NCBI GenBank assembly: GCA_001029735.1
Contig: CP011213.1
Location: 848,298 to 912,297, forward strand
DNA from: Berkelbacteria bacterium GW2011_GWE1_39_12
Lineage (GTDB): Bacteria; Patescibacteriota; UBA1384; UBA12157
Length of the DNA: 64,000 bases
Reading direction: 5' to 3'
The notes beneath the pieces are model-generated. The model saw only the letters and a program-made list of their open reading frames with translations. It was not told the origin of the DNA and did not search any database. Below are positions 1 through 64,000 of this stretch, one piece after another (the first letter of the stretch is position 1; each line of letters opens with the position of its first letter). A program made the position numbers and the translations under genes.

Positions 1-105
1 TCTAATGGTTGGACTATTGTAACAGCTGACGGATCGCCTTCGGCGCACTTTGAGCATACGATCGCAATCACAAAAAATGGCGCACAGGTGTTGACGAAAA
101 TTTAA
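1..105 (+). CDS. map: methionine aminopeptidase type I, C-terminal fragment (5' end outside window)
   Basis: Translation ...[33 protein letters not shown] matches the conserved MAP C-terminus (DGWT..T.D...SAQ.EHT). Position immediately upstream of infA is as in the spc/alpha cluster. Confidence 0.75.
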
Positions 106-173
106 TTATGTGTTACTATTTATTTGTATTTATTACTTTTAAAACACAGATTTGAGTGAGTTGAGGTAGCCAG

Positions 174-386
174 TTGCATCAAGATAAATTAGTTTTTGAA
201 GGCCAAGTCACCGAGGCATTACCGAATGCTACTTTTAGAGTTGAGTTAGTAAACGGACAGGAAATTTGGGCTCATATTTCCGGCAAAATGAGAATGCATT
301 ATATTAAAATTTTAGCTGGAGATAAAGTTCAAGTTGAAATGTCACCCTATGATTTGACCAAGGGAAGAATTATTAGAAGAATGTAG
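174..386 (+). CDS. infA: translation initiation factor IF-1
   Basis: 70 aa protein ...[69 protein letters not shown] start with GAGGT 7 nt upstream. Confidence 0.9.
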
Positions 387-456
387 TAATAGCCTCGGAT
401 CATTTTTATCTATTTAACAATGACCCCGGCTTTATTTATATCATATAGAGGATTTA

Positions 457-570
457 ATGAAGGTTAGACCATCAGTTAAAAAAATTTGCCAGAAGTGTAA
501 AGTAATCCGAAGAAAAAATGTTATTCGGGTAATTTGTCAAAATCCAAAACACAAACAACGTCAAGGTTAA
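457..570 (+). CDS. rpmJ: 50S ribosomal protein L36
   Basis: 37 aa ORF below the track cutoff: [37 protein letters not shown]. Classic L36 zinc-ribbon sequence between infA and rpsM. Confidence 0.85.
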
Positions 571-585
571 TAACAGGAGTACCAT

Positions 586-972
586 ATGGCCCGTATTGCC
601 GGAGTAAACATCCCAGACAACAAACATGTAGAATATTCACTACCCTATATCAATGGGGTTGGTCTTTCGTTAGCTAAGAAAATCTGTGCTCAAGCAAACG
701 TGAAGTGCGGCACCAAAGTTTCCGATCTCACCACAACTGAAATTGACCGAATTCGCGAAGTTATCGATAAAAATTACAAGGTTGAAGGCGATTTGAAAAT
801 GGAAATCGCTCAAAATATTAAACGCTTAAAAGCAATCAGTTCATACCGCGGTTTAAGACACATGCGTAATTTGCCGGTTCACGGCCAACGCACTAAGACA
901 AATGCTCGCACAAAACGCGGCAAGAAAGTCACTGTTGGATCAGGCCGCAAGAAATCGGCTGAAAAGACATAA
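586..972 (+). CDS. rpsM: 30S ribosomal protein S13
   Basis: [10 protein letters not shown]...YRGLRH...; AGGAG RBS; conserved alpha-operon position. Confidence 0.95.
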
Positions 973-1029
973 AATTTCTGACGAAATAAAGCAAGCTTGA
1001 TTCTGAAGAATTAATCTTAAAGGAAAAAT

Positions 1030-1413
1030 ATGGCTAAAGTAGTTAAAAAGAAAAAAACAATTCAAGAAGCAGCGAAAGCTATCATTAGCGTTCATTCTTC
1101 TTTTAATAACACGATTATCACTATTGCCGATGAAAATGGTAATAACTTGGCTTGGTCTTCGGCAGGGTCAAACGGATTTAAGGGAACCAAGAAATCTACT
1201 CCTTATGCCGCTCAAATTACCATGAAAAAAGCTCTTGATAACGCGCTTGCTTATAACATCAAGGAAGCTAAGGTTCGTGTTGCCGGCGTTGGTGCAGGTC
1301 GCGAATCTGCAGTTAGAGCTATTGGCGGAACAGGAATTAAAGTTACTAATATCAAAGATATCACACCGGTGCCACATAATGGATGCCGACAAAAGAAAAC
1401 GAGGAGAGTCTAA
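1030..1413 (+). CDS. rpsK: 30S ribosomal protein S11
   Basis: S11 hallmarks (...IITIADENGNNLAWSSAGSNGFKGTKKSTPYAAQ...); stop overlaps the rpsD ATG. Confidence 0.95.
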   Translation: MAKVVKKKKTIQEAAKAIISVHSSFNNTIITIADENGNNLAWSSAGSNGFKGTKKSTPYAAQITMKKALDNALAYNIKEAKVRVAGVGAGRESAVRAIGGTGIKVTNIKDITPVPHNGCRQKKTRRV

Positions 1414-2018
1414 TGGCTGGAAATGCTTGTCGAGAATGTCGCAAATTTGGTGAAAAATTATTTGTAAAAGGCGAACGCTGTGTCGGCCCAGGTTGTGCTT
1501 TGACTCGAAGAGTCAATGCACCTGGTACTTCTGGCAGTGCAAAAGCAGGCCAGTCAAGACGCCGCAAGAAATCTGAATATGGTATTCAGCTTCAAGAAAA
1601 GCAAAAAGCTAAATTCACTTATGGTATGCGAGAACGACAATTCCGTGCAGTTTACGAAAAGGCTGTTCGGGTTGGTGGTGTTACTGGTGAAGTTATGTTG
1701 CAAAACTTGGAACGAAGACTTGATAATATTCTTTACCGAGCAGGACTTGCATCGTCAAGACCACAGGCCAGACAAATGGTTGGCCATGGTCATGTTAAAA
1801 TTAACGATAAATTAGCCGATATTCCTTCAATGTTAGTTAACATTAAAGATGTTATTACTTTAACCAAGCCGGAATTAGCAGATGACAAAAATAAAGTTGT
1901 CGCTCCTGCCTGGATGAAAGTTAATAAAATGCAGGTCGAAATTAAAGCTTTCCCAAGACGTGAGGAAATTGAAACTCCGGTCGACGAACAATTAATTGTT
2001 GAATATTATTCAAGATAA
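1413..2018 (+). CDS. rpsD: 30S ribosomal protein S4 (Cys4 zinc-finger type)
   Basis: MAGNACRECRKFGEKLFVKGERCVGPGC... plus S4 domain. The ATG at 1413 overlaps the rpsK stop; the longer ORF start at 1383 is rejected. Confidence 0.9.
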   Translation: MAGNACRECRKFGEKLFVKGERCVGPGCALTRRVNAPGTSGSAKAGQSRRRKKSEYGIQLQEKQKAKFTYGMRERQFRAVYEKAVRVGGVTGEVMLQNLERRLDNILYRAGLASSRPQARQMVGHGHVKINDKLADIPSMLVNIKDVITLTKPELADDKNKVVAPAWMKVNKMQVEIKAFPRREEIETPVDEQLIVEYYSR

Positions 2019-2043
2019 CAAAAATATTAATATGGAGGTCCTT

Positions 2044-2856
2044 ATGGACTACATTTTACCAGAAACAAATTTAGTACAAATCAAAACCATGGAAAAACTT
2101 GGCAATAACGGACTTTTCGTTATTGAACCTTTGAGCCCAGGTTATGGCGTAACATTAGGCAACTCACTTCGAAGAGTATTGCTTTCTTCATTGGAAGGCG
2201 CAGCCATTACTTCAGTTAAGATTGATGGCGCTACTCATGAATTTGCCACCTTGCCAGGTGTCAGAGAAGACGTAGTTGAGATCATTTTAAACTTAAAATC
2301 ACTTCGTTTCAGAATGCACACTGACGAACCTGTAACCATGAAACTTTCGGTTAAGGGTCCAAAGGAAGTTAAAGCTGGTGATTTTGACAAAAATTCATCT
2401 TGCGAAGTTGTCGACGGAGAAGCTTTTATTGCTTCAGTTGGCAAAACTGGCAAATTGAGCCTTGAAGTCGTAGTTGAACGCGGTCGTGGCTATGTTCCGG
2501 TTGAACGACGCCGTGATGAAAAAATGCCATTAGGCACCATCGCTGTTGACTCGGTTTTTACTCCAGTTAAGAAAATTCATTATGAAGTAGAAAATACCCG
2601 TGTCGGCGGAATGACCAACTTCGATAAATTAACTTTAGAAATTGCTACTGATGGTTCAATTGATCCTGAACAAGCTCTTGAAAAAGCTTCAGGTATCTTA
2701 GTAGAACATTTGTCTTTAATGCAAAAAGCGTTCACCAGTGAAGAACCGGTTTTAGCACTTAAAGTAAAAAAGGCTAAGAAAGAACCAAAAGAAGAAGTTG
2801 AAGCCCCAGTTGAAGAAAAGAAAACCGTTAAAAAACCTGCCAAGAAAACCAAGTAA
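2044..2856 (+). CDS. rpoA: DNA-directed RNA polymerase alpha subunit, NTD only with a K/E-rich tail and no recognisable alpha-CTD
   Basis: MDYILPE...LFVIEPLSPGYGVTLGNSLRRVLLSSLEGAAITSVKIDG... is the alpha NTD. GGAGG 6 nt upstream of ATG 2044. The C-terminal ~50 aa are low-complexity (KKAKKEPKEEVEAPVEEKKTVKKPAKKTK). Confidence 0.9.
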   Translation: MDYILPETNLVQIKTMEKLGNNGLFVIEPLSPGYGVTLGNSLRRVLLSSLEGAAITSVKIDGATHEFATLPGVREDVVEIILNLKSLRFRMHTDEPVTMKLSVKGPKEVKAGDFDKNSSCEVVDGEAFIASVGKTGKLSLEVVVERGRGYVPVERRRDEKMPLGTIAVDSVFTPVKKIHYEVENTRVGGMTNFDKLTLEIATDGSIDPEQALEKASGILVEHLSLMQKAFTSEEPVLALKVKKAKKEPKEEVEAPVEEKKTVKKPAKKTK

Positions 2857-2894
2857 TCAATTTTGATTTAAACGAGTTAAATTAAGGAACATAG

Positions 2895-3383
2895 ATGAGA
2901 GCATTATCAAGAAAAAAAGCCAGTAGAGAATCACTTTTACGGAATTTAGCCACTTCCTTGGTTTTATATGAGCGAATTGAAACCACTGAAGCCAAGGCAA
3001 AAGAAGTAAAACCAGTTGTTGAACATCTTATCGCTCTTGCAAAGAAAAACGATTTAGCCGCCCGCAGACGACTTTTGGGATACTTTTTCGACAAAAATGC
3101 GACCAAGAAAGTATTGGAAGTATTAGTACCAAGATTCGCCAATCTGCAGAGTGGTTTTATTAAATCATACCGCAAAGGAGTTAGATTAGGCGACGGCGCT
3201 ATGATTATGATTTTGGAATTACGAAAAAGTGAAATTAAAGAAGAAATTAAAGAATTAAATACAGAAGGTAAAGATGGAACAGAAAAACATGCAAAAGCCA
3301 CAAAGCCAGCCGACAAAGAAGTCGGAGCTAAAGGCAACGCAGCAAACAATTCAAAACGAACCAAAGCCAACACAGCCAAATAA
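2895..3383 (+). CDS. rplQ: 50S ribosomal protein L17 with low-complexity C-terminal extension
   Basis: MRALSRKKASRESLLRNLATSLVLYERIETTEAKAKE... L17 core. The 3' ~110 nt overlap the rplM ORF in another frame. Confidence 0.85.
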   Translation: MRALSRKKASRESLLRNLATSLVLYERIETTEAKAKEVKPVVEHLIALAKKNDLAARRRLLGYFFDKNATKKVLEVLVPRFANLQSGFIKSYRKGVRLGDGAMIMILELRKSEIKEEIKELNTEGKDGTEKHAKATKPADKEVGAKGNAANNSKRTKANTAK

Positions 3384-3732
3384 AAAAATTGAGACCAAAG
3401 AATTTGACGCAGCTGGTCAAGTCGTTGGAAGATTAGCAACCGAAATTGCCGATACTCTTCGTGGTAAGAAGAAACCATCTTTCAGACCATATTTATCAAT
3501 GGGTGATAAGGTTGTTGTTAACAACGCTTCAAAAATTGTCTTAACCGGCAATAAAGTTGAGCAAAAAGTTTATCATCACCATACTGGTTATCTAGGCCAT
3601 CTTAAAACAGTTACAGCCAAAGAATTGATGGTTAAGAACCCTGGTGAAATCCTAAAGAAAGCCGTTTACGGAATGTTGCCAAAGAACAAGCTTCGTGATG
3701 GCTGGATGAAGAACTTAACGATCAATAATTAA
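3274..3732 (+). CDS. rplM: 50S ribosomal protein L13 (N-terminal Q/P/K-rich extension; start uncertain 3274 or 3289)
   Basis: Core ...AGQVVGRLATEIADTLRGKKKPSFRPY...LTGNKVEQKVYHHHTGYLGHLK... is L13. There is no canonical start between the rplQ stop (3383) and the conserved core, so an in-frame upstream ATG is required. Confidence 0.8.
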   Translation: MEQKNMQKPQSQPTKKSELKATQQTIQNEPKPTQPNKKIETKEFDAAGQVVGRLATEIADTLRGKKKPSFRPYLSMGDKVVVNNASKIVLTGNKVEQKVYHHHTGYLGHLKTVTAKELMVKNPGEILKKAVYGMLPKNKLRDGWMKNLTINN

Positions 3733-3756
3733 CCCTTCACAGGATAAAGGAAATAT

Positions 3757-4170
3757 ATGCCAAAAGAGATTACAGAAATAAAAGAAACAATCGTCAAATC
3801 CAAAAACTACTGGTATGCTTTGGGACGCAGAAAAACTGCTATTGCCAAGGTAAAGTTAGTCAAAGGAACTGGCAAAGTAACTGTTAACGACAAAGAATTG
3901 GCCCAACCAAGCCGAGTTTATCTCGAACCGTTAAAGGTTACCGGCAAAGATAAAGAATTAGACATTTTTGCTAAGGTTTACGGTGGTGGCACAGTGGCTC
4001 AATTAGATGCAATCCGTTTAGGAATTGCTCGAGCCTTAGATAAATTCGATGGCGAACTCCATAAAACGTTAAAAGTTGAAGGTTTCCTTACTCGTGACGG
4101 AAGAATGAAAGAACGAAAGAAACCAGGTCTCAAAGGCGCTCGTAAGGCTCCACAATGGGCAAAACGTTAA
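3757..4170 (+). CDS. rpsI: 30S ribosomal protein S9
   Basis: ...YWYALGRRKTAIAKVKLVKGTG...GGGTVAQLDAIRLGIARAL...KAPQWAKR C-terminus typical of S9. Confidence 0.95.
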   Translation: MPKEITEIKETIVKSKNYWYALGRRKTAIAKVKLVKGTGKVTVNDKELAQPSRVYLEPLKVTGKDKELDIFAKVYGGGTVAQLDAIRLGIARALDKFDGELHKTLKVEGFLTRDGRMKERKKPGLKGARKAPQWAKR

Positions 4171-4194
4171 TATTTGTATCGTAGATACACAAAA

Positions 4195-4227
4195 GGGCAC
4201 AGCAATGTGTCTTTTTGTTTTTTTAGT
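4195..4227 (+). terminator. putative intrinsic terminator after rpsI
   Basis: GGGCACA-gcaa-TGTGTCT hairpin (with G-U pairs) followed by a T-rich run. Confidence 0.5.
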
Positions 4228-4272
4228 GAATTTTCCTTTGCAAATTAACCATATATTTGATAAAATATAAAC

Positions 4273-4614
4273 ATGAGCACAAGAAGAGTTGAAAAAGTAT
4301 CTGCCCTTTTAAAAAGAGAGCTTTCAGAGCTAATTAGGAATGATCTTTCAGAACAATTTGGCTTGATTACTATAATGGATATTGATATAACTCCAGATTT
4401 TAAAGATGCGAAGGTTTACATCTCAATTTTTAATACTGAAGAAGAAGATAAAATTTTAAAAACACTCGAAGGAAAAACTCGCGCTTATCAAAAGGTATTA
4501 GGGGATAAGCTAAGAATGAAATTTACTCCTCACCTAACCTTTAAAACAGACAATTACCAAGAAAAAGTTGATCGCGTTGACGAATTATTAAAGGAAATTG
4601 ACCATGGGTCTTAG
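4273..4614 (+). CDS. rbfA: ribosome-binding factor A
   Basis: 113 aa, ...RVEKVSALLKRELSELI...KVYISIF... pattern of RbfA. A TTGCAA-17-TAAAAT promoter-like hexamer pair lies upstream (4238-4266). Confidence 0.75.
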   Translation: MSTRRVEKVSALLKRELSELIRNDLSEQFGLITIMDIDITPDFKDAKVYISIFNTEEEDKILKTLEGKTRAYQKVLGDKLRMKFTPHLTFKTDNYQEKVDRVDELLKEIDHGS

Positions 4615-4975
4615 ATTATACTTATTTAGTCTTTACTCAGTCGCGATTTTATCGTTGGGACTTTGGATTTTATTGATTATTAACGTTAATCCATTTTCCG
4701 CACCTTCTTGGATAATAGTTTTAGTATATACTCTTCTTTTTTGTTTTTTTACTGGGCTATTTGCTATCATTGGTTTTTATTTAAAAGTTTGGTTATCAAA
4801 CCGGGAAGTCATATTTTCCCATTTAATGCCAACGCTTCGACAAAGCGCTTTGATTGCTTTTTCGGTGGTTGGCTTAATCTTCCTGATACAGGTTAAATCA
4901 CTTAATTGGTGGATTGCGTGTTTATTTATAATTGCAGTAATAATGTTAGAATTATTTTTTAGGAGTAAAAAATGA
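4598..4975 (+). CDS. hypothetical polytopic membrane protein (3-4 TM helices)
   Basis: Strongly hydrophobic 125 aa ORF. Its stop overlaps the pheS ATG (ATGA). Confidence 0.5.
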   Translation: MTMGLRLYLFSLYSVAILSLGLWILLIINVNPFSAPSWIIVLVYTLLFCFFTGLFAIIGFYLKVWLSNREVIFSHLMPTLRQSALIAFSVVGLIFLIQVKSLNWWIACLFIIAVIMLELFFRSKK

Positions 4976-5658
4976 AGGGACACTTACACCCACTAACTCA
5001 AATGCTTAGAGTATCATTGAAATATTTTGAAGACAGAGGATTTACAATCGCCGAAGGGCCGGAGATTGAAACAGAATGGTTTAATTTTGATGCTTTAAAC
5101 GTATCTGCGGATCATCCATCCCGAGATGTTCAGGATACATTTTGGTTAAATGACGGGCGTCTACTTAGGACTCATACAACCCCGGTAGATGTAAGAGCTA
5201 TTAAAGAAAGCAACCTGAAACCGCCTTTAAAACTAGTCATTCCTGGGCGATGCTTTAGAAATGAGGCGACCGATAATACCCACCTATACAATTTCTATCA
5301 AATCGATGGAATTGCGATAGGTAAAGATTTAAATTTGAGCGATTTAATCGGTCTTTTAGAAGGCTACGTAAAGGAATTATTCGGCGATACAGTTAAGACG
5401 CGTGTCAGACCTGGTCATTTCTCTTTCGTTGAGCCTGGATTAGAACTTGATATCCAAATGCCGGATGGGTCATGGCGAGAAATGCTGGGCGCTGGCATGG
5501 GCCACCCTAATGTACTAAAAAACATGGATTTAGATCCAAACGAATGGCAAGCTATTATGTGGGGTATGGGTATAGATCGGTATATGATGCAGCAATTTGG
5601 TTTAGACGATATTAGAACCGCATATAATGGTGATTTAAGACTCTTAAAGCAATTTTAA
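4972..5658 (+). CDS. pheS: phenylalanine--tRNA ligase alpha subunit, catalytic core only (lacks N-terminal coiled-coil domain)
   Basis: 228 aa: ...FDALNVSADHPSRDVQDTFWLNDGRLLRTHTTPV...GRCFRNEA... class II motifs. It starts directly at the catalytic domain. Confidence 0.9.
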   Translation: MKGHLHPLTQMLRVSLKYFEDRGFTIAEGPEIETEWFNFDALNVSADHPSRDVQDTFWLNDGRLLRTHTTPVDVRAIKESNLKPPLKLVIPGRCFRNEATDNTHLYNFYQIDGIAIGKDLNLSDLIGLLEGYVKELFGDTVKTRVRPGHFSFVEPGLELDIQMPDGSWREMLGAGMGHPNVLKNMDLDPNEWQAIMWGMGIDRYMMQQFGLDDIRTAYNGDLRLLKQF

Positions 5659-5670
5659 GGATAAAAAATC

Positions 5671-7566
5671 ATGAAAATACTACTCTCTTGGTTAAAAGAT
5701 TATGTACAATTTGATAAATCTGCTGATGAACTTGCCGAAGATCTAAGCATGTTTGCTCATGAAGTCGAATCAATTAAAAAATATGGCGACGATTTTGTCT
5801 TAGATTTAGAAATCACACCAAACCGTGGTGATTGTCTTTCTCATTTAGGCATCGCTCGACAAATTTCTGCCATGTATGATAAAAGCTTGAATATCCCAGA
5901 AATTGAGATTGACGACGTAGAATTATCAAAAAACATTAAAGTCGTTATTGAAAAACAGAGTATTTGTCCTCGATTTACTGCAAGAATTATCGACAATGTC
6001 TCTATTAAAGAATCGCCAAAATGGCTTCAGGAAAGAATTACTGCTTATGGTTTTAGACCGATTAACAATATTGTCGACATAACAAATTACGCGATGATCG
6101 ATGCCGGTCAACCGCTCCACGCCTTTGATTACGACAAGATTAAGTACGGCTTAATGAGAATCCGGCTTTCAAAAGATGGTGAAAAAGTTACAACATTGGA
6201 TGGTAAAGAAAGATTCTTACCAAGCGAAGCCATCATTATTGAAGACGAAGAGAAAATTTTTGACCTAGCTGGCATTATGGGTGGCCAAGCATCTGAAGTC
6301 ACAAACGACACTAAAACAATCGTATTAGTTGGCTCTGTTTTTGATCCAATTTTAATTAGAAGAGCTTCAAAAAAACTTCATCATCAAACTGATGCATCTT
6401 ATCGTTACGAGCGAGGGGTAGATTTCGAAGGTTCCGTGTATGGCGTTAATTTAGCGGCAAATTTGATTAAGGAAACCGCACCCGATGCCGCAGTTGGTAA
6501 ATTAATTGACAAAAAACAAGTCGAATCAGATAAACAAACGGTTGATTTTACTTACGATCAAATTAACCGCTTGATTGGCACAAACCTAGACAAAGCTGCA
6601 ATCGATTCGTATTTAACTAGATTACATTTTAAAGTCGAAAGTGATACTGTGTACGTTCCATCATTTAGATGGTACGATGTAAAAATTTGGCAAGATTTAG
6701 CCGAAGAGGTAGCAAGAGTATTTGGTTATAATAGTATTTCTAGAAATACTCCTGCGCTGGCTACTAATATTACACAAAACAAAGAATGGATGAAAAGAGA
6801 ATCGGCTAAAGATTACTTAAAAGAAAAAGGCTTTACCGAAGTTTATGCAACATCTTTTTCAAACAAGGATAAAATTGTTTTACTAGGTTATAACTTAGAG
6901 AATTGTGTAAGAATCATTAACCCAATTGCACCGGAAACTGAGTTTTTAAGACCGAGCCTTTCTGTGTCGCTGCTTTCTGCAGCCGCTAAAAATCCTTGGT
7001 CGCCTGATTTGAATATTTTTGAAGTTGCTAAAGTGTTTGATATAAAAAAAGAATATTGGCAAATTGGTATTCTTTCGGCTGGGAAAAATACCAAAACTTT
7101 GCAAGAAATAATCAATGGCTTAAACGTAAAAGCTCAAGTCGCACAAGTTGACCAAAACATCCTTGATGCGTTTAAAATTCGAAGACCAATCAATATGGTA
7201 ATTTTCAATTCAGACGAACTTCCTGAAAATAATCAAGAAATTAATTATGAAGTCTCACAAAATAAATTACGAGATATTTCAAAATTTGCACCGACAATCA
7301 GAGATATTTCTATTATAGTTAACGCTGACATTGAGTCAAATGAGATAGAAAAAGCGATTACAGCGGCATCTAGCGCCGTGCTTTTCGCAGAAAAGTTTGA
7401 TGAATTTGTTTCAGACAAATTTGGTTTAAATAAAAAAAGTTTAGCATTTCATATTTGGCTTCAGAACAAAACAGATGTCGTATCTGAATCTGAGGCAAAT
7501 AATGAGATAGATTGTATTGTAAAATCGTTACAAGCTTCATTCAAAGCTGAACAAAGAACTCAATAA
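5671..7566 (+). CDS. pheT: phenylalanine--tRNA ligase beta subunit (short form)
   Basis: 631 aa with B1 and B3/4 domains (...LDLEITPNRGDCLSHLGIARQ...). It follows pheS. Confidence 0.9.
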   Translation: MKILLSWLKDYVQFDKSADELAEDLSMFAHEVESIKKYGDDFVLDLEITPNRGDCLSHLGIARQISAMYDKSLNIPEIEIDDVELSKNIKVVIEKQSICPRFTARIIDNVSIKESPKWLQERITAYGFRPINNIVDITNYAMIDAGQPLHAFDYDKIKYGLMRIRLSKDGEKVTTLDGKERFLPSEAIIIEDEEKIFDLAGIMGGQASEVTNDTKTIVLVGSVFDPILIRRASKKLHHQTDASYRYERGVDFEGSVYGVNLAANLIKETAPDAAVGKLIDKKQVESDKQTVDFTYDQINRLIGTNLDKAAIDSYLTRLHFKVESDTVYVPSFRWYDVKIWQDLAEEVARVFGYNSISRNTPALATNITQNKEWMKRESAKDYLKEKGFTEVYATSFSNKDKIVLLGYNLENCVRIINPIAPETEFLRPSLSVSLLSAAAKNPWSPDLNIFEVAKVFDIKKEYWQIGILSAGKNTKTLQEIINGLNVKAQVAQVDQNILDAFKIRRPINMVIFNSDELPENNQEINYEVSQNKLRDISKFAPTIRDISIIVNADIESNEIEKAITAASSAVLFAEKFDEFVSDKFGLNKKSLAFHIWLQNKTDVVSESEANNEIDCIVKSLQASFKAEQRTQ

Positions 7567-7654
7567 ATATTTCTACTACTTGACGGCCGTTTGCATAGTG
7601 TGCTAAATTATAGTGTACTGATTTAGCAAGTTAAATTGAAATGCAGGAGAAAAA

Positions 7655-8365
7655 ATGTCATTATCAACTATGCAAGAAATTTTAGTTTTGCTCGAAGACG
7701 AAAAGCAAGTCCCTATGTACCGTCTGAATCGATGGGGAAGACCGGCTCGTGGGGCTTTAGCCAAGATGAAAAGTTTAGGCTATGTAACAAAAATTAAAGA
7801 CGGCGATGAGGACTTTTATAAAATCACTGAAAAAGGTGAAGCTTTTTTTGATAAATCTTTAGCACCTTTGAAAGACAATGCCAAATGGGATATGAAATGG
7901 CGCCTTGTTATGTTTGATATTCCTGAAACTGAACGAGGAAATCGTGATAAATTACGAAGAGCATTGACTGATATTGGCCTTGGCATTCTTCAAGCCAGCG
8001 TCTGGATTTCATCTATTGATATAAAAACCGATATCGATAAAATTACTAAGAACTTAAACTTGGGTAGTTCGATTAAATTTTTTGAGGTTACTTCAACTCC
8101 GTCATTAAATAGACAAATAATTAACAAAGCATGGAATTTGCCAGAAATTAATCTCTCGTTAGAACGTTTTATTAAAGAATCAGAGAGGGCACTCAAAGGG
8201 ATGGGAAAGGGTAACGGAGATCGCTATAACGCAAAGAAACTAATTTTTGAGTATGCTACTATACTAAAAAAAGACCCAAAGCTGCCTCTGGAATTTGTAG
8301 AACAAGATGAACTCAGAAAAAGTGCGAGAGAAACTTATCTTAAACTAAGAAAGCGTATTGTTTAA
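7655..8365 (+). CDS. PaaX-like family regulator (winged-helix N-domain + PaaX_C-like domain)
   Basis: Motif ...WDMKWRLVMFDIPETERGNRDKLRRALTDIGLGILQASVWIS... resembles the PaaX family. Assignment by pattern only. Confidence 0.55.
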   Translation: MSLSTMQEILVLLEDEKQVPMYRLNRWGRPARGALAKMKSLGYVTKIKDGDEDFYKITEKGEAFFDKSLAPLKDNAKWDMKWRLVMFDIPETERGNRDKLRRALTDIGLGILQASVWISSIDIKTDIDKITKNLNLGSSIKFFEVTSTPSLNRQIINKAWNLPEINLSLERFIKESERALKGMGKGNGDRYNAKKLIFEYATILKKDPKLPLEFVEQDELRKSARETYLKLRKRIV

Positions 8366-9064
8366 GGCCTTTTTAGAAATTTCTGCCCAACTCTCCAAGG
8401 CGGCTGCAGCAGCTGATGCTTCGGCGGCTTGCTTTGACGAACCGGTGCCTTCGCTGATCTTCTGATCATCTACAAAGCAACCAACGACAAAAACTTTGTT
8501 ATGATCTGGCCCTGTTTCTTCTAGAACTTTGTAATTTGGAGTTTTGCCTAACTCAGCCTGAGAGAGTTCTTGCAGATGACTCTTCGGATCCATATAAAGC
8601 TTTTCATCAATTACATTTTTGAGTCTTTTTAATAAAATATTTGCAATAAATTTTTTAACAACGTCATAACCTTGATCAAGATAGATTGCGCCGATTAACG
8701 CTTCAAAAGCATTTGCTAAAATAATCTGTCTGGCTTTGCCCTCTGATTTTGCTTCACCTTTAGAAAGTAAAAGATAACAGTTTAATTCAAGTTCTGAGGC
8801 TAGGTCAGAAAGCATTTTCCCTTTGACCAAGGCAGAGCGAATATTGGTCAGTTCGCCTTCTGGATTAGGCAGTTTACGATATAAATCTTCAGTTACCACT
8901 AATTCCAAAACAGCATCTCCAAGAAATTCTAATCTTTCATTATGATCTAATTTAAAACCGGGATTTTCATTCAAATAAGAACGATGAACAAAAACTTGCG
9001 TTAACAAGTCTTTGTCATTAAAGTTTATATCAATTTTTTTTTCTAATTCTGGTAAATTATTCAT
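8345..9064 (-). CDS. rnc: ribonuclease III
   Basis: ...HRSYLNE...ERLEFLGDAVLELVV... RNase III signature plus C-terminal dsRBD. The start is taken at the internal Met (MNNLPELEKK) because the longer ORF (to 9169) runs into nusB. Confidence 0.9.
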   Translation of the reverse strand: MNNLPELEKKIDINFNDKDLLTQVFVHRSYLNENPGFKLDHNERLEFLGDAVLELVVTEDLYRKLPNPEGELTNIRSALVKGKMLSDLASELELNCYLLLSKGEAKSEGKARQIILANAFEALIGAIYLDQGYDVVKKFIANILLKRLKNVIDEKLYMDPKSHLQELSQAELGKTPNYKVLEETGPDHNKVFVVGCFVDDQKISEGTGSSKQAAEASAAAAALESWAEISKKALNNTLS

Positions 9065-9503
9065 CTTTTTTAAGTTCTTTCTCGTCCTGAGTTGGATCGT
9101 ATTTAGGCGATTTTCGGTATACAGTACCAAGTACACCATTAATAAACTTTGAGGAGTTCTCTCCGCCAAATGTTTTACCTAATTCCACAGCTTCATTAAT
9201 AGCTACCTTGGGAGGGATGTCTTCGGAAAAAAGAATTTCAAAAATAGCAATTCTTAAAATTGTTTTATCTATTGCCGAAATTTGCTCAAGAGGCCATTCA
9301 GGAGCTGCTTCAGTAATAAGCTTATCTTCTTGTTCGATATTCTTTATTACTCCTGAAATTGTGTTATCAATAAACTCTTTATCAGCGTCTTCGTTATAGT
9401 TCTCTATATTTCTTTGCTTTATTTCCTCTAAAGCAGCATCCGGGCGAAAATCCCATTCATAGAGGGACTGCATAATGATTACGCGTGATAAATGTCTATT
9501 CAT
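9057..9503 (-). CDS. nusB: transcription antitermination factor NusB
   Basis: 148 aa, MNRHLSRVIIMQSLYEWDF..., NusB fold pattern. Operon with rpmF and rnc. Confidence 0.85.
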   Translation of the reverse strand: MNRHLSRVIIMQSLYEWDFRPDAALEEIKQRNIENYNEDADKEFIDNTISGVIKNIEQEDKLITEAAPEWPLEQISAIDKTILRIAIFEILFSEDIPPKVAINEAVELGKTFGGENSSKFINGVLGTVYRKSPKYDPTQDEKELKKDE

Positions 9504-9729
9504 TGGTTTTTTCTTCTTCCTCTTTGCGTCTTGCGGCTTTAGCTTGTTCTTTTTTTTCTAATTCCATAACATCGTTTCCGTTATAGAAACCACACTTTGA
9601 ACATACTTGGTGTGAAGGAACGACCGCTTTGCATTTTGGACATTCAGTTAACTTTTTTGCTTTGTGAGCGAGGTGACTTCTTCGTGCACCAGATCGAGCA
9701 CTAGTTAACCGTTTCTTTGGCTCTGCCAT
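9496..9729 (-). CDS. rpmF: 50S ribosomal protein L32 with C-terminal K/E-rich extension
   Basis: MAEPKKRLTSARSGARRSHLA...CPKC...C..CG zinc-ribbon L32. Confidence 0.85.
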   Translation of the reverse strand: MAEPKKRLTSARSGARRSHLAHKAKKLTECPKCKAVVPSHQVCSKCGFYNGNDVMELEKKEQAKAARRKEEEEKTNE

Positions 9730-9746
9730 TATATTTTCTTTCTAGA

Positions 9747-9773
9747 GAATTCCGCGACAAGCATAGGCTTGTC
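9747..9773 (-). promoter_or_regulatory. hairpin (GACAAGC-cuau-GCUUGUC) + GCGGAAUUC element in rpmF 5' region
   Basis: Perfect 7-bp stem immediately followed by GCGGAATTC, 20 nt upstream of the rpmF ATG. Same element class as at 12228, 17348 and 50002. Confidence 0.4.
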
Positions 9774-9804
9774 TATTTTTCTCCGTTTTATTAAGTTTAC
9801 TTAT

Positions 9805-12225
9805 TCATTCTATCACAATATTAACGATTTTTAAAGGGATGTAGACGGTTTTAATTACTCTCGACTCCGATATCGCTGATTTGATTTTTTCGGTTGATTT
9901 TGCCAAGTTTAAGATCTCCTCTTCGCTCATGTCCGAGTTTATTTCAATGATATCTCTTACTTTTCCGTTAATCTGAATAGGAAGCTTAATTTTTTCTTCA
10001 CTTAGGATTTCTTCGTTAAAGGCCGGCCAAGTTTCCGCGAATACCGATTTATCTTTTCCTAAAATCTGCCACAATTCTTCTGATAAATGAGGAAAAAACG
10101 GCGATAAAAGTATCGCTATTCTTTCAGCGTTCTGTTTAGATAAATTGTTATTTTTAGATAGGTGATTAAATAATTCCATTAAATGACTAATAGCAGTGTT
10201 TGGGTGAACTGATTCAATCTCTAAAGTAACAGTCTTAATGGTTTTTTCCACTAGCGGATCGACGTCGGCAGAATCTATTAATTCACTATTATAAATATTC
10301 CAAACTTTTTCCAAGAAACGATAAACTCCACTAATGCCCTGAACTTGCCATTCACTGTCTAAATCGGCCGGGCCGATAAACATTTCATAGCCTCTCAAGG
10401 CATCAGTGCCATATTTTTCAATTAATTCGTCCGGTGAAACTACATTGCCTTTAGACTTACTCATTTTGGCACCATGAAGATAAATCATTCCAATGTTAAA
10501 TAAACGCTTAAACGGCTCGCCTTTATCATCATAGTCTATGATTCCTAATTTCGTTAATGCTTTACTAATGAAACGGGCGTAAAGCAAGTGCAAGACTGCA
10601 TGTTCAATTCCACCAAAATAGAAATCGACCGGAAGCCAGTAATTGACTTTGTCTTTATCGGCAAATGAATTTGCGTTTGTTGGATCGGCATATCGAAGAT
10701 AGTACCACGAAGAACAGACAAAAGTATCCATCGTGTCAGTTTCGCGTGTGGCTTGACCGCCACATGAAGGACATTTTGTATATAAAAATTTCTTAGATTC
10801 TTTTAATGGAGATTTGCCATGTGGCTTAAATTCCACATCATCTGGCAATTCAATCGGCAGCTGATCTTCAAGCACAGGCATCTCACCACATTTATCACAA
10901 TAAACAATCGGTATTGGAGCGCCCCAATAACGTTGGCGAGAAATCAACCAATCACGGATTTTGTATTGTGTCGAACGGTAGCCTAATTCCTTCTTCTCGA
11001 TGTAGTCTATCGATTTCTCTTTGGCTGCAATCCATTTCATGCCTTTCAGCTCTTCGGGCAACTGTAGAATACCTTCCGGATCCCGGCCGTAATATATTTC
11101 TAATTTTTCAACTTTTTCCGCCCGAATTGAATCTTTTGGCAGCATAGCAGTATTTAGCGGGATATCGTATTTCTTTGCAAAGTTAAAATCTCGCTCATCA
11201 TGAGCGCTGCAGTTTACAATGCCCGTTCCGTAATCAGACAAAACATATGACGCTACCCAAATCGGCAAGTCGCCGGTCCCAAAAGGATTATCAACGTAAC
11301 GTCCGGTAAATATTCCTTCAAGATCTTTATCAACATCAAATTTGTTTTGCAATTTCTTCTTGTTGATTTTTTCGACAAAATCCATCACAGGTTTCTCATG
11401 CTCCGTGCCTTCAACAAGCTTCTTCAACAATGGGTGATCTGGAGCAATAACAGCAAATGTCTGTGCAATAAATGTTTGGGGAACGGAATCGTAGACTTCA
11501 AAACTAATATTTAGATCTTTAACCTTTTCACGGAAAATCACACCCTCGGATTTACCGATCCAGTTGCGCTGTAAAGCCTTGGTTCTTTCTGGCCAATCAA
11601 GACCATCTAAATCCTCTAATAAATCGTCGGCAAAATCTGTTATTTTAAAGAACCATTGAGTCAAATCCTTATTAATGACCTGAGAGCCACAACGCTCACA
11701 TTCACCAGAAACAACTTGTTCATTAGCCAAAACTGTTTGGCATGATGGACACCAGTTGACCGGTGCTTTTTTGCGATAAGCGAGACCGTTTTTGTATAGC
11801 TGCAAAAAGATCCATTGAGTCCATTTATAATAACTCGGGTCCGAAGTATTAATTTCTCTTGACCAATCAATCATAGTTCCAATTTGCTTAATTTGACGGC
11901 GAATATTATTAATTGCTTCTTTAGTGTAAATCGATGGATGTGATTGATTCTTTATGGCAGCGTTTTCGGCAGGTAATCCAAAAGCGTCCCAACCCATCGG
12001 ATGAAGAATATTTTTGCCATTTAATAATTGATATCTTGCAACGACATCAGAGAGCACATAACCACGCCAATGGCCAACATGAAGACCGCTACCGGAAGGG
12101 TAGGGGAACATGTCCAAGCAATAAAATTTTGGTTTATCAGGATTTTCTTCTGACTTATACATGCCTGATTCTTCCCAAATCTTCTGCCACTTTATTTCAA
12201 TTTCTTGAGGATTATATTTATTCAT
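9805..12225 (-). CDS. leuS: leucine--tRNA ligase
   Basis: ...FYCLDMFPYPSGSGLHVGHWRGY... HIGH region and ...KMSKSKGN... KMSKS motif. Start taken at MNKYNPQEIE (12225). Confidence 0.95.
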   Translation of the reverse strand: MNKYNPQEIEIKWQKIWEESGMYKSEENPDKPKFYCLDMFPYPSGSGLHVGHWRGYVLSDVVARYQLLNGKNILHPMGWDAFGLPAENAAIKNQSHPSIYTKEAINNIRRQIKQIGTMIDWSREINTSDPSYYKWTQWIFLQLYKNGLAYRKKAPVNWCPSCQTVLANEQVVSGECERCGSQVINKDLTQWFFKITDFADDLLEDLDGLDWPERTKALQRNWIGKSEGVIFREKVKDLNISFEVYDSVPQTFIAQTFAVIAPDHPLLKKLVEGTEHEKPVMDFVEKINKKKLQNKFDVDKDLEGIFTGRYVDNPFGTGDLPIWVASYVLSDYGTGIVNCSAHDERDFNFAKKYDIPLNTAMLPKDSIRAEKVEKLEIYYGRDPEGILQLPEELKGMKWIAAKEKSIDYIEKKELGYRSTQYKIRDWLISRQRYWGAPIPIVYCDKCGEMPVLEDQLPIELPDDVEFKPHGKSPLKESKKFLYTKCPSCGGQATRETDTMDTFVCSSWYYLRYADPTNANSFADKDKVNYWLPVDFYFGGIEHAVLHLLYARFISKALTKLGIIDYDDKGEPFKRLFNIGMIYLHGAKMSKSKGNVVSPDELIEKYGTDALRGYEMFIGPADLDSEWQVQGISGVYRFLEKVWNIYNSELIDSADVDPLVEKTIKTVTLEIESVHPNTAISHLMELFNHLSKNNNLSKQNAERIAILLSPFFPHLSEELWQILGKDKSVFAETWPAFNEEILSEEKIKLPIQINGKVRDIIEINSDMSEEEILNLAKSTEKIKSAISESRVIKTVYIPLKIVNIVIE

Positions 12226-12227
12226 AT

Positions 12228-12247
12228 AAATTCCGCGCCCGAAGGGC
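12228..12247 (-). promoter_or_regulatory. hairpin (GCCC-uuc-GGGC) + GCGGAAUUU element immediately 5' of leuS start
   Basis: On the coding (minus) strand: GCCCTTCGGGC GCGGAATTT, then ATG 3 nt downstream. Confidence 0.4.
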
Positions 12248-12443
12248 AATAATTCATGAGATTTTCAATAATTATTATTTTTTTAGCTAATCTAATGTTA
12301 ATATAGCATATTTTACTCCTTACTTAAAGCCTATATCAACAGTGATAGCTTCATAAAATCCAAACAAATTTCTGTAAACTTTTCCAAGCGCAAGTCGAGA
12401 CCGTCGGGATTACTACGCATCATAACTTCATCTTTTCATTCAC

Positions 12444-13235
12444 TTATGCCAGTTCCTCGCTAGCATCAAAGCCGTCAAACACTTTCTGATCCAACTCATC
12501 GTAGGCCTGCTTTAACAGAGTTAAATCAATTTGGCTCTCATCGCTAAGATGCCCATTTATTTCCAAAAGGAAACGATTCATTTCCTTAAAATTATCTGAT
12601 TGCAACTTGCACCTTGTACTATAGCTTTTAAGATCAGAATCCGAGTATAACTCTGTTGCGTAAATATCCCCCAATATTATTTGTCCTTTTTTGGTATCCT
12701 TATCCATTATGACAAAAAATACATCATTTCGAGCAATGCATCCTTTAGTTACCAATTGCTTAAAAATATCCGAAGCATTCTGACTTAATTCTTCTTTATT
12801 CGATAATTCAAACTTAGCATCATTCTGAAAGTATTTACCGGCTCTGCCAAAATAACTTTCCCAGTCCATATTACTAATAACTTCGTTTTTACCGCCTCGA
12901 GTTAGATCGGTCATGAAAAGTCGAGTATCGCCATCAACTTCACCTATCCTCATGGTTGGAATTGTCGGCAAGTGTCTTCTTTTTAATTCCGCATGTTTTT
13001 CTAAAAGTATTTTAACATGCCCTTCTACATCGTGTTTGCCAAGCATGCCTTCAGTATGAAATATTTTCTGAGCCAACTGCACTTCTTTTTGTCTTCCTCC
13101 AGAGCCAGAAATCATGCCCTCAACACAAACAACGTCGCCCTCTAATAACCCAGTCCCAAGGACTTCCGGTTTTTCTTCTCCAACCGCATCAAAATTTATT
13201 GGTTGTTCTTTATCCGAACGAAATAATTCCGGCAT
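12444..13235 (-). CDS. hypothetical protein, atypical protein-kinase-like fold (Gly-rich loop, D-x4-N catalytic loop, GDI metal site)
   Basis: GMISGSGG..K, ...FMTDLTRGGKNEV..., ...IILGDIYATE... resemble RIO/Kdo-kinase-like motifs. Weak, pattern-based. Confidence 0.45.
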   Translation of the reverse strand: MPELFRSDKEQPINFDAVGEEKPEVLGTGLLEGDVVCVEGMISGSGGRQKEVQLAQKIFHTEGMLGKHDVEGHVKILLEKHAELKRRHLPTIPTMRIGEVDGDTRLFMTDLTRGGKNEVISNMDWESYFGRAGKYFQNDAKFELSNKEELSQNASDIFKQLVTKGCIARNDVFFVIMDKDTKKGQIILGDIYATELYSDSDLKSYSTRCKLQSDNFKEMNRFLLEINGHLSDESQIDLTLLKQAYDELDQKVFDGFDASEELA

Positions 13236-13360
13236 TTTTGCCTTTCTTGTTTGTGCTTACCTAGAATTAGTATAAGCGGCAAATATTAATTAGTCTAGGT
13301 TCTTATAAAATGAATAGTTAATTCAATCACAAATTATAGATTAGATCTTTAACAATTTCA

Positions 13361-13402
13361 AGAAAAGAAAAAGGGTGATCCGGTTTTAGCCATCGATCAC
13401 CC
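13361..13402 (-). terminator. intrinsic terminator of the 13449..13823 gene
   Basis: On the minus strand, GGGTGATC-14 nt loop-GATCACCC followed by TTTTTCTTTTCTT. Confidence 0.65.
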
Positions 13403-13448
13403 TGCGATAAGTACTTCTATCAGTCAGTTTCACTATTGATTTCTGCAA

Positions 13449-13823
13449 CTATTTACAGCGTCGCCTTAGCACATAGCTGAGTGTTTGTGGCTGGAAGCGC
13501 GACCCTCCGTAGCTATAGTCACAAACATCTTCAAGTGAATTGTAACCAGAATCTGCGTATGCTACCAGAAGCACCCGTTGCGAAAGAGGCAAAGCCCGAC
13601 CCTTTTCTCTCAACTGTCGTACCAAAGCGATTGCACCTTCGACACTGGCGCTAATAAAGAACGCCCTAATAGTACTGGCCGCAACAGGCCAAGCCAATTC
13701 GACTCCGTGTAGTGTTTGGACAGAGACAATCTCTTCATTGGAAATACCATTATTATTAAGAAAGTCTCTTATCTCCTCAGCCTCTTTATCAATGCCCGTA
13801 GCAATAACAACCTTCGCTGACAT
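13449..13823 (-). CDS. hypothetical protein (124 aa), higher GC than surroundings
   Basis: ORF MSAKVVIATGIDKEAEEIRD...; no confidently recognisable domain. Local GC clearly above background. Confidence 0.5.
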   Translation of the reverse strand: MSAKVVIATGIDKEAEEIRDFLNNNGISNEEIVSVQTLHGVELAWPVAASTIRAFFISASVEGAIALVRQLREKGRALPLSQRVLLVAYADSGYNSLEDVCDYSYGGSRFQPQTLSYVLRRRCK

Positions 13824-14023
13824 ATCCGCCTCCTGAATGACAGAGAATTATTGAAAGACGACTTTAGATATCGATTAAAACTATACCAAAAATAGGTCAA
13901 ATTATCAAGATATGAACAAGAAAATTATCTTAGAAGATATTAACAAAGAAGCGCATGTCGAAAAAGAGTTCCAAATATGCTAGGGTATATACAAAAAATC
14001 AGGTCTATAACCTGTTATTTTAA

Positions 14024-14098
14024 TGGTGGACCGTCGGGGACTCGAACCCCGGACCTCTTCCATGCCATGGAAGCATTCTACCACTGAACTAACGGCCC
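14024..14098 (-). tRNA. tRNA-Ala (anticodon GGC), CCA encoded
   Basis: Reverse complement GGGCCGTTAGTTCAGTGGTAGAATGCTTCCATGGCATGGAAGAGGTCCGGGGTTCGAGTCCCCGACGGTCCACCA. G3:U70 in the acceptor stem, anticodon loop AUGGCAU, T-loop GGTTCGAGTCC. Confidence 0.85.
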
Positions 14099-14149
14099 CG
14101 ATATTAAAATGTTATCATATTATTACCGTTAATTCAACCTGTTACAAGA

Positions 14150-14644
14150 TTAAGTGATTTTATAGTAAACTTCTTTAACTAGTCTGGCATCATCTAAGGC
14201 GTTGTGCTGAATAAATTCACCTTTAATACCGAGTTTTTTAATATACTCTTTTTGATTCTCGTAATATTTATCAACGTCCAATCCTTTAACTACCATCAAC
14301 GTAGCAAGATCGATTGGCGGCCAACCATACGGAATATCATTTTCGCCAAAAAGTTTATGTAGATAAACCACATCGAATTGGTTAACAAAGGCCACTAGTA
14401 TTGGTTTACTGTCGCCAATAAACTCCTGAATCTTTTTGACAGCAAGCTCTTTGGAAATTTTTTCCTGTTTTAAAGTGGGCAGGATATTTTCTTTTACCCA
14501 TTCATTTGTTGGGCCGCTATAATCGATCTCGAAATATAGTTCTTCGCCTGTATCTTTAATAAAGCCAGCCGACAAGATCTCGCCGACATTTGGATTGAGA
14601 GAACTGAATTCCGTATCAAAAAAAATTAAATTTTCTTTGATCAT
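14150..14644 (-). CDS. DEDDh-type 3'-5' exonuclease (DnaQ/oligoribonuclease-like)
   Basis: ...IFFDTEFSSL... and ...HNALDDARL... motifs. Confidence 0.7.
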   Translation of the reverse strand: MIKENLIFFDTEFSSLNPNVGEILSAGFIKDTGEELYFEIDYSGPTNEWVKENILPTLKQEKISKELAVKKIQEFIGDSKPILVAFVNQFDVVYLHKLFGENDIPYGWPPIDLATLMVVKGLDVDKYYENQKEYIKKLGIKGEFIQHNALDDARLVKEVYYKIT

Positions 14645-15468
14645 TTCTTTTCTACATTAATTGCGCCGTCTGGACAGATTTGCATACATTTTCCGCAACC
14701 TATACACTTTTCCATATCGACAATCGGCATAGGGGTTCCTAAAAAGTTTAAATCCTTCGCAAAGGTAATAGCCTTAACCGGACAACTTAGTATACAAAGA
14801 GAGCAGCCCTTACAGTATTCTGGGAATCTTGTCCATTTAACTTTGTCATTTTCGAAACTTCTAACGGTTTCATCTGGACTTTTACCCGTCAAATGGTCAG
14901 AGCTTTCATAATTTTGCGCAAATTCAGCACCCATTTGCAGAGCTGAATTATTAAGCTCTTTTAGCTCAGGCTTTATCTTAATTTTAGCTGCTAATTCCAT
15001 CAAAACAGTATCCTGAAAATCTTGAAAACTTATATCTTTCAGCTGTGCTGACAAAACACCTAGAATAATAATGTTGGCAACTTTGGTTGAAAGTTTTTCG
15101 GAAGCAATGTTTTTAGCTGGTACAGCAACAAATCGTTTAATTTCAGCCTTTAATTCGTTAATATCTTTTTCGTAAATTTCTGCACTATCATAAATTACCA
15201 AAGAATTATCTGAAATAAAATTTTTGATTGTTTCGCACGATCTACTAGATAAAGTAACCACAAAATCAGCCTTTGAAAATCTAGGGTAGGGGATTGGCCG
15301 GCTGCTAACTTGAATATATGCAAGTGAAACACCGCCACGCTGTTCAACCCCAAAAGAAGGCAAGTATGAAACATTTTTCCCGGATTTTTTGGCGGCCTTC
15401 GTTAATATTTTGGCGATAGTTTGAACACCTTGTCCACCTTCTCCTGCTATGATAATTTTAGCTGGCAT
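14641..15468 (-). CDS. 2-oxoacid:ferredoxin oxidoreductase gamma subunit fused to delta (2x[4Fe-4S] ferredoxin) subunit
   Basis: N-terminal gamma domain (...IIIAGEGGQGVQT...) and C-terminal CxxCxxCxxxCP x2 ferredoxin motifs. Confidence 0.85.
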   Translation of the reverse strand: MPAKIIIAGEGGQGVQTIAKILTKAAKKSGKNVSYLPSFGVEQRGGVSLAYIQVSSRPIPYPRFSKADFVVTLSSRSCETIKNFISDNSLVIYDSAEIYEKDINELKAEIKRFVAVPAKNIASEKLSTKVANIIILGVLSAQLKDISFQDFQDTVLMELAAKIKIKPELKELNNSALQMGAEFAQNYESSDHLTGKSPDETVRSFENDKVKWTRFPEYCKGCSLCILSCPVKAITFAKDLNFLGTPMPIVDMEKCIGCGKCMQICPDGAINVEKK

Positions 15469-15490
15469 TTATTTTCCTATCTAAAATTTG

Positions 15491-16237
15491 TTAAGCTAAT
15501 TTTTGCGGGCATTTGAATTCTCCTAACGGATAAACTTTTGTCATTTCTTTTTCACTAAAATCTAATGATTGCAAAGCGTCTGTATGCCAGTTAACTGGAC
15601 ACATTGAAATTATTTCTATAAAACTAAATCCGCGACCGTCAATTTGGTTCTGAAGCGCTTTGCGTATTTTAGTTTTACAATCAGCTATGTCAGTCGAAAT
15701 TGTTCTTGCGATATAGGAACCTTCTTGTGCGATTTCCGCCAACATCTCAGGCCCATGAATAGGTTTGCCGACTTTTTGCCAGTCCCTACCATTGGGCGCC
15801 GTTGTGGCTTTTTGCCCAACCAAAGTAGTCGGGGCCATTTGTCCGCCAGTCATGGCATAATTGGCATTGTTAATTAGTATTGCCGTAATCGGATCGTCGC
15901 GCATTGCTGCATTAATTAAATGCTGAGCACCAATTGCATAGCCGCCGCCATCACCCATAAAGGCAATAGTAATCGCCGATGGCTTAGCCAATTTAAACCC
16001 GACCATCGTTGGGACCACGCGTCCGTGATGAGTCTGAATAGTATCTATTTCAAACATATCCCAGGTAAGGAGTGAACAACCAATGTCACAGGCATAAACG
16101 GTTTTATCGGCAATTTGTAACTCGTCTATCACAAAACCAAGATTTTTTAAGGCTAAAGATTGGCCGCACCCAGGACAAAACTTATGAGGTTTTGAGGATT
16201 TCTTCCATGATTTTGGAAAGTTATTGTTTTCAGCCAT
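15491..16237 (-). CDS. 2-oxoacid:ferredoxin oxidoreductase beta (TPP-binding) subunit
   Basis: ...CPGCG...GDGG...TPP-binding pattern; overlaps the alpha-subunit gene by 8 nt. Confidence 0.9.
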   Translation of the reverse strand: MAENNNFPKSWKKSSKPHKFCPGCGQSLALKNLGFVIDELQIADKTVYACDIGCSLLTWDMFEIDTIQTHHGRVVPTMVGFKLAKPSAITIAFMGDGGGYAIGAQHLINAAMRDDPITAILINNANYAMTGGQMAPTTLVGQKATTAPNGRDWQKVGKPIHGPEMLAEIAQEGSYIARTISTDIADCKTKIRKALQNQIDGRGFSFIEIISMCPVNWHTDALQSLDFSEKEMTKVYPLGEFKCPQKLA

Positions 16238-17300
16238 TCATCTCCTTTAAAAAATCTTTAACTCTCTCAACTATTTCATCTGGATTGATGCCGAGGGCCG
16301 GTTTTTTAATTGCCACCATTGGAATATTCTCGCCATAAAGATTTTCTTTGACCATTCTTTCAAATTGACCCAATGATGACTCAATAACAACAATTAACTT
16401 TTTTTTCTGAACAACTGATCGAAGAGTTTCAGAGGGAAAAGGATTAAGAGTGATTGGCCTAAATAAACCAACTTTTTCATCTTCACTTTTTAATATATCG
16501 ATCGCACATTTTGCGGAAATAGCTATATTACCATGAGCAACAATTACGATCTCGGCCCCCAAGGTTTGATAGTCATCGAACTCGACAATTTCGGATGTAA
16601 AACCATCGAAGGCCATCTTATGCTTCATCAGCAAGGTATTGAGCTCTGTTTCTAAATTATATGTATTTCTTAAATTTACACTACCTGAACTGTTATCCTC
16701 ACCAAGCAAATACGGTGCAGAAGAAACTCGTTCAATCTTTCTTTCTTCCAAACTATAAGTTTCGACTTCCGTAAGAGTCTTTGCGGAATATCCATCACCC
16801 AACACAAAAGCAGGGAAACGATACCTCCAAGCAGTATTAAAGGCTTTAATTGCATAATCGTACATTTCTTGCGGATTTCCAACTGAATAAACAATCCTCA
16901 AGCCTTCGCCATTACCACCAAAACATGTTAGGTTTAATTCTTGTTGCGAATATATAACTGTGCCTGTGGACGGACCACCGCGCTGATTAATAAAAACCAC
17001 AGTCGGCAGTCTCATACTTTCGGCCATAACAAGGGCATCTTGCATTAAAACATTACCTGGACCAGCCGTTGCCGAAAAAGTCTTTAGACCTGCCAAGACG
17101 CCACCAATCATAGAAAAACCTGCGGACATTTCGTCTTCAGTTTGTAAAAAGTTGAGGTTTGAATTTTTTGCTGCTTCTTCCGCCCAATTTTCCAAAATTT
17201 CGGTCGTTGGCGTAATAGGATAGCCAGTCATCATCTGGGCACCGCTTGCTAATGCGCCCTTTACGATTGCCTGATTACCGGTTAACAATTCCTTATTCAT
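16230..17300 (-). CDS. 2-oxoacid:ferredoxin oxidoreductase alpha subunit
   Basis: 356 aa, ...LTGNQAIVKGALASGAQMMTGYPITPTTEILE... POR/KOR alpha N-domain. Confidence 0.9.
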   Translation of the reverse strand: MNKELLTGNQAIVKGALASGAQMMTGYPITPTTEILENWAEEAAKNSNLNFLQTEDEMSAGFSMIGGVLAGLKTFSATAGPGNVLMQDALVMAESMRLPTVVFINQRGGPSTGTVIYSQQELNLTCFGGNGEGLRIVYSVGNPQEMYDYAIKAFNTAWRYRFPAFVLGDGYSAKTLTEVETYSLEERKIERVSSAPYLLGEDNSSGSVNLRNTYNLETELNTLLMKHKMAFDGFTSEIVEFDDYQTLGAEIVIVAHGNIAISAKCAIDILKSEDEKVGLFRPITLNPFPSETLRSVVQKKKLIVVIESSLGQFERMVKENLYGENIPMVAIKKPALGINPDEIVERVKDFLKEMNG

Positions 17301-17347
17301 TTATTTTTTCCTAATGAGAAATTAAGAATCTTATTTATATTTCGAAG

Positions 17348-17372
17348 AAATTCCGCGATCAGCTTGCTGATC
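17348..17372 (-). promoter_or_regulatory. hairpin (GAUCAGC-aa-GCUGAUC, overlapping acd stop codon) + GCGGAAUUU element upstream of porA
   Basis: Minus strand: GATCAGCAAGCTGATC GCGGAATTT, 43 nt upstream of the porA ATG. Confidence 0.4.
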
Positions 17373-19350
17373 TATACCTTGCGTCAACGCAAATGGCTCC
17401 ACCACTTGTCATTTTAACCGGATTCAAATCAAGCTCAATGATATTTGGAAAGTCGGTCATAATTTGACAAACTTCGATAATTATATTTTTGATACTCGAG
17501 AGATCGAAATTTTCTTTAATTAAAATTCTACCTATCTTCGTTTCCTTAATCATCTCCTCAAGATCATACTCTGTCAAGGGCATAATTTTTGTAGAAATAT
17601 CATCAATATCTTCAGTAAAAACACCGCCCCAGCCAAATGTAACGACCGTACCAAGTTTTTCTTCACGCTTTGCCCCTATGATTACTTCGAACGGAGAGTT
17701 GACCATTCTTTGAATCAAAACTGGGTAACCGACTTTTTCTACAGACTGCTTTAGATATGATTCACTTTGTACATCTAAAACGACTTTTCCGGCCTTAAAT
17801 TTATGTACAAACTTTTTGGAAATACATTTTACCGCTAATGGAAAGCCGATTCTTCCGGCGATTTTCATAACAACGTCGATATTTGTGGCTATCCCAGAAG
17901 GGGGGATGGGTATGTTATAATTCTCGAGAAGCTCCAAGGCGTCGATTTCTGGAATAGGACAGTTTTGAGAAGCGGTCATCTCGATAAATGATTTTGGATG
18001 AGAATTTTTTTCTTGATATTTAGTAACTTTAGCAATAGCTCTAACTGCATCTTCCGGCTCCTCAAAAAACGGAACCTTTTCTTTTCTGAGTATTTCAATT
18101 CCTTTTTTGACCATTTTATCACCGAGAAAAGACGCGACGATCACTTTGTTACTGGTTTTATATTTGGCTAAGACTTTAGCTGTTTCTTCAACCTCTGTCA
18201 TGGTTTGAGGTGTTAGCAATACCAATATTGATGAAATACTATCTTCTCCAATAAGGGCTCTTAAGCCTATTTCATAATCTTTAGCCAAGGCTTCGCCGGC
18301 CAAATCAAGCGGGTTCGAAATGGAACCAACTGGCGGAAGAGATTTTTTAAGTATACTGATGGTTTTTTCAGAAAGCGGCGGCATACGCAAACCAATTTTA
18401 CTGGCAACATCGGTACTTAAAATACCAGGCCCGCCCGCATTAGTTAATATAGCTAAATCTTTTTTATTTACCGCAGGTTCAGTGGCAAAAATTTGTAATA
18501 GATTGAGCATCTCTTTAATACTCTTGGCAACAATTAAATTACCTTGACTAAAAATCGCTTGGTCAATTTTTTCGGAAGTCACCATTGCCGCCGTGTGAGA
18601 AAAAGCGGCTACTGCGCCTTGCTTAGTAGTACCACCTTTCAAAATGATAATTGGCTTTTTTTCCGAAACTTTTCTAGCAACTTCAAAAAATCTTTTTGGA
18701 TTCGCAATATTTTCTAAATAAAGAGCGATAATCTTAGTTTCTTTATCTTCGCCAAGATATTCAATAATCTCTGATTCTTCTAGATCAGCCTTATTTCCTA
18801 AACTAATAAATTTTGAAAATCCAAACTCGTATGATTCGGCCATGTCAAGCAAGGCTACACCTAAAGCTCCCGATTGAAAAACCGCTGACACACTGCCTCT
18901 GGTAAGGCTTGGAGCAGCAAAGGTCGCATTTAAGTTACATTCACTGCTTATAATGCCAAGGCAATTCGGCCCGACGAGTCGTAGGGGAGAGGTTTTAATA
19001 ATAACATCTTTAATTTCTTCCTGAAGAATTTTTCCTTTTTCACCGATTTCCGAAAAACCTGCCGAGATTACCACTGCATAGCTAATATTTGCTGCCACAC
19101 ATTCTTGTAATACTTCCGGCACAATGTTCGCAGGAACCACGATAATTGCCAAATCGATTGTCTCGTTAATATCTTTTACTGTCCGGAAAGTTTCTAGACC
19201 TAGTATTTCATTAGCCGTCGGATTAATTGGAAAAATTTTACCTTTGTAACCATTGTTAATTATATTACCCAATACTTGGTAACCAAGTTTTTCTTTGTGC
19301 GGCGACGCACCAATAACTGCAATATTTCCTGGATTAAATAGTTTTTCCAC
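17359..19350 (-). CDS. acetate--CoA ligase (ADP-forming), fused alpha/beta (ACD)
   Basis: 663 aa with CoA-binding N-domain (...IAVIGASPHKEKLGYQV...), succinyl-CoA-synthetase-like flavodoxin domain and ATP-grasp C-domain. Confidence 0.9.
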   Translation of the reverse strand: MEKLFNPGNIAVIGASPHKEKLGYQVLGNIINNGYKGKIFPINPTANEILGLETFRTVKDINETIDLAIIVVPANIVPEVLQECVAANISYAVVISAGFSEIGEKGKILQEEIKDVIIKTSPLRLVGPNCLGIISSECNLNATFAAPSLTRGSVSAVFQSGALGVALLDMAESYEFGFSKFISLGNKADLEESEIIEYLGEDKETKIIALYLENIANPKRFFEVARKVSEKKPIIILKGGTTKQGAVAAFSHTAAMVTSEKIDQAIFSQGNLIVAKSIKEMLNLLQIFATEPAVNKKDLAILTNAGGPGILSTDVASKIGLRMPPLSEKTISILKKSLPPVGSISNPLDLAGEALAKDYEIGLRALIGEDSISSILVLLTPQTMTEVEETAKVLAKYKTSNKVIVASFLGDKMVKKGIEILRKEKVPFFEEPEDAVRAIAKVTKYQEKNSHPKSFIEMTASQNCPIPEIDALELLENYNIPIPPSGIATNIDVVMKIAGRIGFPLAVKCISKKFVHKFKAGKVVLDVQSESYLKQSVEKVGYPVLIQRMVNSPFEVIIGAKREEKLGTVVTFGWGGVFTEDIDDISTKIMPLTEYDLEEMIKETKIGRILIKENFDLSSIKNIIIEVCQIMTDFPNIIELDLNPVKMTSGGAICVDARYRSAS

Positions 19351-19352
19351 AA

Positions 19353-20966
19353 TTACTCCAATCTATTCAGCAGCGAATGTCCTGTCATTTGCGCTGGTTT
19401 AGGTATTTCTAAAAGTTGTAAAATTGTCGGCGCGATATCTGCTAAACTGTCGGTTGCTGAAATAATTTTGCTCAAAGCATTTGGTCCATACGAAAGCGAT
19501 GTTCTGATTAAATCTTTTTTTGCGTCATTTTTTACCATAATAAACGGCACAGGATTTAACGTGTGCATTGTCTCCCTCTCTCCAACATCACTTTGATTTA
19601 TATTAACCATTTGTTCCGCATTACCATGATCTGCTGTAATAATGGTCACCCCGCCAACCGATCTATTTGCTTTCACAATCTGACCTACTTGTTCATCCAA
19701 AGACTGGACTGCTTGACCAACTGCAATGATATTCCCTGTATGAGCAATCATGTCTACATTAGCAAAATTCAACACAATTAAGTCATATTTTCTTGATTTG
19801 ATAGCCGAAAGTGTCGCCGAAGTAATTTGTCTCGAAGACATTTCTGGCTTTAAATCATACGAAGCAACCTTTGGCGACGAAATTATCTTCCTTTCTTCAC
19901 CAGGATAAGCTTCTTCTTGACCACCATTTAAAAAGTAGGTAACATGGGCCATTTTTTCTGATTCAGCAATTTTTAACTGTTTGCCATTACTTTTTGAGAC
20001 AACTTCAGAAAGATTATTGGCGTAAATTTCATCTGGAAAAGCAACTTTAGCCGGCAGATCTTTTTGATAATTTGTAAAACCGCAGAAATATAAATTTTCA
20101 ACTTTTTTTGGTCTAAAGAAAAAAGTTTTAAATTTAGAATCAAGAAAAACTTTTGCCAATTGGCGAGCGCGATCCTCTCTAAAGTTAAAGAAAATAACAG
20201 CATCACCAGCTTTGATAGGATTAATTTTTCCGTCTTTATCTTTGATAAGCGTCGGCTCGATATATTCGTCTGTTAAATTATTCCTATAGCTCTCAGAAAT
20301 CGCGCTTTCAATTTTATCGGAAATTTTACCATTTCCTTCAGTTAGGGCAAGATAATATTTTTTAATTTTATCCCAGTTCTCATCTCGGTCCATGGCGGTA
20401 TTTCTTCCGCAAACACTGCCAAATTGACCAATCTTAACGTCATCCATTTTTACGCGAATTTTTTCAATAAAATTCAAAGCCTGGGTTGGTCCAGTATCAG
20501 TTCCGTCAGTAATTGCATCAATAAATACCCGGTCAAAATCTTGTCGGTGAGCCATTTCGAGTAAAGCGAGTAAATGCGAGATATCGGAATGCACGCCACC
20601 GTTAGAAATCATACCGATCAAGTGAACATTGCTATTATTTTGTTTTGCCCAAGCAAATGCTCCAGCTAATTGCTGGTTTTTGTAAAATGTTCGCCCAATT
20701 ATTTCTTGATTAATACGAGTATGAGGACTTTTAACAGACCGTCCAGCGCCAATCATTAAATGGCCCAAGCGCGACTCGCCGACGACATTGCCATATTCGA
20801 TTGCCCCAAGTGCTTGCAGAATCTTGTGGGGATAATTGCGCCAAAGATTATCAATATTTTTCGGATTATTCATGACTAAAGCATTACCACCCCAAGAAGG
20901 TGATAAGCCCCAACCATCTAATATCATTAAAACTACAGGTCTATTCTTCTGCATTTGCCCCTCCAA
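19353..20966 (-). CDS. gpmI: 2,3-bisphosphoglycerate-independent phosphoglycerate mutase paralog 1 (most divergent)
   Basis: ...LMILDGWGLSP..., ...GESRLGHLMIGAGR..., ...ITADHGNAEQM..., ...DMIAHTG... iPGM/alkaline-phosphatase-superfamily motifs. Confidence 0.85.
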   Translation of the reverse strand: MEGQMQKNRPVVLMILDGWGLSPSWGGNALVMNNPKNIDNLWRNYPHKILQALGAIEYGNVVGESRLGHLMIGAGRSVKSPHTRINQEIIGRTFYKNQQLAGAFAWAKQNNSNVHLIGMISNGGVHSDISHLLALLEMAHRQDFDRVFIDAITDGTDTGPTQALNFIEKIRVKMDDVKIGQFGSVCGRNTAMDRDENWDKIKKYYLALTEGNGKISDKIESAISESYRNNLTDEYIEPTLIKDKDGKINPIKAGDAVIFFNFREDRARQLAKVFLDSKFKTFFFRPKKVENLYFCGFTNYQKDLPAKVAFPDEIYANNLSEVVSKSNGKQLKIAESEKMAHVTYFLNGGQEEAYPGEERKIISSPKVASYDLKPEMSSRQITSATLSAIKSRKYDLIVLNFANVDMIAHTGNIIAVGQAVQSLDEQVGQIVKANRSVGGVTIITADHGNAEQMVNINQSDVGERETMHTLNPVPFIMVKNDAKKDLIRTSLSYGPNALSKIISATDSLADIAPTILQLLEIPKPAQMTGHSLLNRLE

Positions 20967-20971
20967 CCAAT

Positions 20972-22525
20972 TTAACTAATCAGACTTTCCCCAGTCATTT
21001 CCATCGGTTTTTGCAAATCCATAATTTGCAATACTGTTGGTGCAATATCGGAAAGTTTCAACGTTTGATCACCAACTGCTTGTCTTAGTGGTCTTTGAAA
21101 ATTCGGGTCTTTAGAAATCATCATAAACGGCACTGGGCTAGCAGTATGCTCGGTGTAATTTTCACCCGTATTTGGATTCAGCATCTGTTCCGCATTGCCA
21201 TGATCAGCCGTAATTAATAAGACAACATCTTTATCGATACTTCTACTTACTATTTTACCAATAAGTTCGTCTAATTTCTCGCAAGCCCTTATTGCAGCTT
21301 TGATATTTCCAGTATGTCCAACCATATCGGCGTTCGCAAAATTACAGACTATAAAATCATATTTTCCAATTGCCCCCATGACTTTGTCAGCTACGTCATC
21401 TGCTGCCATCTCTGGCTTAAGATCGAAAGTTGCCACTTTTGGCGAATGTACCAAAATACGATCTTCTCCTGGAAAAGGAGCTTCACGACTACCATTAAAA
21501 AAGAAAGTAACATGGGCGTATTTTTCAGTTTCTGCAATATGAAGTTGCTTTAATCCCGCATCTGAAATCACTTTGGCCAAAGGATTATTGATATCATGGC
21601 GATGGAAAACCGGTTTTACTAGATTACCATCTGCATATTCGTCCAAGTAGGCGAAAGAGGCAAAGTAAATATTTTGCAATTTCTTCTTTCGATCAAAGCC
21701 TTTAAAATTATGAGTAACCAAGCTTTCCGTTAATTCTCTGGTTCGTTCTGCTCTAAAATTGAAAAATATTATAGAATCGTTGTCAGCGATCGGAACAAAA
21801 GGACTTTCCGGCTTATTAATCGCCGTTGGCAAAATAAACTCATCGGTTTTATTCTGTCTATAATTTTCAGAAATAGCTTTTTGAACGCTCAATGATTGTG
21901 GACCGATCCCTTGAGTTAAGATATCATATGATTTTTGAATTCTATCCCAATGTTTATCTCTATCCATCGCCCAATAACGCCCAGAGACAGATTCTACTTT
22001 ACCAATACCAATTTCCTTAATTTTATCTTCTAGTTCCGATAAGTAAGATAGGGCTTTCATCGGATCAGTATCTCTGCCGTCAGTAATCATATGAATGTAA
22101 GCATTTTGCACTTGTTGTTTTTTTGCCATTTCCAATAAAGCATAGAGGTGATCAATGTGCGAGTGGATCCCGCCGTCAGAAACCAACCCGATCAAATGCA
22201 AATTGGATTGATTTTGTTTAACTTGAGTAAAAGCACCAAGTAAAACTTCGTTGCTGAAAAAAGATCCATCGTTAATTGCAGTAGTAATGCCCGGCAGATT
22301 TTGAAAAACAATTTGGCCACTACCGATGTTTAAATGACCGACCTCTGAATTTCCGTTTTCATGCCTTGGCAAACCAACTGATTCTTCGGCTGCTTTTAAT
22401 GCGGTATGAGGATACTTACGCCAAATTTCATCTAATAACGGTGTTTCGGACATTTCGATTGCATTGCCACCCCATGCCGGCGCCAAGCCCCAACCATCCA
22501 AAATCACCAATACAACTTTTTTCAT
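20972..22525 (-). CDS. gpmI: 2,3-bisphosphoglycerate-independent phosphoglycerate mutase paralog 2
   Basis: ...VILDGWGLAP..., ...NGNSEVGHLNIGSG..., ...ITADHGNAEQM..., ...DMVGHTG... Confidence 0.9.
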   Translation of the reverse strand: MKKVVLVILDGWGLAPAWGGNAIEMSETPLLDEIWRKYPHTALKAAEESVGLPRHENGNSEVGHLNIGSGQIVFQNLPGITTAINDGSFFSNEVLLGAFTQVKQNQSNLHLIGLVSDGGIHSHIDHLYALLEMAKKQQVQNAYIHMITDGRDTDPMKALSYLSELEDKIKEIGIGKVESVSGRYWAMDRDKHWDRIQKSYDILTQGIGPQSLSVQKAISENYRQNKTDEFILPTAINKPESPFVPIADNDSIIFFNFRAERTRELTESLVTHNFKGFDRKKKLQNIYFASFAYLDEYADGNLVKPVFHRHDINNPLAKVISDAGLKQLHIAETEKYAHVTFFFNGSREAPFPGEDRILVHSPKVATFDLKPEMAADDVADKVMGAIGKYDFIVCNFANADMVGHTGNIKAAIRACEKLDELIGKIVSRSIDKDVVLLITADHGNAEQMLNPNTGENYTEHTASPVPFMMISKDPNFQRPLRQAVGDQTLKLSDIAPTVLQIMDLQKPMEMTGESLIS

Positions 22526-22556
22526 TATCTAGTATTCCTTTGTTTAATTAGAATTA

Positions 22557-24098
22557 TTATATTACTTGACTTAAATCCTGTCCTGTTACTATTTCTGGCT
22601 GATTTAAGCCCAAGCGATTAATTACAGTTGCAGTCACATCGGCCAGAACCCCAATTGGTTCTGTTGTAGCACTGGCTAATTTGGTATCCAAATTAACAGT
22701 CACAGGCCTTTGATTAATTTTTTCCTGAAAACAAAGCAATAAAGGAACAGGATTAATTGTATGTTCCTTGTCAACTTCGCCGGTTTGTAAATTGATCATC
22801 TGCTCGGCATTGCCATGATCGGCTGTCACCAACAAGTCACCACCAGCATTCAAAACCGCTTGAGCTAATTTACCCAAACAATTATCAACTTTTGCCACTG
22901 CTTTTTGCGTTGCCGCCAAAATACCTGTATGGCCAACCATATCAGCATTAGCAAAGTTTAAAACAGTAAAATTTGGTTTATTTTTCTGGAAATATTCGAT
23001 AAATTTAGCGGTTAATTCATCGGCCGACATTTCTGGCTTTAAATCGTAAGTAGCAACTTTTGGCGATGGCACCACAATCCGCTCTTCACCGGCAAACGGA
23101 GCTTCCCAGCCACCATTAAAGAAATAGGTAACATGGGCGTATTTTTCTGTTTCAGCAATATGCAATTGAGTTAATTTAGCACTACTTAAAACCATTGCCA
23201 ACTGGTCCGTAACTTTATCAGCTAAAAAGGCAACTTTAACTAGCGGCGTTGGTTCGTGACCATAACTGGTAAATGACGCAAAATAAATTTCTGGAATATT
23301 TATTAGTTCATCAGAAATTTGTCTAGCCCTATCCGAACGAAAATTATAAAAGATGACAGCATCTTTTGACTTTATTCTGGCAGTATTACCGATTTTAGTG
23401 GGCTCGATAAATTCATCAGTTTTTCCGGCGGCATAGGAATCATTGATTGCTTTTTCTATCGTTTCAGCAGTCGGCGAGCTATCTGATGTTAAAATATTGA
23501 ATGCTTTTCGAGTACGTTCAACGCGTTTATCACGATCCATACCATAAAAACGGCCCATGACCGAGGCAATTTTGCCTACTCCGGTTTGAGTAATTTTTGC
23601 TTGGAGTTTTGGCAAATCACTTAAAATGGTTTTTGGAGCGGTGTCACGGCCATCGGTTATTACATGGATATAAACCTCGGTAAAATTTTGCAATTTTGCC
23701 AAATCAATTAAAGCCAATAAATGGTTAATATGCGCATGTACTCCACCCGAAGAACAAAGACCCAAAAGGTGGACTTTGGTGTTATTCTGCTTGGCATAAT
23801 TAAATGCGTCAACTAATTCCTTATTAACAAAAAAGGTTTTATCGGCAATGCTTTTATCAATTCGAGGTAAATCTTGCATAACAACACGACCGGTGCCTAG
23901 ATTTAAATGGCCAACTTCAGAATTTCCCATTTCGCCCCACTCCAAACCAACTTCTTCACCAGAAGCATGAAGGCTAGTACTAGGAAACATCGATAGTAAT
24001 TTATCATAATTTGGCGTCGGCGTTGAAAAAACGGCGTTTCCTTTTGTCTCCACGCTCAGACCCCAACCATCTAATATTGCTAAAACTAAAGGCCTCAA
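22557..24098 (-). CDS. gpmI: 2,3-bisphosphoglycerate-independent phosphoglycerate mutase paralog 3
   Basis: ...AILDGWGLS..., ...MGNSEVGHLNLGTGR..., ...VTADHGNAEQM..., ...DMVGHTG... Confidence 0.9.
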   Translation of the reverse strand: MRPLVLAILDGWGLSVETKGNAVFSTPTPNYDKLLSMFPSTSLHASGEEVGLEWGEMGNSEVGHLNLGTGRVVMQDLPRIDKSIADKTFFVNKELVDAFNYAKQNNTKVHLLGLCSSGGVHAHINHLLALIDLAKLQNFTEVYIHVITDGRDTAPKTILSDLPKLQAKITQTGVGKIASVMGRFYGMDRDKRVERTRKAFNILTSDSSPTAETIEKAINDSYAAGKTDEFIEPTKIGNTARIKSKDAVIFYNFRSDRARQISDELINIPEIYFASFTSYGHEPTPLVKVAFLADKVTDQLAMVLSSAKLTQLHIAETEKYAHVTYFFNGGWEAPFAGEERIVVPSPKVATYDLKPEMSADELTAKFIEYFQKNKPNFTVLNFANADMVGHTGILAATQKAVAKVDNCLGKLAQAVLNAGGDLLVTADHGNAEQMINLQTGEVDKEHTINPVPLLLCFQEKINQRPVTVNLDTKLASATTEPIGVLADVTATVINRLGLNQPEIVTGQDLSQVI

Positions 24099-24126
24099 AA
24101 ACCCTCCTTGCGGCAGCTGTGTCGCA

Positions 24127-25290
24127 TCATGTTAATTCACTGGCGATCTCTTCCAACCGTTTGTATTTAATCTCCCTTTCGGACGCAAATGGGGCACCAG
24201 CCTTCAGATATTTGGCCGCCGTACCTACGGCCAAGTCTGAAATATATGAATCCATTGTTTCGCCAGATCGATGTGATAGAATATGGACGAAATCTGCTTT
24301 TTTAGCTAAGGAAATAACCTTTAAAGTCTCTGTTAAAGTACCGGTTTGATTCACCTTCACTATCATAGCGTTAGCGGCAAAGTTTTCGATCCCTGCCTCC
24401 AAACGTTCTTTACTTGTAACAAAAAGGTCGTCACCAACTAATAAATAATCCTTGCCTTTACGATCTAATTCAAGCTTTAATTCTGCCCAATGATCTATTT
24501 TGTCTTCAGGTGCTGGATCTTCAATTGAATAGATCGGGAAGTTATCAAGCATATGCAAAATATCTTCATTTGAAATATTGCAGTAATTGGCCGCTATATC
24601 TAATCCGATCATTATATCTTTAGAAACGCTTAATTTTGAAATTTCGATGGCGCTTTGCAATAAATCAATGGCATCTTCGTCATAGTTTAGTTTTGGTGAA
24701 AAACCGCCCTCTAAACCAAGATCGGGCTCTAACCCTTGTGAAGTAATAAGTTCTCTCAATGTGTGCCAGATTTTTTTGCCATGTTCAAGTTTTCCGATGA
24801 CTAATATTTCTTGAAGACAAAGCTTGTTTTTGGCATGCTTTCCACCTTCAATCATCACCATCATCGGAGTAGGTAGCGACGGTTCAATTTCTTCACCACA
24901 AATTCTTGAATACAGTTTATTAATGTACCAGTAAAGAGGCATTTTTTCCGTAAGAGCCGCCACTCTGGAAAGGGCAAGTGAAACACCTAATATTGTGTTT
25001 GCTCCTAAACTTGATTTATCGCCAGTTCCATCCATATCCAACATTAACTGATCGATGCCAAATTGATCTAACGGATCAAGCCCAATAATTTTAGGTTTAA
25101 TAGTTTGATTAATTGTATTCACGGCAATTTCGGGCTTAACCGGAATCGATTCAAAGCTACCAGTCGAAATACCACTCGGAACAGAATCAGTTGCCATTAA
25201 CCCATCGTCCGTAGAAATTTCTACTTCTAAAGTCGGCTCGCCTCGCGAATCGAGAATTTCTCTAGCGTTGACATCGGTTATTTTAGACAA
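24127..25290 (-). CDS. eno: enolase (short, divergent)
   Basis: MSKITDVNAREILDSRGEPTLEVE..., ...SHRSGET... enolase signature; 387 aa. Confidence 0.85.
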   Translation of the reverse strand: MSKITDVNAREILDSRGEPTLEVEISTDDGLMATDSVPSGISTGSFESIPVKPEIAVNTINQTIKPKIIGLDPLDQFGIDQLMLDMDGTGDKSSLGANTILGVSLALSRVAALTEKMPLYWYINKLYSRICGEEIEPSLPTPMMVMIEGGKHAKNKLCLQEILVIGKLEHGKKIWHTLRELITSQGLEPDLGLEGGFSPKLNYDEDAIDLLQSAIEISKLSVSKDIMIGLDIAANYCNISNEDILHMLDNFPIYSIEDPAPEDKIDHWAELKLELDRKGKDYLLVGDDLFVTSKERLEAGIENFAANAMIVKVNQTGTLTETLKVISLAKKADFVHILSHRSGETMDSYISDLAVGTAAKYLKAGAPFASEREIKYKRLEEIASELT

Positions 25291-25319
25291 CTTACCCTTC
25301 CTTTTTTTTGAGAAACGAA

Positions 25320-26456
25320 CTATTCTTTAAACGGTTCGTCGGCTAATTTACCCTTCAAAAACTTTATGATTTCCACGGGATTTGGTTCAATATTGTTCAA
25401 GATAGCTAAATAATATGAGATATAATCTCCCAGCATTATCATCTGCAATATTTCGGAAATTTCCGATCCGGACGGTTGGACAAGCAGTGTTTCGTAAGGA
25501 ATTCTTTTTTGCTCTAAAATTTGTGCTGTAATATTTTCACGTAATTTATTTCTCGCGTGGTCATACTTTGACTGTAAAATAATAAAGAAAAGTTTCTGCC
25601 TGATATCAGTAGGGAATTCTAAACCAACTAGGGAATTGTGGTTTAACTCGGGAATCGTTTCATAATAGGACGCGGTTTTTGAATTTTCATTGAATTGACC
25701 TTTGAAACGCCTGGCTACTTCAGTCATAATGCCGGCGCCATAGATTATCGGGAAACGCCCGTTTAATTTCTGGGCTAAAACCTTTGTGATATTTCGTCTC
25801 TCAGGAACCTCAACATCGATCTTTTGCTTTAAAGCGCGAAGCAATAAAACCGCTTCCTTAATATCGTCATCTGTTATTTCGATAATATTTAATTTTTTAA
25901 AAATAGCCAAAATACTTGTTAAGCCATAGCCCAACGCCGCTCGCGGCTGACTGCCATAATGAATTTGATAGTGAAGAGCTCTTTTTTGACTGCCAATGGA
26001 ATATATTCTACCACCAGTTGAAATAGTGATAAGTTTTTCGGTTTTACCAACCGCTTGAGAAAAAGCATTAATTGTTTCTTCGGTTTCACCAGAATACGAC
26101 ACGGCGATAACTAAAGTATTTTTATCTACCCAGCCTGGAATATCATAATCTCGTAAAATGACAACCGGAATCTGTGATTTGGTCGCCATTTGAGCAACAA
26201 TACCGCCACCTTGAGCCGAACCGCCCATACCTAGAATTAAAATTGATTTTGCGTTTATATAAGGAGTTGGCAAGGCGATATTTTTCCAATCGTCCCAACA
26301 TTTTTCCACTTGATCAGGAAAGTCCTGAATATTTCCCAGTATATTTTCTTCATCAAGTTTTTTCATTGCTTGTATATTATCTAAATTAGCCACTTGGCTC
26401 CTTTCGATTGATTGTTTAAAAATGCCACAATTTTGAAAAACTGCTTTTGTCTTCAT
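25320..26456 (-). CDS. bifunctional phosphoglucose/phosphomannose isomerase (SIS-domain, archaeal-type); true start may be the internal Met near 26366
   Basis: ...ILILGMGGSAQGG... and ...VSYSGETEE... SIS motifs; C-terminal PGI/PMI domain. Confidence 0.7.
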   Translation of the reverse strand: MKTKAVFQNCGIFKQSIERSQVANLDNIQAMKKLDEENILGNIQDFPDQVEKCWDDWKNIALPTPYINAKSILILGMGGSAQGGGIVAQMATKSQIPVVILRDYDIPGWVDKNTLVIAVSYSGETEETINAFSQAVGKTEKLITISTGGRIYSIGSQKRALHYQIHYGSQPRAALGYGLTSILAIFKKLNIIEITDDDIKEAVLLLRALKQKIDVEVPERRNITKVLAQKLNGRFPIIYGAGIMTEVARRFKGQFNENSKTASYYETIPELNHNSLVGLEFPTDIRQKLFFIILQSKYDHARNKLRENITAQILEQKRIPYETLLVQPSGSEISEILQMIMLGDYISYYLAILNNIEPNPVEIIKFLKGKLADEPFKE

Positions 26457-26650
26457 ATTTAATATACCAACGGCACCTCAAAAGAGCAAGTTTTGTAAGG
26501 ACTTGTAGTTCTGAGACTGATAGCCGGTACTCTTATCAAATGTCTCATCTCTTGCAAGTTTACAACGCCTTTGACAAATAATTATATTAATGATAGCATT
26601 TAAGCTTGTGCTTTTTAGCGTTTAATGTAAAATTTAATTGAGGAGTTTAA

Positions 26651-27721
26651 ATGAATATAGAAAATGAAAGTGAAATGCTTCAGCCACCGCAAGAAAAGAA
26701 CATTGAAGAATCTTTACAGGAATACACCAGACAATGTGAGCAAGGTGAATTTGAAATCGTTAATATCAAAGAAGTGATCGTCGACGGCCTGGCTGAAGAC
26801 GAGCGCATCGGCGGTATTACAGCTGCAACCGATGAAGACCAGCGCGCCGCTGAAATTGATGTCTATAATTTTAGTAAATCCGGCAAGAATTTGATCGCTA
26901 GGTTTGATCGTCGTAACCAAAAAATCGGCGCCATAGTTGCGATTTGTGAGCCTTCCGGCGATGGCCACTATCGGCTGATTAAAGGTGCGGAAGTTCTGGA
27001 TAATTGTGAAGATCCGGTCGTAAACCGAGTCTACAACAAAGATATTACTTGCATCGTTAAGACTTTTTCAGATGAAGAAGGTGAAATTCATTGCCACGAA
27101 AATATTTTTTCTTCAAATGGCGATTTAACCAAACGTGAGCTATTGGCCACCGGTCCGATTGATGAAAAAGACATCCGGGCGCAAGAGCTGGACGATCCGA
27201 ATATCGGCCTTTTCCGCCGTCCGAAAGAAGGGGAATACGCGGACGGTCAAATTGGTTGGCAAACTGTCGAAGGGTTTGATAAAATTCAAGACGCACTTGA
27301 CGGTAAAATCGCAATGAAAATCATCAAGAAATTTGCGCCGAATGAGTGGGGCGGCATCAACGATAGTAAAAAATTAAACGACGGCAACATTTTTTATGTT
27401 GGCCACATGGCCGGTTTTGACCGCGACCGAAATGATCCGGAAGCTAAAAAACTATATTACGGCACCTGCGGAATTTTTGATCCGAAAACCGAAGAAATTG
27501 TCAGCTGGAAAATTATATTGGACGAGAAAACAATTCAAGATTTGTTAGCCAAACGTGTCGATGCAAAAAATGAGGAAATCGGTTCAGTTTGTTACATATC
27601 TTCAATTCAAAGTATTGACGAAGAAAAAGGCGAAGTTGCACTTTGCGTCAGTCTTCAAGACACAAAAGGATTTGAAATTACCCTAAAAGTTCCAATTGAA
27701 GAGTTGAAGAAGCGAACATAA
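26651..27721 (+). CDS. hypothetical acidic protein (356 aa), higher-GC islet
   Basis: Long uninterrupted ORF with codon-like periodicity; no recognisable motifs. GC well above the flanking genes. Confidence 0.55.
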   Translation: MNIENESEMLQPPQEKNIEESLQEYTRQCEQGEFEIVNIKEVIVDGLAEDERIGGITAATDEDQRAAEIDVYNFSKSGKNLIARFDRRNQKIGAIVAICEPSGDGHYRLIKGAEVLDNCEDPVVNRVYNKDITCIVKTFSDEEGEIHCHENIFSSNGDLTKRELLATGPIDEKDIRAQELDDPNIGLFRRPKEGEYADGQIGWQTVEGFDKIQDALDGKIAMKIIKKFAPNEWGGINDSKKLNDGNIFYVGHMAGFDRDRNDPEAKKLYYGTCGIFDPKTEEIVSWKIILDEKTIQDLLAKRVDAKNEEIGSVCYISSIQSIDEEKGEVALCVSLQDTKGFEITLKVPIEELKKRT

Positions 27722-27734
27722 GAGCTTAATAAAA

Positions 27735-27770
27735 ATGACAGAAAAAGTAATTTTTTTCTGTCATTTTTTT
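27735..27770. terminator. bidirectional intrinsic terminator
   Basis: ATGACAGAAAAA-gtaatt-TTTTTCTGTCAT perfect 12-bp stem flanked by A-run and T-run. Confidence 0.7.
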
Positions 27771-27902
27771 ATATAGGTTTTGAGCTAATCCGACAAGGAT
27801 CGCAGGAGTACTATAGTGCATCAGTAAGCTAAATTCATTAAATACACTAACTTATCGCTTTGATGGACCCGCCTTTAGGCATGCGGACACTCGAAAATGA
27901 CT

Positions 27903-27977
27903 GGTGGACCTGAGGAGACTCGAACTCCTTACCTCAGCAATGCGAATGCTGCGCTCTACCAGATGAGCTACAGGCCC
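27903..27977 (-). tRNA. tRNA-Ala (anticodon CGC), CCA encoded
   Basis: RC GGGCCTGTAGCTCATCTGGTAGAGCGCAGCATTCGCATTGCTGAGGTAAGGAGTTCGAGTCTCCTCAGGTCCACCA; G3:U70; anticodon loop UUCGCAU. Confidence 0.85.
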
Positions 27978-28105
27978 ACAGCTTTATTGACAATGCTAAT
28001 ACCTTTAGGCGATTTGAACTACTGGCCCACAGGTATATGTTGGCACGCATGCTGTGCTCCAGAATGCCAACCTTACTTTTCAGTTGGCAGACGAGCTACA
28101 GGCCC
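27978..28105 (-). pseudogene. two tandem degenerate tRNA-Ala-derived fragments (GGGCCAGTAG-TTCAAATCGCC; GGGCCTGTAGCTCGTCTG...+insert...TCTGGAGCACAGCATGCGTGCC)
   Basis: The 5' 13-18 nt of the tRNA-Ala(CGC) (GGGCCTGTAGCTC) recur at 28093-28105 and, degenerate, at 28018-28028. The remaining segments align loosely to D-arm/anticodon or T-arm portions. They cannot be folded into a complete cloverleaf. Confidence 0.45.
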
Positions 28106-28140
28106 ATTTCTGGTTCCTCAGTATATTTTCTTTGCGGCGA

Positions 28141-28160
28141 GAATACCGCGAAGCGGTATC
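28141..28160. other. palindromic hairpin GAATACCGC-GAA-GCGGTATC downstream of tRNA-Leu
   Basis: Near-perfect 8-9 bp inverted repeat next to the tRNA 3' end; no adjacent U-run on the minus strand. Confidence 0.3.
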
Positions 28161-28178
28161 AAAAATCACTTTTATTTT

Positions 28179-28264
28179 TGGTGCCCGAGGCGAGAATCGA
28201 ACTCGCATGAGCCGAAGCTCACAGCATTTTGAGTGCTGCGTGTCTACCGTTCCACCACCCGGGC
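28179..28264 (-). tRNA. tRNA-Leu (anticodon CAA), class II with long variable arm, CCA encoded
   Basis: RC GCCCGGGTGGTGGAACGGTAGACACGCAGCACTCAAAATGCTGTGAGCTTCGGCTCATGCGAGTTCGATTCTCGCCTCGGGCACCA; anticodon loop CUCAAAA. Confidence 0.85.
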
Positions 28265-28370
28265 AATAGCTGCTTATGTATACTCAATTTATACCATACA
28301 ATTGAGTAAAATTCAATCGTATAAGGATCGCATTTCCATTTTAGTATATTTTGATTTACAATAAAAATAA

Positions 28371-29216
28371 GTGGAGGGGATTTTGAATAATCCTGTTTTT
28401 GACGAGAACGATCTAAAAACATTTTTTAGTAGCAACGACACAGAAAAGAAAGATTCTGATTTTGTTGTTATGCAAAAAGAACCGGCAAAACAAAAACCGG
28501 TTGAGGTTGAATTAAAACTTGAAAATGACAATAAAGTCTTTCCAGTACCTCCGCCACCGCCACCTCCGGGCGCTTTAAGAAAAGTCGAAAACTCTTTCGT
28601 TGACAAACTAGAATTCAGACCTAAAAGCACTTTCCAAACAATCCTAAAATTTTTGGGTACTTTTGTATTAATTTTCATCATTTCTTTTACCATTATTAAT
28701 GGCGCTGCTCTAATACAAAAGATGAAATACTTTTATGCAACGGATTTTCGCAACCAATCATGGGCCGCAAATGCCACTATCCCGACAGCTTATTTGAATC
28801 AAAGTAGAATAATCATACCTAAAATTCATGTTGATGCTCCAATTAACTGGAATGTAAAAGAAGACGATATATTAAAGAGCCTCGAAAATGGCGTGGCTCA
28901 TTATCAAGATACCGCCAAACCAGGGCAAATCGGTAATATTTTCATAACCGGACACTCTTCTTACTACATCTGGTCAAAGGGCAGTTACAAAGACGTTTTT
29001 GCTTTGCTGGACAAACTTTCTGCCGGAGATAAGATTTATGTCCAATACAACGGAGCTAACTTCATTTATGAGGTGACAAACGCTCAAATCGTTAGTCCAA
29101 ATAATCTCACAGTATTAAATCCAACTAATGATAAAACTTTAAGTCTTATGACTTGTACGCCAGTTGGCACGAACTTAAAAAGATTGATTATCACTGCTAA
29201 ACAGGTAGCGAACTAG
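28371..29216 (+). CDS. sortase-family transpeptidase (TLxTC active-site motif) with N-terminal polyproline linker and TM segment
   Basis: ...LSLMTCTPVGT... catalytic Cys motif, conserved His region ...IFITGHSS..., and PPPPPPP run. GTG start after GGAGGGG. Confidence 0.8.
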   Translation: MEGILNNPVFDENDLKTFFSSNDTEKKDSDFVVMQKEPAKQKPVEVELKLENDNKVFPVPPPPPPPGALRKVENSFVDKLEFRPKSTFQTILKFLGTFVLIFIISFTIINGAALIQKMKYFYATDFRNQSWAANATIPTAYLNQSRIIIPKIHVDAPINWNVKEDDILKSLENGVAHYQDTAKPGQIGNIFITGHSSYYIWSKGSYKDVFALLDKLSAGDKIYVQYNGANFIYEVTNAQIVSPNNLTVLNPTNDKTLSLMTCTPVGTNLKRLIITAKQVAN

Positions 29217-29219
29217 AAT

Positions 29220-29960
29220 TCATCTTATTTGAGCTTGATATACTTTATCTTTCAATATATATGAAAGAGTATTTGAGTTTATCGACATTATAATTGGCTC
29301 TATTGAGTCGAACTTAATTATTAAATTATCATTACTACCGTCGGGGAAAATCACGTGAATTCCATCGCTTAATTGAACTAAAAATTGACTTGCGGACGAA
29401 TCATATACAGCTGAAATTATTTCTTGACTAAATCTTGTAATAAGCTTGTCGTTCTGCCAAAGCTCATTTTTTATAATAGCAAATTGAGTAGTATCGACAA
29501 TATTATCACTTTTAATTTTATTTATAGTTTTTATATCACTAACTATTTCTTTAGGCTTTATATTTTGCTTGATCAAATTAATATCATTAACCATAACTGC
29601 TTGGCCACCATTTAACTGGAAAGATTTTTGATAGCTAAAGAAACCCTCTTTTTCTATTTTAACCGAGTAAGAGCCGGGGAAAAGTTGAGGAAATTTGGCT
29701 GGTAGTGTTACGGTTTTTTCTTTTCCATTAATCGTAACCTTAACCGGTTCTGTGCTACCATAAATTACGATCATACCGGTTTTTTCCACTTTAAAATTTT
29801 TATAGTTGAGATGATAACCGTTAGCAACGAGTACTAAAAGTGAAGCAAAAAAAATAAAGGAAGCTACTAGAACTATCCAAAATATACCAAAATAAAATTG
29901 TTTTCTTCCGACCTTTTTCATTTGTATCTCTGAGACTATTGTATTAAAATTAAATCGCAA
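29220..29960 (-). CDS. membrane-anchored PEGA-domain-like protein (start possibly at MKKVGRK, 29918)
   Basis: N-terminal TM helix then ...VIYGSTEPVKVTINGKEKTVTLPAKFPQLFPGSYSVKIEKEGF..., resembling a PEGA repeat. Confidence 0.5.
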   Translation of the reverse strand: MRFNFNTIVSEIQMKKVGRKQFYFGIFWIVLVASFIFFASLLVLVANGYHLNYKNFKVEKTGMIVIYGSTEPVKVTINGKEKTVTLPAKFPQLFPGSYSVKIEKEGFFSYQKSFQLNGGQAVMVNDINLIKQNIKPKEIVSDIKTINKIKSDNIVDTTQFAIIKNELWQNDKLITRFSQEIISAVYDSSASQFLVQLSDGIHVIFPDGSNDNLIIKFDSIEPIIMSINSNTLSYILKDKVYQAQIR

Positions 29961-29998
29961 AGTAAATCACGACTTGAAAAAGGACCATAAAAACACTT

Positions 29999-31255
29999 AT
30001 GTCTAAATTTATTATTAATCAATCAAAAAATTTGATGGGTGAAATCAAAGTAATGGGAGCGAAGAACGCAGCTCTCAAAATGATTGCGGCGTCTGTTTTG
30101 ATTCCCGACAAGATTACGTTAAATAACGTACCCGATATCGTTGATATCCAAAATTTGCTCAATATTTTAACGGAAAACGGCGCAGTAATTAAGAGAATCG
30201 ATCACACACTAGAAATTGACACCAAAAACCTCAGCGATCAAAATCCTAATCCTAAATTAGTTAAAAAAATGCGCGGATCAATTGTTTTAATCGGTCCGTA
30301 TTTATCGAGATTTGGCAAAATATCAATTCCTCAACCAGGCGGCTGTTTAATCGGCGCCCGACCTATCGATACTCACCTGAAAGCTTTTGAAGATGTGGGT
30401 GCAAATATTACTTGTAACAATGAGTTTAATCACCTTGAGCTTAAAGAAAATATGGGTGGCGATGTAAAATTAGCCGAAGCTTCTGTCACTGCCACAGAAA
30501 ATATCATCATGTCACAAGTAATTGGCACGCAAAAAACAGTTATTTCCAATGCTGCTACCGAGCCTCAAATCGTTGATCTGGCTAATTTTTTGATTAAGGC
30601 TGGTGCAGAAATTTATGGCGCCGGTACAAGAACAATCGAAATTAAAGGCGTTGAAAAACTGCATTCGCTCGAATATAATGTTATGCCTGATCCTTTTGAA
30701 ACAAGCACTTTTGTTTGTTTGGCAGTTGTTACAGATAGTGAGCTTAAAATTACTTCATGTGAACCTAATCATATGTATCCTTTCCTTGATATCATTAAAG
30801 AAATCGGCGTCAACTTCGAAATAGGTGATGATTTTATTTTTGTTAGAAAATTACGCGGCAAGTTGAAACCCACTAAAATTGTTGCCGATATTCATCCTGG
30901 CTTTTCCACTGATATGCAGGCGCCAATTGGCTTGGTCTTAACTCAGGCTGACGGCGAAAGCTACATCTACGAAAAACTTTTTGAAAATCGGCTTGGTTAC
31001 TTAAATGAATTAAAAAAAATGGGTGCTAAAGTCGAAATAGTTAATAGTCATGAGGCTAAAATATTTGGGCCGACTCCGCTGCATGGTGCAAAAATCGACA
31101 CTTTAGATTTGAGAGCCGGAGCGACCGTTGTCTTGGCAGGTCTTGCAGCAGATGGCGAAACGGAAATTTCCAATATTGAAATTATCGACAGAGGATACGA
31201 AAAAATAGAAGAACGATTAAAAGCCTTGGGCGCACAGATCGAGAGAGTTGAATAA
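29999..31255 (+). CDS. murA: UDP-N-acetylglucosamine 1-carboxyvinyltransferase
   Basis: ...KVMGAKNAALKMIAAS..., ...QPGGCLIGARPIDTHL... MurA motifs; 418 aa. Confidence 0.9.
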   Translation: MSKFIINQSKNLMGEIKVMGAKNAALKMIAASVLIPDKITLNNVPDIVDIQNLLNILTENGAVIKRIDHTLEIDTKNLSDQNPNPKLVKKMRGSIVLIGPYLSRFGKISIPQPGGCLIGARPIDTHLKAFEDVGANITCNNEFNHLELKENMGGDVKLAEASVTATENIIMSQVIGTQKTVISNAATEPQIVDLANFLIKAGAEIYGAGTRTIEIKGVEKLHSLEYNVMPDPFETSTFVCLAVVTDSELKITSCEPNHMYPFLDIIKEIGVNFEIGDDFIFVRKLRGKLKPTKIVADIHPGFSTDMQAPIGLVLTQADGESYIYEKLFENRLGYLNELKKMGAKVEIVNSHEAKIFGPTPLHGAKIDTLDLRAGATVVLAGLAADGETEISNIEIIDRGYEKIEERLKALGAQIERVE

Positions 31256-32262
31256 TGATTTTAAGAAGGCTAGGCATCGACCTTGGCACAACTAACGTCC
31301 TTATTTACGTCCCAGACAAAGGCATTGTAATTAACGAGCCTTGTGTTGTGGGACTTGATGCTTCAGATAACAAAGTTATGTCTATCGGCAATGAAGCTAA
31401 AGAAATGCTGGGCAGAACTCCTGAAAGCATTATTGCCGCTCATCCTTTAAAAGAAGGTGTTATTGCCAACTTTCAAATTACCAAGGCCATGCTGAAATAT
31501 TTTATTAACAAGCTTGGTGGTAGAGTTAGAATCTTTAAGCCAGAAGTGATGGTAGCAATTCCAGCCGGTGTAACTTCAACCGAAAAGCGTGCCGTTGTCG
31601 ATGCCTGTATCGCCGCGGGTGCCAAAAATGCTTATGTAATCAAAGAGCCGATTGCCGCCGCCTTGGGCGCGGGGATTCCCATCGCAGCCGCCTCTGGAAA
31701 CATGATTATTGATATTGGTGGAGGAACCTCGGAAATTGCCGTAATTGCGCTTGGCGATATTGTTGCTTCGTCTTCAGTCCGAGTCGGCGGAAATAAAATG
31801 GATCAAGCAATTGCCAGTTTTATTAGAAAAAAATATAACTTAGTTATTGGCGAGTCAACCGCAGAAAACATTAAAATTAAAATTGGTTCAGCCTTGCCGT
31901 TAAAAAAAGAATTAACCATGGAAGTTTCGGGCTGCAATACTATCACCGGGCTACCCGAAAGTGTCATGGTTTCTTCTTCAGATGTCGTTATTGGTATTAG
32001 AGAAGTATTAACCGAAATAATCGCGGCAGTAAAACAAGTACTTCAACACACACCGCCAGAATTAGCTTCTGATATTATGGATAAAGGAGTAGTTATGACC
32101 GGTGGGGGATCACAGCTTCGTAGCTTAGACAAAATGTTAACAAAAGTTATCGGCGTACCATGCCAAACCGCTGAAGATCCGGTTTTATGCGTAGCTAAAG
32201 GCACCGGCATCGCCGTTGAGAATTTGGAATCATTTAAAAAATCTGTTTTGTGGGCAAGATAG
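31255..32262 (+). CDS. mreB: rod shape-determining protein MreB
   Basis: ...LGIDLGTTNVLIYV..., ...IIDIGGGTSEIAVI... actin-fold motifs; 335 aa. Start overlaps the murA stop. Confidence 0.9.
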   Translation: MILRRLGIDLGTTNVLIYVPDKGIVINEPCVVGLDASDNKVMSIGNEAKEMLGRTPESIIAAHPLKEGVIANFQITKAMLKYFINKLGGRVRIFKPEVMVAIPAGVTSTEKRAVVDACIAAGAKNAYVIKEPIAAALGAGIPIAAASGNMIIDIGGGTSEIAVIALGDIVASSSVRVGGNKMDQAIASFIRKKYNLVIGESTAENIKIKIGSALPLKKELTMEVSGCNTITGLPESVMVSSSDVVIGIREVLTEIIAAVKQVLQHTPPELASDIMDKGVVMTGGGSQLRSLDKMLTKVIGVPCQTAEDPVLCVAKGTGIAVENLESFKKSVLWAR

Positions 32263-32274
32263 AAAAGGATAACA

Positions 32275-33360
32275 TTGACTATTGGTATTGATACAAGCAG
32301 AGCGGTAAAAGAACATTTAACCGGGACAGAGTATTATTCAATTGAATTGATTAAGTCTTTTATGAAACTAGATAAAGAAGACCGGTTTTTATTGTATTCG
32401 CCAAAAGATCCTCGTCCGAACCTCGGACATTTGCCAGAAAATTTTCATACAAAAATAATGCCTTTCCCAAAATTTTGGAGTCAAGTTCGACTTTCAATTG
32501 AAATGCTTTCTAATAAACCTGATGTTCTGTTTGTCCCGGCACACTTAGTCCCGATTATTCATCCTAAAAATACCGTCACAACTATTCATGACCTTGGTTT
32601 TAAACATTTTCCAGAGTTATATCCAGCCAAAGAGCTTCTTTATCACAATTGGGGCATGAATTTTTCGGTAAAACACGCCAAAAAAATCATCACCGTTTCC
32701 GAATACACCAAGAAAGATCTACTTGAAACCTATAATATCGAACCGACCAAAATTGACGTTGTTTGGTCTGGCGTCGATTTAGAACGCTTTAAACCAGACG
32801 AAACTGTCAAAAAGAAACCATATATTCTGTTTATCGGCCGACTGGAAGAAAAAAAGAACATCGTAAATATGATCAAGGCCTATGCATTTTTACGCAAAGA
32901 GCAGCACGTAACACACCAATTAGTTTTAGCGGGCAGCCCTGGATTTGGTTATGAAAATATTCAGAAAGAGATTGAAGGCTTACCCGCTGAAATTCAAAAA
33001 GATATTATTCAAACGGGTTATATCAGCGAAGAAGAATACATTAAACGATTGCGCGAAGCGGATATTTTCTTGTTTTGCACTAATTTTGAAGGATTTGGCT
33101 TCCCAGTGATCGAGGCCATGGCTACTGGTACACCAGTTGTCGCTTCCAATGTAACATCGATTCCGGAAATTGCCGGTAATGCCGCCATGCTAGTTAATCC
33201 TAAAAAACCAATTGAAATTGGCGCTGCTTTAAGCAGACTAATAAATAACAAAGGATTAAAAAAATCTTTTATATTAAAAGGTCGTGTAAGATCAAAAATC
33301 TTTACTTGGGAACAAACTGGCCAGAAAACTCTAGAAATTATTAAAAAAGCATCACAGTAG
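32275..33360 (+). CDS. glycosyltransferase family 4 (GT1/GT-B fold)
   Basis: ...[13 protein letters not shown]... and ...[28 protein letters not shown]... motifs. Confidence 0.8.
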
Positions 33361-33426
33361 AGTTATTTTGTATTCAAAAATAATTTCATATATAATCAAA
33401 TCAAGATGAACATATTAGGTATTTAC

Positions 33427-33528
33427 ATGTCAACGAATGTACTTGCAGGCATTGGAATTACTGCTGTATTAGTTTTAGGGACAATTTTATTTTCACTTTC
33501 AAGAAGAAGTCGAAACCCTAATATTTAA
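33427..33528 (+). CDS. small hydrophobic peptide (33 aa; alternative start 33406)
   Basis: MSTNVLAGIGITAVLVLGTILFSLSRRSRNPNI with a single TM helix; below the track cutoff. Confidence 0.3.
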   Translation: MSTNVLAGIGITAVLVLGTILFSLSRRSRNPNI

Positions 33529-33538
33529 TGGGAGGAAC

Positions 33539-33694
33539 ATGAAAAAGATCGGAGATCTCCTGGTAGCTTTATCGGCCATAGCCGTAATCTTTTCGATTAT
33601 CGGTGCGTTTGGTAATGATATCTGGCTAGCCTCAACGCAGTGGATTTTAATCGCTGCCGTTTTAGGCATTTATGCTTTGTATTTCAAAAAATAA
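33539..33694 (+). CDS. small membrane protein (51 aa, two TM segments)
   Basis: GGGAGG RBS 5 nt upstream of ATG; MKKIGDLLVALSAIAVIFSIIGAFGNDIWLASTQWILIAAVLGIYALYFKK. Confidence 0.45.
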   Translation: MKKIGDLLVALSAIAVIFSIIGAFGNDIWLASTQWILIAAVLGIYALYFKK

Positions 33695-33707
33695 AATGGA
33701 GGGGTAA

Positions 33708-34178
33708 ATGAAATTTCGCAAAATTTTATTCGTAGTTTTAGGAATCCTAGTTATTGCTGCAATCGTAACTGTGGTTTGGTCTTTGGTTCAGAATAAAAAT
33801 TTGAAGAATGAGCAGACAGCGATTCGAAATGTTAATGTTCAGTCACTAACATCGGATGATGAAAAAAAGGTTGGCACTATTATTTACGCCGGCGCTAAAA
33901 AAGATGGCGAAGTCGTCACAACAAATGGCAATCAAACTATTAATTTAACTTCAACTGACTCAGTTGACGGCGCTTTTAATATCTATTATCAGGATGTTCT
34001 AAACCGCTATAAGACTTATAGCGTCAACAAAAAAGAAGTTAGTAAGAGTGACGCATTAAACAAAATCTCTCGAGTTATTACTGTTAGCGGACAAACCGGA
34101 AAAATCACGATTACAGTTTGGGGCGACAATAAGGGTGTAACTCATATCCAAATTGTAACTACTTCTGACTTTAAGTAA
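33708..34178 (+). CDS. hypothetical membrane-anchored protein
   Basis: N-terminal TM helix followed by a 130-aa T/N/S-rich domain; GGAGGGG RBS. Confidence 0.5.
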   Translation: MKFRKILFVVLGILVIAAIVTVVWSLVQNKNLKNEQTAIRNVNVQSLTSDDEKKVGTIIYAGAKKDGEVVTTNGNQTINLTSTDSVDGAFNIYYQDVLNRYKTYSVNKKEVSKSDALNKISRVITVSGQTGKITITVWGDNKGVTHIQIVTTSDFK

Positions 34179-34216
34179 TCATTGGAATACAAACCCTTTT
34201 CCCTTAGAATGACTCT

Positions 34217-34930
34217 ATGAAGAAAATCTTAGGCGTTGCAATTTCCGAATACTCTTTTTCAGAAGTGATGCAAAAAATCACTGGTTTTTTGCAATCCAAT
34301 AATTGTCATCTGATTGCGACAGTTAATCCGGAATTTGTGGTCGCGGCTCAGAAGGATGAAGAATTTAAAAATATCTTAAACAACGCCGATTTAAATGTGC
34401 CAGATGGTTTTGGCCTAAAATGTGCTGCCGTATGGAAGAGAATAAAGATAGGGGAGAGAATAACTGGTGTAGATTTAACCTGGGAGATGGCCAAGATTGC
34501 TTCAGAAAAAGGTTATTCAATTTATCTACTAGGCGGTAAAAAAGGCGTGGCAGAAATGACTGCCAGGAGATTAAGGTATCTCTACCATAATCTCAAAATT
34601 GCCGGTACGTATGCCGGTAGTCCTGAAGAAGAGGGGATTATTCAAAAAATTAACGATTCAAAAGTCGATATTTTATTAGTCGCCTTTGGCGCGCCAAAAC
34701 AAGAAAAGTTTATCGCGCAACATAAAAATGAGCTCCAATGTAAAGTAGCCATGGGCGTCGGCGGCACTTTTGATTATATTTCGGGCGCTTTACCGCGTGC
34801 GCCAAAATTCATGAGGGCTTTGGGACTAGAGTGGCTTTACAGATTATTCAAACAACCCTCAAGGATTGGCCGAATCTATAACGCCGTCATTAAATTTCCA
34901 ATATTAGTAGTTTTTTCTCGTTCTAAATAA
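34217..34930 (+). CDS. WecB/TagA/CpsF family glycosyltransferase (GT26, N-acetylmannosaminyltransferase-like)
   Basis: ...ATVNPEFVV...ADLNVPDGFGL...YLLGGKKGVAE...FGAPKQEKFI... family pattern. Confidence 0.8.
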   Translation: MKKILGVAISEYSFSEVMQKITGFLQSNNCHLIATVNPEFVVAAQKDEEFKNILNNADLNVPDGFGLKCAAVWKRIKIGERITGVDLTWEMAKIASEKGYSIYLLGGKKGVAEMTARRLRYLYHNLKIAGTYAGSPEEEGIIQKINDSKVDILLVAFGAPKQEKFIAQHKNELQCKVAMGVGGTFDYISGALPRAPKFMRALGLEWLYRLFKQPSRIGRIYNAVIKFPILVVFSRSK

Positions 34931-34933
34931 GTT

Positions 34934-35197
34934 CTAGCAATCTATGTCAGGCGAGACTTGGCCTGTTTTATAGCGCAAATAGATAGTGGTTATTAATCCA
35001 ATCAGTAATAATGCTGACATTATAATTAATATAATTTTATTTTTCCGTGTGAACGCATTTTCTTTTATCGCAATCTGTTCGACGATAAAAACGAGTGCAA
35101 TAACAATAGTTACAGATCCTAACCCCCAGCCAATCCAGTTAATTATCAACAGCCATAATGGCGGCGTAAATATGCATTTCATAGTTGTATTATTCAT
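34934..35197 (-). CDS. small hypothetical membrane protein (87 aa)
   Basis: Three hydrophobic helices; weak evidence beyond ORF length. Confidence 0.35.
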   Translation of the reverse strand: MNNTTMKCIFTPPLWLLIINWIGWGLGSVTIVIALVFIVEQIAIKENAFTRKNKIILIIMSALLLIGLITTIYLRYKTGQVSPDIDC

Positions 35198-35242
35198 TAA
35201 GTCTCCTTGTTCAAATATATTTTACCATCTTTTTTGAGTTTT

Positions 35243-35268
35243 AAAAAACCGGGCAATTAACCCGGTTT
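35243..35268. terminator. bidirectional intrinsic terminator
   Basis: AAAAAA-CCGGGC-aattaa-CCCGG-TTT; serves the 35278..36042 gene on the minus strand. Confidence 0.65.
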
Positions 35269-35277
35269 GAGGAACTA

Positions 35278-36042
35278 TTAGCTCATGATGATCTCGGCCG
35301 CTCTCTTGAGGACGAGGATCTTTTCTGTGATGCGATCCGATGTCTCAAGCGCATTGAGATCGACAGCTATATCTTCCCGCTGAAGATCCTCGATCTCCGT
35401 CAACAGCTGGTTAATTGCCAGCTCACGGGTAAGGATTTGATTGGCAATGGCCTGCTTAGTATCCAGCGCCATTTGTGCATTAGTTGCCAAAGCTTCTGAC
35501 AGCTCAGCGATTCTACGATCAATTGAAGCAGTCGGTGATTCGACAACAACGACAGCCATTTCAACAACCGTTTCCGGCGGCTCCTCCACAGGAGCTTGTT
35601 CGGCTGGAGGTTCAACTGGAGCAGGCGGTTCGGTTGATTCAACCGGCGGCTCGACCGTATCGGTAGGAGCAGGCGGCACCACGTCTGTTTGCGTGGACTT
35701 GGCCGTCTTTGGCTTCTTAGGCAATTGGCTCGCCTTCACCGTCTTGATTTCGATTGGCGTGTCGCCGAAGAATGCAACGAGATCTATGACATCGCCGTTA
35801 CGATAGGCTTCGCCGTTGATTAAAACTTCGGCAGCATCTAGCCGGAGCTTGGCGTAATGCTTGATCAACTTATAACTGCTTCTAACATCGGGCTCATGCT
35901 CGATGAAGCCGCCCTTGCGCAGGTATGTCATGTAAACCGAAATGTTGCCTCGGGTCTTTTGTGTGATCACCATCAGAGCGTCCGTGTCGACCAGCCCGTA
36001 TTTATCGAACTTGAGCTGATTACCCAATGCACTGTAGAGCAT
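35278..36042 (-). CDS. hypothetical protein with central proline-rich linker and C-terminal coiled coil; higher-GC islet (start chosen at internal Met 36042, just downstream of the sigma-factor stop)
   Basis: The longer ORF (to 36258) overlaps the sigma gene by ~200 nt in another frame. MLYSALGNQLKFDKYG... start removes the overlap. Contains PPAPTDTVEPPVESTEPPAPVEPPAEQAPVEEPPE linker. Confidence 0.45.
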   Translation of the reverse strand: MLYSALGNQLKFDKYGLVDTDALMVITQKTRGNISVYMTYLRKGGFIEHEPDVRSSYKLIKHYAKLRLDAAEVLINGEAYRNGDVIDLVAFFGDTPIEIKTVKASQLPKKPKTAKSTQTDVVPPAPTDTVEPPVESTEPPAPVEPPAEQAPVEEPPETVVEMAVVVVESPTASIDRRIAELSEALATNAQMALDTKQAIANQILTRELAINQLLTEIEDLQREDIAVDLNALETSDRITEKILVLKRAAEIIMS

Positions 36043-36061
36043 AATACCAGTGGGAGTAATT

Positions 36062-37288
36062 TCATCCGTTACATCGTTTGGTAGCGGAGACAACGCCGGA
36101 TTTGATCCAGCGTCTGGAATGAACGGGGGAACACTCGGCCATATTGATCGGCTTGTGCTTTTCCACGGTGCCGATACCAACAATAGCCAAGACTGATACT
36201 TTGCTGTCATCAAATTCAACTGTGGTGACAGGTCCTCTGGAGACATTGTAACCTCCATGATGAATCACCAGGTCCTTTTCGATAAGTATCTCCAGACTAC
36301 CTGTCACATCATCAGGCCTCATCTTGCAGGCGTTTGCCGCTCTACTGATGGCTAGTAACACCACTTCAGACGAAGCGGTCAGTTGATAGATATGCGCTAA
36401 TAAGGTTAATGACTTAGCGCGAAGAACTGGTATCTCTCTGATTTCTGTCGATTCCACTACTTTTCCTACCCTTCCTTCCGGTTTTACCGGAATATCCGTC
36501 GATCGAACTACTTCATGATCTGAGTCATCTAGAAGTTCTTTCAGTCGTTTCAACGCTTTGTCTTGCAATCTGCTGACATGCATTTGACTGATACTGAGAA
36601 TTTCAGCCACTTCCGCTTGAGGTTTATCCTCAAAAAAACGGAGATAGATAATGCTCTTCTGGCGTTCATCAAGACATTCGATGGAGTGAAAAAGATCTCC
36701 GTAATTGTCTTGATTCGCAATACCAGGATCAAGTTCTCCCATGAATTCAGCGAGCGTTAAAGCAGTTGATTCACCATCGGAGCCCAGAGCGGTATCCAAC
36801 GATACTGTTTCGTAGGCGTTTCCCATCTCCATTGCAGCTAGAGTATCTTCTTCACTTGCGCCAACTGCTTCAGAAACTTCTTCAACCGTCGGCGCCCTTC
36901 CCAGACTCTGGCTAAGATTTTCGGAGACCTTGTTACAAGCCCAGTTCAGCTCCTTCAGTCGTCTTGGAACCTTTAAACTCCATTTTTTATCCCGAAAATG
37001 CCGTCTGATCTCTCCAACAATGGTAGGTGTTGCAAAGGTTGAAAATACAGTACCTCTTTCTGAGTCATATCTATCGACTGCGTGAATCAATCCTATCATT
37101 CCGACCTGGATCAAATCATCTAACGGCTCCCCCCGGTTCGCGAATTTTCCCGCTAAGAAACGAACAAGACTCTGATGCATCAAAACCAACCTGTCCCTAG
37201 TCCTCTGATCTCTGTTTTGTGCATAAGATCTCAACAATCTCTGTTCTTCCTCTTTGCGGTCTTGCAGGCAGCGATTTGCTTTCCTCAT
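36062..37288 (-). CDS. group-3 (SigB/FliA-like) RNA polymerase sigma factor with ~160-aa C-terminal extension; higher-GC islet
   Basis: Region 2 (...DLIQVGMIGLIHAVDRYDSERGTVFSTFATPTIVGEIRRHFRD...) and region 4 (...YLRFFEDKPQAEVAEILSISQMHVSRLQDKALKRLK...), followed by an unassigned 160-aa tail. Confidence 0.75.
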   Translation of the reverse strand: MRKANRCLQDRKEEEQRLLRSYAQNRDQRTRDRLVLMHQSLVRFLAGKFANRGEPLDDLIQVGMIGLIHAVDRYDSERGTVFSTFATPTIVGEIRRHFRDKKWSLKVPRRLKELNWACNKVSENLSQSLGRAPTVEEVSEAVGASEEDTLAAMEMGNAYETVSLDTALGSDGESTALTLAEFMGELDPGIANQDNYGDLFHSIECLDERQKSIIYLRFFEDKPQAEVAEILSISQMHVSRLQDKALKRLKELLDDSDHEVVRSTDIPVKPEGRVGKVVESTEIREIPVLRAKSLTLLAHIYQLTASSEVVLLAISRAANACKMRPDDVTGSLEILIEKDLVIHHGGYNVSRGPVTTVEFDDSKVSVLAIVGIGTVEKHKPINMAECSPVHSRRWIKSGVVSATKRCNG

Positions 37289-37378
37289 TTCTTTTCACCT
37301 GCTTTCCTTGAACCTATTTTTCAAACACCGATATTTTATCATTAAAATATTTTTTTGTAAAGATTATCAAGGCTGACA

Positions 37379-37446
37379 TTGACATATTCGCGTTTTTTCG
37401 ATATAGTTGTAATTGAGATGGTAAGTTATTAAACTTACCTTTTTTT
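37379..37446 (+). promoter_or_regulatory. consensus-like promoter (TTGACA-17-TATAGT) immediately followed by intrinsic terminator hairpin (GGTAAGTT-atta-AACTTACC + T7)
   Basis: Promoter hexamers at 37379-37384 and 37402-37407; terminator 37420-37446. Would give a ~30-nt transcript or act as an insulator/attenuator. Confidence 0.4.
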
Positions 37447-37447
37447 A

Positions 37448-37512
37448 TATCCTAAGGATACAAGCTCCGCTTATACCCGAAGGATACAAACTTGATTTAT
37501 ATCCGAAGGATA
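37448..37512. promoter_or_regulatory. array of three 13-bp palindromes TATCC-N3-GGATA (TATCCTAAGGATA, TACCCGAAGGATA, TATCCGAAGGATA) at exact 26-bp spacing - putative operator array
   Basis: Direct reading; each palindrome is embedded in a conserved ~20-nt unit TTATAYCCKAAGGATACWA. Located between the divergent sigma-factor gene and the nusA promoter. Confidence 0.5.
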
Positions 37513-37520
37513 CTAGCGAT

Positions 37521-37570
37521 TTGACAAAATTTATCAATATAATACAATAAATGTAAAGTTAAGTTTACAT
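37521..37570 (+). promoter_or_regulatory. putative nusA promoter (TTGACA ... TACAAT) and downstream 20-bp palindrome ATGTAAAGTTAAGTTTACAT in 5' UTR
   Basis: -35 at 37521-37526, -10 at 37543-37548 (16-nt spacer). Palindrome 37551-37570, 24 nt before the nusA ATG. Confidence 0.4.
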
Positions 37571-37593
37571 TAGAGAATTAAAGGAGTCCCCAA

Positions 37594-38811
37594 ATGGCAA
37601 TTTCACCATTTATGGCAGCAATCAATCAATTATGTGACGAAAAAAGTCTTTCAAAAGACACGATTTTAGAAACCATCGAAGCCGCGATCGCCGCCGCTTA
37701 CAGAAAAGATTATGGTGAACCTAGCCAAATTGTTAAGGCAAAAATGGACGAAGAAACTGGCGAGGCGAAGTTCTGGCAGGTTTTTGATGTCGTGGAAGAA
37801 GTCGAAGACCCAGAGTCTCAAAAGACATTAGATGAAGCCAAAAAAATTGATAAAAAAGCCAAGCTTGGTGAACAAGTTGAAATCGAATTGGAGACTCATT
37901 CTGAATTCGGACGTATTGCCGCTCAAACTGCTAAACAGGTTATTACTCAGCGTATTCGCGAAGCAGAACGAGATATGCTCTTTACCGAATTTAAAGATAA
38001 AGAAGCTCAATTAATCAACGGCACGATTCAACAAATTGAAAGTGGCAACGTTATTATCGATTTGGGAAAAATCAACGGTATTATGCCACCATCAGAACAA
38101 ATTTCAAATGAAAAATATTATTCTGGCCAAAGAATTAAAATTTTTGTTAAAGCAGTTGAAGAAACCAGTCGTGGTCCAAAAATTTTAGTTTCAAGATCAG
38201 ACGCAGGTTTGGTTGAAGGCCTTTTTGAAAATGAAGTCCCTGAAATAGCCGCCGGATCAGTTGAAATTAAGGGAATTGCCAGAGAAGCCGGCAGCCGTAG
38301 CAAGGTTTCAGTTTTTACTTCCCAAGAAGGACTGGATCCAGTAGGCTCATGTGTGGGTCAGCGCGGTACCCGTATCCAAGCAGTTTTAGCTGAACTACCA
38401 GAAGAAAAAATAGATATTATTCTATGGAATGCAGATGAAAAACAGTATATAATTAATGCTCTTTCACCAGCAAAGGTGGACAAAGTTAAGCTCAGTAAAG
38501 AAGAGCAACGTGCCATTGTTTATGTTCCAGATGATCAACTTTCATTAGCCATTGGAACTGGCGGACAAAATGTTCGACTCGCCAGCAAATTAACCGGTTG
38601 GAGCTTAGACATTGAAAAAACTGACGAAGCTACAGAAAAAGAAAAAACAGAAGCAGTAGACGAAGAACCAAAAGAAAAAATTGCAAAGCCAAAAAAAACC
38701 AAAAAGAATAAAAAAGAAAAAGATGCTGAATTGCCAGAAGACTCAGCTATTAATACAGAAACTCCTATGGCTGAGACCGGCGATTTAGACGAAATCGCCA
38801 CCAATGAATAA
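37594..38811 (+). CDS. nusA: transcription termination/antitermination factor NusA with acidic/lysine-rich C-terminal tail
   Basis: NusA N-domain, S1 and two KH domains (...GSCVGQRGTRIQAV...). Confidence 0.9.
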   Translation: MAISPFMAAINQLCDEKSLSKDTILETIEAAIAAAYRKDYGEPSQIVKAKMDEETGEAKFWQVFDVVEEVEDPESQKTLDEAKKIDKKAKLGEQVEIELETHSEFGRIAAQTAKQVITQRIREAERDMLFTEFKDKEAQLINGTIQQIESGNVIIDLGKINGIMPPSEQISNEKYYSGQRIKIFVKAVEETSRGPKILVSRSDAGLVEGLFENEVPEIAAGSVEIKGIAREAGSRSKVSVFTSQEGLDPVGSCVGQRGTRIQAVLAELPEEKIDIILWNADEKQYIINALSPAKVDKVKLSKEEQRAIVYVPDDQLSLAIGTGGQNVRLASKLTGWSLDIEKTDEATEKEKTEAVDEEPKEKIAKPKKTKKNKKEKDAELPEDSAINTETPMAETGDLDEIATNE

Positions 38812-38891
38812 TTTGTGGCCAGAAAGCACAAAAATTAATGAATAATTATGGCCCTAACGGGCGCGGAAATTATTCACTAATATAAAAACAT

Positions 38892-41423
38892 ATGAATAAT
38901 TATGACCCACAAGAAATATTTAAAAAATTTGCTCCGAACGCTCGCAAGATCCTAATTTCCAGTCAAAAAATTGCCCAAAGCATGGACAGTGCTTTGGGAA
39001 GCGAACATATTCTTCTCGCTTTAGCCGTTACGCCAAATACTTTGGCAAACGGTATTTTAAAGGAGCATATGATCAGCATGGACCAAATCCGGCTGGTTAT
39101 TTCTTTACATCGCTTTGCCGATAAAAACGGTACCGGAATCACCGACGAAGCAAAAGAAGTGTTCGAATTGGCGGCAAAAGAAGCACAAAATTTCGGCCAT
39201 AATAAAATCGATACGGAACACATTCTTTTAGCGATAACGGAAAAACCGGATTCGCTCGGGGCTGAGGTTATTAATAAAATTGGCATTAATCCAGAAGATA
39301 TCCGGACTCAAATTGAAAATTTTTTCGAAGATTTAAAAGACATGGAAGACGCCAACGAGATAATTTCCCAGCAACAACTGCCGCCAAACTTTAGTGGTGG
39401 TGATTTGCCGAACTATCCAGATTTACCACCAATGCAAGAAATGCCTATGCCTGGCAAACCAAAAGGTTTAGAATACTATACAACTGACTTAACTAAAGAA
39501 GCAGAAGAGAAAAAACTTGATCCGGTCATCGGCCGCGAAAAAGAAATTCAACGAGCAATTCAAATACTTACTCGACGCACCAAAAACAATCCAGTTTTAG
39601 TCGGAGAACCTGGTGTCGGTAAAACCGCAATTGTCGAAGGCTTGGCTCAAAAAATCGCCGAAAATGACATTCCTGAAAGTCTCAAAGGCAAAAGAGTTAT
39701 TATGCTCGATTTGGCTTTAATGATTGCCGGCACAATGTACCGCGGTCAATTTGAAGAAAGAGTCAAAAAAGTATTAGACGAACTTATCAAAAGAGGGGAT
39801 ACTCTCTTGTTTGTCGACGAAATTCATACCATTGTAGGCGCGGGCTCGGCCGAAGGTTCTTTGGATTTAGCCAATATTTTGAAACCATCTTTAGCCAAAG
39901 GTAAAATTCACTTGATTGGTGCCACCACACATGAAGAGTACCGCAAATTCATCGAAAAGGACCCGGCTTTGGAACGCAGATTGCAAAAAATCACAGTCAA
40001 TGAACCATCGCCTGAAGAAGCTGTTCAAATTTTAAAGGGAATTAAAAAAAACTATGAAGTTCATCACGGCGTAAAGATATCCGACGAAGCCATTGAAGTG
40101 GCTGTCGATCTTTCCAGAAGATACATCTTTGATCGATTTTTGCCCGATAAGGCAATTGATTTAATCGATGAAGCTTCTGCCGCCTGGCAGATTCGCTATG
40201 GCAGAAAAACGATTATTGATACTGATGCCTTACAAAAACAATTGGATCAAGTAAAAAAGCAAAAAGAGCAGGAAGTCCGAAATGAAAACTTTGAAAAAGC
40301 TGCAAATTTACGCAATCTTGAAACTCGTTTAAAAGATGAGATTGAAGTTAATAAAAAAATTAAGACCGAAACTGGTCCGGTTTCAATTGGTCGTGAAGAC
40401 ATTGCCAAGGTTTTAGCACTCTGGACCAATGTTCCTGTGGAGACTTTAAAAACTGAAGAAAAAGAAAAATATCTTAAATTAAAAGAAATTTTGAAAAAGT
40501 CGATTATTGGTCAAGATGAAGCCATTGAAGAAATATCTTTAGCAATCAAAAGATCAAAATCGGGTATGTCTGATCCGCATCGTCCAATCGGTTCCTTTAT
40601 TTTCTTAGGTCCAACTGGTGTAGGAAAAACGGAATTAGCCAGAGTTCTTTCAGAAGAACTTTTCGGCAGCCGCGAATCTATTATCAAAATTGATATGTCG
40701 GAATTTATGGAACGCCATAATGTATCCAGATTATTGGGGGCGCCTCCAGGATATGTCGGTTATGAAGAAGCGGGTAAACTAACCGAGCAAGTTCGTCAAA
40801 AACCATATTCAATTATTTTGTTTGATGAAATTGAAAAAGCCCATCCGGAAATTTTCAATATTTTATTGCAGATTTTGGAAGATGGGGAATTAACTGACGC
40901 CAAAGGCCGAAAGATTAATTTCCGCAACACTATTATTATTATGACTTCAAATATTGGCATGCATAAGCTAACCGAGCAAGCTGCCATTGGTTTTGCAACC
41001 AAAGAAAAAGACGAGAAGGCAGTGAAAGATAATTACGAACGAATGAAAGACGAAGTGGTCAAAGAATTAAAGCACGAGTTCAGACCAGAGCTTTTAAACC
41101 GCTTAGATAAGGTCATTGTTTTTCGTCCATTGGGCAAAGAAGAAATTGAGAAGATCGCCAAGTTACAGCTTGAACGATTAGCGAAAAGATTAAGAGAAGA
41201 AAAAACAGAAATAACTTTTGATAACAAAGTGGTAAGTCTTATTGCCGAAAAAGGCTATGATCCGCACTTTGGTGCCCGTCCAATTCGTCGCGCTATTTCG
41301 GAATTAATTGAAAATCCTTTAAGCGACTATATTTTATCGGATAAATTTGACCAAAGCGAACCGATAAAAATCACTGTCACTAAAGGTGAGATTAGTTTTA
41401 AAAAAGCGGCTAAATTAGTTTAG
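38892..41423 (+). CDS. clpC: ATP-dependent Clp protease ATP-binding subunit ClpC (two Clp_N repeats, two AAA+ modules, UVR-like middle motif)
   Basis: Walker A GEPGVGKT and GPTGVGKT; ...KAIDLIDEA...; 843 aa. Confidence 0.9.
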   Translation: MNNYDPQEIFKKFAPNARKILISSQKIAQSMDSALGSEHILLALAVTPNTLANGILKEHMISMDQIRLVISLHRFADKNGTGITDEAKEVFELAAKEAQNFGHNKIDTEHILLAITEKPDSLGAEVINKIGINPEDIRTQIENFFEDLKDMEDANEIISQQQLPPNFSGGDLPNYPDLPPMQEMPMPGKPKGLEYYTTDLTKEAEEKKLDPVIGREKEIQRAIQILTRRTKNNPVLVGEPGVGKTAIVEGLAQKIAENDIPESLKGKRVIMLDLALMIAGTMYRGQFEERVKKVLDELIKRGDTLLFVDEIHTIVGAGSAEGSLDLANILKPSLAKGKIHLIGATTHEEYRKFIEKDPALERRLQKITVNEPSPEEAVQILKGIKKNYEVHHGVKISDEAIEVAVDLSRRYIFDRFLPDKAIDLIDEASAAWQIRYGRKTIIDTDALQKQLDQVKKQKEQEVRNENFEKAANLRNLETRLKDEIEVNKKIKTETGPVSIGREDIAKVLALWTNVPVETLKTEEKEKYLKLKEILKKSIIGQDEAIEEISLAIKRSKSGMSDPHRPIGSFIFLGPTGVGKTELARVLSEELFGSRESIIKIDMSEFMERHNVSRLLGAPPGYVGYEEAGKLTEQVRQKPYSIILFDEIEKAHPEIFNILLQILEDGELTDAKGRKINFRNTIIIMTSNIGMHKLTEQAAIGFATKEKDEKAVKDNYERMKDEVVKELKHEFRPELLNRLDKVIVFRPLGKEEIEKIAKLQLERLAKRLREEKTEITFDNKVVSLIAEKGYDPHFGARPIRRAISELIENPLSDYILSDKFDQSEPIKITVTKGEISFKKAAKLV

Positions 41424-42394
41424 CCGCTAAAGAGATCGGATGTGAAAACAATCTCACCTTCCCAATGAGGGACCAATAGGTCAAACCCAATATGACCTCG
41501 TCTTCTTCTGTCTTCGTCATATTTGATTCGGCCCTTGCAGTAAGGACGCATGCCGCAATTTTGAGCACAATAAAATGCTCTCTTTTGCAAGTTATGCTTA
41601 GGCGCTTTCGCGCAAATATCAGCACTTAACCACCACCCGCCTTGGGAAAAATCCACCCAGGATATGTTGTGGTCCAAACAAACTTGGCAATAATCAGTAC
41701 TGAGCAATAGTGCGATTGCATCTTTATATTCAGTGTCCGACGACGTGATAACGCCCAATTCAAATGCCTTTCTTAGGGCATGAACATCTACTGGCACAGC
41801 CGGAATCTTACTGGCTGTTTCCCAATCTGCCTTATGAGTTCGCCAACTTACTGCCTGAAACCAAATGATAATGAGTTGCGCAATCTTATGTGCTATTCCG
41901 TCAAAATCACACAACCTCTCCATCAGCTCAAGCCTTTGCTCCATCGGGTCGCCTGGTTTTAGATTATAGAAGATTTTTCGAGGATCCCCATCGTAATCCG
42001 TATGCAACCTAATCAGATTGTTTTTCCAGTTCTTGATATATTCTGGATGCGTCTCGCCGAATGGGACTATTGGCGTCATGTCTTCTATAAATCGTTTAAG
42101 ACTCGTATGCGGGTTTAGAAGATGGCGCCGATTTTGCATTATATCTGCCACCTTCGAAATAACTTCGGTTGCTTTTTTACCACTTCGACTTAATTGTCCC
42201 ATACAAAAAAGCTGAAGAGCATGCTCTCGGCTACCATATTTTATGTTTGGCGATGAAAACCTTTCTTCTGGCGGTTTCTGATAATACGGCGAACACTTAT
42301 ACAATTGCCATAACTCAGCAATCCGAATCACTACCTCAACCATCCTGTCCTCATCAACTGTGAATCGTCTCTTGGGATTCTTCCACCCCGGCAT
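41420..42394 (-). CDS. HhH-GPD-superfamily DNA glycosylase-like protein with C-terminal Cys4 ([4Fe-4S]-like) cluster; higher-GC
   Basis: Helix-hairpin-helix-like ...DFDGIAHKIAQLIIIWF... and ...VPVDVHALRKAFELGVI..., then C-x14-C-x3-C-x5-C. GGAGGTGGAG RBS. Pattern-based. Confidence 0.5.
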   Translation of the reverse strand: MPGWKNPKRRFTVDEDRMVEVVIRIAELWQLYKCSPYYQKPPEERFSSPNIKYGSREHALQLFCMGQLSRSGKKATEVISKVADIMQNRRHLLNPHTSLKRFIEDMTPIVPFGETHPEYIKNWKNNLIRLHTDYDGDPRKIFYNLKPGDPMEQRLELMERLCDFDGIAHKIAQLIIIWFQAVSWRTHKADWETASKIPAVPVDVHALRKAFELGVITSSDTEYKDAIALLLSTDYCQVCLDHNISWVDFSQGGWWLSADICAKAPKHNLQKRAFYCAQNCGMRPYCKGRIKYDEDRRRRGHIGFDLLVPHWEGEIVFTSDLFSG

Positions 42395-42621
42395 CTGTCT
42401 CCACCTCCGTCATAAACAGACTATCGCTAATCTGCTCGGCAATTCGCTTTTCATGATGCTTACTGCTTTAGGCAGACTCGATCTTATATCAAGGTACTCA
42501 TCTGTATCACCTCCTGTAGCTTTTTCATTATTACAAAAGAATTAGAAAAACTACAATTTTGTCAACCTAAACATGAGTGAATATTTTTTGATATACTAAA
42601 ATAAATAAATGTGGAGGGTAA

Positions 42622-43575
42622 ATGCATAATAAAGTCTTAGGTGTGTTTTTGATATTTGTAACCATACCATTAGTCATGCTCTCAATAATTAGTCTTGGCA
42701 CTGGTAAACTTTCTACAGCAACATATTATAAAAACCTTTTTAAAAAAGCTGATGCTTACAAGCTCGCAATTCAAGCGCTACCTAAATCCGAAACAACTAA
42801 AAATGATGACATTATTGCTCAAATTTCAAACGATATGACGCCCGTCTGGCTTGAGCAAACCATAACAAAAAATTTAGATCAATTTGATGCTTATTTTAAT
42901 GGGCGAACTACAGCCATTGATCCGAGTATTGATATTACAGCCTTCAAAGGTGATCTAACTGCCACACTGCCAGCCGAATTTAAATCGGTTGTGCCAGATG
43001 TTATTAGTTTCACTACTTACAACGACTACTTAAACCAAACGGAAAAATTAGTGTCAGAAAACTCCGGACTAATTCAAACAGAGGACCAGAGTAATTCAGA
43101 GCAGATTCAGCAACAGCTTGAATCAACTCGAAAAACCCAGCAACAATTTTTCACCAGTTTATCATCAGCCAAGCAAGGTTATCATTTTGTCATCATTTTA
43201 AAATATGTTTTATATGTACTGACAATACTGATGCTTTTAACCATAGTACTAGCTGCCAGACATTGGTATCCGGCCATCTTGCGTTGGGCTGGCCAAACTC
43301 TTTTGATTAGCGGCGTTGCAACCCTTGGATTCTTTTTTGCCATACAAAAAATTGCTTTAGGATTCAATCTAATTGATAAAACTAGCCTCAGTGATAGTTT
43401 AAAACAAATTCTTAAACCGCTCTATAATAATATCTTTCAAGATATCACCTTTGGCGTAGAAAAAATCGCCCTGATTGTTGCCCTCATTGGCTTACTTTTC
43501 ATTATTGCATCATACATTTTGCCATTTTTTTCGCCGGAAGCGAAAAAAGTAACACCCGTATCTGCAAATAGTTGA
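42622..43575 (+). CDS. hypothetical membrane protein (N-terminal and C-terminal TM regions)
   Basis: GGAGGG RBS; hydrophobic termini flanking a polar domain. Confidence 0.5.
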   Translation: MHNKVLGVFLIFVTIPLVMLSIISLGTGKLSTATYYKNLFKKADAYKLAIQALPKSETTKNDDIIAQISNDMTPVWLEQTITKNLDQFDAYFNGRTTAIDPSIDITAFKGDLTATLPAEFKSVVPDVISFTTYNDYLNQTEKLVSENSGLIQTEDQSNSEQIQQQLESTRKTQQQFFTSLSSAKQGYHFVIILKYVLYVLTILMLLTIVLAARHWYPAILRWAGQTLLISGVATLGFFFAIQKIALGFNLIDKTSLSDSLKQILKPLYNNIFQDITFGVEKIALIVALIGLLFIIASYILPFFSPEAKKVTPVSANS

Positions 43576-43596
43576 CACTTATGATATACTCTGAAT

Positions 43597-45081
43597 ATGG
43601 GCTATGACGAATTAGCAAATAAAATTGCGTATCTGTCTAAACCCGATCAACAGCTGGTTCGGCACGCTTTTTTGTTTGCGCAAAAATGCCATGAGGGACA
43701 AGTCAGAAATACTGGTGAACCTTATGTCCAACATGCAATTGCTGCCGCCGGCACCATTGCCGATTTACATTTAGATGCCAAAACTGTGGCTGCTGCACTC
43801 CTTCATGATACATGTGAAGACACTGATTTAACTTTAAATGACCTTAGAAAAGAATTTGGTCGTGAAATTGCCAATTTGGTAGACGGAGTAACAAAGCTAA
43901 GTAAAATCCGAATTACTACCAAGTGGCTGTTCGTTAAAGAAAAAGAACAATTGGCTGAATACGACCGACAAATTGAAACCTTGCGCAAAATGTTTGTGGC
44001 TATGAGCAGTGATATCCGTGTTGTTATTTTAAAACTTGCCGATCGCTTACATAACATGCAAACGCTCGATGGAGTTCCCAAGGAAAAACGCTATCGCATT
44101 GCTAAAGAAACTTTAGCAATTTATGCACCTTTGGCTTATCGATTAGGTATGGGAGAAGTAAAAGGAAAGTTGGAAGACTTGGCTTTTCCGTATGTTTATC
44201 CGGAAGAATACGCCGCGCTAAAGAAAAAAGCGGCAGGCAGATTAGTAGAAAAAGAAAGATATATTCTGCAATTTAAAAAGAAAATATTGGCAAAACTTTA
44301 CAAAGACGGGATTAAGGGCCAAATTCATGGCCGCACCAAGCATATGTATTCCTTGTGGCGTAAACTTCAGCGATATGACAACGATCTTTCTCATATCTAC
44401 GATCTAGTTGCGCTTCGAATTATTGTGAATTCTGTGGAAGAATGCTACAAAGCTCTCGGCATCATTCATAATAACTGGAAGCCGTTGGTTGGTCGTATTA
44501 AAGATTATATTGCCATGCCAAAACCGAATGGTTATCGCTCAATCCACACCACGGTTTTCGGACCAGGCGGCGAAATTGTAGAAATTCAGATCAGATCTAA
44601 AGAAATGCACGAACAAGCCGAATTTGGTATTGCCGCTCATTGGCATTATTCCGAAAAAAAAGGTGGCATAGACTACTTACTGCGTAAAGTTTCGCGTGCT
44701 CCAAAAAAAGAATTAGTGTGGGTCAATGAACTGGCCAAATGGCAGAAGGCAGTCGGCGACAACAAAGAGATGGAATCTGATTTAGGCATGGACTTTTTCT
44801 CTGACCGCATCTTTGTTTATACTCCAACTGGCGATGTAAAAGATCTGCCAATCGGTGCGACGCCAATTGATTTTGCCTACGCAGTTCATACCGATTTAGG
44901 CAACCATGTCGGCGGCGCTAAAGTTAATGGAAAAATGGTTGATTTAGCCCATGAACTCAAAAGAGGCGATATTGTCGATATTATAAAAAAGAAAAACGCC
45001 TCGCCAAAAAGAGATTGGTTGGAATTTGCCAAGACTTCACTCGCTCGAGGCAAAATCAAGTCTCAGATTAAAGGAAAATAG
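43597..45081 (+). CDS. rel: short bifunctional (p)ppGpp synthetase/hydrolase (HD + RelA/SpoT synthetase + TGS; no ACT domain)
   Basis: HD motif ...HDTCEDT...; synthetase motifs ...RIKDYIAMPKPNGYRSIHTTV...; 494 aa. Confidence 0.85.
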   Translation: MGYDELANKIAYLSKPDQQLVRHAFLFAQKCHEGQVRNTGEPYVQHAIAAAGTIADLHLDAKTVAAALLHDTCEDTDLTLNDLRKEFGREIANLVDGVTKLSKIRITTKWLFVKEKEQLAEYDRQIETLRKMFVAMSSDIRVVILKLADRLHNMQTLDGVPKEKRYRIAKETLAIYAPLAYRLGMGEVKGKLEDLAFPYVYPEEYAALKKKAAGRLVEKERYILQFKKKILAKLYKDGIKGQIHGRTKHMYSLWRKLQRYDNDLSHIYDLVALRIIVNSVEECYKALGIIHNNWKPLVGRIKDYIAMPKPNGYRSIHTTVFGPGGEIVEIQIRSKEMHEQAEFGIAAHWHYSEKKGGIDYLLRKVSRAPKKELVWVNELAKWQKAVGDNKEMESDLGMDFFSDRIFVYTPTGDVKDLPIGATPIDFAYAVHTDLGNHVGGAKVNGKMVDLAHELKRGDIVDIIKKKNASPKRDWLEFAKTSLARGKIKSQIKGK

Positions 45082-45097
45082 TTCTATAAAAAGCAAA

Positions 45098-45126
45098 GAG
45101 CCCCGCGGTTTAAAACCAAGGGGCTC
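45098..45126. terminator. bidirectional terminator hairpin between convergent rel and 45148..45546 gene
   Basis: GAGCCCC-15 nt-GGGGCTC. Confidence 0.5.
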
Positions 45127-45147
45127 GATGTGTTTGCCATGAAATTC

Positions 45148-45546
45148 TTATTGCAGAGAACGAAATGCTTTCTCTGCAAGCTCTAGACTTATTTGTGCGG
45201 CGTGATAGCGCAGAAATGTACCTTTGTCACGCAGGTACTCATCCTGCCACTTCGCACTATTGACAAGGTCGTTTTTCACCTGATCGGCCATTTTGGACTT
45301 TTCAGTTGAGTCTTCCGCCATGATGGCGTTAAGGCTCAAGCCTTTCCGAGAAACTCGATCGGTAGTTGTCGCTTCGACATTATATACTCGGAATGATTCG
45401 GCTCGGTAACTTTCCGAGAGCTTAATCATTGCCTCGCTCTCTGCTTGAAACTGCCCGATGACCTGGTGCTGTTTGAAGATTGTCGTACCAATCACCAGCA
45501 CGACCATCAACAGCCACAATTTCCACAGACTTAACAGCTCTGCCAT
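45148..45546 (-). CDS. hypothetical membrane-anchored protein (132 aa); higher-GC islet; preceded by duplicated structured leader
   Basis: N-terminal TM helix (LWKLWLLMVVLVIGTTIF) then soluble domain. AGGAGG RBS inside the conserved leader. Confidence 0.5.
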   Translation of the reverse strand: MAELLSLWKLWLLMVVLVIGTTIFKQHQVIGQFQAESEAMIKLSESYRAESFRVYNVEATTTDRVSRKGLSLNAIMAEDSTEKSKMADQVKNDLVNSAKWQDEYLRDKGTFLRYHAAQISLELAEKAFRSLQ

Positions 45547-45642
45547 TTTGCTTTCCTCCTGGAAAGATATACTTGATCAGGTATGGCTACCTCATCAAGC
45601 GCAGGGCATTCTGCCCAGTATACCCCTTACAGGGGAAATTGG
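45541..45642 (-). promoter_or_regulatory. structured 5' leader, copy 1 of a 102-bp near-identical repeat (hairpins CCCCU-gua-AGGGG, GGGCA-gaa-UGCCC, CUUGAUGAGG-loop-CCUGAUCAAG, SD-sequestering CUUUCC-AGGA-GGAAAG)
   Basis: Read directly; ends at the ATG-GCA of the downstream ORF. Confidence 0.55.
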
Positions 45643-45732
45643 TGATTAGATTTTCTAATCCTCAATGTTTCCATGTAAGGAACTTTGGAGCCGAGGTATG
45701 AACCCCAGCTCCGCTGTAACAAAACCAATCTA

Positions 45733-46032
45733 TCAGCTCTTTGACAGATCGGTAACTGCGCATTTGAACCTATAATTTACTTCGTTTGCACTCTTGTAGA
45801 CTATTTCTACCCTGAGCCTACAAACTCTACTGTCTGACCGTCGGAAGAGAATAACCCCTTCCATTTTATGATCAGACTTCTTCTCTCGACTGTCGTCGGC
45901 TTGAACCTCTATCCTCTCCAGCGACCAGAAGTGAAGAAAATCTAAATCTCCCACTTCCTTCGCGAGATACCCATATGCTGCTGATACCAGATGTCCAGCC
46001 GCGCTGCCTATAACGATTGATCTTCTTGCCAT
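45733..46032 (-). CDS. hypothetical protein (99 aa), preceded by leader copy 2
   Basis: MARRSIVIGSAAGHLVSAAYGYL...; not similar to the 45148 ORF beyond Met-Ala. Confidence 0.4.
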   Translation of the reverse strand: MARRSIVIGSAAGHLVSAAYGYLAKEVGDLDFLHFWSLERIEVQADDSREKKSDHKMEGVILFRRSDSRVCRLRVEIVYKSANEVNYRFKCAVTDLSKS

Positions 46033-46128
46033 TTTGCTTTCCTCCTGGAAAGATATGCTTAATCAGGTATGGCTACCTAATCAAGCGCAGGGCATTCTGC
46101 CCAGTATACCCCTTACAGGGGAAGTTGG
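46027..46128 (-). promoter_or_regulatory. structured 5' leader, copy 2 (differs from copy 1 at 4 positions, including a compensatory pair in the long stem)
   Basis: Alignment of the two copies. An upstream TTGACT-17-TATTAT promoter sits on the minus strand at about 46215-46245. Confidence 0.55.
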
Positions 46129-46278
46129 CTACCTAAATTATAGATAGACAATTTCTCCTCAAGGAGCAAATAATAAACCTGTAAAATTATTAATGATCAT
46201 TCTTGTAAACCCATCTATAATAGCACGAAATGATTGAAAAGTCAAGTCATTAACAGGTAAACTCATAAAATTATTAGC

Positions 46279-46321
46279 AAAAACCCGCGGCTTTTGACCA
46301 AATGGTCGCCGCGGGTTTTTA
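46279..46321. terminator. bidirectional intrinsic terminator (ACCCGCGGC-17 nt-GCCGCGGGT, A-run/T-run flanks)
   Basis: Perfect 9-bp GC-rich stem. Confidence 0.65.
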
Positions 46322-46328
46322 GTTCGAA

Positions 46329-46586
46329 TCACACCGAATGTTCATAAAGCCAGAGTGTTAGAGCAGCCCACGTGGCTCCGCCAACATAGGCAGGAACGTC
46401 ATTGTCAACCGCTTCCTTAATCAGCCCCACCAGCTCGTTAGCATTCGGATCTTGCTCCCGAAGACCGCTTACTATATCGGTCAGTTCAGATGGAGTTTCG
46501 GATCCATTATTTCGAGCAGCAATTGTCTTGTTTACCAGGCCTCTGAACCTTTCAACGACTATCGGATTAACATCTCGATGAAGCAT
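46329..46586 (-). CDS. hypothetical protein (85 aa); own TTGACT-17-TATAGT promoter upstream on minus strand
   Basis: ORF plus GAAAAGGAG RBS; no recognisable domain. Confidence 0.4.
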   Translation of the reverse strand: MLHRDVNPIVVERFRGLVNKTIAARNNGSETPSELTDIVSGLREQDPNANELVGLIKEAVDNDVPAYVGGATWAALTLWLYEHSV

Positions 46587-46732
46587 ATCTGGTCTCCTTT
46601 TCAGTCTCTGATTTTCATTCTAAACTAACCACTATACCATAAAAACTACAAAAAGTCAATCCCTTGATTAAACCTGTGTTTAGGTTTAAAATGGGGTTAG
46701 ATTAAGTAATCTCTCGAAGTAAAGGAATTTAA

Positions 46733-48049
46733 ATGGCAGAAAACTTACAAAAGCCTCGTGGCACAAAAGACATTCTCCCTGATGAACAAAAATACTGGCA
46801 GTACGTTAGCCAGGTTGTTTTTGACAAATGCGAAAGCTTCGGTTGCGGCAAAATAACTACACCGATGTTCGAGTTCGCAGAAGTTTTTACCAAGAGTTTA
46901 GGTTCAAGCTCTGACATTGTCACCAAAGAAATGTTCGAAGTTCGCCGTGCCATTAATCCTTCACTAATTGAAGAGGGAAGCGAAACAGACAAGAAAACCA
47001 TGGTTCTCCGTCCAGAATTTACAGCTGCCATTGTTCGATCATATATTGAGAACGGTATGAAGATTTGGCCTCAACCAGTCAAACTATACTACGAGGGCTC
47101 CTGCTTCCGCTACGAGCGCCCACAATCAGGCCGATACCGTCAATTCAACCAATTCGGCGTTGAAGTCTTTGGCGACATTGATCCCTTAATTGACGCATCG
47201 ATTATTTACCTTGGTTATCAAATATTAAAGAAATTAGGCTTGGCACAAAACATCACCATCGATATCAACTCTGTTGGTTGTTCGACTTGCCGACCAAAAA
47301 TGAGAAAGAAATTAACCGACTATTTTGAAAAGTTCCTACCAACCCTATGCACGGATTGCAACAAAAGATTTATTGAAAATCCATTAAGAATTTTGGATTG
47401 CAAAGAAGAAAAGTGCCAAAAGGTAGTTGAAGGGGCACCTCAATTAGTCGATATGCTTTGCACCGAATGCAAGACACACTTCAAATCAGTTTTGGAAAAC
47501 TTGGATATTATGCAGATTCCTTACAACCTCAACTCCAAGTTGGTCCGCGGTTTGGATTACTATACCAAAACCGTCTTCGAATTTTACGATAGCAACGACA
47601 CTGCTCGCCAGTCAACTCTTTTGGGCGGCGGACGATACGATAATTTGATTAAAATGTTCGGTGGCAGCGATACACCAGCCGTTGGTTTTGGTGCCGGTAT
47701 TGAACGGCTTGTTGAGAAAATGAAGGAACTGGAAGTCGAAGTGCCGGAAGGCGGACGCGCTGAGGTTTCGATCATTCAAATCGGCGACAAAGCCCGAAAA
47801 AAATGCTTGCCTCTTCTTAATGAACTTGAAGAATTAGGCATTAAAGTAACCTGTATTATGGGTAAAGATAGCCTCAAAAGCCAGCTTCGCATGGCTTCAA
47901 GAATGAAGAGTAAAGTTTCAGTCATTATTGGCCAGCGTGAAGTGTTGGATAATTCAGCCATCGTTCGCGACATGATCGACGGCGTTCAAGAAACCGTGAA
48001 AATGGACAAATTGATCGGCATTCTAAAAGGGAAATTAGACAAAATTTAA
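46733..48049 (+). CDS. hisS: histidine--tRNA ligase
   Basis: ...KPRGTKDILPDE... motif 1 region, class II core and anticodon-binding domain; 438 aa. Confidence 0.9.
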   Translation: MAENLQKPRGTKDILPDEQKYWQYVSQVVFDKCESFGCGKITTPMFEFAEVFTKSLGSSSDIVTKEMFEVRRAINPSLIEEGSETDKKTMVLRPEFTAAIVRSYIENGMKIWPQPVKLYYEGSCFRYERPQSGRYRQFNQFGVEVFGDIDPLIDASIIYLGYQILKKLGLAQNITIDINSVGCSTCRPKMRKKLTDYFEKFLPTLCTDCNKRFIENPLRILDCKEEKCQKVVEGAPQLVDMLCTECKTHFKSVLENLDIMQIPYNLNSKLVRGLDYYTKTVFEFYDSNDTARQSTLLGGGRYDNLIKMFGGSDTPAVGFGAGIERLVEKMKELEVEVPEGGRAEVSIIQIGDKARKKCLPLLNELEELGIKVTCIMGKDSLKSQLRMASRMKSKVSVIIGQREVLDNSAIVRDMIDGVQETVKMDKLIGILKGKLDKI

Positions 48050-48063
48050 GTTCTATATAATAC

Positions 48064-48094
48064 AAAAAAAGCTCCGCAACTCGGAGCTTTTTTT
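48064..48094. terminator. intrinsic terminator after hisS (AGCTCCG-caact-CGGAGCT + T7)
   Basis: Perfect 7-bp stem flanked by A7 and T7. Confidence 0.7.
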
Positions 48095-48171
48095 GGTATA
48101 GATGTATGTATGCATTGACAGTTACTTCTAAATCAGTTAATATAATATGTCTGATTACAGGAGGTGGAAAA

Positions 48172-48717
48172 ATGGATGAAATTCTAGCTAAACTCAAAAA
48201 GTTGCTTGAGGCAAAAATTAGAGTGCTCACAGCAATTCGCCGAACGAAGAGCGATACGGCAGACAAGCTTAAATCCGGATCCGACGAATTCGCAGACGAA
48301 CTGCGCCAAATTCTTCGCTGTGTTTCAGATCACGCAGAAGATTTGGTCGGAGAAAAAAGTGATATGATCACTTGGGGATGTGCCAGATGGGCAGAGGATT
48401 CCAATGATTATCGCAAACTGTATCTGACAAAAGCTGGGGACTGGAGATCCCAGACACATCCTGGCTGTCATGTGCCTTGGCATTATCTTATTGATCCCAA
48501 TGCTCCGAATCCTCGATATGAGATCAATAACTATACGTGGATCGCTGAAGCTTTCGAAGATGGACTAAAGACGCTTCTTCGGACCACGGATCTTGACGAG
48601 GCTAAAACCGAAAGCCTAAAGGCCGACGACAAACTCTCGTATTTCAAAAACCAGAGAGCTACTCTTCGCCAAGCAATCACTGACGCATACAAACAACTCA
48701 ATCAGCCATCCGACTGA
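48172..48717 (+). CDS. hypothetical protein (181 aa from ATG 48172; longer ORF from 48106), higher-GC
   Basis: AGGAGGTGG RBS before ATG 48172; no recognisable domain; followed by terminator 48725-48753. Confidence 0.5.
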   Translation: MDEILAKLKKLLEAKIRVLTAIRRTKSDTADKLKSGSDEFADELRQILRCVSDHAEDLVGEKSDMITWGCARWAEDSNDYRKLYLTKAGDWRSQTHPGCHVPWHYLIDPNAPNPRYEINNYTWIAEAFEDGLKTLLRTTDLDEAKTESLKADDKLSYFKNQRATLRQAITDAYKQLNQPSD

Positions 48718-48724
48718 AAATATA

Positions 48725-48753
48725 AGCGCACGGAAACGACGATGCGCTTTTTT
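48725..48753 (+). terminator. intrinsic terminator (AGCGCA-12 nt-TGCGCT + T6)
   Basis: Stem-loop followed by TTTTTT. Confidence 0.6.
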
Positions 48754-48776
48754 AAATCAAAAAAATAATACTTTAA

Positions 48777-49519
48777 CCATATTCCACCTCGTAGGTGGAA
48801 TATGGTTCAGCCTGCATAATCTTCGATAATTATTTTTCTAATAATGGATAGATTTTTTTGGTAGGATTTTCGATCATTAACAAATTCTTGATACTGCTTT
48901 GGCGTGAAATCAAACAACCCATCAAAAGAACATAATTGAAGGTTTGATTGCCCTAAATATTCTTGATAGGACGAAAAGTCCCAATCTTGAGGTTTTTTAA
49001 CCAAACCAGCTGATGTTGGATTGAGATGAATATAACGACTTAAATGCAGAAGCTGCTCATCTGATTTAACTAGAACGCTTTTAAACCTACCTGCCCATAA
49101 GGGCCCGGTTCTCTTAAATTTAATATTGTGATAACGAGTATAGCAATTAAGTGTTTTCGCCATAAAATTCGAGATTCCTTTGTCGGTAATTTGCTTCAAA
49201 ATTAAATGAATATGAGTTGGCATAAGACAATAGGCAATTATCTGCACGTCTACTTGACCAGACTTCTTCATCTCATTAATTATTGCGGCTTGTAATTTTT
49301 TATCTAAGTTTAAAAATCTCGAATATTTAAAATTAAAATTATTAAAGCGATATAGATCCAAGATGTTGATTAACCGATTAAAATCTTGAGCATTGTTAAA
49401 AATGACATATTTGGCGATGCTCCGACTATAAACATGATATACCGAGCCTGACACCAATGGTTCTTTTCTGTACTGCATAATATCACTATACCATATTCCA
49501 CCTACGAGGTGGAATATGG
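48777..49519. mobile_element. REP-associated tyrosine transposase (RAYT) unit: tnpA-REP flanked by two inverted 29-bp palindromic REP hairpins (CCATATTCCACCT-CGTA-GGTGGAATATGG at 48777-48805; reverse complement at 49491-49519)
   Basis: Flanking hairpins are exact reverse complements of each other and bracket the Y1-transposase gene. Confidence 0.7.
48807..49478 (-). CDS. REP-associated tyrosine transposase (IS200/IS605-like Y1 HUH transposase)
   Basis: ...YHVYSRSI...IIAYCLMPTHIHLIL... HUH motif and ...LSRYIHLNP... catalytic Tyr region; 223 aa. Confidence 0.8.
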   Translation of the reverse strand: MQYRKEPLVSGSVYHVYSRSIAKYVIFNNAQDFNRLINILDLYRFNNFNFKYSRFLNLDKKLQAAIINEMKKSGQVDVQIIAYCLMPTHIHLILKQITDKGISNFMAKTLNCYTRYHNIKFKRTGPLWAGRFKSVLVKSDEQLLHLSRYIHLNPTSAGLVKKPQDWDFSSYQEYLGQSNLQLCSFDGLFDFTPKQYQEFVNDRKSYQKNLSIIRKIIIEDYAG

Positions 49520-49620
49520 TTGTAAGATAATTATTTATGAAAATTACTTATATAAATAGCAAAGAGCCCGCGGTCATATGATCTTTGATATCATTTCAGA
49601 TCGTAACCACGGGCTTGATG

Positions 49621-49866
49621 TCATTCTGCATAGCCGTCATATCTCATCTTAACTACCACGGCAGCATTACCGGATGTGTTACCAATGGAGGGCGGCTGTT
49701 CTATCGAAACAGTATCCAGAAGCTCTTGGCGCACATCCTCCTCAGACGCGTTAGATGATATTGCCCATTTGCACACTGAGTCGATCAGCTCTCTCTGTTC
49801 GGCGGTCATTCCTCTTGTAGAAATACCAATACCTTGCCTGATTTTCGTAAACTGACTCTGATTCAC
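49621..49866 (-). CDS. hypothetical protein (81 aa), higher-GC, divergent from lexA
   Basis: ORF only; shares the lexA control region. Confidence 0.4.
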   Translation of the reverse strand: MNQSQFTKIRQGIGISTRGMTAEQRELIDSVCKWAISSNASEEDVRQELLDTVSIEQPPSIGNTSGNAAVVVKMRYDGYAE

Positions 49867-49953
49867 AGCGCACCCTCTTTCTTATCAACATTCGGCTGTA
49901 TAGTATTACTTTTCACCCATAAAGTCAATATATCTAATGTAAGTTATCCACAA

Positions 49954-49982
49954 TTGACATTCGTTTTTTGTTCGCTTAGAGT
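49954..49982 (+). promoter_or_regulatory. lexA promoter (TTGACA-17-TAGAGT) with candidate SOS operator TTCGTTTTTTGTTCG (49960-49974) filling the spacer
   Basis: The same 15-nt motif (1 mismatch) fills the spacer of the dinB-operon promoter at 55623-55637. Confidence 0.55.
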
Positions 49983-50001
49983 AAATATATACAAACAAAA
50001 A

Positions 50002-50046
50002 GCGAAAAGGAGACCAATAGAAAAGAATACTTTTCGCGGAAATTTC
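50002..50046 (+). promoter_or_regulatory. lexA 5' UTR hairpin (GCGAAAAG-20 nt-CTTTTCGC) + GGAAATTTC element
   Basis: Same hairpin-GCGGAA(A)TT architecture as upstream of leuS, rpmF and porA. Confidence 0.4.
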
Positions 50047-50057
50047 AAGGAGAAATT

Positions 50058-50654
50058 ATGGAACCACTAACAAAACGCCAAAAAGAAATCTATGACTTTA
50101 TCGAACAATATATCGCATCTCACGATTACGCCCCCTCCTATCGTGAGATTGCGGAATTTTTCAATCTTTCTTCCGTCGCCACGGTGTCAGATCACATCGA
50201 GAATTTGAAGGAAAAGGATTATCTCAAAAAGGACTTTAACGAAGCCCGATCCTTGCAACTGACACCGCGTTTCGACGAGCGAACATTCACCATTCCGTTG
50301 CTCGGCGCCATTGCTGCCGGCATGCCGATCGAAGCAATTCGTACCAACGAGACGATTGATATCCCTAAAGATATGATGGGTAAAAACGTTTTTGCTCTGA
50401 AAGTAAGAGGGGACTCAATGATTGACGATGGTATTTTTGACGGCGATTATATTGTCATTGAACAAACTAACAGCCCTCATGATGGCGAAATAGTCGTCGC
50501 CTTAATCGAAAACGAAATGGCCACGCTAAAAAGATTTTACCGCGAAAAAGATTGTATTCGTTTGCAACCAGCCAATTCAAATTACAACCCAATTAGAACT
50601 AATAAAGTTACTATCCAAGGTCGGGTAAAAGGGGTCATTAGAAAGTTTAGCTAA
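50058..50654 (+). CDS. lexA: LexA repressor
   Basis: N-terminal wHTH (...LTKRQKEIYDFIEQYI...), Ala-Gly cleavage region, S24 peptidase ...VRGDSMID... and Lys (...TLKRFY...). Confidence 0.9.
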   Translation: MEPLTKRQKEIYDFIEQYIASHDYAPSYREIAEFFNLSSVATVSDHIENLKEKDYLKKDFNEARSLQLTPRFDERTFTIPLLGAIAAGMPIEAIRTNETIDIPKDMMGKNVFALKVRGDSMIDDGIFDGDYIVIEQTNSPHDGEIVVALIENEMATLKRFYREKDCIRLQPANSNYNPIRTNKVTIQGRVKGVIRKFS

Positions 50655-50672
50655 TTTCCTAAAGGAGGGAAG

Positions 50673-50840
50673 ATGCTCTTAGAAACAGTCTCTAACTTAA
50701 TTTGGACCGGAGGTATGAATTTACCCGATGTGGCTTTAATCGTCGAAGATTGCTGCGATCCGATGGTTTTAGATACTTATAAAAAGGAGGAATGTGGAAA
50801 CGAAAATTCAAGTCATTTTAATCTTGCTCATCTTTAATAT
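50673..50840 (+). CDS. possible small ORF (55 aa) downstream of lexA, overlapping the next gene start
   Basis: AAAGGAGGGAAG then ATG; MLLETVSNLIWTGGMNLPDVALIVEDCCDPMVLDTYKKEECGNENSSHFNLAHL. Coding status uncertain. Confidence 0.25.
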
Positions 50841-51147
50841 TTTCTTTATTGTCCTTTGGCGGACGAACAAAAACCGCTACAACGATCTCGCTTTTCGCAA
50901 GCAATCTCTCTCGTCCCGCTACGGGAAAATGACCGAACAGTTTATGCCATTTTTAAAAGACTACCCATATGATCCATGTAACTTTCGTTTTCTAGGTTCG
51001 CCAATTGACGGTGTGCAATTTGAAGAGGATAAAGTCATTTTTATTGAGTTCAAAACAGCTAATTCTAAAATGAGCGACAAACAAAGAAATATCGCCGATC
51101 TCATCTACAGAAAAAAGATAGATTTTGAAGAACACCGGATTGATTGA
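50794..51147 (+). CDS. hypothetical membrane-anchored protein with PD-(D/E)xK-like motif (IDGVQFEEDKVIFIEFK)
   Basis: N-terminal TM helix; the D...E.K spacing suggests a restriction-endonuclease-like fold. Pattern-based. Confidence 0.4.
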   Translation: METKIQVILILLIFNIFFIVLWRTNKNRYNDLAFRKQSLSSRYGKMTEQFMPFLKDYPYDPCNFRFLGSPIDGVQFEEDKVIFIEFKTANSKMSDKQRNIADLIYRKKIDFEEHRID

Positions 51148-51184
51148 GGTGTTCTGTATTCCCAAGAACACCGGATTGATTGAT
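51128..51184 (+). repeat. 20-nt direct repeat AAGAACACCGGATTGATTGA x2 separated by GGTGTTCT-containing spacer (alternative hairpins)
   Basis: Copies at 51128-51147 and 51165-51184. GGTGTTCT (51148-51155) can pair with either AGAACACC. Confidence 0.5.
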
Positions 51185-51185
51185 A

Positions 51186-51210
51186 TTAAAAAGGCCCGCT
51201 TAGCGAGCCC
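51186..51210 (-). terminator. intrinsic terminator of the 51210..51980 gene (GGGCTCGC-uaa-GCGGGCC + U5), overlapping its stop codon
   Basis: Read on the minus strand. Confidence 0.6.
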
Positions 51211-51980
51211 TATTCATTTGAGAGTGTTCTAATACGATAGACCTTTTGCGCATTGCGCAGCTGTTCTTCGTCGTTGATTCCCAGCGCTTCCTCAGGATCT
51301 TGAAGACGAAATTCCGAAACACCGCCGTTTTCCATAAAGTGATAGAGAGCTGAGTTTATGGTTTTCTCTCTCTTAGACGTGACATGGGTAATGCTCTGGA
51401 TTGCCTGCGCTAGCATTTCCCGACGGAAGATAAACATCGATGGGTTAACATCGCGGATTACTGCAGCCTCGGGTAGAGGATCTTCGGGTTCGAAGATACC
51501 AAGGATATTGCCGGCGGCATCTTTGGCAATTCGGCCGTATCGACGAGTACTGTGTTCGTCCCATTTTTCAGCACATATACTCATCATGGACATGTTCTTA
51601 CCAGAGTCAAGATGATGTTTGGCGAACTCTTTGAGTGTTGACGATCGCCACAATGCCATGTCACCGAAGAGCACCATCACATGTTCAGTATTAACATACT
51701 CCAGTGCCTGTAAAACTGCCGGTGCCGTCCCAAGCCGCCGTTCTTGAATCACCACTGTTGCGTCAGATGGCAGAAACGGCATTATCTGGCTAGCAAAGAG
51801 AGGATTAAGCACTACAACTGCTTCATGCATTCCCGCACCATAAACTGCGTTCATCAGAACCTCGATCATTGGCTCAGCTTCTCTTATTTCTGCCAATAAC
51901 TTCGATATGCCAGAATTTACAGGAATCTGACCGTAGCCGGCCGCGGTAATTATTGGAGTGACATATTTTCTAATCATCAC
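51210..51980 (-). CDS. sugar-phosphate nucleotidyltransferase-like protein (NTP_transferase fold); higher-GC
   Basis: N-terminal ...ITAAGYGQ... glycine loop and overall size (256 aa). Weak pattern. Confidence 0.5.
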   Translation of the reverse strand: MMIRKYVTPIITAAGYGQIPVNSGISKLLAEIREAEPMIEVLMNAVYGAGMHEAVVVLNPLFASQIMPFLPSDATVVIQERRLGTAPAVLQALEYVNTEHVMVLFGDMALWRSSTLKEFAKHHLDSGKNMSMMSICAEKWDEHSTRRYGRIAKDAAGNILGIFEPEDPLPEAAVIRDVNPSMFIFRREMLAQAIQSITHVTSKREKTINSALYHFMENGGVSEFRLQDPEEALGINDEEQLRNAQKVYRIRTLSNE

Positions 51981-52100
51981 TGCCTCCTTTTTCCAATGTG
52001 CTCCCCTGATTTAATTAATTTAACCTGAAAAGCAAAATTTGTCAACCTTGAGCTGTTGCAAAGCAAGCCCTTTATCATATAATAAGAGCAAAGGAAGAGA

Positions 52101-52670
52101 ATGTCTAAACGTGCCTTCGACATATTACCGCCCATGCCTAGCAACGAGCCGCGGACCTACCACCATAGGGCAATTCACAAAGACAAGGGTAAAAAGGAAA
52201 AGAAATCCTTGCATACTTTTTTTGTGTTTGTTTTTGGTCTTTTTTTTATTTTTGTTCTATTTTCATTTGCTAAACTCAACAATTTTAATATTACTTCAAG
52301 TGGTACTAATGCAACCAAGCAAACAACTCAAAAAGACTCGAGTTTTGAATTGTTTAATAACCAGGGTCAATCCACTCTTTCGACAGAGTCCCAAAATAAA
52401 ATTATTAGTGTCAAGCTTCAGGATGGCGGCACTACGGCCAGTAATCTAGTCTTAGTGAAAGACACGCTCCTAAAAAACGGTTATGAGATTAATTCAACCG
52501 AAAAAGCCTTGATCACTACAGACAAAACAATCATTTACTATAAAAAAGGCGATATAGCCATGGCTAAGAAAGCTTTGGCCACACTAAGTACTATTCTTAC
52601 TGCCCAGATCCAAGAATCCGGTTCACTAAGCGCAGACTATGATTTATTGATATTAATTGGTAATCAGTAA
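52101..52670 (+). CDS. membrane-anchored protein with LytR_C-like C-terminal domain
   Basis: TTGCAA-16-TATAAT promoter upstream; TM helix; C-terminal ...IISVKLQDGGTTASNLVLVKDTLLKNGYEI... pattern. Confidence 0.45.
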   Translation: MSKRAFDILPPMPSNEPRTYHHRAIHKDKGKKEKKSLHTFFVFVFGLFFIFVLFSFAKLNNFNITSSGTNATKQTTQKDSSFELFNNQGQSTLSTESQNKIISVKLQDGGTTASNLVLVKDTLLKNGYEINSTEKALITTDKTIIYYKKGDIAMAKKALATLSTILTAQIQESGSLSADYDLLILIGNQ

Positions 52671-52721
52671 TTTGTTCTTTTTCACAAATAATTTTTAGAT
52701 CTAAAATTGTAAGATTTAAAT

Positions 52722-53345
52722 ATGGAAAATAAAACATTTATATTCGATAATGTCGAAATAACTCACATTAACCACGCGTCATTTAGGATTAAATACGATG
52801 ATCTGGTTATTTATATTGATCCGTATCAGGTTAAAGATGAACCAGCCGACTATATTTTAATCACTCATGATCATTTTGATCATTTCGACCCTAATTCAAT
52901 CGAGTTATTAAAAACACCGCAAACCGTTTTTATTGTGCCAGAGATTATGGCCGATAAATTCACCGGCAATGTTCATTCACTACTACCAGAAGAATCGTTT
53001 GGCGACGGCAAAATCAGCGTCTATACCATACCGATGCACAATATGCACCATCCAAAACAAAAGGATTTTTTAGCCTTTATTTTAGAAGTCGACAAAAAAC
53101 GCATTTTCCATGCGGGTGATAGCGGGCCGACCGACGAGATGAAAATGCTTTTAAATATCGATGTGGCTTTAATGCCAATCGACGGCAAATACACCATGAA
53201 TGAAGCTGAAGCAGCTGATATGGTTAAAGAGTTCAAGCCAAAAGTAGTAATTCCAATGCACTACGGCGAAATTCCCGGAGGAGGCGACCCGGAGCTTTTT
53301 AGACGGTTAGTGAACGGTAATGCCCAGGTTGAGATCTTAGAATAA
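52722..53345 (+). CDS. metallo-beta-lactamase-fold hydrolase
   Basis: ...LITHDHFDHFD... HxHxDH motif; 207 aa. Confidence 0.75.
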   Translation: MENKTFIFDNVEITHINHASFRIKYDDLVIYIDPYQVKDEPADYILITHDHFDHFDPNSIELLKTPQTVFIVPEIMADKFTGNVHSLLPEESFGDGKISVYTIPMHNMHHPKQKDFLAFILEVDKKRIFHAGDSGPTDEMKMLLNIDVALMPIDGKYTMNEAEAADMVKEFKPKVVIPMHYGEIPGGGDPELFRRLVNGNAQVEILE

Positions 53346-53407
53346 TATATTAGAGCCTCTAGATATGAAAAATCCCGCCTCTTAAAGAGACGGGGGTAAG
53401 TTCAACA

Positions 53408-53481
53408 TGTCAGCGTTCAGTTGACTGAACCTGTTCAACGCACTTTTTAAGGTGCAATCAGGTTCAGTCATTTTGCTGACA
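53408..53481 (+). other. nested/alternative palindrome cluster (TGTCAGC...GCTGACA outer; GTTCAG-TTGA-CTGAAC; TGACTGAACCTG...CAGGTTCAGTCA; GCAC-ttttt-aag-GTGC)
   Basis: All inverted repeats are perfect. CTGAAC can pair with either of two GTTCAG copies (mutually exclusive helices). Confidence 0.5.
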
Positions 53482-53620
53482 AGATCTATATTAGCACAAA
53501 ACTCAGCATTTGTCAATAGTTTTGGTCGTTTTTATGTTTACTTCTCTTTTTATAATGTTTAAGATAGCATCAATAGACAACCGCTCCTTCACAATTTCAG
53601 TCAGAAAGCGAGGTATAAAT

Positions 53621-55576
53621 ATGGGGGCTTGTAAAATATCTGTTTTTACAATAGATAAACGTGAAAGCCGTATTTTAGATGACGCCATTAACGTTGAACG
53701 GATAGCAAACGGATGGACATTAAGAGTCGCCATAACAGATACCACCGAGGAAATCATTAAAGGCTCTGTCAACGATCAGAAAGCCGAAAGCTTAATTCGA
53801 TCTCATTATTCCTCGTCCCGAGAGTTTCACAAGCACATGTTGCCGACCACTGTTAGTGAGAAGTTAAGTATGACAGAAGGAATGATACGTTCTGCCATTG
53901 TTGTCGATGTTTTTATCGATAAAAAAGGTAAGCTGGGTAAAGCAAAAATCCATCATAGTGAAGTCGAAATCAGACGCAAATTTACTTATGATGAAGTAAA
54001 CTCGATTCTTAGCTCCAGCCATCATGAAGATCCGTATGAAGGAACATTAAGAGAATGTTTTAAGCTTGCCAAATCTCTATTGAAGTACCGCAAAGCACTC
54101 GGCGCAATCACAATCAGTGATCAGTCAGGCTGGACGACAACGGAAGACGGTTTATTGGTAAAAATTTCGCCGGATGAAGTTGAAAGTCCTTCAAAATTGA
54201 TCATCTGTGAAATCAGGGTCGTCGTTAACCAACTAGTGGCTCAGTTCTTGGCAGCAAAGAAGATCCCAGCCCTTTATCGGAATCAAGAAGTTATATCTGG
54301 AGAGACGGATCGAAAACTGATAATCAGGGCGCTGCAAAAGATGGTTTTAAGCGCAGATTGCGCCGAACAACTTGCCAGACCAAACTGGACCGACAGCAGA
54401 TTAGGCATTGCCGTCTACAGTACTGAGCCAAAAGGCCATTTCGCCCTTAATCTTCCGGCCTACATCCATATCAATTCTCCACTTAGAAAATATGCTGATA
54501 TTGTGAACCAACGAATCTTAATGGCGACGATCAAAGGTGATTTGTCACCTTATTCAAAAGAAGAATTGGAGAAGATTGCCGAACGCATTAATAAGATAGA
54601 TCAGACCCGTATTGATGCAAGAAGGCAAATTTTCCATTGTATAGCGGAAGAATCTGCGGGCGAAGCCACAATCTTAAGGTCTAAAACCACCGACTTAGCG
54701 ATAAAGCTTTGCAACGTATTGCCCGAATCCCATACTAATATCCATTCGTGGGGCAACCCAATCTGCCTTGCTAACATTCTTTTATCCGAACCACCGATTC
54801 TCAGGCGGTATAAGTTGATTTTGCTTAAAGAGATCAAGAAGACAAAAGATCTATCCAAACGGATTCTAGCCGAGTGTAACCCGAATCTTTATTTCCAATA
54901 CCAAACCAATAAAGCGGGTAAGATAGTCATAACAGCTCATACCACTTATAAAGACATGAGCTACCAGGCGTCTGGCGTTAATGACGATTTGGCAGAAGCC
55001 ATTAACCTGGCTTGTTACCATCTTCTCTATCTAGTATCTGGTGCCGGCAAAATAGAAACTGATTACATCTCTAATGATCCTGAAACATTCTTCGGTGATC
55101 CGAAAGGACGATTAGAAGCTATTTGTCTTGATCACGGCTGGCCGATTCAATACCAGCTTCTAAAAAAGAGCTGTCAAAATTTCTATTTTCAGGCTAGATT
55201 AGACATCAATGACCATGCATTTTTTTCTGAAGTGCAAGAAGATAGTTCATATGAACTATCGCAGCAAAAAGCTGCTGCAGACTTATTGCACAAGTTAAAT
55301 GACGTTATATTTTTCATGATTAACCCATCCTTCTTGGAAATAGAGGAAGAAAATTACATCGATGCTTTGAACAAACTATCAGGAAACCTCCAAGCTAAGC
55401 TACCGGTGTACGAGATCAAGCTACCGACAAAAGACTCCCCACACTTTACATGCCACATCGAGTTTCAGCCCAATGGAAAGAGGTTTAGAAATACTGGAAC
55501 TGGAAATCGTAAAATATTGGCTAAAAATGCAGCCGCCAAGGCTATTTTAGCCGAATTATTCCCTTATCAATTCTAG
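53621..55576 (+). CDS. RNB-domain 3'-5' exoribonuclease (RNase II/R family) lacking N-terminal CSDs and S1, fused to 2-3 C-terminal dsRNA-binding domains
   Basis: RNB motifs ...FTIDKRESRILDDAI... and ...GHFALNLPAYIHINSPLRKYADIVNQRIL.... C-terminal dsRBD signature ...LPVYEIKLPTKDSPHFTCHIEFQPNGKRFRNTGTGNRKILAKNAAAKAILAEL.... Start at ATG 53621 (GAGGT upstream), not 53510. Confidence 0.75.
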   Translation: MGACKISVFTIDKRESRILDDAINVERIANGWTLRVAITDTTEEIIKGSVNDQKAESLIRSHYSSSREFHKHMLPTTVSEKLSMTEGMIRSAIVVDVFIDKKGKLGKAKIHHSEVEIRRKFTYDEVNSILSSSHHEDPYEGTLRECFKLAKSLLKYRKALGAITISDQSGWTTTEDGLLVKISPDEVESPSKLIICEIRVVVNQLVAQFLAAKKIPALYRNQEVISGETDRKLIIRALQKMVLSADCAEQLARPNWTDSRLGIAVYSTEPKGHFALNLPAYIHINSPLRKYADIVNQRILMATIKGDLSPYSKEELEKIAERINKIDQTRIDARRQIFHCIAEESAGEATILRSKTTDLAIKLCNVLPESHTNIHSWGNPICLANILLSEPPILRRYKLILLKEIKKTKDLSKRILAECNPNLYFQYQTNKAGKIVITAHTTYKDMSYQASGVNDDLAEAINLACYHLLYLVSGAGKIETDYISNDPETFFGDPKGRLEAICLDHGWPIQYQLLKKSCQNFYFQARLDINDHAFFSEVQEDSSYELSQQKAAADLLHKLNDVIFFMINPSFLEIEEENYIDALNKLSGNLQAKLPVYEIKLPTKDSPHFTCHIEFQPNGKRFRNTGTGNRKILAKNAAAKAILAELFPYQF

Positions 55577-55577
55577 A

Positions 55578-55602
55578 GCCACCCTAACAGGTGGCCCTTT
55601 TT
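55578..55602 (+). terminator. intrinsic terminator after the RNB gene (GCCACC-ctaacag-GGTGGC + T5)
   Basis: Perfect 6-bp stem and U-run. Confidence 0.65.
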
Positions 55603-55616
55603 ATTTATTAAAATTA

Positions 55617-55645
55617 TTGCTTTTCGCTTTTTGTTCGGCTAATAT
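55617..55645 (+). promoter_or_regulatory. promoter (TTGCTT-17-TAATAT) of small-ORF-dinB operon with candidate SOS operator TTCGCTTTTTGTTCG (55623-55637) in the spacer
   Basis: Same architecture as the lexA promoter. Confidence 0.5.
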
Positions 55646-55651
55646 TTAATT

Positions 55652-55873
55652 ATGGAACAAATAAAAGTTTTAGCCAAATTTAATCTAGATAAAATCGAAA
55701 TAGCCGCTTTTAGTCGAGCGGGGCGGTCTTATAAAATAACTCGTCAAAACTTCGTTCATCATTTCCGCGAAGGCGACCGAACGATTTTTATTTTCCATGT
55801 TTCCGACGAAGCCAATACTTATCAACTACGTTTCGAGCCAGAAACATTAAAGTGGTTTTTGGTAGAGGACTAA
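55652..55873 (+). CDS. hypothetical small protein (73 aa) co-oriented and adjacent (7-nt gap) upstream of dinB
   Basis: ORF with good periodicity; possible Y-family polymerase accessory (UmuD/YolD-like role is speculative). Confidence 0.45.
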   Translation: MEQIKVLAKFNLDKIEIAAFSRAGRSYKITRQNFVHHFREGDRTIFIFHVSDEANTYQLRFEPETLKWFLVED

Positions 55874-55880
55874 ACAAAAC

Positions 55881-57089
55881 ATGGTTATGCACTTAGATAT
55901 GAACTCATATTTTGCCACCGTGGAGCAGCAATGCGACCCGTTTTTACGCGGTAAACCTATCTGCATTGCCGGCAAAGGCAAAAACGAACGAACAGTTTGC
56001 GCGGCCGCTTCTATCGAAGCAAAGAAGTTTGGCGTTAAAAGCAGCACTAGTGCCTGGGAGGCAAAAGCGCTGTGTCCGGACATTATCTTAGTTCCCCCTG
56101 ATTTCGAAAAATATCAATTTATCAGCCGAAAAGTTTTTGCCATACTCGAAGAATATTCACCAACTATCGAAATTTTTTCGATTGATGAAGCCTTTGCCGA
56201 TTTAAGCCATATCAAGACTTATACCGAAGCCGCTGTTTTAGCCCAAGAAATAAAATTCCGGATTAGAAATGAAATTGGCGAATACTTGAAATGTTCAGTG
56301 GGACTTGCTGAAAACAAACTGCTCGCCAAGCTGGCTTCCGAGATGCAAAAGCCAGATGGTTTAACCATAATCAAAAGACACCATGTCAAAGATATATTAG
56401 ACAAAACACCAATTGAAGAACTCTGCGGGATTGGTTCGCGCCTACAATTAAGACTTAATAGTCTCGGCATTAAAATGGTAGGGGAATTAGGCGCTTACTC
56501 TTTAGAAAATTTAATCCAACTCTTTGGACCTCATTCAGGAAAGCATCTTAAACAAATGGGACAGGGGATTGATTCTTCGCCGATCATATCTTACCGTGAT
56601 TTTCCTGCCGAAAAGTCTTTTGGCCATTCTTATACGCTACCCAAAGATATCAGTGATATTAATGAAGCTAAAAAAGTCTTGCTGAAACTTTCTGAAAAAG
56701 TCGGTCGCCGGATGCGTAAAGCCGGAGTTTTTGGCAAAACCATTCATGTGTATTTGAGATTTTTTGATTTTACAGGTTTTGGTAAACAAGCTTCCGGCGC
56801 TTATCTTCAAAACGGATATGATATTTATCAAGCTGCTTTAAAGATACTCGAAAGCAATCCGTCTAAACGTCCAATCCGCTTAATTGGCGTTTCGGTAAGC
56901 AATCTTAAAAATGCTAGACAAGTTAATCAGGTTTTATTTTTAGACAAACAAAAAGAAGAAAAAGCGCTGAACGCTACTGACAAAATTAATGATCATTTTG
57001 GCGAGTTCACAATTTTTCGTAGCTCGTTAGTCAAAATTAAAGATAGAATTCAAAATATTCCAGACGGAAGAAACAAAAGACTGATGTAA
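55881..57089 (+). CDS. dinB: DNA polymerase IV (Y-family)
   Basis: ...HLDMNSYFATVEQ... palm motif, ...IFSIDEAFADLS... catalytic D/E, little-finger domain; 402 aa. Confidence 0.9.
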   Translation: MVMHLDMNSYFATVEQQCDPFLRGKPICIAGKGKNERTVCAAASIEAKKFGVKSSTSAWEAKALCPDIILVPPDFEKYQFISRKVFAILEEYSPTIEIFSIDEAFADLSHIKTYTEAAVLAQEIKFRIRNEIGEYLKCSVGLAENKLLAKLASEMQKPDGLTIIKRHHVKDILDKTPIEELCGIGSRLQLRLNSLGIKMVGELGAYSLENLIQLFGPHSGKHLKQMGQGIDSSPIISYRDFPAEKSFGHSYTLPKDISDINEAKKVLLKLSEKVGRRMRKAGVFGKTIHVYLRFFDFTGFGKQASGAYLQNGYDIYQAALKILESNPSKRPIRLIGVSVSNLKNARQVNQVLFLDKQKEEKALNATDKINDHFGEFTIFRSSLVKIKDRIQNIPDGRNKRLM

Positions 57090-57095
57090 AAAAAG

Positions 57096-57157
57096 AACCC
57101 CGTCCATATATTGTTTTGAGAGGGACCGTTCTCAAAAGCATGGACGGGGTTTGACGT
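57096..57157 (+). other. nested hairpin downstream of dinB (AACCCCGTCCAT...ATGGACGGGGTT 12-bp outer stem enclosing TTTTGAGAG-ggaccgt-TCTCAAAA)
   Basis: Both stems perfect; weak U-tract after. Terminator or small structured RNA. Confidence 0.45.
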
Positions 57158-57287
57158 GAGGAGGCATGGGACAGAAAAGACTGCAAAAGTATAATAACAC
57201 GCCCTTGCACCAATTGTCAAGAGATAATATACTGGTAGAGAAGATAATTCAGACAAATTTTCTGATTAGAAATTTAAAGGAGACATT

Positions 57288-58286
57288 TTGAACCAAGATA
57301 AACCTATTTTTGTCCCACATGAAGACAGTACGAATAATTCAAGTGATCAAAACAATACACCAGCTGCAGACCCAAACGATAATCAAAGTAATTCAACTTT
57401 CGACCCACCGCTAAGCCCAAGTAATCCAATAGAAAAACCTACTACTTCGCCATCTTCAAATCCTCAAATAAATGATTTAACTGCCGCTCCAAAATTTGAA
57501 GCGAAATCAATTCCTGAAACGCCGGCACCAACACAAGTACCACCAAAACCGGAAGTAACATTGACACAGCCAGTGGATACGAGCAAACCAGCGCCAACGG
57601 CACCAGTATTTAACAAGGAGCCAGATCTCGCATCAACAATGTTTCCGCCAAAAAAAACCTCTGGAACAGGCGTCGCTGTCGCCACTACCGCCATCTTAGC
57701 TGTAGCCTTTGTCGCCATTGGTTTTGCTGGTGGATTTTTTGGCTATAAATATTCGCCAAAATTAGCCAGCTTAATCAAAACTTCAGCCGACTCAAGTAAT
57801 GCCACGACTACAACAGATAACACCCAACCCCAATCAACCAGTGCCACACCGGGCGATGTTTCAGTTTGGCCAATTTACGACAATACTACTTATCTTTACT
57901 CAGTTAAATATCCTGACAATTGGTATAGCCAAAATACCGATGACTCAACGGCTGCAACCGCCACTTTCACTAATTTTGCCCCACAAAGTAAAACCAATAC
58001 TGAAGAAAAAATTGAGGTTTCTGCCCAAAGCGCCAATAGCCAAGATTTAAAAACATGGATTGAAGCACAAAACACTATTTCTCAAAATACGGCTACTTTG
58101 ACAAAGCTGACAATTTCAGGACAAGACGCTTATCAACAAGAAACAGCTGGTGAAAACAAAACTCTGACAACTTTTATTAAACAAGGTGAAAACATTATTT
58201 CCATCATATATTCAGCCGACGCCGGCGTTTACAACGATGGAAAAGCTGTTTACAACACTGTAATCGCTTCATTTAAACTTTCTTGA
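57288..58286 (+). CDS. hypothetical single-pass membrane protein with N-terminal proline/serine-rich disordered region
   Basis: TTG start after AAAGGAGAC; TM helix ~aa 125-150; extracytoplasmic C-domain. TTGCAC-17-TATACT promoter-like hexamers upstream. Confidence 0.5.
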   Translation: MNQDKPIFVPHEDSTNNSSDQNNTPAADPNDNQSNSTFDPPLSPSNPIEKPTTSPSSNPQINDLTAAPKFEAKSIPETPAPTQVPPKPEVTLTQPVDTSKPAPTAPVFNKEPDLASTMFPPKKTSGTGVAVATTAILAVAFVAIGFAGGFFGYKYSPKLASLIKTSADSSNATTTTDNTQPQSTSATPGDVSVWPIYDNTTYLYSVKYPDNWYSQNTDDSTAATATFTNFAPQSKTNTEEKIEVSAQSANSQDLKTWIEAQNTISQNTATLTKLTISGQDAYQQETAGENKTLTTFIKQGENIISIIYSADAGVYNDGKAVYNTVIASFKLS

Positions 58287-58353
58287 TCTACCTTGCAACA
58301 AGTGCAAGGTTTTTCTTGAATTTTAATAGGTTTACAACCTCTAAAATAAAATT

Positions 58354-58788
58354 ATGAAATTAGAATTCTCTGCTGGTGGTATCGTCTACAAAAAACAAGG
58401 GGACGATATTTATTTTGCTGTAATCCTAAATCATGACAAGCAATGGACTTTTCCAAAAGGTCATATTGAGAAAGGCGAGAAACCGGAAGAAGCTGCCATA
58501 AGAGAGGTCGGGGAAGAAATTGGTATCCCTAATTTACAAATCGAAAACTTACTAGAAAAAATTGATTATTGGTTTGTATTTAAAGGGGATAAGATCCATA
58601 AGTTTGTTTATTTCTATCTATTAGAGGCACCCGCTGAGGCAGAACTCATACCTCAACTAGAAGAAGTCGGTGATGCTCAATGGCTTAAGCCAACTGAATT
58701 GTTAGATAGTCTCAAATACAAAGAGGATTTTTCTATTACAAAAAAAGCATTTTCTCTGTTAAAAATAGATTCCATCTTTAATAAATAA
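58354..58788 (+). CDS. NUDIX hydrolase
   Basis: Nudix box ...GHIEKGEKPEEAAIREVGEEIGI...; 144 aa. Confidence 0.8.
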   Translation: MKLEFSAGGIVYKKQGDDIYFAVILNHDKQWTFPKGHIEKGEKPEEAAIREVGEEIGIPNLQIENLLEKIDYWFVFKGDKIHKFVYFYLLEAPAEAELIPQLEEVGDAQWLKPTELLDSLKYKEDFSITKKAFSLLKIDSIFNK

Positions 58789-58909
58789 AAAAATTAGGCT
58801 ACAATATAAATAGATACGATTACAGATCTTAAGGAGGGAAATGCTCGTAAATCGTTCAATTTTAGGTATTAAGCAGGCAATTATTTTGCCTCTCTTTTTG
58901 TAGGAAGAC

Positions 58910-60256
58910 GTGAATAAATTTATCAATTTTCTCAAGGAAAATTCGCAGTTCATCTATTCAGTTATATTAATTATACTGATTCCTATTTTGATAGTCGCAA
59001 ATACGCTTTGGCAGATAAGATCGAGTAACGCAACTCAAGAAGCAGAGCAAGAAAAAAAAGCACTTCTAACTGAAGCAGTTTTAGTTAATTCTATCGATGT
59101 CATTAAACAACCACCAGCATATATTCAAAACCAGATCGATAACATAGCCAAAGAAAATGATGAAATAAAAGAGATAACAATTTTAAATACTAAAAGTGAT
59201 GGATTTGCGGTTTTAGCCTCTACAAATCAGCAGAACTTGGGTTTAACTTTCACATCCGAAGAATATATTAAAGCCTTTGCTCAAGACAAACCGTCTATAA
59301 ATATAATCCAAGATACTTCAAAAACAACTAATGAGCGATTTTTAACGGTGAGTGCGCCGATTAAAAATAGCCTAAGCGCTCAAAAAACTGCTCTCGTTAA
59401 TGTAAAAATCTCTTTATCAGATATTGATACTCTAAACCGTAAAAATTACAGTACAACCTTGGTTTTCTTGGTTGTAACAGTTTTTCTTGTTCTGTTGCTT
59501 CTCATAAACTTTGCACGATTCTTTGAATTTGCAGTTTTGTTTAAAAAATTAAATGAAGTCGATAAAATGAAAGACGATTTCATTTCCATCGCTACTCATG
59601 AAATGAAAACTCCTATGGCAGCAATTAAAGGGTATATTTCCATGATGATGGAAGGGCTAGTTGGAAAATTCGATGATAAAACCAGAGATCATTTACTAAA
59701 AATTAATACTAATATTCAACGACTTGATTTGCTTTTGAGTGAAACTTTAGATGTCTCGCGTTTGGAGCAGGGAAGAATGCAGTTCGATATGCAACCGTAC
59801 GATATTAGCAAGGTAGTTGAGCAATCCATCAAAATGTCACTGGATCAAGCTATCACAAAGGGATTAAAACTAAGTCAAGAAAAGTTGGAACGTATGCCGA
59901 TGACCTTTATTGATCCGGATAGAATTCAACAAGTTGTCGATAACTTGATCGGAAACGCAGTTAAGTATACTCAAAAAGGCAGTGTCACGGTTCTCTATAA
60001 GATGGAAAATGGCCAGCTGCGCGTTATAGTAAAAGATACAGGTATCGGCATGAACGAGGAAGATCGAAAAGGCCTATTTACAAAGTTTTATAGAATTAAA
60101 AATGAAAAAACTGTCGATATTGCTGGTACTGGTTTGGGACTGTGGATTGCTCGAGAAATCGTAAGAAAAATGAATGGAGATATTTTAGTGAATTCTAAAG
60201 AGAATGTTGGTTCAGAGTTTATTATTTCTCTCCCGTATATGAAGGAAAAAGTATGA
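58910..60256 (+). CDS. sensor histidine kinase (two TM helices flanking an extracytoplasmic domain; HisKA + HATPase_c); no cognate response regulator adjacent
   Basis: H-box ...IATHEMKTPMAAIKGY...; G-boxes ...DTGIGMNEE... and ...GTGLGLWIAREIV.... Confidence 0.85.
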   Translation: MNKFINFLKENSQFIYSVILIILIPILIVANTLWQIRSSNATQEAEQEKKALLTEAVLVNSIDVIKQPPAYIQNQIDNIAKENDEIKEITILNTKSDGFAVLASTNQQNLGLTFTSEEYIKAFAQDKPSINIIQDTSKTTNERFLTVSAPIKNSLSAQKTALVNVKISLSDIDTLNRKNYSTTLVFLVVTVFLVLLLLINFARFFEFAVLFKKLNEVDKMKDDFISIATHEMKTPMAAIKGYISMMMEGLVGKFDDKTRDHLLKINTNIQRLDLLLSETLDVSRLEQGRMQFDMQPYDISKVVEQSIKMSLDQAITKGLKLSQEKLERMPMTFIDPDRIQQVVDNLIGNAVKYTQKGSVTVLYKMENGQLRVIVKDTGIGMNEEDRKGLFTKFYRIKNEKTVDIAGTGLGLWIAREIVRKMNGDILVNSKENVGSEFIISLPYMKEKV

Positions 60257-61353
60257 AAAAGACAACCATACTTTTTGTTATCTTATATTTAGTAATTTTC
60301 GTCTCAGTCAGCTGGTGGGCTTATAATAAATATTTTCGTAATACCAGCGCTATTAGCGGCGAGACTCAAACAATTAGTTTTAACAAGAATAAAACTATTT
60401 TTTATACAATTGAGAATAATCTTTATTTGTTAAACTCTGACAATCTGAATAAATCCACCAACCAAATTGGCACTTTAAGATTGCAATCTACTGGTGAAGT
60501 CCAAACGATTAATTTTGATCAAAAGAATGAATTCATTGTTTATAGTAGCATTAACCCCCAGAATGCGTCCGAAATTTGGAAGGTCGATTTAGCTGACAAC
60601 CACTCAGAAAAGATATTCGCCAAAGAAATCCCTGGCTTCGAAAATTACACGAATTTTAGAAGCCCAAAGATGTCAAATACTGAACGTTTTATGGTTTTTA
60701 TCGCTAAACTGTCAGCTAATTCAGGCGTTGATGATATTTTTCTGTGGGATATAGAGCAAAACAGTATTGAAAATTTAACCAAACAAACCATAAAAAGCAA
60801 AATATCTGCCATTTGCTGGTCAGGTTCTGAACAAAAAATTTATTACGCCGCAGAAGATACAACCGGCAGCTTGGTTAGCCTAATGGATTTAAAAGCAATA
60901 AATCAAAATGTCTTTGTAAGCCCTGATAAAATTACCAGGATGGAAGCTACTCGAGATCGCTTAATTCTTTCTCTCCAAGACGCTAATTTAACAACAAATC
61001 TAAGTTATATTTTATATGCTAAGCCTCAAAGTATCATTCCTATTACTGATCTGGCTTCTCCTAAGACACTAGTGAATTTTGATCTTTCTTCAGATTTCAA
61101 AAAAATAATTTATCAGGTTAATGACTCAAACTTAAAAACCAATGATCTTTATTTAGTAAATAGTGATGGCAATAATTTGCTTCAACTATCAACTGACGGC
61201 AAATCGTATTTTGGTGTTTTCTCGCCAGAGAACGATAAGATAGCGTTCTGGAGCAATGGATCCGGTATCTATACCGAGGGCTTAACAAAAGATAACAAAC
61301 AAAAACTGCTAAACGAGAGTAAACTAATCAACAAAATTATTATTTGGAGGTAA
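60253..61353 (+). CDS. secreted/membrane-anchored beta-propeller-like protein (TolB/PD40-like repeats)
   Basis: Signal/TM segment then repeated ...LYLVNSDG.N..QLS... style blades. Pattern-based. Confidence 0.5.
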   Translation: MKKTTILFVILYLVIFVSVSWWAYNKYFRNTSAISGETQTISFNKNKTIFYTIENNLYLLNSDNLNKSTNQIGTLRLQSTGEVQTINFDQKNEFIVYSSINPQNASEIWKVDLADNHSEKIFAKEIPGFENYTNFRSPKMSNTERFMVFIAKLSANSGVDDIFLWDIEQNSIENLTKQTIKSKISAICWSGSEQKIYYAAEDTTGSLVSLMDLKAINQNVFVSPDKITRMEATRDRLILSLQDANLTTNLSYILYAKPQSIIPITDLASPKTLVNFDLSSDFKKIIYQVNDSNLKTNDLYLVNSDGNNLLQLSTDGKSYFGVFSPENDKIAFWSNGSGIYTEGLTKDNKQKLLNESKLINKIIIWR

Positions 61354-61354
61354 A

Positions 61355-62479
61355 GTGGACGAAAAAAAGACCGAACCAGCAAAAAAGAAGAAGAAAATAA
61401 AAGCCTTAACCATCATTTCGATTGCCGCGCTTTGCATAATTTTCGGATTTGGCGGTTTTATTGCCTATAAGAGATATTTCACCAAAGAGAAAATGGCTTC
61501 AATTTTCAGCCCTACAAAAATCAATGTCAGTGAAGATTTAACGGTTCAAAACAAGTTAGACGGCACCAAAGTCTTACAGGAGAAAGCCGATCGCCATCCG
61601 CTAGCCGTAATAATTGAAAATCATCCTGATGCCAGACCGCAAGCCGGCCTGGACAAAGCTTCGATCGTTTACGAAGCCATAACTGAAGGCGGAATTACTC
61701 GTTTTATGGCCATATTCGGACCTTATGATGCGGCAAAAATTGGCCCCGTTAGGTCCGCGAGAACATATTATATTGACTGGTTAAAGGAATTTAATGCCTT
61801 CTATGCTCATGTCGGTGGTAATCTCGACGCTCTAGATAAGATAAAAACCGATGGGATTATGGATCTTGACCAGTTTGGCCTGGGCACTGCAGCTTATTGG
61901 CGTGTACCTAAAGCTGGAATCGCCACCGAACACACAATGTACACTTCAACAGATAAGCTTTATCAGTATGCTTTTAACACTAAAAAATGGTCAAATAGTT
62001 CTGATTATAAATCTTTGACCTTTACGCCAGCCGTGGAATTGGCTGACAGGTCAGCTGGGCAAACAGTTACAATTGATTTTTCTTCGCCTTCATATCTGGT
62101 CAGATGGACATACGACAAAGCAACCAACACGTATCTGCGCGATTTAGACGGAAAAGCTCACAATGATTTGGTATCAGGTAAACAATTAGCGAGTTCTAAT
62201 ATAATTATTCAAGAAGTAGACCGATGGGAAGTTACAACCGCAATCAATGAGAGCGGATACGCCATGAAGACGATTGGAACAGGTAAAGCTTTAATATTCA
62301 GCCAAGGAAAGAAAACAACTGGCACCTGGAGCAAAACAGACCAAACATCGCGAACCATATTTTTAGACAGTACAGGTAAGGAAATAACGTTTATACCTGG
62401 TCAGTTCTGGATTGAGATCACCCCACCTGATGTTTTCTCTGGTATAAAAGTAACCGATTTGGCACCTAGCACCAACTAA
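61355..62479 (+). CDS. DUF3048 (YerB-like) family lipoprotein-like protein
   Basis: ...PLAVIIENHPDARPQAGLDKASIVYEAITEGGITRFMAIF... matches the conserved DUF3048 N-region. Confidence 0.65.
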   Translation: MDEKKTEPAKKKKKIKALTIISIAALCIIFGFGGFIAYKRYFTKEKMASIFSPTKINVSEDLTVQNKLDGTKVLQEKADRHPLAVIIENHPDARPQAGLDKASIVYEAITEGGITRFMAIFGPYDAAKIGPVRSARTYYIDWLKEFNAFYAHVGGNLDALDKIKTDGIMDLDQFGLGTAAYWRVPKAGIATEHTMYTSTDKLYQYAFNTKKWSNSSDYKSLTFTPAVELADRSAGQTVTIDFSSPSYLVRWTYDKATNTYLRDLDGKAHNDLVSGKQLASSNIIIQEVDRWEVTTAINESGYAMKTIGTGKALIFSQGKKTTGTWSKTDQTSRTIFLDSTGKEITFIPGQFWIEITPPDVFSGIKVTDLAPSTN

Positions 62480-62483
62480 TCAC

Positions 62484-63058
62484 GCCTAATGATAACCACC
62501 GGCGAATGCCGGTGGTATCTATCCTGCCCGCTGATCGCGGGCGAGGTTACAACAGGACTGGTTGAGCTGATTGCTGTTTGTCTTGGTTTTGAATGTATTT
62601 TCTGATTGCTATTTCACTGATGCCGATAGTGGAAACAAAGTATCCACGACTCCAAAAGGTTCCTAAGGGAATCTTTTTGTTTTTCTTTTTGATCCAAGCG
62701 GATGATTTACCTTTCAGAATGCTCATGGCGTAGCTAACAGAGTATTTAGGAGGAATAGAAATATAGATATGAATATGGTCATCGGCAATATGGATTTCGT
62801 AAATCACAAGTCCTTTCCATTTGGCGATCATCTTGAAGATACGTTCAAATTCTTGTTTAATATAGGTAGAACACATGACTCTACCGCGATACTTTGGTGA
62901 CCAGACCAAGTGGTATCGACAACAGTATAACGCATGATTTAGTTGGTACAATCGAGAATTAGACAATAAAATCACCTCCTTCCTTCGTCGGGGTGATTTT
63001 ATTGTAACGCGATGCTTTAAAACGCACACGCCAGCTAAAGCTGGCGGATTTTCCTTTA
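62484..63058. mobile_element. IS200/IS605-family insertion sequence (tnpA only) with subterminal hairpins (ACCACCGGC-gaat-GCCGGTGGT, GCCCGC-tgat-GCGGGC at left; CGCCAGC-taa-GCTGGCG at right) and an RBS-sequestering hairpin
   Basis: TnpA Y1 transposase flanked by imperfect palindromes. AAAATCACC...GGTGATTTT stem (62970-63002) covers the GGAGG of tnpA. Confidence 0.55.
62547..62966 (-). CDS. tnpA: IS200/IS605 family transposase TnpA (Y1 HUH)
   Basis: ...YHLVWSPKYRGRV..., ...DDHIHIYISIPPKYSVS... (HuH), ...RGYFVSTIG... (catalytic Tyr). TTG start 8 nt after GGAGG preferred over the upstream GTG. Confidence 0.75.
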   Translation of the reverse strand: MSNSRLYQLNHALYCCRYHLVWSPKYRGRVMCSTYIKQEFERIFKMIAKWKGLVIYEIHIADDHIHIYISIPPKYSVSYAMSILKGKSSAWIKKKNKKIPLGTFWSRGYFVSTIGISEIAIRKYIQNQDKQQSAQPVLL

Positions 63059-63059
63059 A

Positions 63060-63110
63060 CTAAAAAGGACCCGCAGAGAGGCTTTTTAAGCCTTCTGGGG
63101 CCCTTTTTGT
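63060..63110 (-). terminator. intrinsic terminator of the glucosaminidase gene (long imperfect hairpin + U5)
   Basis: GGGCCCCAGAAGGCTT-aaaa-AGCCTCTCTGCGGGTCC followed by TTTTT on the minus strand. Confidence 0.55.
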
Positions 63111-63123
63111 ATACAATACATAG

Positions 63124-63660
63124 TTATAGACTGGCCATAACCGATTCAACTCGTAAGTGCCAAGTATCACCGACACAATAGATAGGGTTGATTTTAGCAG
63201 GCGTATCTAAACCACGACTGAAGTAAACACGTTTGATATAGTCAAACTGGTCACGAATACCTTCTTCTGGGGTAGACCATGAGGCCCAACCACCAGATTT
63301 GGCCTTACGACCAAAGTAGTTGTGGTTGCGTTCGGCAAGCGAAGAACCATAATTACCGGATTCGTGGTAACCAATAGCATAAACTAATTTCCAGTCAACG
63401 GAGTATTCAGGAGCAATAGACTGCATGAAAGCCTTAATTTTTTCAGGGGTAGGATTTTCATTAAAATCCTTCATATCGGCCTCAGAAACACCAATAATAA
63501 TTTCGGTTTTTTGAGGTTCGATTTTTAACATCTGGCTAGCACCCTTATCAAAAACAATGTTTGATTCAGGTTTATTACTCTTAGCCTGGGCGATAGCGGT
63601 AGAAGCTAAGAAGATAGCGGCAACAGATAAAGAGATAGTTAATATTTTCTTAATAGTCAT
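63124..63660 (-). CDS. secreted GH73-family N-acetylglucosaminidase-like peptidoglycan hydrolase
   Basis: Signal peptide then ...YAIGYHESGNYGSSLAERNHNYFG... (FlgJ/GH73 catalytic region). Confidence 0.65.
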   Translation of the reverse strand: MTIKKILTISLSVAAIFLASTAIAQAKSNKPESNIVFDKGASQMLKIEPQKTEIIIGVSEADMKDFNENPTPEKIKAFMQSIAPEYSVDWKLVYAIGYHESGNYGSSLAERNHNYFGRKAKSGGWASWSTPEEGIRDQFDYIKRVYFSRGLDTPAKINPIYCVGDTWHLRVESVMASL

Positions 63661-63836
63661 TGAAACTCCTTTAATTAAATTAATAAAAAAATCTTTCGGA
63701 TCTCTCCAAAAGACGATCTAGTATATCATATAAGTAACCGCTTGTCAAGATATTAACCCACAATCGGTAAACAAAAAGAGCCTTTGCAAAGCATTGGCTC
63801 TTTTTGAATATTTAATATTAAATTGTTTTACCCTTA

Positions 63837-64000
63837 CATACCTATCTCGTAGGCAATAGTTTTAACTTTGGTTACATACCATTGTGCATGGTTATAGTTA
63901 AACAAAGCATCGTCAATACGACCTTCGTCGGCACCGGATCTAGCTAAATAGTGAGCCGCGCCGTAAATAGCATCAACAACGTCAGTCGCATCAGCGACAC
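63837..64000 (-). CDS. lytic-transglycosylase (SLT-domain)-like protein, C-terminal fragment (5' end outside window)
   Basis: ...DAIYGAAHYLARSGADEGRIDDALFNYNHAQWYV... resembles the SLT ...AYNAG... region; stop at 63834-63836. Bidirectional terminator hairpin at ~63776-63806. Confidence 0.45.

Follow-up and report, generated by a model that had tools for sequence, protein, structure and literature searches.

A 102-bp structured leader repeated before two unrelated ORFan genes of a Berkelbacteria bacterium: a candidate translation-control module

The translational attenuators of the erm/cat type have leaders that consist of three or four segments. On the scale of whole genes, phage morons form promoter-gene-terminator units of atypical composition that are located between conserved genes. 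The CPR bacteria, in turn, combine tiny genomes with few recognised regulators and many ORFan genes. [quoted passage not shown]

The locus described here was found in a stretch of 64,000 nt ('the window', in which all positions are given) of the CPR organism Berkelbacteria bacterium GW2011_GWE1_39_12 (contig CP011213.1). It holds a direct repeat on the minus strand, present as copy R1 (45541-45642) and copy R2 (46027-46128). In minus-strand sense the two are identical at 98 of 102 positions (BLAST E = 1e-35), the differences being found at repeat positions 5 (T/C), 50 (G/T), 68 (C/T) and 72 (T/C), and the edges are sharp, with identity falling to background directly beyond the repeat. Each copy is made up of a 96-nt leader and the two opening codons, ATG-GCA, of a gene: the 132-aa orf132 in the case of R1 and the 99-aa orf99 in the case of R2. 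The initial annotation of the locus, which reported a duplicated 102-bp leader with four differences that ends at ATG-GCA, was thus confirmed in its coordinates and identity. It was also correct in calling the downstream ORFs unrelated, as the proteins of orf132 and orf99 lack similarity; what is observed is not a segmental gene duplication, but two non-homologous small genes behind one common leader. Logan contigs break at the locus as expected for k=31, and the ENA records break there too. A stretch of 304 nt (46070-45767) is left unassembled.

Both copies reside in a lineage-specific island of 1.65 kb (45082-46732) inserted between relA (43597-45081) and hisS (46733-48049). The latter two genes are adjacent in two loci of relatives (L015 and L017), and the slot is filled by other genes in three more (L012-L014). 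The ORFs of the island have a GC content of 46-48%, compared to 39.2 +/- 2.9% for 25 reference genes, and the GC3 of orf132 is 53%, compared to 34.5 +/- 4.8%, in line with the earlier description of the island as GC-rich. Besides relA and hisS, the neighbours include a 203-aa ORFan, a Y1_Tnp gene and lexA; no integrase, RT or phage gene was found among the neighbouring genes. Like phage morons, the units of the island show promoter-like sites, terminator-like hairpins and an atypical GC content and are located between genes that are adjacent in relatives, although here the setting is a bacterial chromosome without prophage context and the analogy covers the island, not the repeat. The inserted island may well be moron-like and horizontally acquired, an element of the overall explanation given below that shares its tentative standing.

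Three ORFans are encoded on the minus strand of the island. The product of orf132 (AKM82785.1; 45148-45546) has a predicted N-terminal transmembrane helix followed by a long helical hairpin, that of orf99 (AKM82786.1; 45733-46032) a predicted cystatin/NTF2-like alpha+beta fold, and the third, orf85 (46329-46586), carries no repeat. Given the confident single-sequence fold of orf99 (pLDDT 74.5, pTM 0.64), it is probably a real gene. A word-index search of 5.8e9 proteins with orf132 and orf99, as well as an exhaustive HMMER search of 1.84e9 cluster representatives with orf132, recovered the query only, and the small island proteins gave nothing above threshold against Pfam, PADLOC and PHROGs. 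A match to DUF2553 (E = 0.0065) was below the family cut-off and was discarded.

The promoter scan returned two clear promoters for the island, both scoring 10/12 with a TG. The promoter-like sequence P2 (TTGACT-17-TATTAT with extended -10 TG; 46217-46245, minus strand) likely marks the start of an orf99-orf132 transcript, and orf85 is preceded by a promoter-like site of its own (46631-46659, minus strand). A strong promoter-like site is present 38 nt upstream of the extended hairpin of copy 2 (H0, see below), and none upstream of that of copy 1. Of the three small genes that were initially described as independently promoted, orf85 and orf99 fit this description and orf132, lacking a strong promoter-like site, does not. 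Terminator-like hairpins were read from the sequence 3' of orf132 (GAGCCCC...GGGGCUC plus T-run; 45088-45126, minus strand) and noted for orf85 (about 46279-46320, minus strand). Two hairpins follow orf99 on its 3' side, one of them marked terminator-like, and a transcript could therefore stop before copy 1.

The initial annotation recommended an Rfam scan and a search for further copies. In a cmscan of positions 44500-47500 (E<=10) no match overlapped R1 or R2; the repeat thus falls in no known RNA family, which agrees with the earlier remark that it fits no known riboswitch class. A hammerhead-like CUGAUGA in copy 1 was dismissed, as the motif is broken in copy 2 and Rfam is silent on it. 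Further copies were sought in the window, in relatives and in other collections, and none was found. More explicitly, blastn (word size 7), nhmmer and a two-copy covariance model recovered no copy in the window in addition to the two, and none in seven syntenic loci of relatives. Scans of the GTDB genomes, the JGI metagenomes and IMG/VR for the exact stems yielded only chance matches, in unrelated high-GC contigs (L001 and L005-L007), and two further sub-patterns of the repeat retrieved nothing from IMG/VR. Considering that these collections also failed to return the copies of the window itself, they probably have the window masked, and the exact-stem negative covers only sequence other than the window. 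Nor did blastn of the complete island against a set of 50,697 phage records yield a match.

All evidence on structure is thermodynamic prediction, and the following should be read as such. Upon folding of the isolated repeat, each of the four hairpins that were proposed initially is present. The repeat folds with z-scores of -3 to -4, and a larger unit of 147 nt that includes part of the upstream flank with z-scores of -5.0/-5.2. The predicted energies of the two 147-nt leaders, -41 and -40 kcal/mol, are around 3 SD below those of 39 other leaders from the window (-20.8 +/- 6.9 kcal/mol). Hairpin 2 (GGGCA-GAA-UGCCC; 45604-45616 in copy 1 and 46090-46102 in copy 2, minus strand) has a pairing probability of 0.90-0.98 in its native context. 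Hairpin 3, formed by repeat positions 43-55 with 60-72, comprises 13 bp and not the 10 given before; in copy 1 (45571-45600, minus strand) it has one G.G mismatch, a GCCA loop and an energy of -16.6 kcal/mol, and in copy 2 (46057-46086, minus strand) it is without mismatch at -18.1 kcal/mol. A consensus scan marked hairpin 3 of copy 2 as terminator-like as well. Hairpin 4 (CUUUCC-AGGA-GGAAAG; 45551-45566 and 46037-46052, minus strand) overlaps the SD AGGAGG (45555-45560 and 46041-46046, minus strand). It was thought to bury the SD, which holds only for the last two G residues; the AGGA forms the loop, where its unpaired probability is 0.94-1.0 in native context.

Hairpin 3 contains three of the four differences between R1 and R2, rather than two as first reported: between copy 1 and copy 2, G.G becomes U.G at pair 50-65, G-C becomes G-U at pair 47-68 and G-U becomes G-C at pair 43-72. 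Since these fall in three separate pairs, nothing about them is strictly compensatory. No pair is altered on both sides, and the compensatory substitutions that had been put forward as a signature of selection are thus absent. The substitution pattern has a p of 0.28 or of 0.004, depending on which copy is taken as ancestral, and two copies in one genome provide no phylogenetic covariation.

The predicted pairing with the upstream flank is better evidence for a selected structure than the substitutions within the repeat. In native transcripts, folding predicts that hairpin 1 gives way to H0, a larger hairpin of around 60 nt built with the flank. In copy 1 (45623-45682, minus strand) its 5' arm lies in unique flank (UUCCUUACA.GGAA..AUUG) and its 3' arm covers R1 2-20; in copy 2 (46107-46168, minus strand) the 5' arm, likewise in unique flank, is UGCUCCUUGAGGA.GAA.UUG and the 3' arm covers R2 2-22. 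Both carry an apical hairpin of 7 bp that differs in sequence between the copies (GAUUAGA-AAA-UCUAAUC at 45644-45660 and CUAUCUA-UAAUU-UAGGUAG at 46129-46147, minus strand), and only about 3% of the 21-mers in the window fold as well as these. The true 5' limit of the structure, some 45 nt into the non-repeated flank, was missed in the initial annotation. The native flanks pair with repeat positions 8-20 at a mean probability of 0.71 and 0.81, versus 0.01-0.04 for random 60-mers from the window, and the native value was equalled by 0 of 400 random flanks for copy 1 and by 4 of 400 for copy 2; as the pairing was first noticed and then tested, some hindsight bias in these figures is possible. 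The two flanks have no significant mutual similarity (local score 7, p = 0.64); homology between them was therefore rejected, and their MAFFT alignment is ambiguous. For copy 2 the sense strand folds 10.6 kcal/mol better than the antisense strand, owing to G.U pairs. For copy 1 the two are nearly equal (antisense -52.0 versus sense -53.3 kcal/mol), which leaves room for a role at the DNA level.

The 3' arm of H0 includes a pyrimidine tract, UUUCCCCUG (repeat positions 5-13; 45630-45638 in copy 1 and 46116-46124 in copy 2, minus strand), which resembles an anti-SD and is predicted to pair with the SD when free. The duplex of this tract with CAGGAGGAAA (positions 82-91) has a computed energy of -10.0 kcal/mol, and the complete long-distance helix joins positions 5-13 with 82-91 and 16-26 with 70-80 in silico. 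In the isolated repeat, which lacks the native flank, the helix that occludes the SD is the minimum-energy fold (-39.5 and -39.7 kcal/mol). Behind random flanks this helix reaches a mean probability of 0.39 (copy 1) and 0.08 (copy 2), and behind the native flank one of at most 0.05 in both copies. Because the native upstream flank out-competes hairpin 1 as well as the long-distance helix, a two-state model of the isolated repeat, in which the four hairpins alternate with that helix, was downgraded.

The combination that characterizes the Levivirus leader, a helix between an upstream tract and the SD together with a competing hairpin that sequesters the tract, is found here as well, in silico. 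The MS2 leader also is of similar size (~130 nt) with several hairpins; its upstream pyrimidine tract pairs with AGGAGG and closes the ribosome-binding site, and the competing hairpin that holds the tract keeps translation open. Nevertheless, the two are unrelated in sequence or by Rfam, the present leader occurs twice in one putative operon of a CPR bacterial DNA genome, and H0 is the predicted equilibrium state, whereas the competing hairpin is transient in the Levivirus. The erm/cat attenuators share the arrangement in which segment 2 has two alternative partners, segment 1 and the segment with the SD, and also the presence of short upstream ORFs that overlap segment 1. The polarity is opposite, however, as covering segment 1 would close the SD here; in addition, the upstream ORFs of the present locus lack an SD and differ between the copies, and a link to a resistance gene is absent. 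The PeSL cassettes of T4-type phages likewise constitute a repeated module that ends in an SD and start codon before unrelated ORFans (PMC2839356, PMC4122927), but our locus deviates in having two copies, a weak or doubtful promoter, a much longer unit of four hairpins and a position on a cellular chromosome, and no sign of recombination products was seen. On our best reading, and by analogy, the leader would work like that of the MS2 maturation gene or like the erm-type attenuators, and it is neither a riboswitch or thermometer nor an integron attC site.

Based on the above, the repeat is most likely a copied translation-control module, and the locus is best read as a bicistronic operon with one common translation-control leader before each cistron, an explanation to which, taken as a whole, we give a little less than an even chance. 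The repeat with its boundaries and its uniqueness, the insertion of the island and the non-random pairing of the flanks are shown by the analysis; we infer transcription as a single operon, as well as the switching mechanism and its trigger. The order would be promoter P2, leader, orf99, leader, orf132 and terminator, and the repeat would constitute the conserved 3' two-thirds of a cis-acting mRNA leader of around 147 nt that folds into H0, H2, the 13-bp H3 and H4. The loop of H4 would expose the AGGA of the SD, and the AUG, 5 nt further downstream, would be unpaired. Were UUUCCCCUG and the neighbouring sequence to engage the SD region in a long-distance helix of 20 bp, the ribosome-binding site would be closed; since the tract is predicted to be held in H0 in native transcripts, the default state would be open. 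Removal or covering of the upstream arm would free the tract and switch translation off, according to a three-segment logic of anti-anti-SD, anti-SD and SD. Candidate triggers include ribosomes that translate the short upstream ORFs (46159-46200 and 45627-45674), cleavage by a nuclease and a trans-acting RNA or protein. The second copy would have arisen by recombination of an existing expression module before another ORFan, without gene duplication.

The same data could be viewed as the by-product of a recent illegitimate or homologous recombination that copied a ribosome-binding region and provided nothing but an SD and a start codon, the hairpins being incidental. The existence of just two copies that are 96% identical fits a recent event, and the failure to find a homologue (in Rfam, genomes, metagenomes, viral and phage sets and the loci of relatives) and the absence of base pairs altered on both sides are in keeping with it, as is an 11-nt TTAGGTAGCCA that is shared by the 5' junction of copy 2 and the interior of hairpin 3 and resembles junction microhomology. 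What makes this neutral origin unlikely is that the repeat folds far more stably than shuffles and other leaders of the window, and that two non-homologous flanks specifically pair with its 5' part, which is unexpected of a passive scar. The pairing of the flanks also bears on the option of a PeSL-like DNA cassette, in which the repeat has a promoter of its own (-10 TATACT, positions 21-26) whose spacer contains a stem-loop, the hairpins upstream are terminators and the repeats serve as homology for the shuffling of ORFans, for instance via a 486-bp circle. CCCCTGTAAGGGG is indeed positioned between a -35-like hexamer and TATACT, and the stem-loop in or near a promoter, the SD and start codon at the 3' end, the ORFans downstream in a variable slot and the terminator-like hairpins 3' of orf99 are all suggestive of such an organization. 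Transcripts starting around position 33 would lack H0, however, and thus leave the non-random pairing of the flanks unexplained. Moreover, in a scan with the sigma-70 consensus the -10 matches at 5/6 but the -35 is poor (TAGCCA 4/6, TCACCA 3/6), there is no extended -10 and only copy 2 reaches the threshold of 9/12. Considering in addition the 2 copies in 64 kb, versus about 50 per phage genome, and the bacterial chromosome without nearby phage genes or a phage match, we regard this cassette as rather improbable.

The initial annotation likened the leader to a riboswitch or an RNA thermometer, or else to a part of a recombining gene cassette, and neither proposal held up well. A structured leader with mutually exclusive pairings that involve the SD is what a ligand-sensing riboswitch or a thermometer would show, and lacking a match to a known class a new one is thinkable. 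Yet conservation outside one genome is absent, the genes behind the leader are ORFans that are unrelated and share no metabolic connection, and two near-identical copies define no multi-helix junction with conserved unpaired nucleotides. For a thermometer, H4 is predicted to remain folded at 55 C (-2.9 kcal/mol, versus -11.8 at 4 C), the loop already accommodates four of the six bases of the SD, and the predicted accessibility of the SD within the whole leader is flat (0.22-0.49) from 4 to 55 C. Sensing of a ligand or of temperature is thus very unlikely, and a DNA recombination site, like an integron attC or another cassette boundary recognised as a hairpin, is no more likely. H0, an imperfect hairpin of around 60 nt with a variable apical part, loosely resembles attC, small ORFans in one orientation lie between the repeats, and a Y1 (IS200/RAYT-like) gene is located at 2.7 kb. 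Nevertheless, neither GTT nor AAC occurs on either strand of the repeat, so that the R'' (RYYYAAC) and R' (GTTRRRY) cores are absent, and the lone GTT in the flank of copy 1 is on the wrong arm and missing from copy 2. The repeat, furthermore, lies on the 5' side of the ORFs and extends into the start codon, whereas attC is 3' of the cassette ORF. The neighbouring genes include no integrase, the palindromes that flank the Y1 gene are its own and unrelated to the repeat, and the G.U pairs of copy 2 favour a sense-strand RNA. A REP/RAYT identity was rejected on its defining features and so was a DGR TR/VR pair, given differences (T/C, G/T, C/T, T/C) that are not confined to adenines, the location in a 5' leader and the lack of a neighbouring RT.

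Returning to the translation-control leader, a more far-reaching version, which we consider improbable and offer as speculation, holds that it is a new, portable translational switch. The copy-specific anti-anti-SD arm would couple each ORFan to an upstream signal (translation of an upstream ORF, a nuclease, a small RNA or a protein), and the conserved 102-nt part would form the common body of the switch and at once supply the homology that lets CPR bacteria, or their phages, capture new ORFans and express them. If true, this would make it a cellular counterpart of the PeSL cassettes. With respect to method, the locus teaches that the functional unit may reach beyond the visible repeat and that here the non-repeated flanks, not the four substitutions, carried the informative evidence for selection on structure. 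It also offers a concrete case in which a new ORFan would have gained its expression signals via a complete copy of the leader of its neighbour. For a lineage on whose regulation almost nothing is known, the leader would thereby provide a testable instance of purely RNA-based translational control.

A direct repeat of 102 nt occurs twice on the minus strand, as copy 1 (R1, 45642->45541) and copy 2 (R2, 46128->46027). The copies are identical at 98 of the 102 positions (BLAST E ~1e-35); the four differences, given as R1 against R2, are T against C at repeat position 5, G against T at 50, C against T at 68 and T against C at 72. Beyond both edges the identity falls at once to background, and both copies close at ATG-GCA, codons 1-2 of orf132 (132 aa; 45546..45148, minus strand), which starts at the end of R1, and of orf99 (99 aa; 46032..45733, minus strand), which starts at the end of R2. 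The duplicated leader described in the initial annotation is thus real, and the two downstream proteins (AKM82785.1 and AKM82786.1 of Berkelbacteria bacterium GW2011_GWE1_39_12; CPR, 915-kb contig) are indeed unrelated by comparison. Since orf99 adjoins orf132 in two independent genome assemblies (AKM and HBO accessions), an assembly artefact can be excluded as the source of the duplication. Neither a pattern scan allowing 3 mismatches nor blastn at word size 7, nhmmer or a covariance-model search recovered a third copy from the 64-kb window, and the element is limited to these two copies in a single genome.

Both copies lie between relA/spoT (43597..45081, plus strand) and hisS (46733..48049, plus strand), in an interval of 1.65 kb (45082-46732) that holds three small ORFs on the strand opposite to relA and hisS. 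The gene order clpB, a 317-aa gene, relA, hisS and lexA is kept in seven syntenic loci from relatives (L011-L017). Within these, relA and hisS are adjacent in L015 and L017 (gap 44-55 nt) and separated by 446 nt in L016; the slot is occupied by purL in L012 and L013 and by a 379-aa gene in L014, and a Y1 transposase-like gene comes after relA in L011. No purL was found anywhere in the 64-kb window. Because the contents of the slot differ among the relatives, the three-ORF island is, judged from gene order, specific to this lineage and was inserted into a variable slot. The island ORFs have 46-48% GC, whereas 25 reference genes taken from the window average 39.2 +/- 2.9%, and the GC3 of orf132 is 53% against 34.5 +/- 4.8%. 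Both orf132 and orf99 are ORFans, with no homologues in an index of 5.8 billion proteins; for orf132, HMMER run exhaustively against 1.84 billion cluster representatives also returned none, and none of the island proteins was assigned by Pfam, PADLOC or PHROG. The third gene, orf85, and the orf99 leader are preceded by promoter-like sites that reach consensus quality, both with TG (TTGACT-17-TATAGT and TTGACT-17-TATTAT), and no such site precedes orf132, so that the proposed independent promotion of the three genes finds support in predicted sites for orf85 and orf99 and not for orf132. Terminator-like hairpins with T-runs come after orf85 and orf132.

Several other features of the window were recorded. 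A 37-nt stretch ending AGCAAAGAGCCC occurs in the terminator region after orf132 (45067-45103) and, 81% identical, upstream of a Y1_Tnp (IS200/RAYT-like) gene (49533-49569); the two may be related terminators, going by their similarity. The Y1_Tnp gene itself (48807-49478, minus strand, within 48776-49521) is flanked on both sides by near-identical 32-nt perfect palindromes, ACCATATTCCACCT-nnn-AGGTGGAATATGGT, and L011 (~5872-6620) shares this layout but has another palindrome sequence; it looks like a REP/RAYT-type arrangement kept in this Berkelbacteria lineage. Between hisS and this gene lies a 203-aa ORF (48106-48717, plus strand) without family assignment, missing at this place in L012, where lexA follows hisS after 635 nt; by the same kind of comparison it is a second lineage-specific insertion. 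Finally, three tandem ORFs of ~515 aa (19353-24098, minus strand), which have 143-177-nt repeats of 68-77% identity in common, look like a paralogous gene triplet.

The structural argument made earlier for the repeat was that substitutions in a 10-bp third stem compensate each other. The stem (H3) comprises 13 bp instead, positions 43-55 with 60-72, and it holds three of the four differences between the copies. These fall in three separate pairs, 50-65 (G.G in R1, U.G in R2), 47-68 (G-C and G-U) and 43-72 (G-U and G-C), and no pair is altered on both sides. When four random substitutions were simulated with a 2:1 transition bias, the pattern was unremarkable with R2 as ancestor (p = 0.28 given three stem hits) and unusual with R1 as ancestor only (p = 0.004), there being no outgroup to choose between them. 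Considering the one-sided changes and the dependence of p on the ancestral copy, the four substitutions do not demonstrate selection on structure.

Folded in isolation (z = -3.0 and -4.0), the repeat is predicted to adopt two nearly isoenergetic forms, separated by estimated refolding barriers of 8-13 kcal/mol. One is the array of four hairpins that had been proposed initially (-34.0 kcal/mol for R1, -38.3 for R2). In the other (-39.5 and -39.7 kcal/mol) positions 5-26 form a long-distance helix with 70-91, in which UUUCCCCUG pairs with the Shine-Dalgarno (SD) region CAGGAGGAAA and AGGGGUAUACU with AGYAUAUCUUU. Owing to the four substitutions R1 is ~4 kcal/mol more inclined to this closed form than R2, a difference that is anecdotal at two copies. 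With the native upstream sequence, hairpin 1 and the long-distance helix each have P <= 0.05, so that hairpin 1 is predicted to drop out of the initial array. Instead, an upstream segment, 22-40 nt ahead of the repeat, pairs with repeat positions 2-20 (R1) or 2-22 (R2), giving a predicted extended hairpin of ~60 nt, H0 (45623-45682 for copy 1 and 46107-46168 for copy 2, minus strand).

The upstream flanks of the two copies have no significant sequence similarity (local score 7, p = 0.64), and the apex of H0 is a perfect 7-bp hairpin of entirely different sequence in each (GAUUAGA/UCUAAUC in copy 1, CUAUCUA/UAGGUAG in copy 2); only ~3% of the window 21-mers match either in folding stability. 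The 5' arms vary opposite the identical 3' arm with pairing kept (U/C facing G20, A/G facing U14). Native flanks capture repeat positions 8-20 with a mean probability of 0.71 (copy 1) and 0.81 (copy 2), against 0.01-0.04 for random 60-mers of the window at the same position; of 400 random flanks per copy, none for copy 1 and 4 for copy 2 equalled the native capture, values to be weighed in the light of the pairing having been noticed first and tested afterwards. The 147-nt units have folding z of -5.0 and -5.2; the sense strand of copy 2 is 10.6 kcal/mol more stable than its antisense through G.U pairs, and in copy 1 both strands are nearly equal. No other evidence here speaks as strongly for a selected structure as the predicted pairing between flank and repeat: the main argument for structure, compensation, is wrong, and the flanks supply a better one. 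Because the flank pairs with the repeat in H0, the visible repeat is, in the folding model, only part of the functional unit.

The most likely function is that of a shared translation-control leader, every mechanistic step of which rests on folding predictions. The native leader is predicted to be an array of H0, H2, H3 and H4, in which the H4 loop contains the AGGA of the SD (unpaired probability 0.94-1.0; the next two G paired) and the AUG is 5 nt past H4. An anti-SD-like tract would be held in H0; minus the native arm it would capture the SD, and R1 with random flanks forms the long-distance helix with a mean probability of 0.39. Three segments would thus be involved, the tract pairing either with an upstream arm or with the SD, such that the ribosome-binding site would be open with the arm present and closed with the arm removed or covered. 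Since H0 needs the arm in the RNA, transcripts have to begin upstream of it. A promoter-like site (46217-46245, minus strand) sits 38 nt upstream of copy 2 H0; for copy 1 the polymerase would have to read through from orf99, the weakest step given the two hairpins that come after orf99. Short ORFs of 13 codons (46159-46200, minus strand; stop within the H0 5' arm of copy 2) and 15 codons (45627-45674, minus strand; from the copy 1 arm to a stop at repeat positions 14-16) are a lead only, as both lack an SD; none precedes the 4-codon ORF inside the repeat either (AUG CCC UGC GCU UGA, positions 35-49).

A passive recombination scar would account for the two copies and for the 11-nt TTAGGTAGCCA present both at the R2 5' junction (46129-46139, in the copy 2 5' flank) and within hairpin 3 (46070-46080, minus sense), but leaves the specific flank pairing without explanation. 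The layout also fits a promoter/terminator cassette like PeSL: the stem-loop is flanked by -35-like and -10-like boxes, the 3' end carries the SD with the start codon, and the genes are ORFans located in a variable region; against this reading stand the poor -35, the two copies only, the chromosomal context and the fact that transcripts from the internal -10 would be without H0. The riboswitch or thermometer suggested initially fails on conservation, gene association and in-silico melting. Readings of the repeat as attC, DGR or REP were rejected on the sequence features that define them.

In two ENA assemblies, both from one sample, the sequence breaks off at R2 repeat position 58, after ...TTAGGTAGCC, and resumes at ~45766 within orf99, with the intervening 304 nt unassembled (contig ends concerned: L009, L010, L003 and L004). 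These breaks are not accounted for by k-mer size. The Logan contig ends, by contrast, lie exactly where the position 5 and position 50 differences would place them for k=31. There may be a population-level structural variant.

Among known systems, erm-type attenuators and the MS2 maturation-gene leader are functionally closest to the repeat leader, and phage morons and PeSL cassettes evolutionarily closest; none of the four has a sequence relationship with the repeat. In the MS2 leader an upstream complementary sequence pairs with the SD over a long distance and a hairpin competes with this pairing; the likeness lies in these two elements (PMC4615214). PeSL cassettes have a promoter and stem-loop layout with SD/start codon at the 3' end, upstream of ORFans in variable regions (PMC2839356). 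We file the repeat as a putative SD-occluding structured leader of known type, duplicated as an expression module.

Follow-up and report, generated by a model that had tools for sequence, protein, structure and literature searches.

A predicted direct-repeat LexA operator in the lexA and small-ORF/dinB promoters of a Berkelbacteria genome

Two operons in a stretch of Berkelbacteria DNA, one beginning with lexA and the other composed of a 73-aa ORF and dinB, share a 15-mer that in both cases lies between the -35 and the -10 hexamer of the promoter. This raises the question whether the shared sequence is the operator at which the LexA protein encoded here controls both promoters. We analyzed the whole stretch of 64 kb (64,000 nucleotides, in the following referred to as the window) together with lexA loci of related and more distant bacteria. 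At lexA the region 49954–49982, located 76 nt 5' of the 198-aa ORF, consists of TTGACA (49954–49959), TTCGTTTTTTGTTCGCT (49960–49976) and TAGAGT (49977–49982). The region 55617–55645 located 5' of the 73-aa ORF and dinB is composed of TTGCTT (55617–55622), TTCGCTTTTTGTTCGGC (55623–55639) and TAATAT (55640–55645). At both promoters sequence and hexamers read identically to what a preliminary description of the locus had given. No other sequence of the region matches a sigma70 promoter better than that of lexA (10 of 12 positions, spacer of 17 nt). The small-ORF/dinB promoter of the window is weak (7 of 12 positions) and is absent from the list of sigma70-like matches.

The preliminary description had counted two copies of the 15-mer, one in each spacer (sites A and C, identical at 14 of 15 positions). 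Both spacer copies were recovered, but the count did not hold: when searching the window for the 15-mer with at most two mismatches we found three copies, the third one (site B) being inverted with respect to site A and located at 49992–50006. Site B lies 17 bp 3' of site A, between the -10 hexamer and the lexA ribosome-binding site, which corresponds to approximately +3 to +17 of the predicted transcript. The coordinates of all features are given in Table 1.

Table 1. Positions of predicted operators, promoter elements and genes at the lexA and small-ORF/dinB loci (numbering of the window)
Feature	Position	Strand	Remark
Perfect DnaA box TTATCCACA	49944–49952	+	directly 5' of the lexA -35 hexamer; associated element outside the LexA operator
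lexA -35 hexamer TTGACA	49954–49959	+	kept in orthologues
LexA operator A (predicted) TTCGTTTTTTGTTCG	49960–49974	+	fills the lexA -35/-10 spacer; 29.0 bits; same place in 18 of 18 non-redundant orthologous promoters
lexA -10 hexamer TAGAGT	49977–49982	+	aligned to TAAGAT, TATGAT or TATTAT of orthologues
LexA operator B (predicted) TTCGCTTTTTGTTTG	49992–50006	-	inverted relative to A; 20.2 bits
lexA, 198 aa	50058–50654	+	Pfam, NCBIfam; predicted cleavage site Ala87-Gly88, Ser120, Lys158
Gene of membrane-anchored PF10107 (archaeal Holliday-junction-resolvase-like) nuclease	50794–51147	+	Pfam; 3' of lexA
Terminator-like hairpin and T-run	55578–55595	+	ends the upstream RNB-domain RNase gene and parts it from the dinB operon
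-35-like hexamer TTGCTT of the small-ORF/dinB promoter, weak	55617–55622	+	3 of 6 positions match
LexA operator C (predicted) TTCGCTTTTTGTTCG	55623–55637	+	spacer of the small-ORF/dinB promoter; 24.1 bits
-10 hexamer TAATAT	55640–55645	+	ends 6 nt before the small-ORF ATG
73-aa ORF, predicted small all-beta protein	55652–55873	+	first gene of the operon; putative distant DUF6504-like family member
dinB, DNA polymerase IV, 402 aa	55881–57089	+	begins 7 nt after the small-ORF stop codon

The naming of the two genes as lexA and dinB in the preliminary description agrees with Pfam and NCBIfam scores. The 198-aa protein carries an N-terminal winged-helix domain (PF01726, E 6.2e-18, residues 1–64) and a C-terminal S24 peptidase domain (PF00717, E 1.2e-33), and it scores 195.2 bits with TIGR00498 (equivalog cutoff 110.95). 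Its catalytic apparatus is intact: A87-G88, S120 and K158 align with Brucella LexA, and the AAG cleavage site as well as the GDSM and TLKR motifs are kept. The 402-aa protein is a DNA polymerase IV with IMS domains, reaching 284 bits with NF002677 against a cutoff of 256.

A 15-mer shared in this way might be intrinsic to the promoters, or resemble itself in the two spacers by chance because of its T-richness, and have no repressor function. The motif is indeed T-rich and the genome AT-rich (39% GC), and the three matches of the two-mismatch search exceed the 1.05 expected by chance in the 64-kb window only about 3-fold. A 19-nt matrix was built from 35 sites of 18 non-redundant orthologous lexA promoters; the window was left out, and no dinB promoter was used in training. 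The matrix (consensus nnTTCGntTTTTGTTCGnn) holds 21 bits of information. In the window it scores site A with 29.0, site C with 24.1 and site B with 20.2 bits, while the next best match in the 64 kb reaches 11.1 bits. In first-order Markov sequences of equal size 0.07 matches of at least 20 bits are expected per 64 kb, compared to the three observed. In an unbiased count of 8-mers TTTGTTCG ranks first among those shared by both promoter sets, being present in 89% of the lexA and 100% of the dinB-operon upstream regions. The similarity of the 15-mers is thus confirmed to be real and far beyond chance.

The unit of the motif is TTCG-N6-GTTCG, a direct repeat with a period of 11 bp (matrix positions 3–6 and 14–17). 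In the first repeat it is the C of TTC that is invariant, in the second it is GTTCG (GTTC is present in the 3' repeat of 34 of the 35 sites). The T-run is not among the invariant positions; the T-rich spacer is conserved as part of the motif. The 5' repeat begins with G in 15 of the 35 matrix sites and with A or T in all three sites of the window; an exact GTTC-N7-GTTC is present in 15 of the 35 sites. The direct repeat with its 11-bp period bears out the earlier assignment of the motif to a direct-repeat type.

Comparative footprinting in relatives had been proposed as a check in the preliminary description. The nearest LexA genes in the genome collection belong to Candidatus Berkelbacteria MAGs (77–78% identity), and the 73-aa protein has a 100% identical counterpart, annotated as hypothetical, in a Candidatus Berkelbacteria assembly. 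A metagenome scan yielded 22 additional lexA loci with 65–89% LexA identity. Anchored on the motif, the orthologous lexA promoters read TTGACA-(A/G)TTCGnnTTTTGTTCG-nn-TAAGAT-like. The -35 hexamer, operator A, the -10 hexamer and operator B are kept across the 18 non-redundant promoters, while flanks, upstream sequence and leader diverge; the leader varies in length from 39 to 226 nt. The placement of the box between -35 and -10, as described before for the two promoters of the window, is kept in more than 20 lexA and five small-ORF/dinB orthologous promoters. In the lexA leader of some relatives we noticed a GC-rich, strongly structured insert of 150–200 nt (folding z-scores -5.7 and -3.1); these GC-rich leaders had no match in Rfam.

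The footprint also bears on the reading as a mere promoter element or chance similarity. Its location 3' of the -10 hexamer and on the opposite strand rules out site B as an element of the spacer. It is the C and G of TTCG and GTTCG, and not the T-run, that are invariant, and the motif is conserved over genomes ranging from 24 to 68% GC. Judged from the orthologue footprint, the matrix and the conservation across phyla, this reading appears effectively refuted, and we consider it hardly credible.

A further inverted site follows operator A in 17 of the 18 orthologous lexA promoters. The arrangement invites another interpretation, namely that A and B form one large palindromic operator (TTCG-N7-TTCG, N17, CGAA-N7-CGAA) for a higher-order complex, in which the 15-mer itself would not be the functional unit. 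The inverted orientation, the distance of 32 bp between the centers (about three helical turns) and the preservation of the pair would be in line with it. However, the gap between A and B varies from 14 to 25 bp (mostly 17), and only a single motif unit is present in the lexA promoters of L044 and L046, in all five dinB-operon promoters and in most relatives outside the Berkelbacteria. Since a single unit is enough elsewhere, the direct repeat would be the functional unit, and we regard the large palindrome as very improbable. Pairing of A and B at lexA may add cooperativity, with the single direct repeat sufficing as unit.

The sites of the orthologous small-ORF/dinB promoters score 28.1 (L026/L027), 28.0 (L037), 24.9 (L083) and 26.1 bits (L084). 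Among the Berkelbacteria-type loci retrieved, all sites of at least 20 bits outside lexA promoters precede 73-aa ORF and dinB homologues, and the gene upstream differs among the five genomes concerned. The remaining matches above the scan threshold of 14 bits in these loci are few, score 16.5–17.3 bits and are all located within the lexA coding sequence. At the position of the weak -35-like hexamer of the window the orthologues carry TTGACA (L026), TTGCTT (L083, L084) or TTGCAT (L037). In L026 the promoter is a perfect TTGACA-17-TATAAT with the box at the same place. The distance between the -10 hexamer and the ATG is exactly 6 nt in the window, L026, L083 and L084, so that a leaderless small-ORF/dinB mRNA is predicted for these four. 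In L037, by contrast, the small ORF is preceded by a leader that carries the ribosome-binding site GAGGAG. Two operons, lexA and small-ORF/dinB, are what points to a regulon, and this regulon would be a small one. Genes of the recA, uvr and ruv type were found neither in the 64-kb window nor in the retrieved loci.

The first gene of the dinB operon encodes a protein with four close homologues in which it is conserved. A seven-stranded beta domain is predicted for it (AF2 pLDDT 92.7), and an exhaustive HMM search assembled a family of at least 226 representatives. The window protein itself had no match in Pfam even at E 10 and thus remains below the gathering threshold of PF20114 (DUF6504). Weak PF20114 matches (E≤0.01) were obtained for 10 of 60 family members, of which P0134 alone exceeds the cutoff (25.1 versus 24.2 bits). 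This suggests that the family represents a remote branch of the uncharacterized DUF6504, the similarity indicating a distant relationship only. Neither by sequence nor by Foldseek did the family show a relative in the PDB, and DUF6504 was not mentioned in the literature searched. Members of the family are also located after lexA (L087, L092) and before a Y-family polymerase gene (L087, L091), and in L086 a member lies behind the same box (26.8 bits) in a consensus promoter. Y-family polymerase genes are known to be preceded in some cases by a small accessory gene, e.g. that of a YolD-like protein or umuD with umuC. The arrangement in the window is similar, the small gene being located directly 5' of a Y-family polymerase gene that is predicted to be under LexA control, with which it is probably translationally coupled. 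By sequence, however, no match of the 73-aa protein to the YolD or UmuD families was detected.

Two further elements accompany lexA. The DnaA box directly 5' of its promoter is the only exact one in the 64 kb. In 13 of the 18 non-redundant orthologous loci an exact DnaA box is likewise present at most 105 bp upstream of operator A, and these account for 13 of only 16 exact DnaA boxes in 164.6 kb. Similar DnaA-box elements precede the lexA promoters of typical Patescibacteria. An origin of replication as context for the box was considered and rejected, as the box is single and the window shows no skew inflection. On the other side of lexA, 16 of the 17 informative loci keep the PF10107 nuclease gene as its neighbor. 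The + strand of the interval between lexA and the nuclease gene gave no terminator-like site, and the two genes are possibly co-transcribed.

To which protein the operator belongs can be approached by comparing LexA proteins and motifs across bacteria. Gram-positive bacteria use the Cheo box CGAAC-N4-GTTCG, and the box of E. coli is CTGT-N8-ACAG. In nine loci of other phyla (GC content 24–68%), encoding LexA proteins 44–54% identical to that of the window, we found TTCG-N7-TTCG within about 100 bp 5' of lexA. It is the sole or nearly the sole copy in about 12 kb and lies in the promoter spacer in the AT-rich cases. These loci belong to Myxococcota, Binatia, CSSED10-310 and unclassified MAGs. 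In this data set Firmicutes and Actinobacteria LexA proteins are accompanied by GAAC-N4-GTTC. LexA clades of other sequence carry other motifs, GAAC-N4-GTTC or TTGAAA-N5-TTGAAA, at the same promoter position. Typical Patescibacteria LexAs (Paceibacterota, Nomurabacteria, Saccharibacteria) are 221 aa long, 30–32% identical and form a separate clade with 100% bootstrap; their promoters contain TTGAAA-N4-TTTCAA in the spacer and TTTGAAAG-N3-TTTGAAAG downstream. The type of motif therefore co-varies with the type of LexA: the direct repeat is found at 44–89% identity, the Cheo box or the TTGAAA motif in other clades. In L006 and L060 we observed fusions of a full LexA to an N6/N4 or C5 DNA methyltransferase, both in restriction-modification contexts and each with the box in its own promoter.

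A tree of the LexA proteins supports the Berkelbacteria (99.5%) and the typical Patescibacteria (100%) as groups. Its neighbor-joining topology suggests a clade of the direct-repeat LexAs, with or without alphaproteobacterial LexA; however, this deeper grouping of tandem-binding LexAs has a bootstrap of 22% or less. Because of this value we make no claim on a common origin of tandem-binding LexAs, and the argument for co-evolution rests on the correlation of motif and LexA identity and not on the tree.

This correlation matters for the possibility that the operator belongs to a DNA-binding protein other than LexA which co-regulates lexA and dinB. A symmetric LexA dimer would not typically bind a direct repeat, the pairing of LexA and motif is drawn from sequence, and given the DnaA box the lexA promoter is probably the target of one or more other factors. 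On the other hand, the motif tracks the LexA type through phyla that are unrelated and differ in GC content and is present also in the promoters of the LexA-methyltransferase fusions, and differing LexA clades carry differing motifs at the same promoter position. Autoregulation of lexA together with control of dinB is the classic signature of LexA. Direct-repeat LexA boxes are moreover established in Alphaproteobacteria (PMC8565304, PMC3323433) and were seen here at Brucella lexA. We consider control by another protein very unlikely. In our view the motif is very probably the operator (SOS box) of the LexA encoded at 50058–50654.

Based on these data we infer how LexA would bind and repress the two promoters, with RecA-dependent release and the transcription start sites likewise predicted. 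The operator unit would be the direct repeat TTCG-N6-GTTCG with its 11-bp period and conserved T-rich spacer. At lexA unit A fills the spacer, and LexA and RNA polymerase should be unable to bind together as operator A occupies this region. The inverted unit B would lie at about +3 to +17, its center roughly 32 bp downstream of that of A. As this distance corresponds to three helical turns, two dimers could be placed on one face of the DNA. Bound LexA would thereby block both binding of RNA polymerase and promoter escape, resulting in autoregulation of lexA. The small-ORF/dinB operon would be controlled by a single unit in the spacer of a promoter giving a leaderless transcript. Upon DNA damage, RecA-ssDNA filaments would trigger self-cleavage of LexA between Ala87 and Gly88 through the Ser120/Lys158 dyad; induction by RecA-stimulated self-cleavage is expected since these residues are kept. 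Cleavage would relieve both promoters, so that LexA, the small beta protein, Pol IV and possibly also the downstream nuclease would be induced.

These predictions give a CPR lineage that is uncultivated and genome-reduced a concrete and testable candidate operator for its SOS repressor, and they suggest that CPR bacteria contain at least two unrelated pairs of LexA and operator. The apparently tiny regulon (lexA, possibly the nuclease, the small protein and Pol IV) fits the view of translesion synthesis as the core of the SOS response. The clade should be useful for studying the evolution of LexA motifs, as the half-site GTTCG and the helix are Gram-positive-like and the tandem geometry is alphaproteobacterial-like. 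This combination offers a direct way to ask how a symmetric dimer comes to recognize a direct repeat. The DnaA box at lexA, the family of small proteins linked to LexA and DinB, and the LexA-methyltransferase fusions are leads to follow.

A wider interpretation can be put forward as a tentative conjecture, which we hold to be rather doubtful as a whole. TTCG-N6-GTTCG might mark an unrecognized LexA subfamily spanning several phyla (Berkelbacteria, Myxococcota, Binatia, CSSED10-310 and others). Such a subfamily would combine a Gram-positive-like helix and half-site with binding in tandem and would stand, as an extant form, between the Cheo palindrome and the direct repeat of Alphaproteobacteria. 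It would control a minimal regulon in which a new DUF6504-like beta protein is the partner of Pol IV, with input of DnaA at the lexA promoter, and its LexA module would have been co-opted to put restriction-modification methyltransferases under a cleavable controller.

How does the motif compare to known LexA boxes? We found no occurrence of GAAC-N4-GTTC and none of CTGT-N8-ACAG anywhere in the 64-kb window, which is consistent with the statement in the preliminary description that the motif is neither the Gram-positive nor the E. coli box. The half-site GTTCG is nevertheless identical to that of the Cheo box, and TTCG has a G 3' of TTC like CGAAC. Likewise the recognition helix of the window LexA, LSSVATVSDH, is nearer to the L[AS]SSSTVHGH of Cheo-box LexAs than to the helix of alphaproteobacterial LexA, and the identity to Firmicutes LexAs (40–44%) is above that to alphaproteobacterial LexA. 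The difference lies in the geometry: in the window the half-sites are in tandem with their starts 11 bp apart, whereas those of the Cheo box are inverted and separated by a 4-bp spacer.

A GTTC-N7-GTTC box is also found in Acidobacterium, where it was acquired by lateral transfer. In Alphaproteobacteria the LexA box is the direct repeat GTTC-N7-GTTC (PMC8565304, PMC3323433). Upstream of Brucella lexA we found GAAC-N7-GAAC, GAACAAGACTGGAAC, when checking this locus. The motif of the window shares with this box the direct repeat, the 11-bp period and the TTC core, and L087, encoding a LexA 49% identical to that of the window, carries GTTCTATTTTTGTTC. It differs in that TTCG is the best-conserved tetramer, the 5' G is optional and the spacer contributes its T-rich sequence to the motif. 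A strict reading as GTTC-N7-GTTC misses all three sites of the window, because A or T replaces the first G, and returns one unrelated match, which is at chance level. The proteins differ as well: the window LexA is 198 aa long compared to 240 aa, is without the long linker, and has the helix SSVATVSDH where alphaproteobacterial LexA has SKSGIHRL. With 34% identity to Brucella LexA, this different helix and a bootstrap of only 22% for the grouping, we rejected an assignment of the window LexA to the alphaproteobacterial lineage. The motif would work like the alphaproteobacterial box, its cognate LexA being placed by sequence comparison outside the alphaproteobacterial LexA lineage.

A direct-repeat LexA motif of Patescibacteria was published in 2017 (Sanchez-Osuna, Barbe & Erill, Environ Microbiol 19:3465), as cited in PMC7739468, where it serves as an example of LexA having evolved to recognize a direct repeat. 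In view of this publication the earlier suggestion that the box is undescribed for the lineage stands at most as a possibility. The motif of the window resembles it, as far as this citing paper describes it, in belonging to the same superphylum, in being a direct repeat and in an SOS network centered on lexA and translesion synthesis; the 2017 motif may correspond to our consensus, to the TTGAAA motif or to both. With typical Patescibacteria lexA promoters the locus shares a parallel layout of a spacer site and a downstream site. The window LexA itself is not a typical 221-aa Patescibacteria LexA, given 30–32% identity, the separate clade and the different half-site (TTGAAA). In Balneolaeota a further LexA direct repeat, TTACACATATTTTWTACATA, which was reported independently, controls lexA, recA and translesion polymerases (PMC7739468), its half-site sequence and lineage being unrelated to those of the window. 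Overall, the predicted operator is a further example of the known direct-repeat type of LexA site and not a new kind of system.

When inspecting the lexA promoter we found a perfect DnaA box just upstream of the -35 element, which is the only exact one in the 64-kb window. Exact DnaA boxes recur at this place in the relatives: within 105 bp of operator A, the copy of the proposed LexA operator in the lexA -35/-10 spacer, they are present in 13/18 orthologous loci, and these lexA-linked boxes make up 13 of only 16 in 165 kb. Their orientation and position differ between loci. Upstream of the lexA promoters of typical Patescibacteria (the loci encoding a 221-aa LexA) DnaA-box-like elements (TGTTAATAAC/TGTGGATAAC) are found. 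Because the exact box recurs near operator A and box-like elements occur in typical Patescibacteria, the sequences suggest an input from DnaA into lexA transcription. A replication origin at the window box was rejected, since there is a single box and the skew does not change.

Coordinates of the features in the window and in the compared loci (L numbers)
Feature	Location	Remark
Perfect DnaA box TTATCCACA	window 49944-49952	just upstream of lexA -35
DnaA box or DnaA-box-like element, other loci	L001, L002, L026, L028-L031, L033, L035, L036, L041, L042, L060, L070	
PF10107 nuclease gene, membrane-anchored product	window 50794-51147	directly after lexA
73-aa ORF	window 55652-55873	
73-aa ORF family members	L026:5737-5955, L083:1986-2204, L084:717-938, L086:329-577	
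Further family members	L087:3001-3249, L091:175-423, L092:307-588	
Extended cluster	L087:2084-5258	non-CPR-looking locus, 57% GC
LexA-methyltransferase fusion ORFs	L006:6001-7518, L060:4001-5584	
GC-rich leader insert	L001:1431-1595, L002:5838-6000, L037:2147-2294, L039/L040:3824-4000	
Moderate matrix match inside lexA coding sequence	L036:4400-4418, L039:4400-4418, L040:855-873, L047:2310-2328	minus strand
Three tandem paralogous ORFs	window 19353-24098	minus strand
IS200-like Y1 transposase-family ORFs	window 48807-49478, 62547-63029	minus strand
Typical Patescibacteria lexA upstream regions, different operator	L019-L022, L070-L074	

Downstream of lexA the PF10107 nuclease gene is retained in 16/17 Berkelbacteria loci. 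The nuclease is related to the archaeal Holliday-junction resolvase. In the window the stretch from lexA to the nuclease gene showed no terminator; by co-transcription the nuclease gene is possibly a third target of LexA control.

The 73-aa ORF, first gene of the dinB operon, is a real, conserved gene. AF2 predicts a seven-stranded all-beta fold for its product (pLDDT 92.7), for which no relative was found in the PDB. Its family counts at least 226 representatives, mostly of about 82 aa, with DUF6504 as a distant relation. Members repeatedly adjoin lexA and/or a Y-family polymerase, or are located behind the LexA box seen in the window, and the product may be an unrecognised partner of Pol IV. 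A leaderless mRNA is predicted as the template for translation of this ORF in four Berkelbacteria genomes. The cluster in L087 is the window regulon in an extended version: next to a divergent recQ follow lexA, an 80-aa Cys-rich ORF, a DUF6504-like ORF, a bAvd/23S_rRNA_IVP ORF and a 510-aa Y-family polymerase. This lexA is apparently leaderless and has GTTC-N7-GTTC at the gene start.

In two loci a single ORF joins full-length LexA (wHTH and S24 peptidase) to a DNA methyltransferase. The enzyme is of N6/N4 type in L006, convergent with a TaqI-family endonuclease gene, and of C5 type in L060, where a Vsr endonuclease adjoins; these are two independent fusion events. Both ORFs have TTCG-N7-TTCG in the spacer of their own promoter and may encode damage-cleavable controllers of restriction-modification systems.

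In some relatives the operators are separated from the lexA start by a GC-rich insert of 150–200 nt, which is absent from the window. It forms very stable multi-branch folds with a long closing stem (z -5.7 and -3.1), shows weak covariation (four sequences) and has no match in Rfam; possible identities are a structured RNA of the 5'-UTR and a small mobile element. About 400 nt into lexA several relatives contain GGTTCGCTGTTTGTTCGAT, scoring 16.5-17.3 bits with the matrix built from orthologous lexA promoters. The window has no counterpart above 8 bits, and the match is probably a coincidence of the coding sequence.

Elsewhere in the window, the three tandem paralogs (513-537 aa, similar N-termini, …VLxILDGWGL…) resemble cofactor-independent phosphoglycerate mutase and adjoin an enolase-like gene, a triplication unusual for so small a genome. 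Of the two IS200-like ORFs, the first (PF01797) precedes the lexA promoter region by ~500 bp.

In typical Patescibacteria the lexA promoters read TTGCAC-[CTTGAAA-N4-TTTCAAG]-TAYAAT; further downstream comes TTTGAAAG-N3-TTTGAAAG, a repeat whose period is 11 bp. Within a single promoter one half-site therefore occurs both inverted (TTGAAA-N4-TTTCAA) and in tandem (the downstream repeat). The operator is different from that in the window, and the layout is parallel.

What the first reader, a model, noticed from the sequence alone, without database searches (positions are those of the whole stretch)
53621..55576. Unusual domain architecture: RNB exoribonuclease core fused to tandem dsRNA-binding domains, without CSD or S1
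The N-terminal ~430 residues are a recognisable RNB catalytic domain (DDA motif and the conserved ...HFALNL..YIHINSPLRKYADI... segment). Canonical RNase II/R have two N-terminal cold-shock domains and a C-terminal S1 domain. Here the protein starts directly with RNB and ends with two or three dsRBD-like modules; the last is a textbook dsRBD (...GNRKILAKNAAAKAILAEL). A 3'-5' exonuclease targeted by dsRBDs would act on structured or duplex RNA. That could mean rRNA/tRNA maturation in a reduced genome, or an RNA-directed defence or regulatory nuclease. I am not aware of this combination as a described family. A 73-aa ORF and dinB follow downstream under a putative LexA-controlled promoter.
Basis: partly seen in the sequence, partly recalled or inferred. 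Interest (0 to 1): 0.65.

Follow-up and report, generated by a model that had tools for sequence, protein, structure and literature searches.

The report
RNase II-type exonuclease with dsRNA-binding tail
The gene is real and intact: an RNA-chewing enzyme of the RNase II/R type that has swapped its usual single-strand RNA-binding domains for double-strand RNA-binding ones, and it belongs to a large, unstudied family found mostly on big plasmids and giant virus-like contigs.

Summary
Observation confirmed. Window 53621-55576 (+) is one intact 651-aa ORF. It has an RNB catalytic domain starting at residue 6 (Pfam E 2.5e-52), no CSD or S1, a helical linker, then tandem dsRBDs. Two dsRBDs are supported by sequence; a third, degenerate module rests only on the full-length AF2 model.

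It is not unique. A search of 1.84 billion representatives gives 270 relatives at E<1e-30, and 64 of 70 sampled nearest ones are RNB+dsrm. Members occur in Ktedonobacteria, Streptomyces, cyanobacteria, Patescibacteria and Nanoarchaeia. They also occur on 66 PLSDB plasmids and at least 12 IMG/VR contigs of 48-536 kb.

No curated NCBIfam or PADLOC model fits it. No paper in the held library, including a 2025 RNB-family review, describes the fusion. NCBI's name "Exoribonuclease R" fails the RNase R membership test.

In this Berkelbacteria genome the gene lies in a 2.27-kb cassette that is missing from two syntenic relatives, so it is accessory rather than core.

The catalytic set is kept except the second of four Asp (I18), a position where human HELZ2 tolerates Asn.

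Most likely it is an uncapped 3'-5' exoribonuclease tethered to duplex or structured RNA. The activity is untested.

The parts
53621..55576 (+). CDS, 651 aa: RNB-dsRBD exoribonuclease-like protein (stop codon included)
   Evidence: ORF. Pfam RNB plus dsrm. Identical protein P0001 from Berkelbacteria bacterium GW2011_GWE1_39_12. Second identical assembly.
53610..53613 (+). Shine-Dalgarno-like GAGG, 7 nt before ATG 53621
   Evidence: Read directly from the sequence. Relatives also start 5-50 aa before motif I.
53636..54655 (+). RNB catalytic domain (aa 6-345)
   Evidence: Pfam aa 6-304, E 2.5e-52. AF2 core runs to helix 313-347. Foldseek to RNase R 5xgu, E 1.5e-21.
53654..53683 (+). Motif I, D12-K-R-E-S-R-I18-L-D20-D21. 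These correspond to E. coli RNase II D201, D207 (here Ile, codon ATT 53672-53674), D209 and D210.
   Evidence: Alignment to 2id0_A and 7dcy_A. This position is D in 99% of 149 relatives.
54476..54502 (+). Motif IV, S286-P-L-R289-K-Y-A-D-I. R289 corresponds to RNase II R500.
   Evidence: Alignment to 2id0_A.
54683..54874 (+). Helical linker (aa 355-418), conserved in the family, no Pfam match
   Evidence: AF2 helices at 355-418, pLDDT 52-88. No Pfam hit for aa 305-443. Family consensus.
54851..55036 (+). Module 1 (aa 411-472): degenerate, tentative dsRBD-like alpha-beta3-alpha
   Evidence: Full-length AF2 topology, pLDDT ~73-90. Only 2.7 bits to the family dsRBD HMM. The fragment model disagrees at low confidence.
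55097..55321 (+). dsRBD 2 (aa 493-567): lacks the GPxH-like and KKxAK-like RNA-contact motifs, net acidic
   Evidence: Pfam dsrm 18.4 bits alone. Family HMM iE 4e-9. Motif and charge comparison. AF2.
55352..55558 (+). dsRBD 3 (aa 578-646): canonical, with SPH loop and GTGNRKILAK...AAAKAIL
   Evidence: Pfam dsrm 30.9 bits alone. NCBIfam RNase III C-terminal match at aa 572-645, E 3e-4. Family HMM iE 9e-17. Motifs.
55578..55605 (+). Terminator-like hairpin plus T-run immediately after the stop codon
   Evidence: Sequence.
53346..55616 (.). 2.27-kb cassette (upstream hairpin region, gene, terminator), present here but absent between MBL and ORF72-dinB in syntenic relatives
   Evidence: Gene orders of L178 and L175-177. 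No tblastn hit in those loci, and DNA homology resumes at window 55617-55623. Junction alignment.
53368..53482 (-). Candidate ~115-nt structured RNA inside the cassette, divergent from the nuclease gene. It comprises a promoter-like site (53516->53488), a long hairpin (53408-53481) and an intrinsic-terminator-like site (53394->53374 plus T-run). Its link to the nuclease is unproven.
   Evidence: Fold -49.2 kcal/mol, z = -7.0. No Rfam family.

Best explanation
This is an intact gene for a non-canonical member of the RNase II/R (RNB) superfamily.

Anatomy. The catalytic RNB barrel starts at the N-terminus. The CSD1/CSD2/S1 cap, which in RNase II and RNase R funnels single-stranded 3' tails into the active site, is absent. 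In its place the C-terminus carries a helical linker and flexibly tethered dsRBD modules. One is canonical, one is degenerate and one is tentative.

Family. It is a very divergent member of a large, uncharacterised RNB-dsRBD family. That family is carried mainly by megaplasmids, giant virus-like contigs and scattered chromosomes. In this Berkelbacteria genome it is an accessory gene in a 2.27-kb cassette that syntenic relatives lack.

Proposed mechanism (inferred). The C-terminal dsRBD docks on A-form duplex: hairpins, sense-antisense duplexes, or RNase III products. This places a nearby 3' end at the uncapped RNB channel. The Mg2+-dependent active site (D12, D20, D21, R289, Y63) then removes nucleotides 3'->5'. 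Structured RNA with little or no 3' overhang would therefore be degraded.

Shown here: the domain architecture, the fold, retention of 3 of 4 Asp plus Arg and Tyr, family membership, the association with mobile elements, and the cassette indel.

Inferred: nuclease activity, dsRNA binding, substrate class and biological role.
For: Architecture and fold.

Catalytic residues aligned to RNase II and RNase R structures: D12=D201, D20=D209, D21=D210, Y63=Y253 (via the RNase R alignment), R289=R500. Their roles are given in PMC3293843 and PMC8096214: Mg2+ is held by the first and fourth Asp.

The missing second Asp is compatible with activity. Human HELZ2 naturally has Asn there and is an active 3'-5' exoribonuclease (PMC10516660).

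An uncapped RNB can attack duplex. [quoted passage not shown]

Family:
- 270 representatives at E<1e-30, with RNB at the N-terminus.
- 64 of 70 sampled have dsrm.
- 2 or 3 dsRBDs in 135 of 160.
- The family dsRBD consensus keeps the GPSH and KKEAK motifs.

Mobile-element association:
- 66 plasmids at E<=1e-40; all 9 checked have RNB plus 2-3 dsRBDs.
- 12 IMG/VR contigs.

Accessory status here.

Own RBS and terminator-like hairpin.
Against: - No biochemical data exist for any member in the literature I could search.
- I18 replaces an Asp that is 99% conserved in the family. The query deviates at 16 of 61 highly conserved family columns (median 3), including Q196C, M199R, H222Q, T285N and R290K. 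Activity could therefore be weak or lost.
- The HELZ2 precedent is Asp->Asn, not Asp->Ile.
- Two of the three dsRBD-like modules lack the canonical RNA-contact motifs.
- pTM is 0.68, and I could not inspect the inter-domain geometry, so placement of the dsRBDs relative to the channel is unknown.
- The cassette's GC and GC3 are not anomalous, and no donor closer than 37% identity exists. Loss in the relatives rather than gain here cannot be excluded.
Confidence: 0.6

Rival explanations
1. Housekeeping replacement for RNase R. It would be the genome's general 3'-5' exoribonuclease for rRNA/tRNA maturation and mRNA decay in a reduced (~0.9 Mb) CPR genome.
For: NCBI annotates it as 'Exoribonuclease R'. 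The genome is small, with the longest contig at 915 kb. The neighbourhood is chromosomal and housekeeping-like. Composition is ameliorated.
Against: The gene is absent from the same syntenic slot in two related genomes. The family is sporadic and largely borne on mobile elements. Neighbourhoods are not conserved. The protein fails the RNase R and RNase II equivalog cutoffs. I could not scan the rest of the genome for another RNB gene.
Confidence: 0.12
2. Pseudonuclease or RNA-binding regulator. The RNB fold and dsRBDs would bind structured RNA without degrading it, as yeast Ssd1 does.
For: The second catalytic Asp is lost and divergence at conserved family positions is unusually high. Two other family members have clearly lost catalytic residues: P0143 (second Asp->Leu, R500 equivalent->Trp) and P0149 (first Asp->Thr, fourth Asp->Phe, Arg->Gly). 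Inactive derivatives therefore do arise in this family.
Against: The Mg2+-binding first and fourth Asp, the essential third Asp, Arg289 and Tyr63 are all kept. Substitution at the second Asp is tolerated in HELZ2. Ssd1 has lost its catalytic residues, per the review.
Confidence: 0.15
3. Conflict-system nuclease of mobile elements. It would be an anti-defence or plasmid/phage-fitness factor that removes duplex or structured RNAs, such as antisense-target duplexes or immunogenic RNAs. Alternatively it is a defence nuclease against RNA from invaders. The CPR copy would be a captured one.
For: The family is enriched on megaplasmids and on 48-536-kb IMG/VR contigs. Some metagenomic contexts contain HNH, STAND-type ATPases and integrases. 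The distribution across phyla and domains is patchy. The gene is a cassette indel here.
Against: There is no PADLOC hit and no conserved partner gene. Many plasmid contexts are backbone replication, repair or partition genes rather than defence islands. The viral status of the IMG/VR contigs was not verified.
Confidence: 0.15
4. Nuclease acting on RNA:DNA hybrids or R-loops, linked to DNA replication and repair.
For: DNA-metabolism neighbours recur: lexA, a Holliday-junction-resolvase-like gene and dinB here; uvrB in a Patescibacteria locus; RNase H 4 nt downstream in L081; recA and a RecD-like helicase on Acaryochloris plasmids; UvrD, DNA ligase and dnaB on other plasmids.
Against: The partners differ from one locus to another, and such genes are common in plasmid backbones. 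Here the adjacency to dinB arises from a cassette inserted into a pre-existing lexA...dinB block. There is no LexA-like box upstream of the gene. RNB enzymes are RNA-specific hydrolases, from established knowledge.
Confidence: 0.06
5. Artefact: a truncated or frameshifted canonical RNase R whose CSD and S1 parts were missed.
For: The database name is 'Exoribonuclease R'.
Against: Upstream lies a 275-nt non-coding spacer after the MBL gene, with no CSD-like ORF. The C-terminus is dsRBD, not S1. About 150 nearest relatives share the N-terminal RNB start. The sequence is identical in a second assembly.
Confidence: 0.02

Closest known systems
RNase R (E. coli 5XGU; Mycoplasma genitalium 7DCY; B. 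subtilis 8CDU)
   Same: Best sequence and fold matches for the catalytic core. The RNB motifs are the same, with a Mg2+ site formed by the first and fourth Asp. RNase R degrades structured RNA, and its isolated RNB domain attacks duplex with or without an overhang.
   Different: The query has no HTH, CSD1, CSD2, S1 or K/R-rich tail. It scores 147.8 bits against the 597.85 equivalog cutoff. It carries dsRBDs instead. Its tri-helix region is ~18 aa shorter than in RNase R (alignment). The second catalytic Asp is Ile.
RNase II (E. coli 2IX1/2ID0)
   Same: Same RNB fold and motifs. Motif IV (SPLRKYADIVNQR) resembles RNase II's SPIRKYGDMINHR.
   Different: RNase II has the CSD1/CSD2/S1 clamp and stalls at duplexes. 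The query scores 78-98 bits against cutoffs of 542-642.
Minimal RNB proteins: Deinococcus radiodurans RNase II (2R7D) and Haloferax volcanii RNase R
   Same: These are the known RNB enzymes 'with minimal accessory domains' (review PMC12320835). 2R7D is a weak sequence hit (E 2e-4) and a fold hit.
   Different: They carry no dsRBDs. The query's family adds a conserved helical linker and 2-3 dsRBDs.
Human HELZ2
   Same: An RNB enzyme with unusual accessory domains. The second of the four conserved Asp is naturally substituted, yet it is an active 3'-5' exoribonuclease (PMC10516660).
   Different: HELZ2 keeps CSDs and an S1-like domain and is flanked by two helicase domains. Its substitution is Asn, not Ile. 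It is eukaryotic.
Yeast Ssd1 (7AM1), an RNB pseudonuclease
   Same: Shares the RNB fold. It shows that RNB proteins can become pure RNA binders. Two members of the query's family (P0143, P0149) look similarly inactivated.
   Different: The query keeps 3 of 4 Asp plus the Arg and Tyr.
Bacterial RNase III dsRBD and eukaryotic tandem-dsRBD proteins (TARBP2, Loquacious-PB)
   Same: The C-terminal module matches the RNase III C-terminal dsRBD (TIGR02191 positions 146-218, E 3e-4). The tail as a whole superposes on the TARBP2 and Loqs-PB dsRBD arrays.
   Different: In those proteins the dsRBDs serve an endonuclease (RNase III, Dicer). Here they are fused to a processive exonuclease core.

Membership tests
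RNase II/R (RNB) superfamily, PF00773 | RNB domain above the Pfam gathering score | tested here: met
   178.6 bits against 29.3, aa 6-304
RNase II/R (RNB) superfamily, PF00773 | RNB fold | tested here: met
   AF2 pLDDT >95 over most of aa 11-220. Foldseek E 1.5e-21 to 5xgu.
RNase II/R (RNB) superfamily, PF00773 | Four conserved Asp of motif I (RNase II D201, D207, D209, D210) | tested here: not met
   D12, I18, D20, D21: the second is Ile. The first and fourth (Mg2+ ligands) and the third (essential) are present.
RNase II/R (RNB) superfamily, PF00773 | Arg500 and Tyr253 equivalents | tested here: met
   R289 aligns to R500. Y63 aligns to the RNase R Tyr equivalent to Y253.
RNase II/R (RNB) superfamily, PF00773 | Mg2+-dependent processive 3'-5' exoribonuclease activity | not testable with these tools
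   Needs biochemistry.
RNase R (TIGR02063 equivalog), the name given by NCBI | Whole-protein score above the equivalog cutoff | tested here: not met
   147.8 against 597.85. PRK11642 scores 74.6 against 982.
RNase R (TIGR02063 equivalog), the name given by NCBI | N-terminal CSD1/CSD2 and C-terminal S1 domains | tested here: not met
   No such Pfam hit at E<=1. RNB starts at residue 6. The C-terminus is dsRBD.
RNase II (TIGR02062 / NF003455) | Whole-protein score above the equivalog cutoff | tested here: not met
   78.1 against 641.9 and 98.5 against 542.
dsRBD (PF00035) | dsrm match above the gathering score | tested here: met
   41.3 bits for the whole protein. The C-terminal module alone scores 30.9 against 23.
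dsRBD (PF00035) | alpha-beta-beta-beta-alpha fold | tested here: met
   Met for modules 2 and 3 (TARBP2 and Loqs matches). Module 1 is inconclusive: the full-length model says yes, the fragment model says no at pLDDT 59, and it scores 2.7 bits.
dsRBD (PF00035) | RNA-contact motifs (His in the beta1-beta2 loop; basic KKxAK at the start of helix 2) | tested here: inconclusive
   Present in module 3 (SPH; NRKILAK). Absent in modules 1 and 2, and module 2 is net acidic.
dsRBD (PF00035) | Binding to double-stranded RNA | not testable with these tools
   Needs EMSA or fluorescence polarization.
Uncharacterised RNB-dsRBD family ('RNB domain-containing ribonuclease' in RefSeq) | RNB at the N-terminus without CSDs, a conserved helical linker, and 2-3 C-terminal dsRBDs | tested here: met
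   The query's nearest 149 representatives have RNB starting at residues ~5-60. 64 of 70 sampled have dsrm. 135 of 160 have 2-3 dsRBDs. The query has the same order of parts.
Ssd1-like RNB pseudonucleases | Loss of the catalytic Asp/Arg set | tested here: not met
   Only one of four Asp is lost, and Arg289 is kept.
Known anti-phage defence systems (PADLOC-DB v2) | Match to any defence-protein model | tested here: not met
   0 families at E<=0.1.

The most novel reading that the evidence does not exclude
RNB-dsRBD proteins may be a mobile-element-borne class of dsRNA-directed 3'-5' exoribonucleases. Megaplasmids and giant phages would use them to clear duplex or structured RNAs, such as antisense-target duplexes, RNase III products or RNAs that trigger host immunity. 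The Berkelbacteria copy would be a captured cassette that arrived together with its own divergently transcribed hairpin RNA (53368-53482, minus strand), acting as substrate, decoy or regulator.
Probability: 0.12. Interest if true: 0.8.

Novelty: new variant of a known kind. Interest (0 to 1): 0.55.

Why it matters
Bacterial RNA decay models have no dedicated exonuclease for duplex RNA. RNase R needs a single-stranded 3' tail, and RNase III only cuts. A family that fuses the RNB core to dsRBDs would fill that gap. It has hundreds of 50%-identity clusters and is present in culturable Pseudomonas, Rhodococcus, Streptomyces and Acaryochloris plasmids, so it is directly testable.

Its concentration on megaplasmids and giant virus-like contigs, together with inactivated derivatives, suggests an unexplored layer of RNA control in mobile elements.

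Practically, the NCBI label 'Exoribonuclease R' for this protein should not be used to infer that this CPR genome has RNase R.

Tried and rejected
- A profile search with the search for homologous proteins (A3) returned essentially the same 29 proteins as the single-sequence search and added no taxonomy.
Only L001, L002 and L006 were family members.
- Two cluster-member runs gave only one organism name, Nanoarchaeia.
- The afdb50 fold library was unavailable.
- The fragment alignment A4 was smeared across full-length sequences and was unusable. The fragment model from A5 had pLDDT 59 and was all-helical. No fold search was run on it, and module 1 stays unresolved.
- hhalign of module 1 against the family's first dsRBD gave probability 0.65%.
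- Papers giving the D207N phenotype of RNase II were not in the library.
- I looked for transposon-like terminal repeats, or copies of the cassette ends elsewhere in the window. None were found beyond the LexA-like box.
- Composition gave no signal of recent transfer.
- There is no Rfam family for the upstream hairpin.
- I considered whether the LexA-like box controls the nuclease and rejected it. There is none upstream, and a terminator-like hairpin lies between.
Full report
**1. What is at the coordinates.**
An uninterrupted reading frame runs 53510-55576 on the plus strand. The probable start is ATG 53621, preceded by GAGG at 53610-53613, giving 651 aa. The identical protein is P0001 from 'Berkelbacteria bacterium GW2011_GWE1_39_12', on a 915-kb contig, named 'Exoribonuclease R' by NCBI. 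A second assembly is 100% identical over 11.76 kb, so the frame is not an assembly artefact.

Pfam finds RNB at aa 6-304 (E 2.5e-52) and dsrm (41.3 bits). No CSD, OB_RNB, S1 or KH match appears at E<=1. Taken alone, the C-terminal module scores 30.9 bits (above the cutoff of 23) and the middle module 18.4 bits. A dsRBD HMM iterated on the family scores these at iE 9e-17 and 4e-9. NCBIfam matches RNase R and RNase II models only over the RNB core and far below their cutoffs. It matches the RNase III model only over its C-terminal dsRBD.

**2. Structure.**
AF2 with a 150-sequence family alignment gives mean pLDDT 87.3 and pTM 0.68. The model has:
- an RNB core ending in a long helix at 313-347;
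- helices at 355-418;
- three alpha-beta3-alpha modules at 411-472, 494-567 and 579-646, with a disordered spacer at 480-491.

In Foldseek against the PDB, the core matches RNase R, RNase II, Dis3L2 and Rrp44 (E 1e-21 to 1e-16). The tail matches the tandem-dsRBD proteins TARBP2 and Loquacious-PB over ~250-266 columns.

Module 1 is uncertain. It scores 2.7 bits to the dsRBD HMM. A fragment-only prediction with a shallow alignment was all-helical at pLDDT 59. I therefore count two dsRBDs as established and one as tentative.

Only module 3 keeps the canonical RNA-contact motifs (SPH loop; NRKILAK...AAAKAIL). Module 2 lacks them and is net acidic.

**3. Active site.**
Alignment to E. coli RNase II (2ID0) and to RNase R structures gives these equivalences:
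- D12 = D201
- I18 = D207
- D20 = D209
- D21 = D210
- R289 = R500
- Y63 = the Tyr253 equivalent

The four Asp and Arg500 are described as the active site, with D209 the most critical (PMC3293843). Mg2+ is held by the first and fourth Asp (PMC8096214). The second Asp is D in 99% of 149 relatives. Here it is ATT (53672-53674), two substitutions away from an Asp codon.

Human HELZ2 naturally has Asn at this same position and is an active 3'-5' exoribonuclease. The authors note that this residue contacts substrate rather than metal (PMC10516660). So activity is plausible but not assured.

The query is also the most divergent full-length member in the alignment, deviating at 16 of 61 highly conserved columns against a median of 3. 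Two relatives have plainly lost catalytic residues. P0143 has the second Asp changed to Leu and the Arg500 equivalent changed to Trp. P0149 has the first Asp changed to Thr, the fourth Asp to Phe, and the Arg to Gly.

**4. It is a family, not a singleton.**
An exhaustive HMMER search of 1.84 billion representatives found 9223 hits at E<=1e-3 and 270 at E<=1e-30. In the best 150 the RNB domain begins within ~60 residues of the N-terminus and lengths are mostly 590-900 aa. Of 70 sampled, all have RNB and 64 have dsrm. With the family dsRBD HMM, 65 of 160 have two dsRBDs, 70 have three and 8 have four. No relative exceeds 37% identity to the query.

Named members come from Ktedonobacteraceae and Thermogemmatispora, a Nanoarchaeia archaeon, a Streptomyces chromosome contig, an uncultured cyanobacterium and a Patescibacteria MAG.

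A tblastn of a typical member (P0037) against PLSDB finds 66 plasmids at E<=1e-40: Rhodococcus 29, Acaryochloris 14, Pseudomonas 6, Streptomyces 5, Gordonia 4, and also Variovorax, Mycobacterium/Mycolicibacterium and Methylorubrum. All nine plasmid genes I translated have an RNB domain with no CSD and 2-3 dsRBDs; the two Acaryochloris proteins also carry a ~150-aa N-terminal extension before the RNB domain.

In IMG/VR the twelve best-scoring loci that carry dsRBDs lie on contigs of 48-536 kb. I did not verify that these are viruses. Their neighbours include thymidylate synthase, an ADP-ribosylglycohydrolase and a transglycosylase. GenBank phage records gave only canonical RNase R-like hits covering the RNB part.

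**5. Gene neighbourhoods.**
No partner gene is conserved.
- Metagenomic Ktedonobacteria-like contexts include an RNase H gene 4 nt downstream, STAND-type ATPases, HNH genes and integrases.
- A cyanobacterial locus has a methyltransferase upstream and a NUDIX gene downstream. A Patescibacteria locus has uvrB and an IS fragment.
- Plasmid contexts are backbone-like: recA plus a RecD-like helicase, UvrD plus a replication initiator, DNA ligases, ParA/ParB, dnaB, and DndC or PAPS-reductase-like genes.
- There is no PADLOC match.

**6. Status in this genome.**
ORF73, immediately downstream, has 64-74% identical homologues that lead to syntenic contigs of related genomes.
- Relative B (L178) has NTP-transferase / 182-aa gene / MBL hydrolase / ORF72 / dinB. 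Only 49 nt separate the MBL stop from the ORF72 start.
- Relative A (L175-177) has lexA / Holliday-junction-resolvase-like gene / 190-aa gene / ORF72 / dinB / NUDIX / histidine kinase.

Neither locus encodes an RNB protein (tblastn). DNA homology to the window resumes at 55617-55623.

Thus window 53346-~55616 (2.27 kb) is an insertion/deletion cassette. It contains the upstream hairpin region, the gene and its terminator-like hairpin (55578-55605). Its GC (0.405) and GC3 (0.41) are within the window's range, and it has no terminal repeats. The direction of the event (gain here or loss in relatives) is therefore inferred from the family's patchy, mobile-element-rich distribution rather than shown. 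Either way the gene is dispensable in close relatives at this locus. That argues against a core rRNA/tRNA-maturation role.

**7. Mechanism proposed.**
In RNase II and RNase R, the CSD1/CSD2/S1 domains cap the RNB channel and bind the single-stranded 3' tail. The isolated RNB domain of RNase R still degrades RNA and can attack duplex with or without an overhang (PMC5714204; PMC12320835).

By inference, an RNB core that is naturally uncapped and tethered through a flexible spacer to dsRBDs would work as follows. It would be recruited to A-form helices and would engage adjacent 3' ends. It would then degrade hairpins, sense-antisense duplexes or RNase III products that other exonucleases handle poorly.

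Shown: architecture, fold, residue conservation, family and genomic status. Inferred: activity, dsRNA binding, substrates and biological role. I put 0.6 on this reading.

The main rivals are:
- an inactive RNA-binding derivative (0.15);
- a conflict or plasmid-fitness role for the same chemistry (0.15, not exclusive);
- a housekeeping RNase R substitute (0.12);
- an RNA:DNA-hybrid or repair role (0.06);
- an artefact (0.02).

**8. Comparison with what is known.**
The protein is a member of the RNB superfamily by domain score and fold. It is not RNase R or RNase II: it fails both equivalog cutoffs and lacks CSD and S1.

A 2025 review lists the known departures from the standard RNB architecture as Ssd1, D. 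radiodurans RNase II and Haloferax RNase R. It never mentions dsRBDs. Full-text searches for RNB with dsRBD or dsrm found no description of the fusion.

I therefore class it as a new variant of a known kind. The enzyme class is familiar. The accessory-domain solution, and the family that carries it, appear to be unstudied, although the proteins are already in public databases under generic names.

**9. The downstream LexA remark.**
The 15-mer TTCGYTTTTTGTTYG occurs exactly three times in the 64-kb window. Two copies lie in inverted orientation before lexA and one lies before ORF73-dinB. The same boxes are conserved at the same places in relatives A and B. This supports an SOS-type operator for lexA and ORF73-dinB. 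The nuclease gene lies upstream of that box, has its own terminator-like hairpin, and has no such box in front of it.

Noticed in passing
window 53368-53482 (minus strand), within the intergenic stretch 53346-53620: Candidate ~115-nt structured RNA, divergent from the nuclease gene. It has a sigma70-like promoter (TTGACA-17-TAATAT with TG, 53516->53488), a long hairpin (53408-53481, including a perfect 12-bp stem) and an intrinsic-terminator-like hairpin with a T-run (53394->53374). It folds at -49.2 kcal/mol, z = -7.0. No Rfam family matches. It lies inside the cassette that relatives lack, so its conservation could not be tested.
   Followed up: partly
window 49960-49974 (+), 49992-50006 (-), 55623-55637 (+); L175 8208-8222, 8241-8255 and 9973-9987; L178 1958-1972: Candidate LexA operator TTCGYTTTTTGTTYG, a TTCG-N7-TTCG direct-repeat type. 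It occurs exactly three times in the window, only before lexA and ORF73-dinB. It is conserved in two related genomes at the same sites.
   Followed up: yes
window 55652-55873 (+): ORF73 has no Pfam, PHROG or PADLOC family. It is conserved at 64-74% identity and always lies immediately upstream of dinB, behind the LexA-like box, in related genomes. It may be an unrecognised accessory factor of the translesion polymerase.
   Followed up: partly
proteins P0143 and P0149 (family members from metagenomes): These are apparent pseudonuclease derivatives of the RNB-dsRBD family. P0143 has the second Asp changed to Leu and the Arg500 equivalent changed to Trp. P0149 has the first Asp changed to Thr, the fourth Asp to Phe and the Arg to Gly, and still carries three good dsRBD sequences.
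   Followed up: partly
L081 10266-10691; L002 7725-8150; L088 6121-6921; L090 3491-5038: Several neighbours of family members may be meaningful. An RNase H gene lies 4 nt downstream. A NUDIX gene lies 5 nt downstream in a cyanobacterium; the window also has a NUDIX gene at 58354-58788. PAPS-reductase or DndC-like genes lie upstream on a Pseudomonas and a Streptomyces plasmid. None is consistently present.
   Followed up: partly
L086 and L087 (Acaryochloris marina plasmids pREB1 and pREB2) and other Acaryochloris plasmids: Several paralogous RNB-dsRBD genes occur per strain, on different plasmids. Each lies in a repeated block of PBP1A / RecD-like helicase / recA / GNAT / RNB-dsRBD. These copies have a ~150-aa N-terminal extension.
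   Followed up: partly
window 48807-49478 (minus strand; from L085 1928-2599): An IS200/IS605-type Y1 transposase gene lies just upstream of lexA. No sequence link to the cassette ends was found.
   Followed up: partly
window 50794-51147 (+): A 117-aa protein of the 'endonuclease related to archaeal Holliday junction resolvase' family (PF10107, E 2e-19) lies directly after lexA. The lexA/resolvase-like pairing is conserved in relative A.
   Followed up: no
database record for P0001: The NCBI and UniRef name 'Exoribonuclease R, ribonuclease R' is a misannotation by the family's own criteria: 147.8 bits against a cutoff of 597.85, with no CSD or S1. JGI likewise labels relatives 'ribonuclease R'.
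   Followed up: yes
window 514-618 (+); 14024-14098, 27902-27977 and 28179-28264 (minus strand): Ordinary features seen elsewhere in the window: an Alpha-operon ribosome-binding-site leader (Rfam RF00140, 38.6 bits against a cutoff of 38) and three tRNA genes (Ala-GGC, Ala-CGC, Leu-CAA).
   Followed up: no
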